From contig CM126206.1 of the NCBI GenBank assembly GCA_052327205.1, forward strand, positions 286,812,001 to 286,876,000: a stretch of DNA of 64,000 nucleotides, in the 5' to 3' direction. The translations under genes and the position numbers were made by a program. Source of the DNA: Somniosus microcephalus (lineage: Eukaryota). Shown one piece after another: positions 1 to 64,000 of this stretch; positions within the stretch are counted from its first letter, which is position 1, and every line of letters starts with the position of its first letter. Below the pieces are notes generated by a model. It saw only the letters and a list, made by a program, of their open reading frames with translations. It was not told the origin of the DNA and did no database searches.

Positions 1-2690
1 GGTCTCCTTCTCTATACCAACGTTAGTTACTGGCAAGCATTCAATTATAGTCGAATTTAATATTTCGACAGGATCCACTGCTGGTGCTTCCTCTGCAGTA
101 GGCAGTGGCAGGCGTGATAGCCCATCAGCGTTTCCATGCTGTTTCGTGCCCTTATACTCGATTTCATATTGGTGCGCCCCTAGAAAAAGGGACCATCTTT
201 GTAGCCGTTGCGCAGTCATCACCGGAACGCCCTTCTTTGGATTAAAGATGGAGACAAGTGGTTGGTGGTCAGTCAGCAAGGTGAATTTCTGCCCGTGCAG
301 TTAGTGATTGAACTTTTTCACTCCCCACACTAGGCTGAGGACCTCCCTGTCAATCTGGGCGCAGTTACGCTCGGCTGAGGTTAGTAATCGTGACGCAAAG
401 GCTATTGGCCTCTCTGAGCCGTCCGAGAATTTGTGCGACAGCACCGCTCCAATGCCGTAGGGTGACGCATCACATGCCAACCGAATTGGTAATGCCGGGT
501 TGTAATGGGCCAATACCTCTTTCGATGTGATTAGTGTTTTGCTCTTCTGGAAAGCTCGTCTACATTCGTCACTCCACTTCCATGGCACCCCAGTTTGCAG
601 TAGGGTGTTCAGTGGGTGTAGTATTGTAGACAAATTTGGCAAGAACTTATGGTAGTAGTTTACCAGCCCGAGGAACGACCTCAGTTGTGACACATTTTCC
701 GGTGCTGGAGCCTTGACTACTGCCTCAATCTTCTCTGGGGACTTATGTAACCCCTCTTTATCGATAACGTGGCCACAATACGAGATCTGTTTTCTAAAAA
801 ACTCGCATTTGGGGCGGTTAGCTCAGAGCCCATATTCCTGTAATCTAGTGAGCACCTGCTCCAGGTTGGCAAGGTGATCACTGTCATTTTCGCCTGTGAC
901 CAGGATGTCGTCCAAACAACACTGGGTCCCTGGGATCCCTTGCAGGACTTGTTCCATTGCCCTCTGCCAAATAGCCGGAGCTGATGCTACCCCGAATACC
1001 AGCCAGTTGTATTGGTAGAGACCTTTATGGGTGTTGATTGTGAGGTATTTTTTTGATGCTTCTTCTACCTCCATTTGCAGATACGCCTGGGCCAGATCAA
1101 TCTTAGTGAAGCGTTTCCCTCCAGATAGCGCGGCGAAAATATCTTCAATCCGCGGAAGTGGATGTTGTACGGTGTGAAGGACTGGGTTCACTGTTACCTT
1201 AAAGTCCCCACAGATGCGAACCTTCCTTGGTTCCCCAGGCGTGCTGCTCAACGACTTTTTCATCACAGGGACGATGGGTGTAGCCCACTCACTCCAGTCT
1301 ACCTTGGACAGTACACCTGAACGTTCCAGACTCTCCAGCTCTGCTTTGACGGCTGGGCGGATCAGATAAGTTACCGGTCTGGCCTTAAAAAATTTTGGGC
1401 TTGCGTTTTCTTCAATTTTAATCATCACTGTCATGCCTTTTAGTGTTCCGAGTCCTTGCTGGAACACTTATTTCGCGTCAGTTAGGATCTTTGACAGTCG
1501 CCCAGGTGTGACGTCGTCATCCTTTTTGTCAGCCACAGTCAGTGCCTGTATGGAATGCCAATCTAGCTGTATCTTCTGGATCCATTCACGTCCTAGTAGT
1601 GGTGGTCCTCCATCTGGCAATACATATAGGTCCATTTTTGGTGTTTCCTTGCCGTTATATATAACGTTCACCCTTATTTTTCCTTTGGGGTAGACTTTTT
1701 GCCTCGTGTACGTCTTCAAGACAATCTTTGTATCTCTCAAGGGTATATGTGAGAATAGCCGCTTGTAGTCCCTTTGGTTTATGACTGTTAGGGCTGATCC
1801 TGTGTCCAATTCCATTTTCACTTGGACTCCTGCTATCTTGAGCGTGACCCAGATAGTTTGGTGATCCTCCGTTTTGATCACATTATGTAGTTTCAGACAA
1901 CCCAGCTCCTTGCTTCCGGAGTCTGTATCACTCTTCTGTTCATCTGAACTACTCTCCGTCACCTTATGTACCTTCTTGTACATCTCCTGTGGAGATTTCT
2001 TGCTGCTGGTTTTCTTTCCCGACCTGCAGACTCTTGCTATGTGTCCTACTTTTCCACACTGTCTGCACACTTTGTCCTTGAACCAGCAATCATTATGGTT
2101 GTGTGTTCTGCCGCAGCGATAGCACTTCACTGTTCCGTATGACATTTCATTTGTGCCATATTCTTGCGGTCTCCGTTGTATCTCTGCAGCGCCCCGTGCT
2201 GCTGCTTTGTGTGATACTGCAATGCTGAAAGCCTTGTCCAGCGTAAGATCCTTTTCTGATAGAAGCCGTTTCTGGGTTCCTTCACTTTGAAGCCCACACA
2301 CAAACTTGTCCCTTAAAGTATCTGCTAGTCCCGTTCCAAACTGGCAGTGTTTCGATGGCTTGCGCAGTTCCGTTAAATACTCAGCATTACTTTCATCTTT
2401 ATGCTGGTTCCTTTTGTGAAACTTAAATCTTTCTGCTATCAGCAGTGGTGTGGGGTTTAAGTGGTCCTGTAGGATTGACACTATGTTTTCAAAATCCTTT
2501 TCTACTGGCTTCTCTGGGGTTACTAGGTTTCGTAGTAAGCCATACGTTTTTGCACCCATTGAATTCAACAATACCAGCGCTTGTCATCTGGCACTTCATT
2601 CGCCTTGCAGTATACTTCTATGCGTTCGACATATGTCGTCCAATCTTCGACTTCATTGTCGAACGCTGTGATACTGCCACTCTTCGGCAT
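1..2690 (-). pseudogene. gag-pol pseudogene of the Mag-like Gypsy
   Basis: ATG at 2690 (MPKSGSITAFDNEVEDWTTYVERIEVYCKAN), frameshift near 2575, two CCHC knuckles (CYRCGRTH, CRQCGKVGHIARVC), protease LDTGS, RT (WATPIVPV, RICGDFK, DLAQAYLQ, CLDD instead of YLDD), RNase H (ACDASPYGIGAVL, TDHQPL, NADGLSR). In-frame stops at 1468, 823 and 301. Confidence 0.93.
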
Positions 2691-3320
2691 TTCTGGGTGT
2701 GGTTAGACTGGCTTAAAATGGCATCTCCCGCGCTTTCCTTTCTTCCCCGCTGCAGCTTAAAATGGCGTCTCCCGCGCTGCTGCCAATGCCGCTCTCGGCG
2801 GTCCTCGTGGCAAATGGCGACGCCCTGTGGGTTTCGTGCGCTGCTGCTGCCAACGCCGCTCTCTCTGGTCCTCGTGGCAATGGCAGCGCCTCGCGTTTTC
2901 CTGCGCGCCTCTCTCCCCCGTTGTCGCTGCTTGGCCCTTGGTCACCGGCTGCGCTCTGCTCTCTCTCGTCTCTCTCCCCCGTTGACGCCGCTCGGTCCTG
3001 AACACCGGCTGTGCCCTGTGCGCTCTGCCCTCTCTCTCTCTCCCCGTTGACGCTGCTCGGCCTTTTTCTGTGCCGCTCGGTCGGGCTCTAACCCCTCGCT
3101 GTCCGGGAAGGGTCTGCGCAGTACCTGTTGCCAGCCCGTTTCGCTGGACCACCGTGACTGGAAAGCCAAGCCTGGCTCTCGACAGCCTCCCCTGCGATGC
3201 TGAAATCTCTGCTGGATGACTGGGCGGTTGCCCGTGGTCGACGCCCGTGCTTCTGGACTCGACCTTCTTCCACTGTTCTCCAGGAGCGAATCCCTGGGAG
3301 GTGATGCAGAGTTGCAGGTA

Positions 3321-3343
3321 GGTTCGAATCTACCTCGTCGCCA
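3321..3343 (-). promoter_or_regulatory. Primer-binding site complementary to the 3' end of tRNA-Ser(GCT)
   Basis: Minus strand reads TGGCGACGAGG 1 nt inside the LTR end. Plus strand GGTTCGAATCTACCTCGTCGCCA resembles the vertebrate tRNA-Ser(GCT) 3' end. Confidence 0.8.
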
Positions 3344-3344
3344 A

Positions 3345-3557
3345 TGTTAGATCCGTGTATCTTAATGTTGTGTCCTTCAATAATCCGACAACAGACTGCA
3401 GGGAACGATTCAACAGGTGTTTACTGAATGAGGGTTACTCTAGAACGAACTGTACAGATCACTACTCAGGGTTTATATACAGGTGTGGTCACTGCCGGTA
3501 CTACAGTATACAGGAGCTGTAAAAAGTAGTTCTCCCCTTAAAGGTACATAAATTACA
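3345..3557 (-). repeat. 5' LTR of the Mag-like Gypsy (about 213 bp)
   Basis: Minus strand TGTAAT...CTAACA, TATAAA near 3472-3477, AGTAAA at 3420-3425, PBS adjacent. Outer end inferred from the junction. Confidence 0.75.
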
Positions 3558-3634
3558 GATGTTGCCTGGCCTGCTGAGTTTTTCCAACATTTTCTGTTGT
3601 TATTTCAGATTTCCAGCATCTGCAGTATTTTGCT
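3558..3634. mobile_element. Fragment of an abundant Penelope-like repeat (other copies ~4160-4245, 9280-9495, 32027-32158, 33580-33670, 39724-39858)
   Basis: Recurrent gatgctgcctgacctgctgag...ttccagcattttctg...ttcagatttccagcatctgcag. The Penelope label is from recall. Confidence 0.6.
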
Positions 3635-3637
3635 ATC

Positions 3638-3933
3638 AAATCTGTTTTAGTGATGTTGATTGAGAGATAAATATTGGCCAGGACACCAGGGATAATTCCC
3701 TTGCTCTTCTTTCAAATAGCACCATGGGATCTTTTACATCCACCTGAGAGAGCAGATCCACCTCAGTTTAACACCTCATCCGAAAGACAGCACCTCTAAC
3801 AGTGCAGCACTCCCTCAGTATTGTACTGCAGTTTCAGCCTAGATATTTGTGCTCAAGTCCCTGGAGTGGGACTTGAACCCACAACCTTCTGACTCAAAGG
3901 TGAGTGTGCTACCCACTGAGCCACAGCTGACAC
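3638..3933 (-). mobile_element. tRNA-derived Deu-domain SINE (SacSINE1-like), lacking its 3' tail
   Basis: A box TGGCTCAGTGG and B box GGTTCAAGTCC on minus; Deu core aaaagatcccatgg...gtgtcctggccaatatttat. Confidence 0.85.
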
Positions 3934-4247
3934 AAAAAAGTGAATCTTTTATAGACTCTGGGCATTGGCAACTTGCAGTCTACTGAAGGCAGGCTTTTGT
4001 TGGCAGCAGAATGCTCCTCAGTTCATGGTACAACAGATATACTCCGACACAAAGTTATAGTCAGTACGTATGAGCAGAATGGTGGGGCTGCCCAGTTACA
4101 ACTGGGTGCTCGGATTTTAGACTTTGAGTCAGTGTCAATGTGGCAGAGAAAAAAAAGTAAAAAAATTGCAAATGCTGGAACTCTGTAATGAAAAATAGAA
4201 AATGCTGGAAACACTCAGCAGGTCAGCCAGTATCTGTGGATAGAACA

Positions 4248-4421
4248 GGGGCAATTTTAACCTCAACTGCCTGTCGGGCAACTGACAAGATCAGGTGCAA
4301 TGCTGCTTTTACACCTCACCTGACTTTAGTCAACGGGGAGTAATACTGGGCGGGTGTAAAACTGGCACGCCACCCGATCCGATGGGATTCCCACCCGGCG
4401 AGGTAGATTAAAATTAACCCC
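4248..4421. mobile_element. Fold-back MITE (Harbinger-like) inserted in a Penelope-type fragment
   Basis: Imperfect TIRs ggggcaattttaacct / agattaaaattaacccc; internal inverted pairs ttttacacc/ggtgtaaaa and gatcaggtg/cacccgatc. No clear TSD. Confidence 0.6.
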
Positions 4422-4489
4422 ATTGTTTCAGGAGTGGACCCTTCCTCAGAGCTGAGATGTATCAGGGTGTGGCAGGTGTGAAGGAGGAT

Positions 4490-7400
4490 GGGAGGTGGCG
4501 GGTGTGCTGAGGGTGGGGATGTGCTGGGGGTGGGGGGGTTTGCTGGGGGTGGGGGGGTGTGCTGGGGGTGGGCGCGTGTGTTGGGGGGTGGTGGGTGTGC
4601 TGGGGGTGGTGGGTGTGCTGGGGGTGGGGGTGTGTGCTGAGGGTGGGGGGTGTGCTGGGGGTGGCGGGTGTGCTGGGGGTGGTGGGTGTGCTGGGGTGGG
4701 GGATGTGCTGGGGGTGGGGGTGTGCTGGGGGTGGGGGGGTGTGCTGGGGGTGGGGGGGGTGCTGGGGGTGGGGGGGTGTGCTGGGGTGGGTGTGTGCTGA
4801 GGGTGGGGGGTGTGCTGCGGGTCGTGGGTGTGCTGGGGGTGGGGGTGTGCTGGGGTGGGGGGGTGTGCTGGGGGTGGGGGGGGTGCTGGGGGTGGGGGGG
4901 TGTGCTGGGGTGGTGGGTGTGCTGCGGGTGGGGGTGTGCTGGGGGTGGGGGGGTGCTGGGGGTGGGGGGGTGTGCTGGGGTGGTGGGTGTGCTGGGGTGG
5001 TGGGTGTGCTGGGGGTGGGGGGGTGCTGGGGGTGGGGGGGTGTGCTGAGGGTGGGGGGTGTGCTGGGGGTGGGGGTTGTGCTGGGGTGGGCGGGTGTGCT
5101 GGGGGTGGGGGGGTGCTGGGGGTGGGGGGGTGTGCTGAGGGTGGGGGGTGTGCTGGGGGTGGGGGTTGTGCTGGGGTGGGCGGGTGTGCTGGGGGTGGCG
5201 GGTGTGCTGGGGGTGGTGGGTGTGCTGGGGGTGGGGGGGTGTGCTGGGGGTGGGGGTTGTGCTGGGGTGGTGGGTGTGCTGGGGGTGGTGGGTGTGCTGG
5301 GGGTGGGGGGTGTGCTGGGTGTGGTGGGTGTGCTGGGAGTGGGGGGTGTGCTGGGGGTGGGGGTGTGCTGGGGGTGGTGGGTGTGTGCTGGGGGTGGCGG
5401 GTGTGCTGGGGGTGGGGGGTGTGCTGGGGGTGGGGGTGTGCTGGGGGTGGTGGGTGTGTGCTGGGGGTGGCGGGTGTGCTGGGGGTGGGGGGTGTGCTGG
5501 GGGTGGGGGTGTGTGCTGGGGGTGGGGGGGTGTGCTGGGGGTGGGCGGGTGTGCTGGGGTGGTGGGTGTGCTGGGGGTGGGGGGGTGCTGGGGGTGGGGG
5601 GGTGTGCTGAGGGTGGGGGGTGTGCTGGGGGTGGGGGTTGTGCTGGGGTGGGCGGGTGTGCTGGGGGTGGGGGGGTGCTGGGGGTGGGGGGGTGTGCTGA
5701 GGGTGGGGGGTGTGCTGGGGGTGGGGGTTGTGCTGGGGTGGGCGGGTGTGCTGGGGGTGGCGGGTGTGCTGGGGGTGGTGGGTGTGCTGGGGGTGGTGGG
5801 TGTGCTGGGGGTGGGCGGGTGTGCTGGGGGTGGGCGGGTGTGCTGGGGGTGGGGGGTGTGCTGGGGGTGGCGGGTGTGCTGGGGTGGTGGGTGTGCTGGG
5901 GGTGGGGGGGTGTGCTGAGGGTGGGGGGTGTGCTGGGGGTGGGGGTTGTGCTGGGGTGGGCGGGTGTGCTGGGGGTGGCGGGTGTGCTGGGGGTGGCGGG
6001 TGTGCTGGGGTGGTGGGTGTGCTGGGGGTGGGCGGGTGTGCTGGGGGTGGGCGGGTGTGCTGGGGGTGGTGGGTGTGCTGGGGGTGGTGGGTGTGCTGGG
6101 GGTGGGCGGGTGTGCTGGGGGTGGTGGGTGTGCTGGGGGTGGTGGGTGTGCTGGGAGTGGGGGGTGTGCTGGGGGTGGGGGGTGTGCTGGGGGTGGTGGG
6201 TGTGCTGGGGGTGGTGGGTGTGCTGGGGGTGGTGGGTGTGCTGGGGGTGGCGGGTGTGCTGGGGTGGGGGGTGTGCTGGGGGTGGGGGGGTGTGCTGGGG
6301 TGGTGGGTGTGCTGCGGGTGGGGGTGTGCTGGGGGTGGGGGGGTGCTGGGGGTGGGGGGGTGTGCTGGTGGTGGGGGTTGTGCTGGGGTGGTGGGTGTGC
6401 TGGGGGTGGTGGGTGTGCTGGGGGTGGGGGGTGTGCTGGGTGTGGTGGGTGTGCTGGGAGTGGGGGGTGTGCTGGGGGTGGGGGTGTGCTGGGGGTGGTG
6501 GGTGTGTGCTGGGGGTGGCGGGTGTGCTGGGGGTGGGGGGTGTGCTGGGGGTGGGGGTGTGCTGGGGGTGGGGGGGTGTGCTGGGGGTGGGCGGGTGTGC
6601 TGGGGTGGTGGGTGTGCTGGGGGTGGGGTGGTGCTGGGGGTGGGGGGGTGTGCTGAGGGTGGGGGGTGTGCTGGGGGTGGGGGTTGTGCTGGGGTGGGCG
6701 GGTGTGCTGGGGGTGGGGGGGTGCTGGGGGTGGGGGGGTGTGCTGAGGGTGGGGGGTGTGCTGGGGGTGGGGGTTGTGCTGGGGTGGGCGGGTGTGCTGG
6801 GGGTGGCGGGTGTGCTGGGGGTGGCGGGTGTGCTGGGGGTGGTGGGTGTGCTGGGGGTGGGCGGGTGTGCTGGGGGTGGGCGGGTGTGCTGGGGGTGGGG
6901 GGTGTGCTGGGGGTGGCGGGTGTGCTGGGGTGGTGGGTGTGCTGGGGGTGGGGGGGTGTGCTGAGGGTGGGGGGTGTGCTGGGGGTGGGGGTTGTGCTGG
7001 GGTGGGCGGGTGTGCTGGGGGTGGCGGGTGTGCTGGGGGTGGCGGGTGTGCTGGGGTGGTGGGTGTGCTGGGGGTGGGCGGGTGTGCTGGGGGTGGGCGG
7101 GTGTGCTGGGGGTGGTGGGTGTGCTGGGGGTGGTGGGTGTGCTGGGGGTGGGCGGGTGTGCTGGGGGTGGTGGGTGTGCTGGGGGTGGTGGGTGTGCTGG
7201 GAGTGGGGGGTGTGCTGGGGGTGGGGGGTGTGCTGGGGGTGGTGGGTGTGCTGGGGGTGGTGGGTGTGCTGGGGGTGGTGGGTGTGCTGGGGGTGGCGGG
7301 TGTGCTGGGGTGGGGGGTGTGCTGGGAGTGGGGGGTGTGCCGGGGGTAGTGGCTGTGCTGGGGGTGGTGGGTGTGTCAGGGGGTGGGGGGTGTGCTGGGG

Positions 7401-7590
7401 GTGGTGGGTGTGCTGGGGGTGGTGGGTGTGCTGGGGGTGGGGGTGTGCTGGGGGTGGCGGGGGTGGCGGGTGTGTCGGGGGTGGCGGGTGTGCCGGGGGT
7501 GGGGGGTGTACCAGGGGTGGCGGGTGTGCCGGGGGTAGTGGCTGTGCTGGGGGTGGTGGGTGTGTCAGGGGGTGGCGGGTATGCTGGAGT
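4490..7590 (+). repeat. G-rich minisatellite, ~18-bp unit GGGTGTGCTGGGGGTGG(T/C/G), with a ~1.05-kb higher-order duplication
   Basis: Directly visible; units 17-20 bp. Matching blocks at offset 1046 (5710/6756, 5928/6974). Confidence 0.97.
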
Positions 7591-8369
7591 CCCGATTGTG
7601 GATGAGTTGGGAACTCATGTGCCCTGTAAGGTGCAGTGTAACCGTGGCCATCAGATTCCTTCACTTCAGTTGGATGATGCACAGTCCGGACCAATTGCTC
7701 AAACATGCCACATGGCCATGCAGTTTAACCTTGGTGCTGTTTTTCTGTGCAGGGGATGGTGCATTTTTGCACAGCGTGTGGGAAACAAAAGATTAACACT
7801 TGCTGCTTGATCTGAGAAGGGTAGAAACTGTTCACAAACAGCCTGATAAAAGACACAGGTTTTGTGTGACGGCAGGATTTGAGTGGAGGAGTTCACCGTG
7901 CTTCACCACACGCACAACAGGCTCTGTTTTGTTTTGATTATAAAGAATATTGAATGTTTAGAATAAATTGCGACAAGTAAACAGTGTGTGATGATCCGAG
8001 GGACACAGGAAGGGCATTGTATTTTCCATTAAAGGGACATTGTCTCCATGGTAATATGTTTGACAGGCCATCTTGTGTTTCTTGACAAACTTATGATTCA
8101 ATGATGTTGCAAATGAAATGCCACACACTTGTTCTCCTCTCCGAACTAAAGGTGATCGCTTTTTCATTAAATCGTAGCTCCTTTAATTCTTTTTTCTTTT
8201 GCTTTCTCCATTCTGCTCCCTAGTTTTCTCCCCTTGGCCCTGGTCTCCTGAAGGCACTGATTAGCCCTCAGGTGATGAGGGCCCTCGCTGACAACAACTT
8301 GCACTTGTGTCACACCAAGGGAATTTACAAAGAAACAATGCAAGAAAACAGATCCAGAGGTTAGAGGAA

Positions 8370-9277
8370 GCGACTTAGAGGCCAGGTTGGGAAGCTTTCT
8401 AAAGGAGGACAGAGAATAAGAGAGGTTGAGGGAGGGAGTTCCAATGAGTAGGGCCAAGGCGGCTGGAGACTCTGCCATTGAGGGGTGGGAATCTGTGTTG
8501 GGGGATGGAAGGGTTTTCGAGGGGTATTTAGCTGGAGGTGGTTGTTGCGATAGGGAGTTGCAAGGAAGTGGAAGGATCTGATGTCAAGGTCAAAGCTTTT
8601 AAATTGGATACATGGGGTGGGGTGGGAACAGGGAAACAGTGCGGGTCAGCAAGGATTGGGGTGATGGTCGAGCAGGGCATAATGTGGGAGAGGATGCAGG
8701 CTGCTGCATTTTGGACAAGGTGGAGTTTATGGAGGATGGATGATGGAAGACCAGCAAGCAGAGTGTTGAAGTACAGGGAACTCTCTTTTAACCGGCACCT
8801 AAAAAAAAAACCCGGAAACCTCTGTTAACCGGCAAAATTCAGGAGTAGGTTCAGGTAAGTTTTACTTCATATTAGTGGCAGTTCCTGGATCTGTGGCTGT
8901 GTAACTGGGGTTCGTGCACTTGTTGCTAAGCAACAGGGATGCTTGGTCTGTGGCCGGAGTTCCTGCACATGTTGCTAAGCAACAGGGAAGCCTGGATTTG
9001 TTGCTGTGTACGGAGCTCTCGTACCTTTTAAACTATACCTCTCTGTAATCTGGACTTTTTGATAAACCGGCACCACGCCGGTCCCGTCGGTGCCGGATAA
9101 TAAAGAGTTTCCTGTAGACAAGTCTGCATGTGATAAAAGTGTCGGTGATGGTTTCAGTAGCCGGGGGAGGGATTGAGATGCGGTGGAGATGGCGATGTTA
9201 TGGAGGTAGAAGTAAGCAGATTTGATGATGTGAGCTATGAACCTCATTTCAGGGTTGAGCACGATACCAAGGTTGCT
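8370..9277 (-). mobile_element. L2 LINE 3' fragment, split by a MITE
   Basis: Minus-strand NLGIVLNPEMRF...IIKSAYFYLHNIA; similar to the other L2 copies; sequence resumes after the MITE. Confidence 0.75.
8774..9114. mobile_element. TA-flanked Tc1/mariner (pogo/Tigger-like) MITE, copy 1
   Basis: TA|CAGGGAACTCT ... AGAGTTTCCTG|TA; internal GTTGCTAAGCAAC at 8922 and 8971. Confidence 0.85.
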
Positions 9278-9279
9278 AT

Positions 9280-9495
9280 AATAAAAACAAAAAATGCTGG
9301 AAATACTCAGCAGGTCAGGCAGCATCTGTGGGGAGAGAAACAGAGTTAACGTTTCAGGTCGGTGACCTTTAGAAAGGACATTGATCTGAAACATTATCTC
9401 TGTTTCTCTCGCCACAGATGCTGCCTGACCTGCTGAGTATTTCCAGCATTTTCTGTTTTTATTTCAGATTTCCAGCACCCGCAGTATTTTAATTT
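9280..9495. repeat. Inverted pair of Penelope-like fragments forming a hairpin with ~90-bp arms
   Basis: aaatgctggaaatactcagcaggtcaggcagcatctgtgg and its reverse complement around a centre near 9370. Confidence 0.8.
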
Positions 9496-10214
9496 TGTCC
9501 CAAGGTTGCTTCTCCACTGTGGAGGGCATCACAGCCATGCCGCTCATGTTCACCTGCGATCCTTCAACACGTGTAGGGCTCACTGGACAATGGCCAGGAG
9601 TGGGACACCGAGCTACTTTTGCCCCCTCACTACCCCGGGACCCCTGAGACTAGTTGATGTGTCCCCTCACTGCCACACAGGCTGGGACTGAGTTACTGAC
9701 TCCAACCAGAAACAGCACAAAGTATTGGAACGACAATGCGCCCGTCTGACTGGCCTGTTCTGTGTTTATCTCTCTATGTAAACCTCTCTGCCTCTTCAGT
9801 GCCGATTCTGACTGTTGCTGGTTTCATCTGAAGACCAAACTATGATAAAATGTGTAAATAAGTTGGTGGGAATTAAACCCGAAGGCCACATTTCCTTTTG
9901 CATACAAATGGCTGATGTGCATCAACATATTCAATCCAGGGGATATTTTTACTTTATTTTTTAAAAGGCCAGTGCGTTTGTTAATGTATTGCCAATTATT
10001 TTGTTTTAGTTTAAGGGGCCAATTTACTCCTTTTGGCTCCAAAGCACAAATTAGGGCCCTTGGCATCCACTGATGAATTGTGGGCACATGGGGCAGTGCA
10101 GGGCAACACTAAAGTCACACAAGCCTTCATACAGGCGCTTTTATTTCAAAGCAGTATCGTCAGCTCCTAACGTATGGGTACCATTTGGCCAATGCCACCG
10201 CCAAGATGGACGCC

Positions 10215-10659
10215 AGCCATGGCTCAGTGGCAAGCACTCTTGCCCTTGAGTCAGAAGGTCATAGGTTCAAGCCCCACTCCAGAGACTTGAGCACCTAACT
10301 AGTCTGACAACCCAATGTAATACCGAGGGAGTGCTGCACTGCCAGAGTTGCTGTCTTTCGGTTGAGATGTTAAACCGAGCTCCTGTCCCCCTCTCGGGTG
10401 CACATAAAATATCCATGACACAATTCAAAGAACAGGAGCGTTCTCCCAGTGTCCTGGCCAATATTTATGCCTCAATCGACACCTCGAGGGAGATAGAAAC
10501 TGGTCATTTACCTCATTGCTGTTTGTGAGATCTTGCTGTGCACAAATTGGCTGCCACATATGCCTAAAACCAACAGTGACACTACTTCACTAGTAACTCA
10601 CTTTCTGCCGAGCGCTTTGAGACATCCTGAGGATGTAAAAGGTGCTGCGCAAAGACAAG
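10215..10659 (+). mobile_element. SacSINE1-like SINE whose last bases are displaced to ~17952-17970 by the Harbinger insertion
   Basis: tRNA head, Deu core, tail ...aaagacaag; the expected continuation ttc(g)ttctttc appears right after the Harbinger right TIR. Confidence 0.85.
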
Positions 10660-11170
10660 GGGCTAGAAATTCAGCTCCGTAGCACCCGATTTTTTCGGTG
10701 CTACGGGTGCTGTTTTGTATTGAAAATGGCGTCTGTACTGCCTGCGCGCACTTCTGGTGTGGGCCGCGCCAGACGCCATTTTGGTGAGGGCGGTAGGGCA
10801 GGCGTTAGGAGCGTGCGCCGGAAGCAAGTAGAGTGGGCAGATCGTTACGTCAATCAGCATGCCATGCTGATTTGACGCAAGTGCTGCCATTTTCGTCCTT
10901 AACGCCGGAGCTAACGCCCTGTCTTAACCTCGCACAGCTGAACATGCGTTCAGCAGCAGCAAGGACCCACCGCCAGCAATATTGAAAGGGATCAGTAACC
11001 ACTCTCAGGTTAGTTCCTGATTAATTTCTACTGGCTCTGTGTAAGTTTGTAAAAGTGTTTGGTGATTTCCAGAGTTGTTTAGTGCTGGTGAGGTGACAGG
11101 GTTTGGTGCAAGTAGAAAAGGCCTTGGTTCTGACTTCAAGGGCTCAAGGAGGCAATCAGCACATCCTGTC

Positions 11171-11218
11171 TCTGGTTGGGCTGTCCATGATTGCCTCATT
11201 CGACTATGCTTCCAATGA
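11171..11218 (+). pseudogene. C-terminal remnant of a HARBI1-type transposase
   Basis: Reads SGWAVHDCLIRLCFQ*; reversing four CpG-type transitions gives SGRAVRDRLIRLRFQ*, typical of Harbinger transposase ends. AATAAA at 11311. Confidence 0.55.
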
Positions 11219-11845
11219 ACACAACTTTAAATCCCCATTTTACAATAGTCCCACACCTTACCATCCCTCTGTTCTGGACCATCACAGCGTCCTCTTGGCC
11301 ACAATGTTGAAATAAAAGCCACCACAAAGCAAACTTTCCAATCCAACTTTATACATCAAGCCATCCAATATTACAGAACAAAGTCAACTAATCACCCTTG
11401 TGCATTCCCTTAGTGCCTGTCTTCCGTGTGCCTTTGCCTGTCCTAGTGCTCCTATGCAATGCTACCTCAGTGGCTGCAGCATAGCTGGTGAAAGGCTGCT
11501 GACTTTCGGTGGGGGAGATTGCAGATGGCCGAGCACCTCTGGGCCTAGAAGGCCTGAATTTAGACTGCACCACCTCGGCGTGGGCGGCAACAGTCTGGGC
11601 TGGCTGGCTGACAGGCAACAGCAAGAGCCCTGGCGGAGTGGCAATGGCGAGAGTATGAATGCTGTCATCCTGAGAGAGAACAGCAGGTTCACGCTCCACG
11701 GAGCCATTGCCACTCCCCAGGGGTAGTGCCTCAGCAGTCCTAGTAATCTGCTGGAGTATAGACTGCTGGACTGCTGTGACACCCTGCAAGCCCCTTTCCA
11801 CACTGGTTACCGCAGCCACGATGGCAGCAGCCTGAGCTTGCGTGG

Positions 11846-12110
11846 TGTGATGAAATATTCCATTCATCACTCATCAGTATTTCTCTGCCTGTGACTGTGG
11901 TTGGTTTCAGTTTCATTTCCATTGTATTGTACTGTGTGTAGGGCTCCGCCCATACCTGGCTCCTATGTAAGCTGGCCCAGCCTGCAGCACATCCAGTACG
12001 GCAGACCTCTGGATGGAAGATACATTCTCCTCTGTGTGTTACCTTCTAAGTCAATAAAAGCCTTGTTTTGTTTCGCTAACATCGAGTCTCGGATTTATTG
12101 AGGCACATCA
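11846..12110 (+). repeat. 5' LTR
   Basis: TGTGATG...CACATCA; AATAAA at 12053-12058. Confidence 0.98.
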
Positions 12111-12111
12111 A

Positions 12112-12124
12112 TTTTATTGACTTA
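12112..12124 (+). promoter_or_regulatory. Non-tRNA sequence at the PBS position, complementary to LTR 12047-12059
   Basis: TTTTATTGACTTA is the exact reverse complement of TAAGTCAATAAAA; no TGG start. Confidence 0.75.
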
Positions 12125-12136
12125 ATTTTCAACACA

Positions 12137-15100
12137 ATGGATCAACTCTTGAAACCCGAACGTTTGGATTTGGACCAGCATGCTTCGGACGCATCGGCAC
12201 GCTTCGGACACTGGTTTATGTGTATGGAATTCTTCCTGGACAATTCCGCAGCCGTCAAAGACGCTACGGACGCTGCGAGTATGAAACTCGGAATTCTGCG
12301 GAATTGGGTAAGCCACCGGGTTTACCCCCTCATCCAAGACGCCGACACGTACCCGGCCGCCTGCGACATCTTAAAGGCGCATTACCATCAGCCTACGAAT
12401 GAGGTGTATGCTAGGCATCTGCTCGCTACTCGCGCACAGCGACCTGGGGAATCGGTGGAGGAGTTCCTAGGCACCCTGAAAATGCTTGGCAAAGACTGCA
12501 AGTGCCAAGATGTAAAAGCCGCAGTGTACACTGACGAGCTTGTTCGCGATGCCTTTATCACAGGCCTCAGCTCCACTTACATCTGGCAGAGACTGCTGGA
12601 AAAAACGGGATTGGACCTGAAACAGGCTGCGGACACAGCACGATCCCTGGATGTGGCCCAGAGAAACTCGGACGCCTACTCTTCAGCCCGCGCCGTCCAT
12701 GCCGCCACGTGTGCACCAAGGGCGCCGCCATCTTGGAAGGCATCTTCCCCGCCCGGCAGCCCAACACCGTCAGGTCCCCGCTCTCCCCCCAGAAGCCCTA
12801 CGACAGCCGCGACGCGTCGGGGACCCAACTGCTACTTCTGCGGGCAGCCGAAGCACACCAGAAACCTGTGCCCGGCGAAAGGCACCACCTGCTTTAAGTG
12901 CGGTAAGAAGGGGCACTTCGGGAAGGTGTGCAGAGGGAACCCCGCCGGAAAACCCGCCACCGCCGCGTGTGCGCCGTGGGAGCGGCCATCTTGGACGCCA
13001 TCTTGCCCGACCTCGTGGGGTCCGCCATCTTGTGAGCAGACAGCGTGGACGCCATCTTGTCTCGATCAGGGCCCTACAGTGGCATCGGTCACAGTGGACC
13101 AGACCAGGCCGCACCCGCTATCCAAATCAATGGTGGACATCGAGGTAAACGGGTGCAGGGTTAAATGTTTAATTGACAGTGGAAGCACGGAGAGTTTTAT
13201 CCACCCTGAACTGGTACAACAACTCTCCCTAAAGGTGGTCCCTACTCGGGGTACCATCTCTATGGCTGATAAAACCCAGACATCGACCATTATGGGTTAC
13301 TGCACGGTACAATTGTCTGTTAACGGAACTGTATACGATAATTTTAAAGTATTAATCATGAAGAATCTATGTGCGAGCATGATCTTGGGCCTGGATTTCC
13401 AGTGCTACCACCAAAGCATCACGCTCAATTACGGTGGGTCCCAGCCGCCCCTCACAGTGTGCGGTCTGGCTACCCTGAAGGTAAAGCCGCCTTCGCTATT
13501 CGTGAACCTTACCCCTAACTGCCGGCCAATAGCGACCAAAAGCAGGAGGTACAGCTGGGAGGACAGGCGGTTTATCGCGACCGAGGTAGACAGGCTCCTG
13601 AAAGAGCGCATTATTGAACGCAGCAATAGCCCGTGGCGCGCCCAAGTGGTGGTGGTAAGGGGTAGCGAGAAGAAACGGATGGTGATCGACTATAGCCAAA
13701 CGATCAACAGGTACACCCAACTAGACGCCTACCCGCTACCCCGCATATCAGAAATGGTGAACCAAATCGTCCAATACCGGGTGTTCTCCACCATCGACCT
13801 CAAGTCAGTGTACCACCAGCTCCCTATCAGACCAGAGGACCGCCCGTACACCGCCTTCAAGGCGAACGGACGCCTCTACCAATTCCTCAGAGTCCCCTTT
13901 GGGGTGACGAATGGGGTCTCGGTCTTCCAGAGGGAGATGGATCGCATGGTCGATGACCACCACTTGCAGGCAACCTTCCCCTACCTCGACAACGTCACCA
14001 TCTGCGGTCACAACCAGCAGGATCATGACTCGAACCTCGAGAGGTTCCTGAAAACCGCACAAAAACTCAACCTCACCTACAACGAGGGCAAGTGCGTTTA
14101 CAACACCACGTGCCTCTGCATACTAGGCAGCGTGGTGGAGAATGGGGAAATCGGACCAGACCCCGACCGATTGCGCCCCCTACGGGAGCTGCCCCTGCCC
14201 AACACTCCCAAAGCCCTGAAAAGGTGCCTGGGGTTATTTTCTTATTATTCCCAATGGGTCCCCAACTACTCCGACAAAGCCCGCCCCCTCTTGAAAGCAT
14301 CCTCTTTTCCGCTCTCTGCGGAGGCCCATGCCGCCTTCAAAAGCATTAAGCAGGATATTGAGCGGGCCACGCTACAGGCAGTGGACGAGAACACTCCCTT
14401 TCAAGTGGAAAGTGATGCGTCTGACTTTGCCTTGGCGGCCACCCTCAACCAGGCGGGGCGGCCCGTAGCTTTCTTCTCGAGGACCCTCCAAGGGCCCGAG
14501 ATCAGACACTCCTCCGTAGAAAAGGAGGCCCAAGCCATCGTGGAGGCAGTGCGCCACTGGCGCCACTACCTAGCCGGCAAACGCTTCACCCTACTTACCG
14601 ACCAGCGGTCGGTAGCGTTTATGTTCAATAATAAACAGAGGGGGAAGATTAAAAATGATAAGATTCTTAGGTGGCGGATCGAGCTCTCCACCTTCGATTA
14701 TGACATCATTTACCGGCCAGGGGCCCTTAACGAATCCCCCGACGCCCTCTCACGAGGGATGTGTGCCAGCGCCACCGGGGATCGGCTACAGACCCTCCAC
14801 AACGACCTCTGCCACCCAGGAGTCACGCGGCTGTTCCACTTCATAAAGTCCCGCAACTTACCCTACTCGATTGAGGAAGTTCGGTCCCTGACCAGGAACT
14901 GTCGCACTTGCGCTGAGTGCAAGCCTCGGTTCTACCGCCCAGATAGAGCCCACTTAATCAAAGCTACACGGCCCTTTGAGCGGCTCAGCTTAGATTTCAA
15001 GGGCCCCCTCCCATCCGCCGACCGCAATGTTTACTTCCTGAACATTGTGGACGAATACTCTCGTTTCCCATTCGCCTTCCCCTGCCCAGACATGACCAGC

Positions 15101-15894
15101 GCCACGGTCATTAAATGCCTCAACAGCCTGTTCTGCCTGTTCGGTATGCCGAGCTACATCCATACGGATAGGGGGGCGTCCTTCATGAGTGAAGAGCTAC
15201 GCCAGTACATGCTGTCCAAGGGGATCGCCACGAGCCGTACCACCAGCTACAACCCCCGGGTAACGGTCAAGCGGAGCGAGAGAACGGGACAGTATGGAAA
15301 GCAGTCACTCTAGCTCTAAGGACCAAAGGCCTCCCTATCTCCCGCTGGCAGGAAGTCCTCCCAGATGTGCTCCATTCGATACGGTCGCTATTGTGTACTG
15401 CCACTAATGCCACGCCTCACGAGCGAATGTTTGTCTTTCCCCGGAAATCCACCTCAGGCGTATCCATGCCGTCATGGCTCTCCACCCCAGGTCCGGTATT
15501 CGTGCGAAGGCATGTGAGGGGCCACAAGACGGACCCTCTCGTGGAGTCAGTGCACCTACTCCACGCCAACCCCCAATACGCGTATGTCCGGCACGCCGAC
15601 GGAAGGGAGGACACCGTGTCCATAAAAGACGTCGCCCCAGCCGGTAACGACAACAACCACGACAACAGCAGCAACAACGACCACAGCAACTCTTACCCAC
15701 CCACTACTCTTTCATCACCCCCGGAAGAACATCGACCAATGGTACCCCCACCAACTACCCCTTCAACAACCCTGGCGGCACCCCCGGCAGAGACCCAGGA
15801 GGCCACCGGGGACACCCAGCCGACACCCACGGCACCACAACAGCCACGTCGGTCGCAGAGGACTATCAAACCCCCGAACAGACTAAATCTATAG
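12137..15894 (+). CDS. Single gag-pol polyprotein (gag with 2 CCHC, protease, RT, RNase H, integrase); one 1-nt deletion near 15258-15260
   Basis: ATG at 12137; CYFCGQPKHTRNLC, CFKCGKKGHFGKVC, IDSGS, SPWRAQVVVV, PFGVTN, YLDN, SDASD, HNDLCHPG..CRTC, HTDRG. Adding one G restores YNPRGNGQAERENG and joins ORF 15367-15894. Confidence 0.92.
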
Positions 15895-15904
15895 AAGGGG
15901 TGAA

Positions 15905-16169
15905 TGTGATGAAATATTCCATTCATCACTCATCAGTATTTCTCTGCCTGCGACTGTGGTTGGCTTCAGTTTCATTTCCATTGTATTGTACTGTGTGTAG
16001 GGCTCCGCCCATACCTGGCTCCTATGTAAGCTGGCCCAGCCTGCAGCACATCCAGTACGGCAGACCTCTGGATGGAAGATACATTCTCCTCTGTGTGTTA
16101 CCTTCTAAGTCAATAAAAGCCTTGTTTTGTTTCGCTAACATCAAGTCTCGGATTTATTGAGGCACATCA
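15905..16169 (+). repeat. 3' LTR
   Basis: 262/265 identical to the 5' LTR by eye. Confidence 0.98.
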
Positions 16170-18445
16170 CGTGGCAGTAAGCTGAGCTTGCATGACAGAA
16201 TTATGAGCTTCCGCTGCAGTACTCAGGTGCTGGGTGGCTTCTGCTGCAATGGAAGCTGAGACATTGGCCATCAGATGCTGCATCATGGTTGGACCCACAA
16301 GTGCGCTAATGCAGTTGGCCATCACTTCCATGCTGGAATCATGGGCTCCAAGTTATGCGCAAAGCCCTGTGCAAGGTTGGTGCCGGATTCCTCTATGCTC
16401 CTTGACATTGCACTCAGGCTTTCTGGCAGGCCTGCCGTTGCACCTAGCACTTCATTGTGCATAAACATCAGCATTCTTCTTTAGGCCGCCCCATCAAAGT
16501 CCTTATCTGAGTCCTCTGCAGCAGAACTCGTGTGCGACCTCGTCCTCCAGGGAGCTGGCACCTGCGCCACCCTTTCCCCCCTGCCCTAGCTGCAAGCCAC
16601 TCATGTCCGATGTCTCACCTCATGCAGATCCTGTCTCTAACCTATCCTCTAAAATATGCGGAGTGTCAGTAGCTGAGCAGTTGGCAGCGTGTGAAATTGA
16701 GTGATGGTGCTGTGTCTTCATCATCAGTGCCTTGGTGCTCTTCTGTTTCGTGCTCCTCCACCAGGGCCTGGCCAGGTGGCAGTTCTTGGCTATCTGAAAG
16801 GAGAAAGTCATAAGGGTAGGGTTGTGGTGAGGGGAGGGTGGGAAAGCAAGAGATGCATGCTTACACCATGTGCAGCTTGTAAATCAGAAGAGATTGTAGG
16901 ATGAGGGAAGTGGGATGTGAGAAGGAGGGTTACGTATGAGGATACCGTTAGCTTGTATTGCTTCAACCCCGGTGCTGGCCATGGGCTCAGCGATGGCCCT
17001 CCCAATAATGGCCAACACCATCTCCTCCATCGGGGTGATATTATGTAGGCGCGCCTGTCCCCCTCCGGTTAGGTCCTGCTGCCTCCTGTTGTGAGCCACC
17101 TTCTCCTGCAAGAGAACGGGAAGTGTGTCAGTGAGTGCAGTGCACGGTGTTTGGGTGATATGCCTGTCATGGTTGAATAGCTGACAGTGTGTGCAAGCTG
17201 TGAAATGTGGGTGTGAGGCTTGCAGCTGTGGTAAGTGTGAGAGGGTGAGGTGAAGCTCTGAATGTGAGGTATGAGTCGTGTTTGGTAGAGATTGTTGGTA
17301 GGTGGGTGATGGGGGTGTGGTGCATTGAGCCGTGTGTGAGACTAGTTGTGTAGATTGTAGGATATGGCAGTTGAAGATGAATTCACTGACTTTGACCACT
17401 CGTGTGAGGTTATTAAACTTCTTCCTGCACTGCATTCAGGTCCTCGGGGCTACACTGCTGGCATTGACCACCACGGCTATCTGCTCCCATTGCCTTTTCC
17501 GCATTTGCCCGGTGGGCCTCCTGGCTCCCTGTGGAAACAGGAGCTCTGTCCTCATGTTCACCTCCTGCACCAAGGCCTCCAGTGCTGCATCGGAGTGAGC
17601 ACGCTCTCTCCCCTGTTGTGACACCTGTAGTACTTTTTGCTGCTCTGACTCTGTTCCCCAGCCAGTTGAATCACCTGCTGCAGGTAGAATGCACCTCCCC
17701 TTGAAGAGGTGCTGACTGTCTTTAAGAAGTGCAGGCTAGCTTTAATTGGTCCTAGCCTTGCAAGAACGTGGGACCCCTGCTGAGCGTCAGCCACTCAACA
17801 GCACGCTCAGCGCTGGGCTGAAAGCCACAATCATGTCAGTCAGCAGGCAGCATGAAGTTAGAGTGATGCCTGCATTACTTTGAACGGGTAAGGGTTGATC
17901 CCGAATTACGAACCCCGCGCCTGTTTTCTGGGGCAAACCAGTTTCTAGCCAAAGTTCGTTCTTTCTTTGTTTTAGTGAATCCTATTGTTACATATTCATC
18001 TTCCTATAATAAACCTTTCCTCTGGGTGCTGCTACACCTCCGTTATCACCCTGCTGAGAATTCAAGCACGCATAAAATGAAGCTTCCACAAGCACCATTT
18101 TGGCTTTCGCTGTATTCATGACTCTTCGCCCCACCTTACTTTTCATTCTGATTCCCGTGCCGCTTTGACATTGGTGACTAAATGCCACGAATGACCTGCC
18201 AGATATAAGCATTGGTTGCCGTGGCAGGTGCTACAGGTTGTAAAACAGCCAATTGCGAAGCCCTCACTATTATTTTGAGGTCAGCCAATGCAGCTTTGGA
18301 GGACCGTCTCTATTTTGCTCCCAAGGACATCTGTCGCCCATCTTCAGCCTCCAGGTTCGGCCTGCTAATCTGTGCAGTTCCCGACTTGGCCTTCAGATTA
18401 GATAAGTCGGCATTTCCCAGGTTCCCAGCTTGGTCCCCTTCCTTC

Positions 18446-18522
18446 AATTCAATTCAATTCAATTCAATTCAATTTTATTTGTCATATATGTAGCAGACGT
18501 GTGTACTGCACAATGAAATGTG
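18446..18522 (-). mobile_element. Short LINE 3' end with (TTGAA)n tail (Rex1/Babar-like)
   Basis: Minus strand ...tatatgacaaataaaa followed by (ttgaa)5. Confidence 0.45.
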
Positions 18523-18559
18523 GTCATTGGTTGGTTGGTTGGTTGCCAAGTTGGCCAAA

Positions 18560-19352
18560 TCTATGTTCCTGCCACAAACTCCGTTCTCTAGCCAATGCCT
18601 CCATCCGTCTCCCTGGCCATTGTCTGAGGTGCAACCAGACCATTCGTAACCTTGGTGTCCTATTTGACCCTGAAGTGGGCTTCCAACCACATATCCATTC
18701 CTTCAACAAGACTGCCTAATTCCACCTCTGTAACATCACCTGTCTCTCTCTGCCCCTGCCTCAGCTCACCTGTTGCTGAAACCCTCACCTCCATGCCTTT
18801 GCTACCTCTAGATTTGACTATTCCAATACTCTCCTGATGGCCTCCCATTTTCCACCCTCCATAAACTTGAGCTTATACAAAACTCTGCTGCCCGTGTCCT
18901 AACTCACCATGTCCCGTTCACCCACTACCCCTGTGCTCGCTGACCTACACTGGCTCCCAGTCCGGCAACGCCTCAATTTTAAAATTCTCATCCTTGTGTT
19001 CAAATCCATCCAGGGCCTCGCCCCTCCCTATCTCTGTAACCTCCTCCAGCTCTACAACCATCAGAGATCTCTGTGTTCTTCCAATTCTGGCCTCTAGCTC
19101 ATCCCCGATTTTAATTGCTCCACCATTGGCACCTGTGCTTTCAGCTGCCTTGGCCCTAAGCTCCCTCCCTAAACCTCCCCGCCTCTCTCTCCTCCTTGAA
19201 GACGCTCCTTAAAACCTAGCTCTCTGACCAATTTTGGTCACCTGTCTTAATATTTTCTTAATGTGGCTCGGTGTCAAATTTTGTAAAATAACGCTCCTGT
19301 GAAGCACCTTGGGACGTTTTACAATGTTAAAGACGCGCCATAAATGCAAGTT
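18560..19352 (+). mobile_element. L2 LINE 3' fragment
   Basis: IRNLGVLFDPEVGFQPHI...LADLHWLPVRQRLNFKILILVFKS; 3' end ctcctgtgaagcaccttgggacg...taaatgcaag. Confidence 0.9.
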
Positions 19353-20845
19353 GGTTGTTTATCATCTGGTTAAAAAGTGTAACACGGAATGCAGCCTGCA
19401 AGCATATCCTCCTCCTCGGCTGAAGCAGGCTGTGATCCCGTTTGTGCATTTTTTTTTTGTGTGGCAGGGATGAGCTTTGGCTTCCTGCTGGGCAAGGTTA
19501 CACTGAGTGTTTAAAAAGTTTGAGAATAAGAGGAGGAAGTTGCATCAGTATGCATAATGAGAGCCCAGGAGTGCCGTGGCTGGTTCACCAAACTCTCAGT
19601 TTTGCAGCTTCCTCCCAGCACAATTCCACTCTAGTCCTTGAGAGACATTTGTTGCTCTCTTTAATTGGGGGTGTTTATGTTCTTATAGGTGGAAAATGTA
19701 AAAAAGAGAGAGAGAGCAACTAGAGAAATGACAAGAGATTTTTGCAACTGGCAATGAAAAAGATACTGGAACAGAGCATGCAGTGGATTTTATGTTGTTT
19801 TGCGGCATTAGGTGCTGAACCTGTTTAACATGACTCACAGATCAGCAGCACCAAAGACCAGAACTGATAATCATTTGAGCATAAAGGTACGTGGAATAAT
19901 AATATGATAAAAGAGTGCGAAAGTTAAACTTGAAAGCAAAACTGCAAGAGTCTGGCGTTCTCAATAGTACTCTCAACAACAGATGATAAAGTGAGTTAAG
20001 TTGTTCATTTTCCTTTGTTTGGTGTTTATTGCTTTGTGACAATGCACAGCGTTGCTATCGAATGTTGGGGCAGCCTTTATCAAAAGGAACAAAGATAAAT
20101 ATATTATTTTGGGCGATGCTGTTAACCACAACTCTTCCTTGCCTATTTAAGCATCGCTCAGCTCACACTTATACCTCCTGGTTCACAATATAAACTATAT
20201 TCCACTACAGTCTTGTGAGTATAATGGCAAATGAGAAGCGTGACTTGTTGACTTGGGGAAGCATGTTTCAGGACAATGTCACACTTTGCTCACTACTAGA
20301 ATTAAAAAAAATACCTTTAATGACTTTGATATATGTTCTTTTGGTACTTTCTTTACTGCAGAATCGAGTCACTTGGTGAAGCGAGGGTTAAAGTCAGTTG
20401 TGAGTTTGCGAGCATGGGAGAGTTTTTAGAGAGTGCTGTTTGTGTTTGTGTTTGTGTTTGTGCTTGTGCTTGGCAGCGAGATGCTTTTCCCCAGTGAATT
20501 CTGACCGGGAAGCTGACCTGAAAGAATTCCCGGAGTACCCAGGACTAGCTCCTCCCCGGGTTCCTCCACTCAAATTAACTTAAAGTAAACCAAACCAAAG
20601 TTCACCCATCAGGAAGAGCAACACAGCAACGAAGATATGTTTGGACACAGCTGCCATAAAGTGGGAGTTGATTCAAAGACCAAAAAGATGACAGGCTCTT
20701 AATGGTTGACTTGCTGGCTTGTCTTGACTCTAGTCCGGCCACAGCACTCTCTAAACTTTGCTGTGTGCCGCCACTTTTATACTGGCTGTGTTTTAGTTTC
20801 GATTCTGGGAGACTGGCATCGACAGCTGACCCGCTCGCTGTTTGT

Positions 20846-21228
20846 ACAACAACAACAACTTGCATTTATATAGCACCTTTAATGTAGTAAAACATCCCCA
20901 AAGCGCTTCACAGGAGATATCAAATAAAAATTGACACTGAGCCACATAATGAGCTATTAGGATAGGTGGTCAAAGAGGTAGGTTTTAAGGAGACTCTTAA
21001 AGGAGGAGAGAGAGGTGGAGAGGTTTAGGGAGGGCATTCCAGATCTTACGGCCTAGGCAGCTGAAGGCACGGCCATCAATAGTGGGGAGAAGGAAGTCGG
21101 GGATGCACAAGAGGCCAGAATTGGAGGAATACAGTGATCTCCGAGGGTTGTAGGGATGGAGGAGGTTACAGAGATAGGGAGGGGTGAGGCCATAGAGAAT
21201 GTGAACACAAGGATGAGAATTTTTAAAT
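20846..21228 (-). mobile_element. L2 LINE 3' end
   Basis: (caa)n-cttgcatttatatagc tail; reverse complement of the 18560 family. Confidence 0.88.
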
Positions 21229-21265
21229 ATGAAAGAATCAGGAGCTGGCACATGGATATTGGTCC

Positions 21266-21605
21266 ACACAGGCACAGGAGGAGGCCATTCAGCTCCTTGG
21301 GCCTATTACATAGGCACAGGAGGAGGCCATTCAGCTCCTTGGGCCTATTACACAGGCACAGGAGGAGGCCATTCAGCTCCTTGGGCCTATTACATAGGCA
21401 CAGGAAGAGGCCATTCAGCCCCTCCAACCTGTTACATAGGCACAGGAGGAGGCCATTTGGTCCCTCGAGCCTGATACATAGGCACAGGAGAAGGCCGTTC
21501 TTCCCCTTGTGCCTGACAAATAGGAACAGGAGTAGGCCATTTAGCCCCTCAAGCCTGCCATGCCATTCAATGTCATAGCTGATCTGTATCTCAACTCTAT
21601 TTCAC
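21266..21605 (-). repeat. Seven tandem 42-bp copies of a CR1 LINE 3' terminus, followed by CR1 body
   Basis: Units start at 21266, 21308, 21350, 21392, 21434, 21476, 21518; the last matches the reverse complement of the CR1 ends at 25955-25990 and 53965-54005. Confidence 0.88.
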
Positions 21606-22714
21606 CACTTTCTTAAGGCCAACTAGCGATGGGCAATAAATGCCGGCCTTGTCAGCGATGCCCAAATCCAAAGAATGAATAAAAAAAAGACATGTATGTG
21701 TGTATATATTGTCCTCTCCTCTTCTAACAGAGGTGACTCAAGCTAGAGTATGCCTCTTGCCCTCTCTTTTGAGACAAGTTTTTTGTAGCCTTATTTGGAG
21801 ATTTTATTTGCATCCAATTGGCGAGTTTATCTTGAACCCAACCAATTCTGCATGTGCTTGCTGCCGGTGCCGGCCAATTCACTCCCTTTACCAGTGGCAA
21901 CAGAAATCTACCTACACGTGCAAGTTTACGCGTGTGCAGTTGTGGTCAACCTTTCATTTCTGGCCACTGGGAGCTAGTTGGACAAGATCTGTACAGGACA
22001 GCGATGCGAAATCCAGGGGCAGCAAAATGCCCTTTACCTTGCTGTATTGCTCTGGGCACGAGGCAAACCGCCTCTTGGCTCATTTAATTTACTGATGGTG
22101 TCAGGCGTGCCAGTATGGCGAAGGCTGGATGAAACTATTAACTGTTCCCCGGCAGGACACGTCTCTTCTTACAGACGTCATGGGCTCCAGTAAATGCTGA
22201 AGAGCTCGTAGACTTGGTTGGAAGTTTGGACACTGCAATCTCTTCAGGATTTGAGTCTGCTGATTTTGATCTGCACACACCTTTTCCCAGAAGTGCTTTT
22301 TGCCCAGTGTTTACTGTGCAGAGTCCAGTGTGTTCTGACAAGCTCTAATTGATGCTAAGAGCTGTAGCACACTCAATTTGATTTAAACGATCACTTTGAA
22401 GTCTTTCTTCCCTCCTGTCCAAATTCTTCAACGTAAGAATGTTGTTGCACTGTTCTGTTTTTTGCAGATCCACACTCGGTTTTAGCGTTTGGTAAAGACG
22501 TTTTTACACTGACGCTTGCTTAATTTGCGTTCAAGGAGACTAACATCCCTGAAAAAGCTTTCCGCCTTTCCACCGCTAAATAATTCTGTCATTGGGATCA
22601 GTGAGCTGAATTGAGCAGCGGAAATGTGGGAAGCAGTCTCCTGGAGACGGAGCTAAACAAACGGCAATGTAAAAACGTCTTTAAAAAGAAATTGCGAGCT
22701 ATGACCTGGGAGCA

Positions 22715-23171
22715 GTGTCAGCCATGGCTCAGTGGGTCGCACACTTGCCTCTGAGTCAGAAGGTTGTGGGTTCAAGTCCCACTCCAGCGGACCTTGAGCA
22801 CAAATATCCAGGCTGACACTCCAGTGCAGTGCTGAGGGAGTGCTGCACTGTCGGAGGTTCCATCTTTCGGATGAGACGTTTAAACCGAGGCCCCGTCTGC
22901 TCTCTCAGATGGCATAAAAGACCCCAAGGCACTATTTCGAAGAAGAGCAGGGGAGATACCCCTGGTGTCCTGGCCAATATTTATCACTCAACCAACATCA
23001 CTAAAACAGATTATCTGGTCATTATTACATTGCTGTTTGTGGGACCTTGCTGTGTGCAAATTGGCTGCCACGTTTCCCACATTACAACAGTGACTCCACT
23101 TCAAAGAGAAATTCATTGGCTGTAAAGCGCTTTGAGACGTCCGGTGGTCGTGAAAGGCGCTATATAAATGC
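22715..23171 (+). mobile_element. Full-length SacSINE1-like SINE
   Basis: A/B boxes, Deu core, tail aaaggcgctatataaatg. Confidence 0.92.
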
Positions 23172-24127
23172 GTACAGGTTAAGAGGGATGATTTTAGCAG
23201 GGAGCCAAATTACAGGCATTGCATCCCCAAGATCCAAGCTACACAAACAAGCACTCAGTGTAAGATTGACGTGTTACTAAGTTTGATTTACCCGTGTGTG
23301 GAATTAAAAGCGAAAAAACTCCATCTCTTTCGTACACTGTACGTGAGTGGATAGTAAATCAGGAGAACAAGAGAGATCACTTTCAGCAACCATGGGACTT
23401 ATAAAATACGAAACATTGTCAAAATTTGAGAGAGGCCCAATTTGCTTTATAAAGACGTAAGACAAAGAAATCACTGTTTTCATTGGCTCTGTAATGGGCC
23501 ACACACACAACAGAAGACAGTGCGGCATAATTGTTTGACACACTGTATGGTTGACTGTGTGTGAACCGTGTGCTTTCTCACATCTAGAAGCCTTGAATTA
23601 TCTCTCGCTGCGATTTTTCTCTCCTCAGTATGTTGAGTTTCTGTGCCTGCTGTGTAATGTGATATGAGTAATGTCTCGCTCAGTGGGAGAGACTTTCAAC
23701 TGCTGGCCGCCCCGGTTCTCGCCTGAAAAAACAAGCAACCGACAGTGGAAAGTCTGGCGGGGACCTTGTGCCAACCACCTGCCTGCCTGAATCAACTTTC
23801 CGGCAGGCCTTTAAATGGACGACTGAGACACCTGCCCCAAGACAGGCGGGTGGCTGTTTACGTATGGAAATAGGGATCCTTGGCCTGTTTTAGGATCCCG
23901 ATTGCAACATTCAAGGAAAAGTGGGTGAAGCGGGCACAGCGCGAGCCAGTTGCATTTTTCCGAGCGCTGAGGCACCTTAAAGGGACCGCTGGGGGCCTCT
24001 CCCCCAACATTTTCTAGTGGTCACTTGTGTTACTTCGAAGAAAATATGAAAAAGCTTTGCGATTAAAGTATGATTCAGTGTCCAAACTGGCAGTCTGTGG
24101 CCTGATCAACTGCAGAATGCTGTTTAC

Positions 24128-24345
24128 AATTTCCTACATTACAACAGTGACTACACTTCAAATATAGATGATCTGGTCATTATCACATTGCTGTTTGTGG
24201 GACCTTACTGTGCACAAATTGGCTGCCACATTTCCTACATTACAACAGTGACTACACTTTATAAGGACTTCATTGGCTGTAAAGCACTTTGGGATGTAAT
24301 GAGTTTGTGAAAGGCGCTATAGAAATATAATTTGTTCTTTCTTTA
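24128..24345 (+). mobile_element. SINE 3' portion with a duplicated 30-bp block
   Basis: atttcctacattacaacagtgactacactt occurs twice. Confidence 0.75.
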
Positions 24346-24372
24346 TGTCAAAGACAGTGCAAGAAAGTTAAT

Positions 24373-25204
24373 GGGGGTGATTTTCATTCAGAAGTCGGGA
24401 AGGAGGCGGGACTACAACTTTCGGGGTTGTAGTCCTGCCTCCATTGAGATGCGGCCAATCCACGCGATTGACCTTGTTGAGCCCGCCCAGCAGGTTCAGC
24501 AGGCCAATTAAGGGCTACCCGGCAACAGGTGACGCCACAGACTGAAATTTCATCTGTCAAGACGTATTGATAGATGAAATATCAGTGTTTCACAGCTGTT
24601 TGAAGCTGTCAAACAAATACAGTCTTACTTCTAACCTGAGTCCTTCTACACAGACTCAGTTAGAAATCTCACCGGCACAGAAAGCTGCAGGCTGTCACTT
24701 TTGACAGATCGCAGCCATTCTGCTTTCTGCGCCGGTTAGATGATGGACTCCCGAAACCTAGAGGAAGGAAGGCTGAAAAGGTAAGTACAGGTACTTTAAA
24801 CTTCTTTACACACTTTAGACACACCAAACACACTTACCTCTGCACTCATGCACCCATCACTCACCTGAACACCGACATCTCGACCCCTCCAAGTCCTTCA
24901 ACCCGACAGCCCGACTCCTCTAACTTGGCGTGGTTTGGAGCCATCGGGAATCCCACACTTCAAGCTTTAAAATATGGATTCGGCTAAAAACTGCCTGTTA
25001 ACTACCTGTTAACAGGCAGTTAATTGGCACTAATCCCTTCCCGCCTCGGGTAGGCGGGTCCCAGTGCGGGGTGGGTACCCGCCTCCTTTGAAACTTACAT
25101 GGAGGCGGGTTGGGGGCGGGATGGTGTCGGGACCCCCGAATTCGGGACTTTAACCCCCTGCACGCCTCCAATCCCGACTGCACGAGTCAATGAAAATCGA
25201 CCCC
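24373..25204. mobile_element. Non-autonomous Harbinger-type element
   Basis: TIRs gggggtgattttcatt / aatgaaaatcgacccc; 3-bp TSD AAT; GC-rich subterminal motifs. Confidence 0.78.
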
Positions 25205-25386
25205 AATGTCTCTATCAACATTAAATGAATGAAGTAATCGTTTAAGGTTCTACTGAAGTGGACTGTTTTCTGTTTTAAACTGGCATTCAAAAATCTTTTA
25301 ATGACTTTTAACACAATGAATATAGAATTAATGTATACCACCTCTGGCCATCATTTTAATTTGGCGATTAATTAAAATTGTAATCC

Positions 25387-25992
25387 ATTCCCATGTTATT
25401 TGATAGGGTAGATAGAGACAAACTATTTCCTCTGGTGGGGGAGTCCAGAACAAGGGGTCATAAGCTTAAATTTAGAGCTCAGCCATTCAGGGGTGATGTC
25501 AGGAAGCACTTCTTCACACAAAGAATAGTGGAAATCTGGAACTCTCTTCCCCCAAAAAGCTGTTGAGGCTGGGGGGTGATGCGCTATCAACAACACCAAA
25601 GACTACGAGATGGACTTATATGAAGTAGGCTTTTATTGACTAAGAACTGGAGCATGCCTCTGCTAGTGAATCCATCCTAAGAGCTCCCGGGGGAAGGGTG
25701 GTGAGTCACCTTTATACCCGGGCTTAGGGGTGGAGCCAGGGGTGGAGACATGCTCGGACTTGTACAGAGTTAACAGTGGTTTACCACACAGACATGTACA
25801 GGGTTAACAGTGGTTTACCACAGGGGGGCAATTGAAAATTTCAAAACTGAGATTGATAGATTTTTGTTAGGCAAGGGTATTAAGGGTTACGCAACCAAGG
25901 TGGGTAGATGGAGTAAAGGTACAGATCAGCCATGATCTAACTGAATGTCGGAACAGGCTCGAGGGGCTTAATGGCCTTCTCCTGTTCCTATA
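25387..25992 (+). mobile_element. CR1 LINE 3' end (HER1-like), interrupted by a solo LTR
   Basis: ttcttcacacaaagaatagtggaaatctggaactctct ... gatcagccatgatct ... ggctcgaggggc ... cctgttccta. Confidence 0.88.
25577..25822 (-). mobile_element. Solo LTR (246 bp) related to the 11846 Gypsy family
   Basis: Minus strand TGTGGT...GCGCATCA; contains TAGTCAATAAAAGCC; TATAAA near 25712; flanked by G6 on both sides; splits the CR1 cleanly. Confidence 0.8.
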
Positions 25993-26309
25993 TTGATACA
26001 ACTGCTTGTTTAATCAGCTGTGATGAACCAAATAGTTATTGCAGTGAGTACAACATCATTACATTACCTTGCACCATGACTCATAACACCACCTGTATGA
26101 GATAATCCCTCATTAATAAGCATAAGTATTTTACGAGTTCTGCTCTGCACATCTGTCAATCAACACAACTTTTAAATGCTAAATGATGTTGGATTCAGTG
26201 AAGTTTGCTATCAGATGCACTGCCTAATGTTTATGGACAGTTCCATTTCCATTTTTAGCAACCTATATAAATGCACCCTGTGGGTGGGGCTGGTCTGAAC
26301 CATGTAGAC

Positions 26310-26500
26310 TGAAGAAAGACTTGCATTTCTGTAACACCTCATTACATCTACTGGAAATGTCTCACTGCGCTTCACATGCACAGTAGATGCTTTGAGGTCC
26401 ACTAGCTGTCATTACGTAGCCAATTTGTGCACAGCAAGATCCCACAGGCAGCAATCAGACGAATGCCCGGTTCATCTGTTTTAGGTGGTGTTGATTGATT
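26310..26500 (-). mobile_element. SINE 3' fragment
   Basis: gacttgcattt...gccaatttgtgcacagcaagatcccaca. Confidence 0.65.
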
Positions 26501-26814
26501 GGAGAACGTTGGCAAATTCACCCAGACACGTCCTGGCCCAACACTTTGTGGTTTATACAAACCTCATTGGTTGAATCTCAGCCACACAAAACAGTCCTGA
26601 AAGAGCCATGTTGGTCAGGATACTGGGAGAACTCACTGAATAGTGCCCATGTAAATTTTAACATCCAAAAGAACAGGCAGACGGGTTTGTTAGTTTGAAG
26701 ATTTTGGGGAGAAATTCAAATCGTGCCAGTCACTGCCACGGAAAGAAGGCCCAAAGATGGTGGCCAGGGGCCTGTTCGAAATGAGGCCTCGGCTTTCATC
26801 TGCGGATGCTCCAA

Positions 26815-27172
26815 AACAACTATTTGCATTTATATAGCCTTTAACATACTAAAATGTCCCAAAGCGCTTCACAGGAGCGTAATCAGACAAAATGTAACCC
26901 TGAGCCACATATTGGGACGGGTGACCAAAAGCTTGGTCAAAGAGGTAGGTTTTAAGGAGCGACTTAAAGGAGGCGAGAGAGGAGGCAAAGAGGTTTAGGG
27001 AGGGAATTCCAGAGCTTAAGGCTTAGATGGCCGACAGCACAGCAGCCAATGGTGGGGCGAAGGAAGTGGGGGATGTACAAGAGGCTAGAGCGTTTGGCGG
27101 GTTGTGGGGGTGGAGGAGGTTACAGAGGTAAGGGAGGGTGAGGCCACGGAGGGATTTGAACACGAGGACGAG
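26815..27172 (-). mobile_element. L2 LINE 3' end
   Basis: Same family as 20846. Confidence 0.85.
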
Positions 27173-27634
27173 ATGCAGTTCACCGATTGGTGTCTTTTTA
27201 CAGCAAAACACGCTAGTTACATTTGCCATCCATGATATCTCCTTCACACTCTCCATCTTCTTTCTCCCATGCTATAAAGCAGCCCCACTGCAACAGATGG
27301 TTACTCAATTGAACAGTGATGAGTTTAAGCAATGAGTTGTTACCTACATTTAAACAATACGAAACGTGTGGTTTTTGCAGTGTAGGTGGCATTTTCGGGA
27401 CTATTTTTTGTGGCTGAGATTGAATCAACGAGGTGTGTATACAGCTCAAAGTGTTGGGCCAGGGTGTGTCTGGGTGATTTTTCTACATTCCCTTCATACA
27501 CTTACAAGCCCCAAACTTAAACAACTCAACTATCCATCTCTTATTTTCTATAATGTGGACATTTTTTTTACTTACCTGTCTTCTTTAAAAATATTTCCCG
27601 TTCTAACACTTGACCAGCTGAATCTTTTATGTTT

Positions 27635-27965
27635 CATAGACCTTTACAGTACAGAAGGAGGCCATTTGGCCCATCGTGCCTGTGCCGGCTTTTTGAAAGA
27701 GCTATCCAATTAGTCCCACCCCTCCGCTTTTTCCCCATAGCCCTGCAAATGTTTTTTTTTACTATATATCCAATTCCCTCTTGAAAGTTACTATTGAATC
27801 TGCTTCCACCACCCTTTCAGGCAGCGCATTCCAGATCATAACAACTCACTGCGTAAAAATAAATTCTTCTCTTCTCCCCCCTGGCTTTTTTGCCAATTAT
27901 CTTAAATCTGTGTCTTCTGGTTACCGACCCTCCCACCAGCGGAAACTGTTTCTCCCGATCTACCC
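27635..27965 (-). mobile_element. CR1 LINE 3' end (other copies ~29445-29555 +, 35763-35875 +, 38505-38750 +, 44200-44360 -, 62490-62860 -)
   Basis: acagaaggaggccatttggcccatcgtgcctgtgccggct...ttgaaagagctatccaattagtccca. Confidence 0.82.
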
Positions 27966-28275
27966 TGTTATTATCATCTATTATTATCTACTCTATCCTT
28001 AAATATTTTTGTCCCGCTCCTATTCCTTGCTGAGCAGAGTGTGATTATTGCAGGGCAAATCAAGCAAATATGCATTGCCTGAGCCGCTTGCAAATTATTC
28101 CCCTCCCCTACCTTCAAAATAGAGCCTGCACCTGGGTGGCCAAAATCTTAGCACCAAGCTCGGGCTTGTACCCTTTAGTTTATTTGCCAGCTTACTGTGG
28201 GGGTTGCAGATGCCTTGTGTCATTGTTAATACCACTGACCTAACTTTAATCGGTGTTAGTACAAGAAATTACGTG

Positions 28276-28825
28276 TTAAAATTTAATCCTGGGATGTGGG
28301 CGTCGCTGGTAAGGCCGGCATTTATTACCCATCCCTAGTTGCCCTTGAGAAAGTGGTGGTGAGATGCCTTCTTGAACCGCTGCAGTCTGTGTGGTGAAAG
28401 TACTCCCACAGTGCTGTTCAGTAGGGAGTTCCAGGATTTTGAGCCACTGTTGATGAAGGACCATGCACCTGCTGATCTTGTCCTTCCAGGTGGTGGGTTT
28501 GGGAGGTGCTGTCGAAGAAGCCTTGGCAAGTTTCTGCAGTGCATCCTGTGGATAGTACACACTGCAGCCGTGGTGTGCTGGTGGTGGAGGGAGTGGATGT
28601 TTAAGGTGGTGGATGGAGTGCTGATCAAGTTGACTGGATGGTGTCCAGCTTCTTGAGTGTTGCAGCTACACCCATCCAGGCAAGTGAAGAGTATTCCACC
28701 ACACTCCTGACTTTTGCATTGTAGGTGGTGGAAAGGTTTTGGAGAGTCAGGAGGTGAGACACTCACCACAGAACTCCCAGCCTCTGACCTGCTCTAGTAG
28801 CCACAGTATTTATGTGGCTGGTCCA
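28276..28825 (-). mobile_element. CR1-group LINE 3' fragment of a second family (RT C-terminus and tail)
   Basis: Minus strand encodes an LLTPQNLSTTYNAKVRSVVEYSSLAWM-like RT C-terminal segment; tail gggatgggtaataaatgccggccttaccagcgacgcccacatccc. Tail pieces also at ~21610-21685 and 53015-53195. Confidence 0.75.
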
Positions 28826-30307
28826 GATGAGATTCCACTCACTCTAGTTTGGACTCATACATGATACCAGTCTCTTATCCTTGTGTTTTGCTTTACTAAG
28901 ATCTGCTGCTTTGAGCTGATGGGCAGTATGTTAGGCACAGACTTGTTGAGTCACACTATGCTTTTATGTTCCATTCTTCACTTTCACCCAGTCACAGCCG
29001 TCAGCGTGAAAGAAGTAACCGATTTCTTACCCAAGAAGTAAAATAAAAGCACATTAACATCTGCTGACTCTGGAGGAGCAGGGGAGAGATCCCCTGCTGA
29101 CATGGTTCTCTGCTCCTCTGCAGGTGGGATGGCCTCTCATTTACGTGACAGTGCTACCGCCAGGTTAGAGGCTGCCAACAGCTGACCTGTAAAGGGGCCA
29201 ATGAGCTTCAAAACCTGCCTGGTATATTGCTCAAGACCCATGATCGTGCCAGTGGGAAACAATCTCCCTGGCTTCCTGATCTCTGCCCATAGCGGAGGTG
29301 GCTGGTTTGCCCTGGGGTAGGTGCTGACTGCGCGAGCACTGTGTGTCGGGAACCCGTGGTGCTAACATGGCACCCGATCCAGTATCGGAGCAAACGCTGC
29401 TCCCGTGGCATGAACCGCTCTGGTGATGCTACAACGCCAATAATTTGCAGGGCTATGGGGAAAGTGCATGGGGACTAATTGGAGAGCTCTTTCAAAGAGC
29501 TGGCACAGGCACGATGCGCTGAATGGCCTCCTTCAGTGCTGTATGATTCTATGATTAACCGTGCTACATTGCATGCCATTCTGCACAGTACCATTAGCGA
29601 TCATCCCTCTGGCTGTTTTGCCTCCCTGGGACAGCGCAGTAAAACCTAGTTACCAAGCTAAGAAGGGTTACTGTAAGACCAGTCAGAGATGGAGTCCAGT
29701 TTGCTTCTGCAAGCTGCTTTACAATGATTATATCACTGATATGTGGAGACTGTCCTCAAAGAATGGAGACCAAGTAATTTTCTTTGTCATTTGTTTATCC
29801 AGCTGTTGACTACAGAGGAAGCTCCTGCTCCTGGGTCAGATGGTGTCAAATGTGGTCACGTGTATGTTTCCACTGGTCATTAGTTTGGTTTATTAGAAGC
29901 ATCTGCAAAGGGCTTGTCACCAAGTCCCGGCAAGTTTAATTGTGCAAAGCTTGCAGTTGAATGTAAATAGTGGAATATGACCCTCATGGCCGGAAGTTAT
30001 CGTTGTGTTTTTCCTCTTAAGAAGGGCCTTGTAAATTCAGCTATTAATACCAGACTGAGTGTTGAGACAGAAAACTATCATTAACTGTCAGAATCCAATC
30101 TGGAAACAAGCCACTCAAGTCTTGCCTGTAGGATATTTGCGTCTCCAGGTCCGAGATAAGAAGCGGGCATAGCCCAGTGAAGTTCTCTAGTGGGTTTTGG
30201 ATTACTTGAGAGTGTTGATAGGTTGCCTGTTTTCTGTTGAACATGTGCAGCACTTATAACTCCGGATGCAGTGTGGGCTACTAGCAGGCAATTGACATTA
30301 GCCTCGA

Positions 30308-30928
30308 CAACAAAAACTTGCATTTATGTACAGGAAACTTTGGATTTACCGGCACCTAAGTAACCGGGAATCTCGGTTAACCGGCAAAATTCAGGAGTAG
30401 GTTCAGGTAACTTTTATTACTTGCTTTCCTCCATTTGTTGCTGTGCAAGGGTGTGGCTGCAGCTGTTGCTAAGCTACAGAGACGCTTGCAACTTGTGGCC
30501 ATTGTTCTGAAGCTAACAGGGTCTGTTGCTTTATACGGAGCCGTCAGCTTTCGGTTATCCGGAATTTTTGATGAACCGGCACCACGTCGGTCCCGTCTGT
30601 GCCGGATAAAACAAAGTTTCCTGTAGCACCATTAACGTAGCAAAACATCCCAAGACGCTTCACAGGAGTGTTATCAGACAGAATTTGATACAGAACCACA
30701 TAGAGAGATATTAGGACAGGTGACCAAACGCTTGGGTCAAAGAGGTAGGTTCTAAGGAGCGTCTTAAAGGAGGAGAGAGAGGTAAAGAAGGAGAGAGGTT
30801 TAGGGAGGGAATTCCAGAGCTTAGGGCCTAGGCAGCTGAAGGCACAGCCGTCAATAGTTGGGCGATGGAAATCGGGGGCTATACAAGCGGCCAGAACTGG
30901 AGGAGCGCAGAAATCTCAGAGGGTTGCA
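30308..30928 (-). mobile_element. L2 3' end split by a MITE in its terminal TATA tract
   Basis: aacttgcatttatgTA[MITE]TAgcacc... Confidence 0.85.
30331..30623. mobile_element. TA-flanked MITE, copy 2
   Basis: TA|CAGGAAACTTT...AAAGTTTCCTG|TA. Confidence 0.88.
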
Positions 30929-31510
30929 GTTCTCAGTCTGTCAATATTGCAGTGCTGCTTTCAAATATGTCTTTTAAAGAGCCATTGTTCTTTCGATAGT
31001 CTATTGGTGCAGAATCACTTGCCTCACATTCCTCAGCGCTGTGGAGCCCACTCCCTGTATATTGCAGAGAGAGACTCTGCACACCACAGTTGCTGTAAGT
31101 CACTCTTTCAGCTGTGGTTCCTTTCTCCAGTGACCGGGGGATGTCAGATGGTGAAAACAACTGCTTCAGTGGTCTGCACGGGCAGGCTGAAGGGCCCAAC
31201 TCACCGATTGCTCAGAAATAGGGAAGTACCCTCAAAAATCACCTCTGTAGGTGGATTGTAGAACCTCCAGAGACAACAATATCAACTCACTTGCTGTACT
31301 GCATTTCTACCAAGGTAGGGAAGATGGAACATAATTCTGGAGAAGTTGTTTGAAATGGTAACTCCGTCATAAGTTCCGCTTTGTCCCTGTTAATAACAAC
31401 TATAGCACAGTACTAGAAAGATCCTTCTATTTGATATGCCTACCTGACCTTATCTAAAATCTGGCTGTAAACAGAACTTTTGTCTGTCTGGAGCTGTATC
31501 ATATGACAGG

Positions 31511-31948
31511 AAAGAAAGAAAGAACTTGCATTTATATAGCGCCTTTCATGACCTCAATGAAGTACTTTTAAAGTGTAGTCACTGTTGTAATGTAGGAAAT
31601 GGTAGCCAATTTGTGCACAGCAAGGCCCCACAAACAGCAATGTGATAATGACCAGATAACCTGTTTTAGTGATGTTGGTTGAAGGATAAAAATTGGCCAG
31701 GACAGCGGAGAGAACTCCCCTGCTCTTCTTCAAAATGTGCCGTCGGATCCTTTATGTCCACCTGAGAGGGAAGTTGGGACCTCGGTTTAACGTCTCATCC
31801 AAAAGATGGCACCTCCATCGGTGCAACGCTCCCTCAGTACTGCACTGGAGTGTCGGCCTAGATTTTGTGCTCAAATATTTGGAGTAGGGCTTGAACCCAC
31901 GACCTTCTGACTGAGAGGCGAGAGTGCTACCACTGAGCCACGTCTGAC
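31511..31948 (-). mobile_element. SacSINE1-like SINE
   Basis: (gaaa)n tail, Deu core, tRNA head. Confidence 0.9.
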
Positions 31949-34900
31949 TTAAAACAGGGCTCAACTGCACTTAAGCAAATGTAGTTTGTGTGCTCAGTAA
32001 CATTTGCAGACTTCATTCAGAAGTGGGTTCTGACGAAAGGCCATCGACCTGAAAGTTGACCCTCTCTGCCTCTCCCCTCAGATGCCACCTGACCTGCTGA
32101 GTGCTTCCAGCGTTTTTTCTGTTTCTGATTTCCAGCATCTGCAGCATTTTGCTTTACGTTCAGATGCCACCTGCCATGAGAGTCCCTCTAAAACCTGTGC
32201 CCGTAGAACAATTGCTGCATATACAAGCTTATATCCAAGCACTCTTTCTATACCTGTGACTTGGAGTCTCTGTGACAAAACAATAGCCTAACAAACCATG
32301 CGTCCTATAAATGGAATCGACAGGTTGCAAAGCCAGTTAAGCTACCAGGTGTGAAAGCAGCTTTTAAGTTCTATTAAGTTGACGTTGAACAAAGAAACTA
32401 AAGTAGAATGACTTTAAGTCCTGCATTAAGCTGAACAGCAATTTTGTGTTGAAGTATAACTGTCTCTGTGCAGTCTCATTTACCAGACAAATCTATTCTA
32501 TAGGTTTAAATGTGGGGCTTGAGACTACTCACTCGTGTGATTGGTGTTCCCTTTAATTCTGAATGAAGGAGCAAATTCCATGCTGAAATGACCTTTAGAA
32601 AATGTAAGGCATTTTAAACTGAAAAAATGGGTTAAAAATACCTTCATATCATAAGAACTTGAGAATTTTCAGGAATAAGTCTGTGCCTTTTAAACTTTTG
32701 TATAGTTACAACAGCTGCCTGCAAAAAGTTATTTACAAAGTAAATCCAGGTATCGGTTGCATTTTGAATCTCAGCACTGCCCTTTCATCATTGGGCCCCA
32801 GTTTAAAGTCAGCCCAGATAGATTCTCCTCTCTCTGCAAGCTGAAAGGGGCCTAAATGAGGTGTGGGTAGTCTTAACACCGTTCCAGTACAAAACCACCC
32901 GCAGTTTGGTACATTTAGCACCAATTGTTATCTTACTCGGGTTACAGGAAATGGAATAGGTATAGGAAATGGAAGCGCCATACTGATAGAGTAAGGGCTG
33001 CTCAGGTGTCAGGCCAGGTGTTAAAACCTGCGACGGTAATGACAGCAGACCTGTGCCTGGTCAAATCCGAGTGCCAACAGTAAGCTGATCACCTCCAGAA
33101 AGTGCCAGCAGCTTCGGGCGACTGAGGAGGAGGGTCAGTGGGACCCTCGAGGGAGGAAACGCCATCAAAAGAAGGATGAGCTGATCCTTGAATTAGCCAG
33201 AGGTGCCCACAGCCACCAAGCCATGACACAGCTACAGTACAGGACAAGTCAATGAAAGCGCGACCGTGGACAGTCTGAAACACACCGAGTGGCGGACAGT
33301 CACAGGAGCTCCGACAATAGTCCACCGATGATGAAGGGCCGCCCTTCTGAGGTTTGGGCTTGAAACATGCTGTTGTCGAGTAGAGGCAGCATTTGGCCTG
33401 TGCTCTAATCAGACTAGGGTGTTTTTGATGCTGGACGCTGGGATTGGGTATCCCAAGTGTGAAAGTGTTGCATTTCCCAGTATTGGCATCTGTTACCTTG
33501 AAAGGCAAAAACACCCATCAAAAGATCTACTGTACGAGAATAGCCAATTCCCATAGAAAATAGTGGCCTGGGTAAGTCTGACATTGACCTGAAACGTTAA
33601 CTCTGTTTCTCTCTCCACGGATGCTGCCTGGCCTGCTGAGTGTCTCCAGCATTTTCAGTTGTTATTTCAGTGAATATCTGTTTTTTTTACTGTCTGGAAA
33701 CAGCTTCCTCGCTAGACGATTCCTGTATGGACAGTAAACTGGTAAGGTTGTTATCTTTCCATGGGGTGATGGCTAAGATATGTAGTTCGACAACACAAGA
33801 ACTTTCATTTAGCAGCTAAACAGTCTCGGACAGAAGAAACATTTTGTCGAATATATGGACTGTATCAAAAATCACAAAAGCAATTTACATCGAGCCTTCC
33901 ATGTAACAGAACATCCCAAGGTGATTTGTGGAGCAAGGCTTGGTGGAACTCATCAAAGAGATAGGTTTTGAAGAGGCTTTTGAAAGTGGGGAGAGAGGGA
34001 GTAAGGTGGAGGAGGTAAGAGAAAGAGATTGAGGCATAGAAATGTGTATAAGTCGCACCCGATTTTCCTGACTTAATGATGACAAATTTGGAAGTGGCAC
34101 GGTCTGCTGACAATCTGAAGCTTCATCAACAAATCCAAAGTTTTTCTGGGATGTGGAGGGTCGAGTGATTACCTGAAAAAATAGGGAAAATAGACAGGGA
34201 GCAAACCACCAGGCAAGGATAATGAGAGTACCGCCATCCACATTTTAAAGTGTCACTCAGTCTTGGGTTCATCAAGTGAGACAGCTCCTGTACATCTAGA
34301 GTGACAGACATAATGTCGCTCCGGGTGTGCGTGCATGGGCATTTCTCCTCCTTTTTGGAGTGACAGGAGTTTTACTACGCTTCAAAAAGTACTTAATTGA
34401 TTGTGAAGCACTTTGAGACGTACTGAGGTCATGAAAGCCGCTATATAAATGCAAGTTCTTTTTTTCTTTCTCCGATTTGTGCTGAATTTGACCAACTTCA
34501 GGTGGTTTCCAAAAATTTTCCAATCGGGTATAGTTGGGTGTTGAGTAAGGATCCACCTCAAATGAATTAGCAGTATATCCAAAGGGTCTGCCTTATCCTG
34601 ACTCGATGCTGAACATGGTTTAATCCTTGGACTCCTGCTCCTTTGACTGATATATGAATGGCGCTCAGTGTACGGGGTATGTTGAGAATGCACTGCTCCG
34701 TCTGACTGTTGGCATTTTCATTAGTTGTAATATTTTGGGTTAAGTTAAAGATAAGAATTGCTTGTCTTGGCATGCACTTTTCTGCTCTACTGGAGCTTTT
34801 CTGAAAATGCGTTAAAGATTACAAGGTTCACTTAGTCACGGTTCTGCTTGTACAGGTAGAGGTCTGGGATGAGCTGCATGGTCAAGGGCAGGTGCTACTG

Positions 34901-35639
34901 TTTCACGTTCTCGTGCACCCTTTTCTCAGGCTGGTGACAGCCATTTTCTGAAATCGCACTCCTGGTGCAGTGCAAGGAACAGGTGAACACTCGGGCGGGC
35001 TTTGTATTGGGCGCCCGAACCTCGCACCAGAGCCGCAAACTGGTAACATGACCCGTTAACAATGCAGGACTAATATTGGATTAAGTGCAGTCTTGTGCTG
35101 TGCGCTCGCATTCACCTTCTGCTGTTCAATGCTTCGTGGCACACTCGGCAACCCATTTCTTCTGCTGGTTTTACAGCCAGCAAATCGCGTTCTGGGTTTT
35201 TTCCATAACAAAGACCCTGTTTATGTGACTCGCACCGCCTTACCAGATAGAACGGCTCGATATGATTGGGGAGGGGGGCTGGAGAAGGAGGGTCCACTCG
35301 TCCGGAGTGAGTATTGAACCCATAACCTTACGACTCAGAGGTGGGAATGCTACCATGGAGCCAAGGCTCACGCCCACATAGGTACAACATTTGCTCACAA
35401 TCCAGCAATTTGACAGATTAACATTTTCAAGCAAATTTATTTACAAAATGCACTAAGAATACCAGTGGGCAGTTTTCATTAACCCTCGGTAGTTCGGCTC
35501 TTTTTATGCTGATGGATTTATACTCTGCAGTCCTTGTTACGTTTGTCAGTTAGTTTGCTACGCCGTGATATTTTGAGCTCTCCCAGTCTATAACTTGCGT
35601 GCTTTGTTGGGAAACGGTACACTTCAGGTTAGACACCTA

Positions 35640-36050
35640 GTTTGGACGGTGTTCACTGTTCTCGGCCAGAATTGGAGTGGGGGACACTGAAGCAATTGGA
35701 CTTCACTGCCCCTGTGCTAGGATTGGGGGATAAAATTGTCAGGGCTCCCGTTCTTGATCGCTATGCAGGGCTATGGGGAAAGAGCAGGGGAGTGGGATTA
35801 ATTGGATAGCTCTTTCAAAGAGCCGGCACAGGCACGATGGGCCGAATGGTCTCCTTCTGTGTTGTGTGACTCTATCCCTCTTTGACTTGTGCTGGAATTT
35901 CATGGGTTGCAGATCGGGAGAACATGATCGGGCTCAGTTGTGATGCTCCTGTAGTCGAATAGCACATATGAAGCGTGGCCATTTAGGTGAGGTAGTGAGA
36001 GCTGTAGAACTCTACCTCAGCAGAAATCGGCTCCTTCAGGAGAGGAGATA
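35640..36050 (+). mobile_element. Old unclassified SINE-like repeat, with a CR1 tail inserted (related pieces ~51380-51535, 52020-52170, 54545-54700, 57280-57545, 57625-57790)
   Basis: Shared degenerate motifs gatcgctat, ctgtgatgcc...gtcgaatagc, catatgaag..tggcca...gtgaggta. Confidence 0.5.
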
Positions 36051-36359
36051 AAAAGCGAGAAAATTAAAAACATAATTCATACCTTCCCCTTCCCCCCCCC
36101 CTTACCCCTTGTTCTTTTAGCTCCCTGGTTCTAGTTATCCAAAATTGTTTCTAGGGCAGGCTGTGTTTTCGCAGAGATTGTGTTGTAATGCGAGCTGAAC
36201 GTTCAATTAGACAGCTGTTGATTGAATGGAGTCGCACAGCAATATGATAGGGGCAGCTTTACTTGTACCCATCCTCATGTTTTATTGATGTATTCTTACT
36301 GTATGGCCTAGATTTTCTGCTTGCAACTCACTGAAATGAACAAGTCCTCTAACACCTCC

Positions 36360-36752
36360 ACTTAAAAATTGTCATCCTCGTGCTCAAATCCCTCCATGGT
36401 CTCGCCCTCCCAATCTCTGTCACCTCCTACAATCCTCGGAGATCGCTGCATTCCTCCAACTCTGGCCTCTTGCGCATCCCCCACTCCTTTCGCTCCACCA
36501 TTGGCGGCCGTACCTTCAGCCGTCTAGGCCCTATGCTCTGGAATTCCCTCCCCAAACCTCTCCGTCTCTCTACCTCTCTCTCCTCCTTTAAGCCCCTCCT
36601 TAAAACCTATCCCTTTGACCAAGCTTTTGGTCACCTGTCCTAATATGTCCTTGTGTGGCTTGGTGTCAAATTTTCTTTGATAAAGCTTCTGTGAAGAGCC
36701 TTGGGATGTTTTACTGTGTTAAAGTGCTATATAAATACAAGTTGTTTTTGTT
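36360..36752 (+). mobile_element. L2 LINE 3' end
   Basis: RSLHSSNSGLLRIP...GGRTFSRLGPMLWNSLP...FKPLLKTY and the L2 tail. Confidence 0.9.
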
Positions 36753-36984
36753 GATGTTACGATTGGAAAACCAAGGCCTATATGTCAAATATTGGTTACA
36801 GATGCATTGAGTGTTGTTTCTATGCTCAGATTTAAAATTCTATTCTATTTTAAATAACTACAGTGCGTATGGGTCATGGATTCAGTTGACAGTTTCCCCG
36901 TGTGTTTGGACTGGTACTGGTGGGAGATGTACCCATAAGATGGGTCTCATTTCTGCCAGTTCATATTCCGAACTAATAAAGAAC

Positions 36985-37448
36985 AAAAGAAAAACTTGCA
37001 TTTATATAGCGCCTTTCATGACCACCGGACGTCTCAAAGTGCTTTACAGCCAATGAAGTACTTTTGAAGTGAAGTACCGTTGTAATGTGGGAAACGCAGC
37101 AGCCAGTTTGCACACAGCAAGGTCCCACAAACAGCAATGTGATAATGACCAGATAATCTGTTTTTATTATGTTGGTTGAGGGATAAATATTGGCCAGGAC
37201 ACCGGGGATAACTCCCCTACTCTTCTTCGAAATAATGCCATGGGATCTTTTACGTCCACTTGAGAAAGCAAACGGGGCCTCGGGTTAACGTCTCATCCGA
37301 AAGACGGCACCTCCGACAGTGCAGCACTCCCTCAGCACTGCACTGGAGTGTCAGCCTAGTTTTATGTGCTCAAGTCCCTGGAGTGGGACTTGAACCCACA
37401 ACCTTCTGACTCAGAGGCAAGGGTGCTACCCACTGAGCCACAGCTGAC
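36985..37448 (-). mobile_element. Full-length SacSINE1-like SINE
   Basis: Near-consensus copy. Confidence 0.92.
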
Positions 37449-37451
37449 GCA

Positions 37452-37858
37452 CTTGCTTTTATGTAGCCCCTTTCACAACCTCTGGATGTCCCAAAGTGCT
37501 TTAGCTCCAATTAAATACTTTTGAAGTGTAGTCACTGTTGTAATATAGGAAATGTGGCAGCCAATTTGTGCACAGCAAGGTTCCACAAACAGCAATGTGA
37601 TAAAGACCAGTTAGCAATGTTGGTTTGGGGAGAACACTTCTGCTCTTTGAATAGTGCCATGGGATCTTTTACATCCACCTGAGAAGGCCTCGGTGTAATG
37701 TCTCATCTGAAAGACAGCACCTCCGACAGTGCAGCACTCCCTCAATACTGAATTGAAGTGTTAGCCTAGATGTTGTGATCAACTTTCTGGGGTGGGACTT
37801 GAATTGACAACCTACTGACTCTGAGGCAAGCGTGCTACCACTGAGCCACGGCTGACAC
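37452..37858 (-). mobile_element. Second, more diverged SINE directly adjacent in the same orientation
   Basis: Same family; small deletions. Confidence 0.88.
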
Positions 37859-39184
37859 TTGTATTAGGTGCGTTCTAGAGATCAGGTTTTTGGATCAATT
37901 CAGGCAAATCTAAAGTGGGCCAATATTCTTTTCCTGATCTGTTTGTGACTGAGGCGCACATTGCAGATTGAACGGAATGTCGCACAGCATCCTCCAGCAA
38001 GTTCCCCATCGTCGCTGCGGCCAACTGTGTTTCTAATCATTTTAACGGATCAAATAGGTTCAATGCTTTTAATCACTTAATAAGTTGAGATTAACTTTAT
38101 TTTTGTTAATGATCAAACATTTTACAATGGGCCAAGGTACATTAGTCAGAAGGTGAAACATGCCAATGGGAATGTAACAATAGTGCACATTCAGTAAACG
38201 ATCCCAGAGCTCAGGCTGGCACATGTTGTTCTGAGAACCATCTGATTTCACAGGTGTGCTATGTTCTGACTCTTTACACTATAGTATTTCAACTCGTAAA
38301 TCATTGCCACTGCATCGAGAAATTAGATAGTTTTGGGCTGAGATAGGGTAGAGCGTAACACCTGGTTGTTCTGTTTCACCAACTGGGAATGTTCAGAGAG
38401 TGGGAGGATCCTGGTTCCTTCCAAATTTTTCATTGAAGGCAGTGTGGAAAATGGTTCACAACAGTGTACTTTTCAACCTGAATCCATAAAGGGAGTCAGA
38501 TAATTGGTCAAAGAATCTGAGAGGAGATGAGGAGAAATGTTTTTAAGCAGCGAGTTGTTATGATCTGGAATGCACTGCCTGAAAGGGTGGTGGAAGCAGA
38601 TTCAGTAGTAATTTTCAAATGGGAATTGGCTATCTACTTGCAAAGAAAACTTTTGCAGAGCTATGGTGAAAGAACGGGGGAGTGGGACTAATTGGATCGC
38701 TCTTTCAAAAAGTCGGCACCAGCACGTTGGGTCTAATAGCCTCCTTTTAAGATTCTACGTAGCATGTGGAGGTGTTTTGAGTTCATAGTAAGCCTTCAGA
38801 CCTTTCACACACTCATCATCAGTTATAACTGTTTCCAGAGAGCACACGGATGAACTGGCCACAGGAGAACTGCTGTACAACAAACAGAGAACCAAACTGA
38901 ATTCGGAATCCCAATTGGGCCATTTAAAGTCAACTGGAAAAGACCAGAGCATCAGACCAAGTCAGGTCACGCTCCAGTTGTGCTTTTCGAAAAGGCAGAT
39001 GAACTTTGGGAATTTGTGAACACTGCAGCCTTATTCTTGTTTGCATTTTTATTTTGCTGGAGAATAAGTTGTGCAACTTTAAGTTTAAAAAAAGCGTTGA
39101 AATTCTTTGGCAATTCAATGGTCTCCCGTCATATTGGAGCCGGGCGTGGAATGCGAGTACCTAATGGGGATCGACGCACATGAA

Positions 39185-39497
39185 GATCCCATAAGCAGCA
39201 ATGAGATAATGACCAGATAATCTGTTTTTAGTGATGTTGTTTGAGGGATAAATGTTGGCCAGGAAACTGGGGAGAACTCCCCTGCTCTTCTTTGAATAGT
39301 GTCATGGGATCTTTTACATCCACTTGAGAGGGAAGACGGGGCCTCGGTTTAAGGACTCATCCAAAAGATGGCACCTCCGACAATGCAGCACTCCCTCAGT
39401 ACTGCACTGATCTATCAGCCTAGATTATGTGCTCAATCTCTGGAGTGGAGCTTGAACTCACAACCTTCTAACTCAGAGTGAGAGTGCTACCCACTGA
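39185..39497 (-). mobile_element. SacSINE1-like SINE, partial
   Basis: Deu core and head. Confidence 0.85.
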
Positions 39498-40603
39498 CTA
39501 AAGGCAGTCAATGCGCTTTTCATATTAATCGTTCTTTTTAAAATTAGAGTAAGTTCTTTTAAGGTTAGTTCTGCCAGCCCCATGATTGATAAAGGAGAGT
39601 TTATCGTGTCGGACTATCATACTTAAAGAAAACTACATGAGTGGAGCTGGCACAATGATACCCCCTGCACTGGCACAGTACCACAAGAGCCCCAGTATAC
39701 ATATCTGACATGATGGCACATGAGTTCTGACGAAAGGTCATCGACCTGAAACGTTAACTCTGTTTCTCTCTTCACAGATGCTGCCTGACCCACTGAGTGT
39801 TTCCAGCATTTTCTGTTTATATTTCAGATTTCCAGCATCCGCAGTATTTTGCCTTTTGTATATATATCTGTCCAGATTCAAAGGAACTGTATTCATCTGA
39901 ATCGCCCGTTGCTGCTAATTATTTTAAATGGCGATCTGGCAAGTATGCCCACAGACAATTGCCCGATGTATAATATCATCGTGGAGGAATATCATGGTGT
40001 CAACACAGTACGAATTCTACAAAAAAATCTCAGTTCCCAGTGTCTCTGGCTAGTGGTTCACTGTAAAACATGAGCTTGAGAGAGAGAGGAATGAGAGAAA
40101 TCAGTGAGCGTGCAGGTATCGGCCTCTTGTATCTAGGTTTATGGAGCAGTTTGAAGGGATTCAGCCTCCCCTCAGCTGTGTATTGCACAATAGCCCCATT
40201 ATACACAAGAGGAATTGGTCCAAAAGGTTGGATTACAAGAGACAAGGTTAGGAGAGTAGCTGGCATTAGGTCCATTACTGTAAAATTCATGGTTTTGGTG
40301 CAATGCAGCATGATTCCATTTTTACCATGACATTGATGGGATAAAATTCAATCTATATACTTATCATATTAGACAACTTGCTAAATGGCATCTTGCATAA
40401 TACTTACTGTGCCATGTACTGACACATCATTAGTGTAATTAGATATTAGATATGATGTAGTCTCTAACCACAAGGGACAATCTCGAATGCTTTAGGAAAT
40501 GTCAGTGACAGATAGCTAGCAATAGTTTTGTTTTTTAAATGAGAGTTGTGAATGATATTGTGACTTTAGACATATAACAGCCTCCCTTTTTGATTTGCAA
40601 CTA

Positions 40604-40865
40604 CAGTAAACTCTTGTTTAAACGGCACTTAATCATCCGGAATTCTTTAATAACCGGCAAAATAGATAACCGGTAACCTTGCCGAATCCATCCAGCACTC
40701 ATTTTGCCGAGTCCGAGTCTCCCGCGGTGGCCGAGTTAGTTGGTGGTTTTTATTTTTGTTTGTGTTAAAAATTGCCTTGGTAGGTATACCTCTCTGTTAA
40801 GCAGAATTTTTCATCAACTGGCACCATCCTGGTCCCGTAGGTGCTGGATAAGAAAGAGTTTACTG
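40604..40865. mobile_element. TA-flanked MITE, related subfamily without the X-box motif
   Basis: TA|CAGTAAACTCT...AGAGTTTACTG|TA; shares ggcac...ggtcccgt.ggtgc.ggataa subterminal sequence. Confidence 0.85.
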
Positions 40866-41659
40866 TATCCAGTCGATTTTGTGAATGACACTGTGAAAAG
40901 TTGCAATAGAAACACAAAAACTAACGACCTTAGCTTAAGGATTAGTTGACACCACACTCCAAAGCCTCATTGAATGCCTGAACATGAAGTGCCGCGATTC
41001 TCTCCAGTATCGTTACTATGTAAGATTTATTGCATAAAATCATGAGTGATGTGCGATGAACATAAAATGGCAGCAAACTTTTCTCCAAGCGATCGATATC
41101 AAAGGTTACCGTCTGTCGGAGGCTATGATCACTGTCCAAACATTCTCATTCTATTAAAAAATGTACACGATCTCCAAAATGAATTAGCAGAGGTAGGAAA
41201 CAGGCAATATCATCAACAGTTAGGTGCACAAGAATAAGATTGTTATACTGTAAAAAACAAATACCAAAGGAGTAGACAAGGGGTATCTGGCATATGGCTG
41301 GCAGCAGTGAATGTAGAAGGTAATCGTTATTGATATGTATGTATATGTACATACATACATACGTGTGTGTATATTCAGCATCACTTGCCTCCAATGAATT
41401 AGAGTTATCAGCTGAGTTGCTAGTTTCTGATGATAAGAACGGTCAAAGAATGGTGCACACCCATCCCACACCGAATTTCTGATCTAAACTTCCAGAGGGT
41501 GCGAATCCCTGCTGAGAGCACGAGATCGGAATATTACTCCCGACACATCACAATACATTTTTATGGCAAAGGGTTGCAGAATTTTACCAATGTTTTGGGG
41601 ATCACGTCCTGAGTTCTAACCCTAGTCTGAGAATAATACCATGCAATTCGTAGACCAAA

Positions 41660-42520
41660 GCCATTGTCCTCTTACCCCACCACAAACTCTCTTTCCTCGC
41701 CACCAACTCCACCCTTCTCCCTGGCAACTGTCGAGGCTGAACCAGACCGTTCACAACCATGGCGTCCTATCTGACCTTGAGCTTAGCTTCTGACTTCATA
41801 ACCACTCCATCACCAAGACTGCCTACTTCCATCTCTGTAACATCGTCCATCTCCACCCTGCCTCAGCTCATCTGCTGCTGAAATCCTCATCCATGCCTTT
41901 GTTATCTCCAGACTCGACTACTCCAATGCTCTCCAGGCCGGCCTCCCACTCCACCCTCCATAAACTTGAGCTCATCCAAAACTCTGCTGCCTGTATCCTA
42001 ACTCGTACCAAGTCCTGTTCACCCATCACCCCTGTGCTCGCTGCCCCGTGTCCTAACTCGTACCAAGTCCTGTTCACCCATCACCCCTGTGCTCACTGAC
42101 CTACATTGGCTTCTGGTCTGGCAATGCCTCTATTTTAAAATTTGCATCTTTGTTCTCAAATCCCTCCATGACCTCGTCCCTCCCTTTCTTTATAACCTCC
42201 TCCTGCCCTACAACCCTCTGAGATCTCTGCGCTCCTCCAATTCTGGTCTCTTGCATATCCCCAATTTTCATTGCTCCACCATTGATGGCCGTGCCTTCAG
42301 CTGCCTAGCCCCTGAGCTCTGGAATTCCCTCCCTAAACCTCTCTACCTCTCTCTCCTCCTTTAAGATGCTTCTTAAAACCTACCTGTTTGACCAAGCTTT
42401 TGGTCACCTGTCCTAATAGCTCCTTATGTGGCTCAGTGTCAAATTTTGTCTGATAACGCTCCTGTGAAGCACCTTGGGACGTTTTACTTTATATAAGGCA
42501 CTATATAAGTGCAAGTTGTT
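41660..42520 (+). mobile_element. L2 LINE 3' fragment with a 55-bp internal tandem duplication (41996/42051)
   Basis: LHKLELIQNSAACILTRTKSCSPITPVL, DLHWL; L2 tail. Confidence 0.9.
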
Positions 42521-42564
42521 ATTTTACAGCCGGGCAGTGTGTAAATCATTATTTATTTTGCACT

Positions 42565-42806
42565 AGTTCGAAGAAGAGCAGAGGAGTTCACCCCTGTGCC
42601 CTGGTCAATATTTATCCCCGAACCAAAATCGCTAAAACAGATTATCTGGTCATTATCACATTGCTGTTTTTGGGAGCTTGCTATGCGCAAATTGGCTGCC
42701 ACGTTTCCTACATTATAACAATGACTACACTTCAAAAAGTATTTCTTTGGCTGATAAGCTCTTTGGGACATCCTGAGGTTGTGAAAGGCGCTGTATAAAA
42801 TACAAA
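42565..42806 (+). mobile_element. SINE 3' half
   Basis: ttcgaagaagagcag...aaaggcgctgtataaaatacaa. Confidence 0.85.
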
Positions 42807-44130
42807 GGGGGAGAAATTCATTATAGCCTCGTTTGGGGCGCTAACTTTTAAAAGGTGAAAACATTTGCGCCAGGCGCTAATGTTTCTCAACTTTGAAAAA
42901 ATTCGGTTTTGCACTCCAGGATGGAAGTGGAGCGCTGAATCAAGCGCTGCATTTCCTGCCTGGAGCGTAACAGGCAGCAGGCGGGGCGGTAGGTGAGCAG
43001 CACTGCACACTGGGCCGTGCAGCACTGCCGCGTTGGAAGGCTCATTCCCTCCCTTAAAGGGAAGGGCCATCGCTGCAGGCTCTGCAAGGGGAAAACTTAT
43101 CTGGTCCCCGACGGCAGCCGCGATCCGGGCCGATCAGCCCGATGCACTGCAGCAGAGTGCCGGGCTGATCGATCGCTGGAGCAGGAAACTGAAAAAAAAC
43201 CAGAAACAGCAATTCAGTTTCGCCCCCCCCTCCAGGCGCCTGGCCTCCCGATGAATGCCTCCCGCAGCTGCCGGTGTTTTCACCCGGTGATGCTGCAGGG
43301 GGCGGAACCGAAGTTCGGGGCTTGAACGATGCGCATGGCGATGACGTCACGATCTGCGGGGAGGAGGAGGGGGTGGGGGTTGTGGAGGACGAGACGGCGG
43401 GGGAGGGGGGGTGGGGAGGAGGAGACGGTGGGGGAGGGGGGGTGGGGAGGAGGAGACGGCGGGGGAGAGCGGTGGGGAGGAGGAGACAGCGGGGGAGGGG
43501 GGTTGGGGAGGAGGAGGAGACGGCAGGGGAGGGGGGTGGGGAGAAGGAGACAGCGGGGGAGGGGGGTGGGGAGGAGCAGGCGGCGGGGGAGGGGGGATTG
43601 GGGAGAAGGAGATGGCGGGGGAGGGGGGTGGGGAGAAGGAGACAGCGGGGGAGGGGGGTGGGAGGAGGAGACAGCGGGGGAGGGGGGTGGGGAGGAGGAG
43701 ACAACGGGGGAGGGGGTGGGGAGGAGGAGATGGCGGGGGAGGGGGGGTGGGTAGGAGGGGATGGTGGGTGAGGCGGTGGGGGTGCGGGGATGCGGCAGGA
43801 TACCCTGGATGACAGCAGCCCAGGTTATGTTCTAGGGTCCTTGTGGAGCACTCCTGCTTCTCCTGGTCCCACAAAAGTAACCGAACGTGTACTTTTGGTC
43901 CCCTGTGGCTGTACCGCCAGTGAAACTGGTCGGAACATTCCCGGTGTCCACTCCCACCCGGCTGTCTCCTAAAATGGCAATCAGGCACCTGTATCTATCA
44001 TAAGACCCTAAATTGCATATTAAAAATGCCTCCTGCCTGTAAAAGGCAAGCACGGTGGCCGCCCAGCAATAGGCCCTTTTAAAAATGGCGGTGGCTGGTA
44101 TGTCAGAATTAGTGGGGTATTAAGTCGACT
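42807..44130. mobile_element. GC-rich Harbinger-type non-autonomous segment(s); right end not defined
   Basis: Starts gggggagaaattca, like the 10660 TIR; CpG-rich; no matching right TIR seen. Confidence 0.5.
43358..43760 (+). repeat. Purine-rich ~30-bp minisatellite (GGGGAGGAGGAGACGGCGGGGGAGGGGGGT), about 13 copies
   Basis: Directly visible. Confidence 0.92.
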
Positions 44131-44739
44131 GACCTCATTTGGAGGCCACTGGCGCATAGTTAATGCAGATTTGGCCAAGTTAAAATTGGACATGTAGAAT
44201 TTTGCAAGAGGCTATTCGGCCCATCATGCCTGTGCCAGCTCTCTGAAAGAGCTATCCAATTAGTTTCATTTCACTGCCCTTTCCCCGTACCATTTAATTT
44301 TTTTCTTTTTCAAATATTTGGTGCTTTTAAAGACTATTATGAAATCGTCTTCATCCTCTCTTCCATTCTAATATCTCCTAGAGTTGTTCAGTTGGGTGGA
44401 GGTCAGAACTCTGTCCACAGACAATTTTATTTCCTAGCATATGATAGGATTGTCCTCCTTTGACATCACGTCACCATCAGGAGAGGATATGACACAAGCA
44501 GGACAGGAACGGGATATGGGTGTGTTGGTCTGTAGTGGTACAAACTCTCTCTGGTAAGGTAATGTTACAGGAACTTCAATCAGATAATGAAGGCAAGCTT
44601 CTTGGGCTGAAACAATGAGTCGGATGTAAGGACGATCTATTACAAAGAATTAACTCTTATAATCGGGCATGTTTACATTACTTATTCTCTTTCCACAGCA
44701 ATTGCTGATATTTCAGTACTACATTGGAAGCCTTTTTTA

Positions 44740-45020
44740 TTTATTCTTGGGATGTGGATGACAATGACAAGGTGATATTTATTACCCATTCCTTAGGGCA
44801 TTAGGAGTCAACCACATAGTATGTGACTGCAGTCACATGGAAGCCAGACTGGGTAGAGGTGGCAGGTTCCCTTCCCTGAAGGACATCAGTGAACCAGTTA
44901 AGTTTTTACAACTATTCATCGTCATGTCATCAGCCCAAAAATCACCAGATTTATTTCACAACTTGCCCTGATGGGATTTGAACTCCGACCTCTGCGTTGC
45001 TAGCCCAGTACCATAACGAG
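44740..45020 (-). mobile_element. Second tRNA-derived SINE family, degenerate copy
   Basis: ggcaggttcccttccctgaaggacatcagtgaaccagtt core; reverse complement of the 50197 element. Confidence 0.7.
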
Positions 45021-45299
45021 GCTGTTTTACCCACAGTATTAAAATATTCTGCATTCTATTACTTGCTCTGCTTTTAATGCATAAATGCACATCTAATGCC
45101 TACATCATTAAAGGACCTGCAGATTATTCATAGTGATTTACTAATACAAGCATTGGGAGCTTGCTAAGGATGGTCCTGTCCCTGAGTTTGTTCCATCCTT
45201 TATATATCAGCAGGGGAATTCTCGTGGTGTCCTAACTCAATATTTTAACCTCAACCAACATCACTAAAACAACTTATCTAGTCACTTATCTCATTCATG

Positions 45300-45690
45300 T
45301 CCCACTCCAGAGACATAATCCAGGCTGACACTTCAGTGCAGTGCTAAGCGAGTGCTGCACTGTCAGAGGTGCCGTCTTTCCGACGAGATGTTGAACCGAG
45401 GCCCCGTCTGTGCCCTTAGGTGGATCTAAAAATTCCCATGGCACTATTGGAAGAAGAGCAGGGGAGTTCTCCCCTGTGTCCTGGCCAATAATTACCCCTC
45501 AATCATCATCACTAAAATAGATTATCTGGTCATTATCACATTGCTGTTTGTGGGAGCTTGCTGTGCACAAATTGGCTGCCACATTTCCTACATTACAACA
45601 GTGACTGCACTTCAAGAAGTACTTCATTGGCTGTAAAGCACTTTGGATGTCCTGAGGTCGGGAAAGGCGCTATATAAATGCGAGTTCCTT
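45300..45690 (+). mobile_element. SacSINE1-like SINE lacking most of the head
   Basis: Deu core and tail. Confidence 0.88.
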
Positions 45691-45759
45691 TTTTCTAGGT
45701 ACACTGGTAATAGTTCTGACAGATGTGTAGATGTCAGTGCCATTGGCTCAGTTGACCCT

Positions 45760-46200
45760 TGCAGGGGAATTTTCTCTGCAGTGTTGCAAATGTGCTGGGT
45801 TTGCTTCAGTCCCTCGTCCTCTATCAGCTGTGATGATGGTGGGTTAGTCCTTGCCTCGTGCAGGTACCTCTGTCGGAGTCTTAGAAGCCTTTCTTCCACT
45901 GTCTGGATGTTGTGAAGATAAGCTAAGCGTATGTATCACGGGAAGCGATTTGCTGCCCTTATTGCCCAGTTCTGGATTGTTTGAGGTCTCCTCACCTGTG
46001 TGGCCACCTCTTGTTGCATCAGGCTGGGTAACTACATTCCAGGATCAGACGAGGGTAGCTTTGCACAATCTGAGGAAAATTCTTGGGCTGCCTCTGTGCT
46101 TCTTTCCACAAAGGACTTGTGTTTGGCCCAGTCTGTCAGTAAAGGCATCGATGAGTTGTGTCCAAATTGTTCCCAGGCACTTTGTTCTGCTGGTTTTTCA
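45760..46200 (-). pseudogene. Ancient LINE RT C-terminal fossil (I/Nimb/Jockey group-like)
   Basis: Manual translation across frameshifts: KCLGTIW...LCGKKHRGSPRIFLRLCKATLV*...ILECSYPA*...QTIQNWAIRAANRFP*YIRLAYLHNIQTVEERL. Confidence 0.6.
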
Positions 46201-47587
46201 AAGTGATTTAAATAAAGGGCCTCTTTAAGCATACTGATGTGAGTTGCTGGCTGATTTTCTTTCTCTTTGCGGTGGATAATCTATTTACAGTGGTGCATTT
46301 GTCCTTTTTAATAGAGTACAAGGTCAAATTCGGTTCTGATCAGTGCCCTCAAACTGAATTTGATCTGCGCCATATTTTTGGGATATGGTGAAGTACATTA
46401 TTAAAACAGCTTTGAGACACTTTAAGAAGAATCGCATCAGACTTCATGTCGAGAGCATTGAGTGGGCACGGGATTACTTTACAGACGGGTATTGTCAGGG
46501 GGGAAGGACAGAGAGCCAGTGCGGAGTAATTAGGCCCTTTGGTATGACTGAAATTAAAACTGTCCTAGTTTCGGTTGGTTGAGCAGACCCTTGCTAGCAT
46601 GAATGAAACTCTTGTCTCAGCCATTGCTTGGTCAAAAATGTTAAATCTTTTTCATCAACTTGTGTCAGGCAATCTTTAAGTCATTCATGCATCCGCCTAG
46701 GCTTAGATCAAGTAGTTAAAGAGACAGTACTGCTTTGTTATCCTACAGATTGGATTTTGGAGGAGAAAGTCATACCATCACAGCCTTTATTGTCTCACAT
46801 TGATTTCAATGTCATCCTGCTCTGAAAATCTCTTCAGGTTATAGAATATGGTTGAGAACTCTTCAAATCCTGGAGGGGTGCACATTTGTCCAGAAGACAC
46901 GATCTTACAGTATTGACATGAAGCAAAATTGTACCATATTTCACCTGAATGTTGTGACCTTGATCAGACAATCATTCAGACAAGTGTTTTGTTGATGTTA
47001 GCGAGGTTTCCCCAACCAGGCAACAGTTTTAATTTCAAGCATACCATCGATTTAATTATTTTGTGTTGTTTCTCTGCTGAATGTATCCATCTGTAACAGT
47101 AATGCTGCAACTGCTCAGTACACACAACAACCTCAGTTTTGGAACAGGACTATTTCATCCAGTTCACCATGACAGTCAATAGTGGCGTGACATTTAGGTC
47201 TGCTTTATGGGCTCATCTTCGATGTGGGTGCAGCTAAGGATGGGGTGGAGTCAGTTTTAATACGATGTCCGTGTGTTGCCAGTCACATTCAATTCAATTT
47301 TCTCCCCAGTCGCTCAACAGGTAAATGCACCACGTGGTGTGGTACTAAGCCCAAGGGTGCTGAGGTCAAATACAAGCCAGCTAATTTAGCCCAGACTGAC
47401 CCTGGAAACTTTCTATTCAGCAACACATCTGTTTACTCAATTGGAAAAGTCTCAGGCTTGGCTCAGTTTGATCTAAGATTTCAGATTTATTACCAACAGT
47501 TAGTAGTCAGACTGTGTGCCACCTCTGGTTAACTTTAAGTGCTAAGAAATCAATGACTTGGAAATTTGAACTAATTCCGTGGCAAAT

Positions 47588-48230
47588 TCCATCACCAAGA
47601 TCGCCTACTTCCACCTCTGAAGCATCGCCCGACTCCGCCCCTGCCTCAGTTCATCTGCTGCTGAAACCCTCACCCATGACTTTGTTGCATCTAGACTCAA
47701 CTATTCCAAAGCTCTCCAGGCCAGCCTCCCACCCTGCACCCTCCATAAACTTCAGCTCATCCAAAACTCTGCTGCCCGATCCTAACTTGCACCAAGTCCC
47801 GCTCACCCATCATCCCTGTGCTCGCTGACCTACATTGGCTCCTGGTTGATCAATGCCTCGATTTTAAAATTTGCATCCTTGTTTTCAAACTCCTCCATGG
47901 CCTCGCCCCCTCGTCCAGCCCGAAAACCCTCTGAGATATCTCTCCTCCTCCAATTCTGGCCTCTTGAGCAACCCCGATTTTAATTGCTCCACCATTGGTG
48001 GCCGTGCCGTCACCTGCTTAGGCCCTATGCTCTGGAATTCTCTCTCTAACTTTTTCACCTCTTCCTCTTTTCCTCCTTTAAGACGCTTCTTAAAACCTAT
48101 CTCTTTGACCAAGTATCTGCCCAAATATCTCCTTCTGTGGCTTGGTGTCAAATTTTGTTTGATAACGCTCCTGTGAAGCGACTTGGGACGTTTTACTACG
48201 TTAAAGGCGCTATATAAATGTAAGTTGCTG
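47588..48230 (+). mobile_element. L2 LINE 3' fragment
   Basis: Same family; intact tail aaaggcgctatataaatgtaag. Confidence 0.9.
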
Positions 48231-49237
48231 TTACTAAAATGTTTGTTTGTTGGGCTGCGCCTGTTGTTAATTTTTAATTATAATCCCTTTCAATAGGATT
48301 TTCAAAATTGAGGTCTGCAGGAGGGAGATAAAACCGAGGAACAGGTTTATCTCACAGTTTTCATTGTTTTATGAGGTGGAATCATTGACCCAAATGCGGG
48401 CTTGGAAGTACTGGTTACCCAATATCATTCCTTGGAGCAGAGACCAAATCAAAAACGTATGACAGATCAGTCAGGGTCTTTTTGAAATACTGTTACTTTT
48501 AAATCTCCCCTCTTTGATTTTCTAGCAAGTCACCCATAGCAGCCAACTTCACTCTGGCGGATTGCATCTGGACTTATAAACTGCAGTTACTATGCCTGGC
48601 AAATAAAAGGAGCTATATAAAAACCAGGTGGCAACTCTTGTTGCTAGCTCCTGTCAGAACAGGTGTGAATACAGAGACAGGAATCTGTACAGACAGTGGT
48701 GGGGGAGTGAACATTTAACCAGACACAGGATAGTCAATTTGACTTATCTTTGAAATGGAGTGAGCCATCTTTCCAGAATGTCAGGATTGTTTTGGCTAGG
48801 TTTGAAAGTGAAGCTGATGGAAATGGTTGATGAGTGTTGCTATCTTTAGCTTCAATAGCTTGGATCCGAGTGTGAGTTTGCCGTCCTTTTCCATCTGTTG
48901 TACACCTTTCAGGTGTTTCCTGGGATGGCTCATTAATAAGACCTGAAGAGAAGCTATTGATGTGCCTCATTTCCCACAAAATGAATCTCTGTCTCTTTTG
49001 ATCATATTTCTTCCTCCTTTGAGTATTTAGAGATGGTAGAGGTTGGATATGTGTATGTGTATATATATATATAAAATATCTTATGTGAGGGTCGCGCATG
49101 ACTTTCCATGTATGAGTGAGGGGTTAGCTCTCCCTATTTGCCTAGCTATGAGTAGTGGTGTGGCGGGGCAGGGAGAGGGGAAGGTGAACATGCACCTTTG
49201 GGGCTGGGAAGTCTCTGCCCCATCAGGTGAAGGGTAA

Positions 49238-49402
49238 CTTCTCTCCTTCCCTTCCCTCTTCTCTCCCTTCCCGCTGCTTCCTTCCCTCCGTCCTTCTGTC
49301 ACTCCCTCCTTCTTTCACTCCTTCTTTCTTTCACTCCCTCCTTTCTTCATCCTTCCTCCCTTCACTCCCTCCTTCCTTCACTCCCTTCCCTCCCTCCCAC
49401 TC
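49238..49402 (+). repeat. Polypyrimidine (CT-rich) low-complexity tract
   Basis: Directly visible. Confidence 0.85.
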
Positions 49403-49411
49403 TCAGCAGTA

Positions 49412-49745
49412 CAGGAAACTTCGCGATATCCGGCACCGACGGGGCCGAGCTGCTGCCGATCTATCAAAACTTCCGGATAGACCAGCGCTAATGTTGAAGG
49501 ATTACGGAGGTTTTCATCTCCGTATCTGACAACAAACACTGTTGCTTAGCAACAGCTTGTAAACACTCGGCCCGTACCTTGGAAGCATCTCTGAAGCTGT
49601 TGCTAAGCTACAGAGACGCTTTCCAGAGCCTGACTGTTAAAAAAATGCAAGGAGAAGAAAAAAACCTAACCAAAATGGCTGCTGATTTCTGCCGTTAGAT
49701 CGAGGTTTCCGGACATACAACCTCCGGATAAACCAAAGTTTTCTG
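49412..49745. mobile_element. TA-flanked MITE, copy in opposite orientation
   Basis: TA|CAGGAAACTT...AAGTTTTCTG|TA; GTTGCTTAGCAAC at 49541. Confidence 0.85.
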
Positions 49746-50196
49746 TACTTGGAATGCGCACTACCAAAGGTATTCTTTTAGACAGCATAAACAAAGCGGG
49801 GGTTGTCCAACCAAATGGCTTTAACTGTGGCAGACTCAGCATTTCGAGAGATCCTATCTGAACCCAGTGAGCCATCAGAAGTGCTGAAAGTACAGGGAAG
49901 GAGAACCATGCTGCGTGCATTTGAAATTGTTTCCCCCCCCCCCCCCCCCCTTGTGCACAATCTATTCAGCTGGTCCAGTACTCAGTTGTGATGACAGTGT
50001 TAAGTGTTTAGTCCAAGAAACTGTGGGCATTTCTCTTCACATATTAGTGGGAAATATTACTGGTTTATTGATACACAGCACAAGGTCCAGTAGCAAAGGG
50101 TCATTAGGCATTTTATGAGCACTAATTAATTTTTGACATGTAGAATGAGATAATCATCTGGTCACAAATGTCCCATCAAAGCATCATCATGCTGGT

Positions 50197-50668
50197 TAGG
50201 GTACAGTAGTGTAGTGGTTATGTTACTGCACTAGTAATCCAGAGGCCTAGACTAGCAATCCAGAAAACGGGAGTTCAGACCCCCCCCATAACAGTTTGAG
50301 ATTGAAATTAGTTTAAAAAAAAGCTGGGAATAAGAAGCTGGTATCAGTGAAAGTGAGCATGAAGCTGTCGGATTGTCGTAAAAACCCAACTGGTTCACTA
50401 ATGTCCTTCAGGGAAGGAAACCTGCTGTCCTTAATCAGTCTGGCCTATATGTGACTCCAGTCCCCCACCAACGTGGTTGACTCTTAACTGCCCTCTGAAG
50501 TGGCCCAGCCAGCAAGCAACTCAGTTGTATCAAATCGCTACAAAGAATATGGACTGCAGCGCTTCAAGAAGAAGGCCCACCATCAGCTTCTCAGGGTAAA
50601 TAGGGGATGAGCAATAGATTCTGGGCTTGCCAGTGATGCCCACATCCCGAGAATGACATTCAAAAAAA
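50197..50668 (+). mobile_element. Second tRNA-derived SINE family, full length
   Basis: A-box-like tagtgtagtgg, B-box-like gagttcagacc, core aaaacccaactggttcactaatgtccttcagggaaggaaacctgc, tail shared with the LINE at 28276. Confidence 0.8.
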
Positions 50669-51539
50669 AATCTCCTCACCTGCTGCATTTTGAATTTTCA
50701 GATTTTAGTGACGTAATGGCTTTTTTTTCTGTCTTCTAATTCTTTTTTTCTTTTTGCTTGCTTATATATTCTTTTCCCCTAACCCCCCCACCCCCCCACA
50801 CCCCCACCAACCCACTATCCTTCTTATAACGCTCTGTCAGGCAGCCCTTTAGCCAGTACCTAGCTGGGAAGTGTTAGAATACCAGGGCATGACCCTCTCT
50901 GCCTCCCTGTGGAAACAACTGCTGACCTTTGCTGGGCCTCTCTCCATGACAACAGAGTTCAAATTCGAAGGTCACAGTGTGGGGAATAATGTTCCCTATC
51001 CCCTTAGTTTGTTCCATGCTTAGTTGGTTGAATGCATTTTGTGCTTTTTCACTTCATACACTCTCATTTCATATCTGATATTGATATTGATTTGCAGCAA
51101 GTTTTCAAAAAAAATTCGACAAGTGGATCCCATCATCACTCTCTTGAATCCTTGATGTTCCCCATGATCCACAGTTTCCACTTTCATCCCTGATTGATTT
51201 CAATTATGGTACAAAATGCATCTGTGATCAAAAAAAATGTTTCTCTGCTTTGGGCTGATGTTGGAGGATGTGTTTCACATACATTGCCAACTAAATGACC
51301 CTAAATAGGTGCTCAAATGGGACATTTCATTAAAGGCCAGATGAGAAGAAATACATGTCAATGGAATCTTTTATAACTATTTCCCTCCTCTTCCCCTGAC
51401 AGCGGACGGGCCCCAATACCTCTCCCAAGTGTCCGTTGTTCATGTGTGAGATTAGACTGTAGGGCATACCACAGTCGAGCCTGATCCTGTCTTAACCCAA
51501 CATCCACTTACGTATGCACTTTCCAGCAGCATCACCGTA

Positions 51540-52000
51540 TAGAAAGAAAGACTTGAATTCTTATAGCACCTTTCACATTCTCAGGACGTCCCAAAGCATT
51601 TCACAGCCAATGAAGTACTTCTTGAAGTATAGTCGCTGTTGTACTGTAGGAAATGTGGCAGCTAATTTGCACACAGTAAGATCCCACAAACAGTAATATG
51701 ATAAATGGCCAATAGTCTGATTTAGTGATGTTGGGTGAGGGATAAATATTGGCCAGGACACCGGGGAGAACTCCATTACTCTTCTTCGAATAGCGCCATG
51801 GGATCTTTTACGTCCACCTGAGAGGGCAGATAGGGCCTCGGTTAAACATCTCATCTGAACGATGGCACTGCCGACAGTGCAGCACTCCCTCAGTATTGCA
51901 TGGGAGTGTCAGCCTAGATTATGTCATCAAGTCTCTGGAGTTGGGCTTGAATCCACAACCTCCTGGCTTAAAGGCGAGAGTGCTATCAACTGAGCCAGGA
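51540..52000 (-). mobile_element. Full-length SacSINE1-like SINE
   Basis: Tail, Deu core, head. Confidence 0.9.
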
Positions 52001-53269
52001 CTAACAACTAAATAGTAGGCCTGGCTGATCTTTTCCTCTCCCCAAACCAGCGACACTGAGGTCAATTATAGCAGCCTCATCACTGCTCCAGCTGGTATCA
52101 GCTGATAAAGGGCATGGGTCAAACTGGGGCAGTCTTGCTCTGTACAGTTCGGTACCATACAATGCAGTGCAGTGGGTCATTGAGCAACCTAGGGGCTCCA
52201 AATCAGGCTTTCAAAAGCTGCAATCACTTTTGGTCATAAAATACGATTCATTATTGTGAGCTAAAAGAGGGAAGACTATGCAGAGGCTATGATTCTTTCA
52301 CACTCTGGAGGAAGAAACCTGCTGGATTGTACAGGTTAGCGGCATTGTAAGCATAATGGGAAGACTTCTAGCAAAATCCCTTAAATGTTCTAAGTGTAAT
52401 AGCAATCTGAGGAAATCTCACCCACTCGCGAGGCGCCACAGATAGGTGATGCTGTGTAAAGGTGCCAAGGACCACAGGCTGCAGGAATCTTTCACTGGAC
52501 ACACTGCTTTGCAATTTCCTTTCACAGCAGATTTAGCGAGAGGGCTTTCGGTGGGTGAGCAGAAAGCTGTGTCTTTACTCAGGAGAAACAGCTGCCTTTC
52601 CTATTCTTCTCATTTTGCCTGCTGTCATTTTCAAATGGAGTGAAATGCTTCATCAGAACGTTAGCTGCAGTTGGTGGGACTTCATACAGATTAGCACCGT
52701 AATGTTTGGACAGCTGCGATCGTGATTGAAGGACTTCATTAATGTTCTGGAATGTTCTGGCCATTTTTATTTATTGATGTAGTTTCTGTAAATATTTTCT
52801 TTGCTTTAAGAGAACGTTACCATCACTTTGGCGGGAAGGGGGGAGTGTTTTAGGGAACACATTAGCTGATTTGCCCTCGTGCTCAGAGCCTCAAGTTCGT
52901 GCTACATTGCAAAAGTTTCCTTTTTTGCACTCAACTTGTTTTAAATACTAGACAAAGGTTAAAATTAAATGGACGCTGGTTTCTTCGATCCCTAACCTGT
53001 GCTTATAGTCCTTCATCATCGTCGCTGGTTCAATATCCTGGAACTCCCTACCTAACAGCAGTGTGGGAGCACCTTCACCGCATGGACTGCAGTGGTTCAA
53101 GAGGAAAGCTCACCACCACCTTCTCAAGACAGCTAGGGATGGGCAATAAATGCCGGTCTTGCCAGCGACGCCCACACTCCGAGAATCAATAAAAAATTGA
53201 CATTGTGGGACTGATTCAGGATCTGTATCGCAGGTTTTTAAAAATTCATTTATGGGTGTGGGCGTTGTC

Positions 53270-54005
53270 TCAGGATAAGGGGTAGGCCATTTAAGACCGA
53301 GATGAGGAGGAATTTCTTCACTCAGATGGTTGTGAATCTTTGGAATTCTCTGCCCCAGAGGGCTGTGAATGCTGAGTCATTGGGTATATTCAAAACAGAC
53401 GTCAATAGATTTCTGACTACAGGAAACTTTGTGTTATCCGGAGGCTAAATGTCCGGCAAGCTCGAGCCACCGGCAAAAATCAGGAGCTGTTTCGTTAGGT
53501 TTTTTTTCTTTTTGTTGCTTTTTATTCAACAGTCAAGCTCTGCAAGGTCTCGCTGAAGCTGTTGCTAAGCTACAGAGACGCTTGCAAGGTACGGCCGACT
53601 GTTTAGAAGCTGTTGCTAAGCAACAGGGTTTGTTGCCAGATACGGAGCTCAAAATCTCCGTATGTTTCAACATTAGCGCTGGTTTGTCTGGCAGTTTTGA
53701 TGGGACGGCAACAGCTCGGTCCCGTCGGTGCCAGATAGCACAAAGTTTCCTGTAGTAAGGGCATCAAGGGACATGGGGATAGGGCAGGAAAGTGGAGTTG
53801 AGGTCGAAGAATTCTCTGCCCCAAAGGGCTGTGGATGCTGAGTTGTTGAGTATATTCAAGACTGAGATAGATAGATTTTTGGACTCTAGGGGAATCAAGA
53901 GGTATGGAGAGAAAGTGGAGTAGAGGTCGATGATCAGCCACGATCTTATTGAATGGTGGAGCAGGCTCGAGGGACCGTATGGCCTTCTCCTGCTCCTATT
54001 TCTTA
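53270..54005 (+). mobile_element. Two tandem CR1 3' fragments, the first split by a MITE
   Basis: gaattctctgcccca.agggctgtg.atgctgag occurs at ~53343 and ~53809. Confidence 0.82.
53420..53752. mobile_element. TA-flanked MITE
   Basis: TA|CAGGAAACTTTGTG...CACAAAGTTTCCTG|TA (14-bp perfect TIR); X-box-like motifs at 53561 and 53612. Confidence 0.9.
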
Positions 54006-54014
54006 TGGTCTTAA

Positions 54015-54370
54015 GGTAGGAAATGCGGTAACCAATTTGCAAAGAGCAAGGTCCCACAAACAGCAATAACATAATGACCAGATAATTTGTTTTCTTGATG
54101 TTGGTTGGGGATAAATATTGGCCAGGACACCAGGCCGAACTCCCCTGCTCTTCTGCGAATAGTGCCAAGAGACCTTTTACATCCACCTTGGAGAGCAGAC
54201 GGGACCACCGTTTAATGTCTCATCTGAAAGATGGCACCTCTGACAGTGCAGCACTCCCTCAGTACTGCACTGGGATTGTCAGCCTAGATTTTGTGCTCAA
54301 GATTCTAAAGAAAGAGGTGCTTGAACCCACAATCTTCAGGCTCAGAGGGGAGAGTGCAACCACTATGCCA
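54015..54370 (-). mobile_element. SacSINE1-like SINE, partial
   Basis: Deu core and head. Confidence 0.85.
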
Positions 54371-54699
54371 CGACCGATACCTTGGAAGATCGATACAGGC
54401 CAGTGGGCTCAAAAGCACTTGCGACCAGAAATATAGCTGGCCTTCCCCTCCCGTGGCAAGTGTTTGTTTGTTTGAAGTGGTGCCACAATCGCACCAGTGC
54501 TCTCTCATTTACTTTGCTGCCTCATTCTTGATGGGATGTGACAGTTGGCTCAGGTTTCTGCTTCTGATCACTATCCAGTGACCCATGTGGTTGAACAGCA
54601 CAACAACAACTTCTGGTTTAGGCTGTCGCACGAAGAATGGGCCCTTGCGTGAGGTACTGGAGGGTGTCCTTGGAACCATGCCTGACAAGAGGTAGTGCC

Positions 54700-55010
54700 T
54701 TCAACCACAACACCTTATATTAATGTAGGGCCTTTAACATTGTGAAGCACCTTGACATGTTTTACTATCAAAATTTGACACCGAACAGGTGACCAAAAAC
54801 TTGGTCAAAGATGTAGGTTTTAAGGAGTGTCTTAAAGGAGGAGAGAGCGGTAGCGAGGCAGTGAGGTTTAGGGATGGAACTCTAGAGCTTCGGGTCTACA
54901 TGGCTGAAGGCAGGACCACCAATGGTGGAGCGATGAAAATCGGGGATGCACAAGAGGTCAGAATTGGTGGCGCGCCGAGATCTCGGAAAGTTATCGGGCT
55001 AGGTCTAGGG
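54700..55010 (-). mobile_element. L2 3' end, degenerate
   Basis: gtgaccaaaaacttggtcaaagatgtaggttttaaggag. Confidence 0.75.
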
Positions 55011-56210
55011 AGGTGAGCGGGGAGGAAACTGGGGGTAAAAAAAAGATGAAAACAATATAGTTCCTTTCACCACATCACGTCTGCCTTGGCCCCCTGGTAA
55101 CACAATGCACTTGGCTTTTCATGGTGGGATGGAATGCAGTCAGTAACAGTCCCACGCTGTATGTGAACAAATCTCCTCGGAACTTCAACGGAATTCTTGC
55201 ACACCAATGTAAGAGTGCAGGGGGAAATCTATTTAAAATTAGGTTGTTATTTATTCAGCAGCGCAAAACAAATGAGGACAATGGCAGCTCGAGGGACGGT
55301 AGACTGGCACCCATTCCCTCGCCAATCCAGACCTTGCCAGTGGAATTCAGACCAATGTTCCAACTGTGTTTTCAGATTATGGAACATCTCAGTTTAAAAC
55401 TGGGTAACATTACACACCAAAAGCAACACAGGACAGTGCAAGGAAACAGCTGGCTGCTTGTCTCTGTTTATCGAGTGACTTTTATTGTGTTTCCTTGCCA
55501 AACAAATGGCTGCCTCTCTGTGGAAAAAATAACACTTTGATGTTCCAGATTGTTTCAAAAGTCAAAGCTCATGGAAATGAGTATTGCGCAAGTAAAAAGG
55601 CTGATCTGGTTCTTTCCCCCTTACCCCTCCAATTCTCCAATCTTACCCCTCCTCTCATTGCAACATAGGAATTTAGGAACAGGGATCTGCTGTTAGCCAT
55701 GCCAGCTCTTTTTAATCTCAATTCCCTGCCATTTCTTGATAGCCAAGAACATCCATCATATGTTGTATCTCTCCTCTTCTGCCGACATTCTCCCACCTCC
55801 AGAACACTGCCTGTTTGTCCCCCTACCCCTGGTCTTGAACCTCCAATCTGGGACACCTTCAACTCCAGAACAGATTTATATTGGCCTTTGCTCCGTCACC
55901 CTTCACAAACTCCAGTTAATCCAAAACTTCATGGCAAAGAGCCACACTACCCTCACTTCTGTCTTTGCCAAGCTCCCTCTCCCACATAGCATTGACTTCA
56001 AGGTCTTTGATCCTTATGCTCAAATCCCTCCTCAGCCACAATCCACTCCTTCACCCTTCCCGATACTAACTTACTACTTATTTCCTGCTCCCTCTGATCG
56101 CCCCTCTGATCGACCGTGAGAGATTATCTTTCAGTCCCTGCTCTTTGAAATAGTTTCCCTAAATTACTTTGTGTTTCCGTATCTCTCTTTATATATAAAT
56201 GATGAGTGAG

Positions 56211-56655
56211 CAGTGGCTCAGTGGTAGCAGCCTTGCCTCTGAGTCAGTCGGTTGTGAGTTCACGTCTCCATTTCCAGCAACTTGAGCAGAAAGTCCAGGC
56301 TGACACTCCAGTGCAGTGCTGAGGGAGTGCTGCACTGTTGGAGGTGCCGTCTTTTGGATGAGATGTTAAACCGAGGTCCTGTCTGCCCTCAGGTGGGCGT
56401 AAAAGATTCCATGGCACTATTGTGAAGAAGAGCTGAGGAGTTCTCCCCGGTGTTCTGGCCAATATTTATCCCTCAACCAACACCACTAAAACAGGTCATC
56501 ATCACATTGCTGTTTGTGGGATCTTGCTGAGCGCAAATTGGCTGCCGCATTTCTTACATTACAACAGTGTCTACACTTCAAAAGTATTTCATTGGCTGTA
56601 AAGCGCTTTTGGACATCCTGAGGTCATGAAAGGCGCTATATAACTGCAAGGTTTT
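56211..56655 (+). mobile_element. Full-length SacSINE1-like SINE
   Basis: Head, Deu core, tail. Confidence 0.9.
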
Positions 56656-58453
56656 TTTTATAATTCAGTGTGAAGTCTTAATAAGTCAAAATATGTGTCT
56701 CCTATTTTGTCATTGTCTTTTGCCACGTATCGTTGTAGTCTCTCTTTACTGTGAACCTTCTGCAGCTTTTCGGCATCACTCGGGGGAATCCGTGCCCTTG
56801 CGGAAAGCTGTCTGCAGCTGTTGTGCGGAGTCGTGTCACGGCTGTTATCCAGCTGTGGTATTCTGAGTGGGAGAGAAGCATTGGAATGAGGTACCAGAAG
56901 GTGCTGTGAGAACTCTACCCCAGCGTGAGCTGACACCATCAGAGGAGGCACAGGGAATGGGAGTCAGTCGCAACGTAACGTCATTGCGGGTGCAACGATA
57001 ACTGATTCAGCAGGGCAGAGGCCTGCACCCAATCGGCATAGGCGCTCAGGCCACTGCTAAATGTTATTTTTCAGGCAACCCTGGATGAATGTATCCTGCA
57101 CTAATTTCAGACGCGGGCTCCTAAATTTGTTTGCTTTAGTCAGAGCTTGGGGAGTAGGTAAGACCCACAGACCTAGGGGGTCATTTCAACATTGACTTCA
57201 ATGGAATGTGAAACCGGGTGGTTTAGGTTAAAATTACGACCACACCGCCCTCCCCCGCCCCCCCCTCCGCCGGCTCTAGTCTGATCTCAACAGGACAGCA
57301 GTTGAGGAACTATACAACTGACCTCTGCCCTCCTGCGTTAGAGAGAGGAAAAGCTGCAAGTGGTCCAGCTCGCTGCAAAGTGCTCCCGCGTTAGATATCA
57401 GAATCAAGCTCCCCTGTGATGCCTCTGCAGTTGAATAGCCTACCAACTCGTACTATCGAAGCTCGTACATGAATCGTGGCGAGTTGGGTGACATGCTGGA
57501 ACAGTATCCGGGCAAGAGTTCAATGCCTTCAAGGGAGGAAGGGAGACAATTGGCAAGAAATAAAACCAAGACACTCCCACAAAACGGCACCAGTTTAAAT
57601 GCCTATTCTATCAGTTGCACCCCACTCTGATTTTCTCCCTTCCTTACCTGAAGGCAGCGACCCATTCTGGCGTACTGTTCCAAGGGCACCGGCTGCTCTC
57701 CAGAACCTCACCCACCTAGCTACTCTTCATAATTCTGCTTAGATAGTGAGTTGCCAACAGGCTATTTGGCCATGGGGTGTAGCATCACAGTCATGTAACC
57801 ACCCAATATTGCACATGATGCCTCAGCTATCAATTTGTGCCTGATCTCTATTACTATGCCCCCGCCCCCCTCCACCCCCATCCTGCACGCAGCTTTTCAC
57901 CAGGCTTATACACAGCGTGCTGAGCACGGCAAAATAAGTGATAATAAGACTTGTGGGGAGCCACCATGCCCCATATAAGTGGGGCAGTGTCATTAATCCT
58001 CCCTCAATACTTATACAAAATGGTTTAGTTGCACAGCAACCACAGTGTGGATTATCTCTGAATCACCCCGAGCACAGCAATTATACAAAATATTGGGCGG
58101 GTTGGAGTCTAGCCCTGGCAAGGAACCTGCCTGATTTTCCTCAATGGTGTTGAATCCCGAGTTGGGGCCCAACCAGACGTGGAGAGGAAGCAGAGTGAGA
58201 TTCCTTGGAGGAGAGAGCCTCCCTGCGCTTCACTCTGGAGTCAGATTGACAGACTCCGGATATACAACGCACGCGCTGGTGTGAAGCACTGACAATAATG
58301 CTGTACTTTGTGTGTGAACGCAGCCATATTGAGCTCGCTCCGACTGAGGGATTTATTGTTCCTGATTCTACTGGGCTGATGTGTGGTGTCTGATGGGAAG
58401 AAGCAATCTAATTAAGATAAGAGCACATAGAAAACTGATGAGACCCTCAATTT

Positions 58454-58636
58454 GGGGCTCGATTTTCGTCGAGTCCCTGGGTGACAACCTGGCGGAGCAG
58501 CTCTCCCGTTCGATGTAGAACCCGCCCGAGTTTCATTCGGTTGAAATCACGCAGGTCTATTTTTGGTGGAGTAGGGGAAAGGGGATCTGCTGTGCCAGAT
58601 TATCGTCCGGGGGGGGTCAAGATGAAAATGGACCCC
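58454..58636. mobile_element. Small Harbinger-like MITE
   Basis: ggggctcgattttcgtc / gatgaaaatggacccc imperfect TIRs resembling the 24373 element. Confidence 0.5.
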
Positions 58637-58739
58637 CTCTTCCCCTTCACCACCCCCCCCCCCATCTCAATCCTGCTCCCAGTTCCATTTACATCAGCTG
58701 GCTGGCTATTTTGATTCTTGGCATAAACACTGTTGTCTT

Positions 58740-59492
58740 TTGATCCCCCATTCCCTTCACCCCACCATTGGCGGCCATGCTTTCAGCCGCCTAGGCCCTA
58801 AGCTCTGTAATTCCCTCCTTAAGTGTCAGTGTTGGCGTCGGCTGTGGCTCAGTTGGTAGCACACTCGCCTCTGAGTCAGAAGGTTGTGGGTTCAAGTCCC
58901 ACCCAGGGACTTGTAGCACATAAAGCTAGGCTGACACTCCAATGCAGTGCTGAGGGAGTGCTGCACTGTCGGAGGTGCCGTCTTTCGGATGAAACGTTAA
59001 ACCGAGGCCCCATCTGCTCTCTTGGGTGGACGTAAAAGATCCCATGGCACTATTTCGAAAAAGAGCAGGGGAGTTATCCCCGATGTCCTGGCCAATATTT
59101 ATCCCTCAACCAACATAACAAAAACAGATTATCTGGTCAGTATCACATTGCTGTTTGAGGGAGCTTGCTGTGTGCAAATTGGCTGCCATGTTTCCCACAT
59201 TACAACAGTGACTCCACTTCAAAAGTACTTCATTGGCTGTAAAGCACTTTGGGATGTCTGGTGGTCGTGAAAGGCGCTATATAAATGCAAGTCATTAAAA
59301 AAAAATCTCTCGGCCTCTCCATCTCTCTCCTTCTTTAAGATGCTGCTTAAAACCTATCTCTTTGACCAAGCTCCTGTCCTAATATCTCATTATGTGGCTC
59401 GGTGTCAAATTTTGTTTGACAACGCTCCTGTGAAGTGCCTTGGGACGTTTTACTACATTAAAGGTGCTATATAAATGCAATTTGTTTTTGTT
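58740..59492 (+). mobile_element. L2 3' end interrupted by a SINE
   Basis: L2 sequence stops at ttccctccttaa (58822) and resumes at tctctcggcctctcc (59306). Confidence 0.85.
58835..59305 (+). mobile_element. Full-length SacSINE1-like SINE nested in L2
   Basis: Near-consensus copy with A-rich end. Confidence 0.92.
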
Positions 59493-59574
59493 GATTGCTG
59501 CTGTCAACCATCAAACCAAATCGCATTTTCCCACAGATTTTCTATTGTTTGCAGCTCATTTTAGGCATTTAAAA

Positions 59575-59870
59575 AAAATTCTCAGGATATGGGTGACGCT
59601 GGCAAGGCCGGCATTTATTGCCCTGAGACGGTGGTGGTGGGTGGCCTTCTTGAACCACTGATAGTGGTTTGATACAACTGAATGGCTTGCTTGGTCACTT
59701 CAGAGGGCATTAAGAGTCGACCACGTTGGTGTGGGTCTGGAGTCACATGTAGGCCAGACCAGGTAAAAATGGCAGGTTTCCTTCCTTAAAGGACATTAGA
59801 GAACCAGTTGGGTTTTTACAACAATCCAACAGCTTCATGGTCACTTTTATTGATTTTTTCAAAACTGAAC
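59575..59870 (-). mobile_element. Second SINE family, 3' part
   Basis: Reverse complement of the 50197 core and tail. Confidence 0.8.
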
Positions 59871-60132
59871 GCCCGCCCCAAAACCCAGGCAGATTTAAGC
59901 CCTTGCTATTACTCAGAATGAAGACGTTCTACAGTACTTGGGTGAGTTGTCGAACTTTCTAAACAATGAGCACAATAATTGTCTTCTCCTCTATCTCTTT
60001 GAAAGAGATCTACTTAAGAATTAGACCGAGGAATTAGACCGAGGATTATAAGAATCGTTCTTTTGGAGACCATTGAATATTAGTTAGAGCATGATCGAAT
60101 GTGAACTGTCAGGGAAGTGAACACATTAGGGA

Positions 60133-60388
60133 TAGGGTTGCCAAACCCTCCAGGATTGTTCTGGAGTCTCCAGGAATTAATGATTAATCTCTTGGGCACT
60201 GGTTTGAGAAACCCAGGAGAAAAATCATTGGGGTGTTCAAAAAGACTTAAAAATATATATTTTTAACGCTTTCATTTATTACTAATAAAAATATTGGAGA
60301 TGGCTGTGAGAGTGGGCGGGGCGGTTAGAGGTGGGAAGTCATGTGATGAAACATCCAAAAATACGGCCAACCAAAATTGGCAATTTTA
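60133..60388. mobile_element. hAT-type MITE
   Basis: TAGGGTTGCCAA ... TTGGCAATTTTA with a perfect 8-bp TSD ATTAGGGA (60125-60132, 60389-60396). Confidence 0.88.
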
Positions 60389-61389
60389 ATTAGGGATGAA
60401 GAAAAGATGGAATGCAAGATTAGATTGGCATTCTGGAGTTTTACTTGATTTATCTTTAGAGATCGGGGGTAAACTTTGTAAAATCTGTCCTCAAAAGTTT
60501 AAATGAGTTTAGAGTCCAGGGTCAAGCAAGTTGTACATGGCCTAAAATGGGTGGATGATCTTGAAACGTTCTTATATTTAAAATGACAGAGAGAGAGAGA
60601 GAGAGCAAGTAAGTTTTTTTTTTAAGTGGTGCAGGCCTGGTCTTGATGTTGACTTGGCAACTCCCATAGAAACCTGTCATCCAGGTGACCATTGATAGCA
60701 GATGCTGTAATTCAATGCGCACATTCACTTATATAGCTGTGATGAGAAGCAGATAAAAGGGAGCTCTGTCTTTAGTAAAGCTTTAGAAATCCAAATGTTA
60801 TGAGGTAACTGGAGAAACGCTGGGCTCAATTTATACATCTTCTTAAGTAGCAGACTAATTGGTCTGCATCACACCGAAATTGAGCGAATGCCTAAATTTG
60901 GCATTTTCAGCTATTTAGCACTACAGCGAAGCCTTCAGTCTGTGTAAGTACTGTTCATCTGGTCATCGCTGTAATGATTTCTTTTTGGGTTCAATAAAGA
61001 CTCATTTCTGAAAGAGAATGTTGTTTAATCTACAGTCTTGTTCAAGACTTTCTACAGCTTTTTACAGAACACACTATGCTGTGATGCATCTAGAATGAAA
61101 CTGAAAGTAAAACTCCTCTGGACTGCTTGTCTCTCACATGACCTCTGCTGGTCAGGCACAAGTAATCAAAAACGCAGACAAATATGCTGTAAGGCATAAG
61201 TAATCAAACACAGACAAATATCATCACTATTTGCTGATATCATTACAATCGCCGCCTCCAGGCAAGCAGCGTCCACTAGGTTTGCGAACAATGTTCCTTC
61301 TAATTTTTTTTTGGGCACCCCGTGGCCCCTTTAAGGGGCAATGCAAACCATTCAATCGGCAAGCCGGCTGCCCGGGATCCCTGGAGCGT

Positions 61390-61768
61390 GCAGCTAACCC
61401 TCCAGCATTGCCCTGGAGTCTCCAGGGATTAAAGGCTAATCTCCAGGATACTGCTGTGAGCAACCCAGGAGAAAAATCATAGGGGCAATAACATTTAAAA
61501 AAAATTCCTCTGTTTAATAGTTATAAAAATAATGGACTTAGGGTGGGGGTGGGGGGAGGGCGAGATAAGCTGTTAACTGATGATGAAGAATCATCCAATC
61601 AGGTAATGAAGATTCTATTCACTTTCCGATTGACGGAGGAAGGTGGCGCACCGTGAGGATAGAGATGTCGGGCGACCAATGGCGAGAGTGTGAGGGCGGG
61701 ACAATTGGAGGCAGAAGGTCATGTGATGAAACTTCCAGGAATATGGCCAACTGCAGTTGGCAACCCTA
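61390..61768. mobile_element. Second copy of the hAT-type MITE; left end degenerate
   Basis: Shares aaccctccag..ctggagtctccagg..acccaggagaaaaatcat; right TIR TTGGCAACCCTA. Confidence 0.78.
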
Positions 61769-63877
61769 GGCCACACCGGTATGCTGAGTGTTGGACTGAA
61801 AATGGACGTACGCGAAGGGGCTGCTGTCTCCGCACTTGCTAATTTTAAGGAAGATTCACTCTGAAAGAGGGCCCTCTTCTCCCCTCAGGGGAATGGCCTC
61901 TATGTTTAAAATTACACTTTGCAGACTTGCGCCCCCAAGTTTCTTATTTGCTGGTGGGAGTTGGGCCTAGCTTATTTAAATGAGGTCTGGGAGTTACAAC
62001 AGCTCGGGCCTTGCATCACGCTCGCCCCTGTGTCCCGAGTTAAAACCGCACATTGTTTTATCACTGGCTTTTGTCATAATTTTGATAATAAAGGCATAGC
62101 TCCTCTTGTTCTCCAAATATTATTTGTTGGTTGAATGATGCAGATCTTTTAAACTGTAATGGAGTAACTAAATGTAAGTGTGTTAGACTGTAAATACGGG
62201 ACCCGTGATAGAAGTACAGAGTGAACAAACCTCAAATGAGACTAGAAAGTGGGAGAGTTTATTCCCACAGGATCATTATATAGTATGAGTCAGCTGGGAG
62301 GGTCCCGTTTACCTGTGTCGGCTCTCAGTTCCTGACATTTTTCCAGACAGGGTAATGAAACCGTGTAGTGAGGAGGTTTGACTGCACCACTGAGAGTCAG
62401 GGACTGACACAGATGGCAACAGATGAGATGGGATCCTCGCAAATCAATCAGGAGACTTGTACGGTAAGAGCTGTGAATATATCATCGAACCATACAGCAC
62501 AGAAGGAGGCCATTCGGCCCATCATGACTGTGTTGGTTCTTTGAAAGAGCTATCCAATTAGTTCCACTCCGCTTTTGAAAGTTACTATTGAATCTGCTTC
62601 CACCTCCCTTTCAGACAGTGAATTCCAGATCATAAAAAAGCGTTAAAAATATCTCCTCATCTTCCCTCTGGTTCTTTTGCCAATTACCTTAAATCTGTGT
62701 CCTCTGGTTACCGACCCTCCTGCCAGTGGAAACAGTTTCTCCTTATTTACTCTCTCAAAACCCCTCATGATTTTGAACACCTCTGTCAAATCTCCTCTTA
62801 ACCTTCTCTTCTCTCAGGAGAACAACCCCCGTTGCTCTAGACGCTCCACATAACTGAAGTTATGGATCAGGCTTCCACCAGGAACAGTTGATGGTGTGTC
62901 AACTCTCTCCCTCAGAAAGAGCTGGATAAATATCGGAGTAGGACAGAGAATGATTATACACTGCATGGAATCCAATGGCTCACGTGTGCCTGTATCGATG
63001 GAGATGTGAAAAGCAACTGGGCAGCTTTGAACGGTGGAGGTGTGGGAGTGGATCAATAACCTACAGTTTGGTTTGATTGGCTGTAATGGGTGGTTGGGCT
63101 GAATGGCCTGACTTGCTTGCTTACGTCGATCTACTCTTTAAACACTCTTTCCTGAAGGCATAACCCCTTTAAAATAGGTTTAATTGTATTTCTGGAGTGA
63201 TGGGTGGAGTGGATAATGTTTTATAAATGTGCTTATCAACCAGAACAAGTCTTGCTGCAACTTATTGTGAATTCCAAATGCACATTCCAGCATATGGAGA
63301 ACAACACAGAGCAGAAGGTGTGCACAAATCATTGAGAAAGGTATGAAGTATTTATAAGGAGACAGAATTTCTCCAACCGCCCCCCCCCCCGCAAGATCAG
63401 CCTTATATAAAACACATGCACAGACAGAGAGCGCTTCAGAAATGAAAGGGCAGAGCGTTTGACAGATGCAAGAATAAAAACACATTGCTTTCCTTCCCAG
63501 CAGGCTTACTTGGTAGCAACATATGTCAGGAAAAAGTCTAACAAAAATAAGCAGCTACACAGCAGCACTTCCCCAGAAACGAAGGAAGAACTGATGGAAT
63601 TTTGCTGAGATGTAAGGCATTTGGGTTATTTGCTTCACTTTATTAAGAGATCCTTGCAGGAAGGGTCAGTTTGCATTTTGCTTCCGAAAAAGATTGCTTT
63701 CGTTATTGGGAGAAGAGGACCGTTAATTGTCGGTCTGCTTTTTAATGAAAATTAACAATGAAGGATTTATGGAGCAGTGTAATGGCAGCAGGAATTTCTG
63801 TCTTGCAAATCTGTACACAAACAAGCTCAGGTCCACAACCTTTCATCTCGTGAACAAATGTTTGTACTGTTTTCAAT

Positions 63878-64000
63878 GCATCCAAAACTCTGCTGCCCGT
63901 ATCCTAAGTCGCACCAAGTCCCTTTCCCCCATCACTCCTGTGCTCGCTGACCTACATTGGATGCTTGTCCGTGAACACCTCCATTTTAAAATTCTCATCC
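63878..64000 (+). mobile_element. L2 fragment running off the window end
   Basis: atccaaaactctgctgcccgtatcctaa...ctgacctacattgg. Confidence 0.85.

Follow-up and report, generated by a model that had tools for sequence, protein, structure and literature searches.

A Gypsy element of Somniosus microcephalus with a candidate self-priming site: a 13-nt LTR arm and a primer-binding site that change together

Which molecule primes reverse transcription in a Gypsy element whose primer-binding site carries no TGG? The question was raised by one element in a stretch of 64,000 nt from the genome of Somniosus microcephalus (hereafter the window), for which an earlier note had proposed self-priming from the LTR. 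So far, experiments have shown self-priming for Tf1, and most predicted cases are among its chromovirus relatives, with a single Copia lineage of plants besides. Finding it in a second large animal clade would mean that priming without a tRNA is common and probably had more than one origin. Self-primed elements would also be without the tRNA-complementary site of tRNA-primed elements, which is described as a target of 3′ tRNA fragments (PMC7472051).

The element and its 5′ LTR junction

The element is a young Gypsy insertion of 4,324 bp, and its two LTRs have 3 differences between them. The LTRs, the target-site duplication, the polypurine tract and the order protease-RT-RNase H-integrase placed it in Ty3/Gypsy, and the closest solved structure for its protein was Ty3 Gag-Pol (E 9.5e-57). 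The gag-pol frame was broken late in the integrase, at ~15250–15310. The features used below are listed with their strand and basis.

11841–11845, +, left target-site duplication CGTGG (sequence)
11846–12110, +, 5′ LTR, 265 bp, TG...CA (LTR pair comparison)
11946–11951, +, GC box 5′ of the TATA-like element, putative promoter part (same layout in sister families)
11964–11971, +, degenerate TATA-like box (5/8 own-genome families have canonical TATAAA at this place)
11992–11997, +, initiator-like word, 31 nt past the TATA-like box (predicted start ~11995)
12047–12059, +, 13-nt arm, the predicted self-primer, with the predicted cut at 12059/12060 (complementarity, covariation)
12053–12058, +, AATAAA within the arm, likely the poly(A) signal in its 5′ copy (sequence)
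12060–12065, +, second stem, 5′ strand, beginning at the predicted cut (covariation)
12094–12101, +, 8-nt second complement of the earlier note (overlaps the U5 inverted repeat and the second stem)
12097–12101 with 12108–12112, +, U5 inverted repeat (stem comparison)
12099–12104, +, second stem, 3′ strand (covariation)
12112–12124, +, primer-binding site of non-tRNA type, complement of the arm (complementarity, covariation)
12137–15313, +, gag-pol frame from ATG 12137 (two CCHC knuckles, protease, RT, RNase H, integrase core)
15193–15894, +, open stretch in a different frame, 3′ end of pol (neither a Pfam match nor a chromodomain)
15893–15904, +, polypurine tract (sequence)
15905–16169, +, 3′ LTR, with the arm copy at 16106–16118 and AATAAA at 16112–16117 (LTR pair comparison)
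16170–16174, +, right target-site duplication CGTGG (sequence)

The earlier note had described 12112–12124 and 12047–12059 as exact 13-nt reverse complements, and both coordinates and letters were correct. The primer site lies 1 nt past the 5′ LTR, after a single A at 12111, and the arm contains AATAAA, both as described there. Complementarity stopped at 13 nt with no extension on either flank, and only 52 nt separated the 5′ arm from the primer site. When the LTR was put through 20,000 dinucleotide shuffles and compared with the post-LTR sequence, a match of 11 nt arose once and matches of 12 or 13 nt never. The hairpin of arm and primer site had a folding z of −3.5. The arm copies in the 5′ and 3′ LTRs were identical.

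Other repeats were seen in the window. Five GCCATCTT copies at 12727–13058 surround and separate the zinc knuckles in the 3′ portion of gag; they resemble YY1 sites and might serve as a silencing element or a downstream promoter. A dispersed SINE-like repeat was present on both flanks of the element (10214–10654, 22719–23169, and 24130–24326). A long G/T-rich simple-repeat tract with strong skew occupied 4300–7800, and a 42-bp tandem array occupied 21224–21601.

Covariation of the arm and the primer site

The exact word spanning the LTR end and the primer site occurred 1,097 times in this genome, and two sister versions of it 5,106 times. At least 6,200 exact junctions in a single genome make the system tractable. 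Ninety loci were collected by Gag match; this set comprised matches to three subfamilies, was selected by similarity and included the 3 query loci. The 13-bp duplex was perfect in 83 of them and had one mismatch in 6, and the remaining locus had no LTR at that position. For a second sample of 80 copies, nothing but the primer-site sequence was used (40 copies from the first 41 listed places of one version and 40 from the first 44 of the other), and 79 were scored after one copy without an LTR was set aside. The arm base matched the primer site in 79/79 copies at position −8 (39 C-G, 40 T-A) and in 79/79 at position −12 (68 A-T, 11 G-C), and these pair states recurred across several LTR backgrounds. 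Only 3 of the 79 copies had a single arm change, two of which gave G-U, and none was shared between copies.

Individual loci showed further variants. In L041, both LTRs (4922–4936 and 8779–8793) carried the same arm change with the primer site unaltered, possibly a first-generation intermediate that precedes re-copying of the primer site. L104, with an identical flank, is probably the same insertion. L246 and L247, on different contigs, had an identical single primer-site mismatch at pair −11, which reflects either a recurrent mutation or a small lineage tolerating the mismatch. In L280 and L281, LTR–primer-site junctions lay 1.7 kb apart, and the downstream sequence matched no gag reference; these are possibly internally deleted or non-autonomous derivatives.

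Homologues with 37–48% identity over the first 500 residues were found in named records from rays, sharks, cnidarians, nematodes, crustaceans, and echinoderms, with a catshark named besides a ray. The search of viral contigs gave one distant element. Metagenomes gave 80 loci; inspection took in the 32 whose match lay close to the start of Gag, and 30 of these were carried forward. Five loci were dropped for lack of the LTR-end motif and 2 more for lack of the arm motif, and 1 own-genome locus also had no arm motif. The LTR-end and arm anchors were set by motif, two primer-site starts were placed by hand, and 54 loci were left.

These 54 loci comprised 25 distinct arm/primer-site combinations, in which 316 of 325 cells were Watson-Crick, against 222 ± 7 (maximum 253) in 20,000 permutations of the partners. 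The three G-U cells all came from one locus (L100), which was probably mis-anchored. Twenty-one family representatives (8 own-genome and 13 metagenome) were chosen by hand, leaving out L100 and decayed duplicates. Over the 13 positions, 272 of their 273 pairs were Watson-Crick, with compensatory changes and zero G-U; the families are related, and the cells in these counts are not independent events. The covariation between the primer site and the arm flanking AATAAA, which the earlier note had named as the test of its proposal, was very strong.

All 21 primer sites began with TTT instead of the TGG of a tRNA-primed site. The arm had A at positions −1 to −3, G at −10 and a pyrimidine at −13 in every representative, and A at −11 in 17 of 21. 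Nine of the 13 primer-site positions varied between families, together with their partner in the LTR arm. Pairing beyond the duplex was seen at −14, −15, and −16 in 11, 12, and 9 of the 21 representatives, respectively, partly above permutation. The elements L042 and L044 were 99.2% identical over 2.9 kb and differed by a double transversion at pair −7, which was carried by both LTRs of L042.

A second stem was formed by the first bases 3′ of the arm. It reached at least 4 bp in 15 of 20 representatives, whereas 5,000 shuffles gave a mean of 5.2 and a maximum of 12; three of the 20 were close sisters. Five families had A-U as the first pair of this stem, others had G-C or G-U, and only 2–3 bp were present in 5 of the 20. 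The minimum-energy fold of the window family had another inner pairing (−20.5 kcal/mol vs. −17.7 kcal/mol with the second stem enforced). The inverted repeat at the U5 end was also above chance, with a stem sum of 91 vs. 71 ± 4 in shuffles. Stems extending the duplex upstream and downstream were not above shuffles among the family representatives.

Two candidates were rejected. The 8-nt match at 12094–12101 exists as the earlier note had reported, but the competing role given to it there was not borne out: it varied in the sister subfamilies with a changed arm, in which the arm duplex was kept. It overlaps the U5 inverted repeat and is better read as part of this repeat and of the second stem. 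A hammerhead match on the minus strand (HH9) scored 16.8 bits against a cut-off of 52 and was taken as chance.

Across the clade, the duplex kept its length and register, changed by compensation and was accompanied by a covarying second stem. A fixed tRNA or other host primer cannot explain the paired change of arm and primer site, and self-priming is therefore likely. Judged from these sequence comparisons, the element probably primes from its own LTR arm. The priming, cleavage and occlusion discussed below are inferred.

RNA start, poly(A) signal and the source of the primer

The explanation that we prefer, and regard as probable, is that the 13-nt site pairs with the LTR stretch, which primes after a cut at 12059/12060. 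The RNA would begin at ~11995, so that the arm would lie within R, away from the 5′ end. The arm would fold onto the primer site, and the RT/RNase H of the element would cleave where the two stems meet, like the RNase H of Tf1; an RNase H domain is present in gag-pol, and its role in cleavage is predicted. The released 3′-OH would copy 12111 back to 12060. Here the orientation argument of the earlier note was right: a cut after AAUAAAA gives a 3′-OH facing U5. The short DNA would then transfer to the 3′ end of the RNA via the 10–30 nt that separate the cut from the poly(A) site, and with an overlap of this kind a poly(A) signal at or just past the primer end is the natural layout. During plus-strand synthesis, the primer would be copied and the primer site thereby renewed with the letters of the arm, and this would account for pairs that are strictly Watson-Crick and never G-U. 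The absence of G-U from propagated lineages suggested such re-copying. This fits the Tf1 cDNA, about half of which keeps the full primer-site sequence at its 3′ end (PMC11042837).

A GC box and a canonical TATAAA were found 71–73 nt 5′ of the arm in five of the eight own-genome families, and the other three had degenerate versions. The spacing from TATA to arm was 70–83 nt across these families. Among the distant families, a TATA-like word was present in only 2 of 12. Transcription is predicted from these motifs to start about 40–55 nt 5′ of the arm; the TATA spacing gives 41–53 nt, and the start would be at ~11995 in the window. With TATA at this position, the primer is predicted to be internal to R, unlike that of Tf1, and in this one predicted respect the analogy drawn by the earlier note would fail.

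Within the same explanation, and sharing its probability, there is a variant in which the replicating RNA starts at the arm or within two bases of it, as in Tf1, and the TATA-driven start belongs to a different RNA. In Tf1, the first 11 RNA bases are the primer (PMC7175516), and in Tf2 alternative starts decide whether the RNA is primable (PMC5341516). The sharp end of complementarity after 13 nt would suit such a start, and an internal primer leaves this limit without explanation unless the primer is trimmed. The −13 pyrimidine, the −11 A and the −10 G of the arm resemble an initiator. Against this variant stand the TATA and GC box 71–73 nt before the arm and the free spacing of TATA; in a sushi-like control from the same genome, a TATA-like word lies exactly 30 nt before the 11-nt primer in the one LTR checked. 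We hold the variant to be possible but doubtful. Predictions can be given to the single base: the RNA 3′ end is predicted at 12059 and the template 5′ end at 12060, with the cap at ~11995 or at 12047–12049.

Two RNA-seq runs chosen by species label, of which 24 and 31% were read, gave 9,131 and 15,383 element reads; the family was transcribed, with 30/30 bins covered and no usable ends. At 12119, the letter was mostly that of the sister primer-site version (32/36 and 167/230 reads), and the reads derive from family copies, possibly of another species. A search for genomic poly(A)-tailed retrocopies that could place the poly(A) site, made with two patterns, gave 0 matches, and neither a cleavage product nor a cDNA intermediate was seen in these data.

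The primer could instead be the arm copy of the 3′ LTR, at the 3′ end of the RNA, freed by a cut that removes the tail. This would leave the 5′ R intact and give a long transfer region; an upstream start and the location of AATAAA would become natural, and the two arm copies are identical. However, with only 52 nt between them, the 5′ arm and the primer site should be first to pair, and no precedent was found in the literature examined. This source of the primer was considered very unlikely.

AATAAA was present in the arm in all eight own-genome families, whereas the 13 metagenome representatives had AATAAA in 2, ATTAAA in 5, and neither in 6. Poly(A) signals include variant hexamers, and in 5 of the 6 families with neither form in the arm a poly(A)-like hexamer of this set was located past the cut and before the LTR end, compared with 2 of the other 14 families (p 0.007 by Fisher test, 0.004 by shuffling, and 0.04 for the metagenome families alone; the families are not independent). 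This shift past the cut indicated that the arm hexamer is likely the real poly(A) signal where it is present, and that its overlap with the arm is dispensable in the clade. Both layouts would place the poly(A) site 3′ of the cut, as strand transfer requires.

In folding predictions, the unpaired probability of AAUAAA was at most 0.01 with the primer site (5′ context) vs. 0.14–0.48 in the 3′ LTR. The earlier note had proposed that the duplex could hide the 5′ poly(A) signal. On the predicted pairing, such occlusion is plausible in the shark lineage, though we lean slightly against it; it is not a requirement of the clade, because 6 of the 13 metagenome arms have neither AATAAA nor ATTAAA, and selection for occlusion across the clade seems unlikely. 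Hiding of the 5′ AAUAAA would probably be a side effect in the shark lineage.

The duplex might also be mainly a hairpin for poly(A) occlusion, like the poly(A) hairpin of HIV-1 (PMC12789967), or for translation control, with priming by something else. AATAAA lies in the arm in 8/8 own-genome families and is predicted to be fully paired in the 5′ context, and the start codon is only 15–33 nt from the start of the primer site. However, in every case with checkable LTR ends the partner strand lies 1 nt past the LTR, a position needed for priming alone, and a TGG site is absent. G-U was absent in propagated lineages although the neighboring stem tolerates it, and the duplex was retained in the 6 representatives without AATAAA or ATTAAA in the arm. 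We judged this role highly unlikely.

Priming by a host tRNA half or another small RNA, with a secondary match to the LTR, is extremely unlikely, since 9 of 13 primer-site positions change between families in step with the arm and the longest word shared with host tRNAs was 5 nt, although half-tRNA priming is known in Copia lineages (PMC6317226) and the comparison, a weak one, covered only part of the host tRNA set (30 loci representing 4 distinct sequences, Lys and Cys).

Comparison with known self-priming elements

In an RT tree of 30 rows, the 18 rows with the anatomy of the window element formed one clade (100/100, stem 1.32), and the sushi-like, Gmr1-like, and Mag-like rows fell outside it; the tree is read here without a branching order among lineages. 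Three other-element rows were left out of the clade count, and L096 had no usable row. The three lineage labels are our assignments from motifs and domain order: we take “sushi-like” from an SH3_Tf2-1 match and an RT motif, and “Mag-like” from a motif. RT identity was 29% between the clade and the sushi-like rows and 25–27% between the clade and the Mag-like rows, each on a separate branch, which placed the clade outside both the Tf1/sushi and the Mag groups. No chromodomain at the integrase C-terminus was found by Pfam at the 3′ end of pol. No element with a clear tRNA site, sought for rooting a test of origin, was recovered.

The self-priming mechanism of Tf1 is described in PMC7175516, bioRxiv 2022.12.06.519325, and PMC11042837. 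Like the window element, Tf1 and Tf2 of S. pombe, Tj1, and the Tf1/sushi chromovirus group have no tRNA site but an LTR stretch that pairs with a post-LTR primer site; they likewise need a cut for the 3′-OH and have extra stems beside the duplex (PMC7175516, PMC4600332, bioRxiv 2022.12.06.519325). The primer site of the window element is complementary to its own LTR in the same way, and by its sequence the element would work like Tf1 outside the Tf1/sushi group. The duplex is 13 nt in the window clade and 11 in Tf1/sushi, and the window element has no chromodomain match. The Tf1 RNA forms a “pretzel” of three duplexes (bioRxiv 2022.12.06.519325). The central duplex and one flanking stem were supported here, whereas the third, loop-leader duplex gave no signal above chance (stem sum 87 vs. 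96 ± 4 in shuffles). As to the 5′-end primer of Tf1, TATA spacing pointed against it and the initiator-like letters at the start of the arm pointed for it; the primer of the window lineage is predicted to be internal.

The sushi-like control of the same genome had the 11-nt self-complement in 4 of 5 loci. Its primer lay ~155 nt from its site, whereas this distance was 36–66 nt in most families of the window clade and 21 in one. AATAAA overlaps the primer in the window element; AATAAA and ATTAAA were absent from the two sushi-like LTRs checked.

Outside animals and fungi, self-priming is predicted for plant Tcn1 (Gypsy) and TAR (Copia), with a complement of at least 10 nt starting 0–5 nt past the LTR (PMC6317226). 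TAR resembles the window clade in being a predicted case outside the chromoviruses. Both belong to other lineages and hosts, and the source text for them describes no poly(A) overlap. The 5′ poly(A) hairpin of HIV-1 also sequesters the AAUAAA of R in a stem (PMC12789967), but it is separate from the tRNA primer site, whereas in the window element the primer site itself serves as partner strand, which is present only at the 5′ end.

The Cigr-1 clade, listed for a tunicate, molluscs, and annelids (PMC6238403, PMC8556966), is like the window element a compact single-frame Gypsy of marine animals; the two were compared by description. The words “PBS” and “self” did not occur in the main text of these two papers, and the RT motif had no match in 5 searchable supplements of PMC6238403. 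The literature searched, which left aside subscription journals, Repbase reports, and bioRxiv supplements, gave no account of self-priming in an animal Gypsy clade outside the chromoviruses, nor of such a primer overlapping a poly(A) signal. A self-priming Gypsy group is presumably named in Repbase, and the window clade may be catalogued there.

We tentatively speculated, while thinking it doubtful as a whole, that an animal-wide non-chromovirus Gypsy clade evolved self-priming independently of Tf1/sushi and to a different design, with a primer cut from inside R at the junction of two stems and measured to 13 nt. The primer of the shark lineage would be its poly(A) signal, and one duplex would silence the 5′ signal, prime, set the transfer overlap and rewrite the site in each cycle.

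Other Gypsy elements were met during these comparisons. L197, L199, L200, and L201 are abundant sushi-like elements of the same genome that served as the control; their primer site, self-complementary over 11 nt, is ~160 nt away from the LTR end. L267:3477–8859 and L271:1–9901 are clusters in which Gypsy elements of three or four different lineages are nested in or next to one another.
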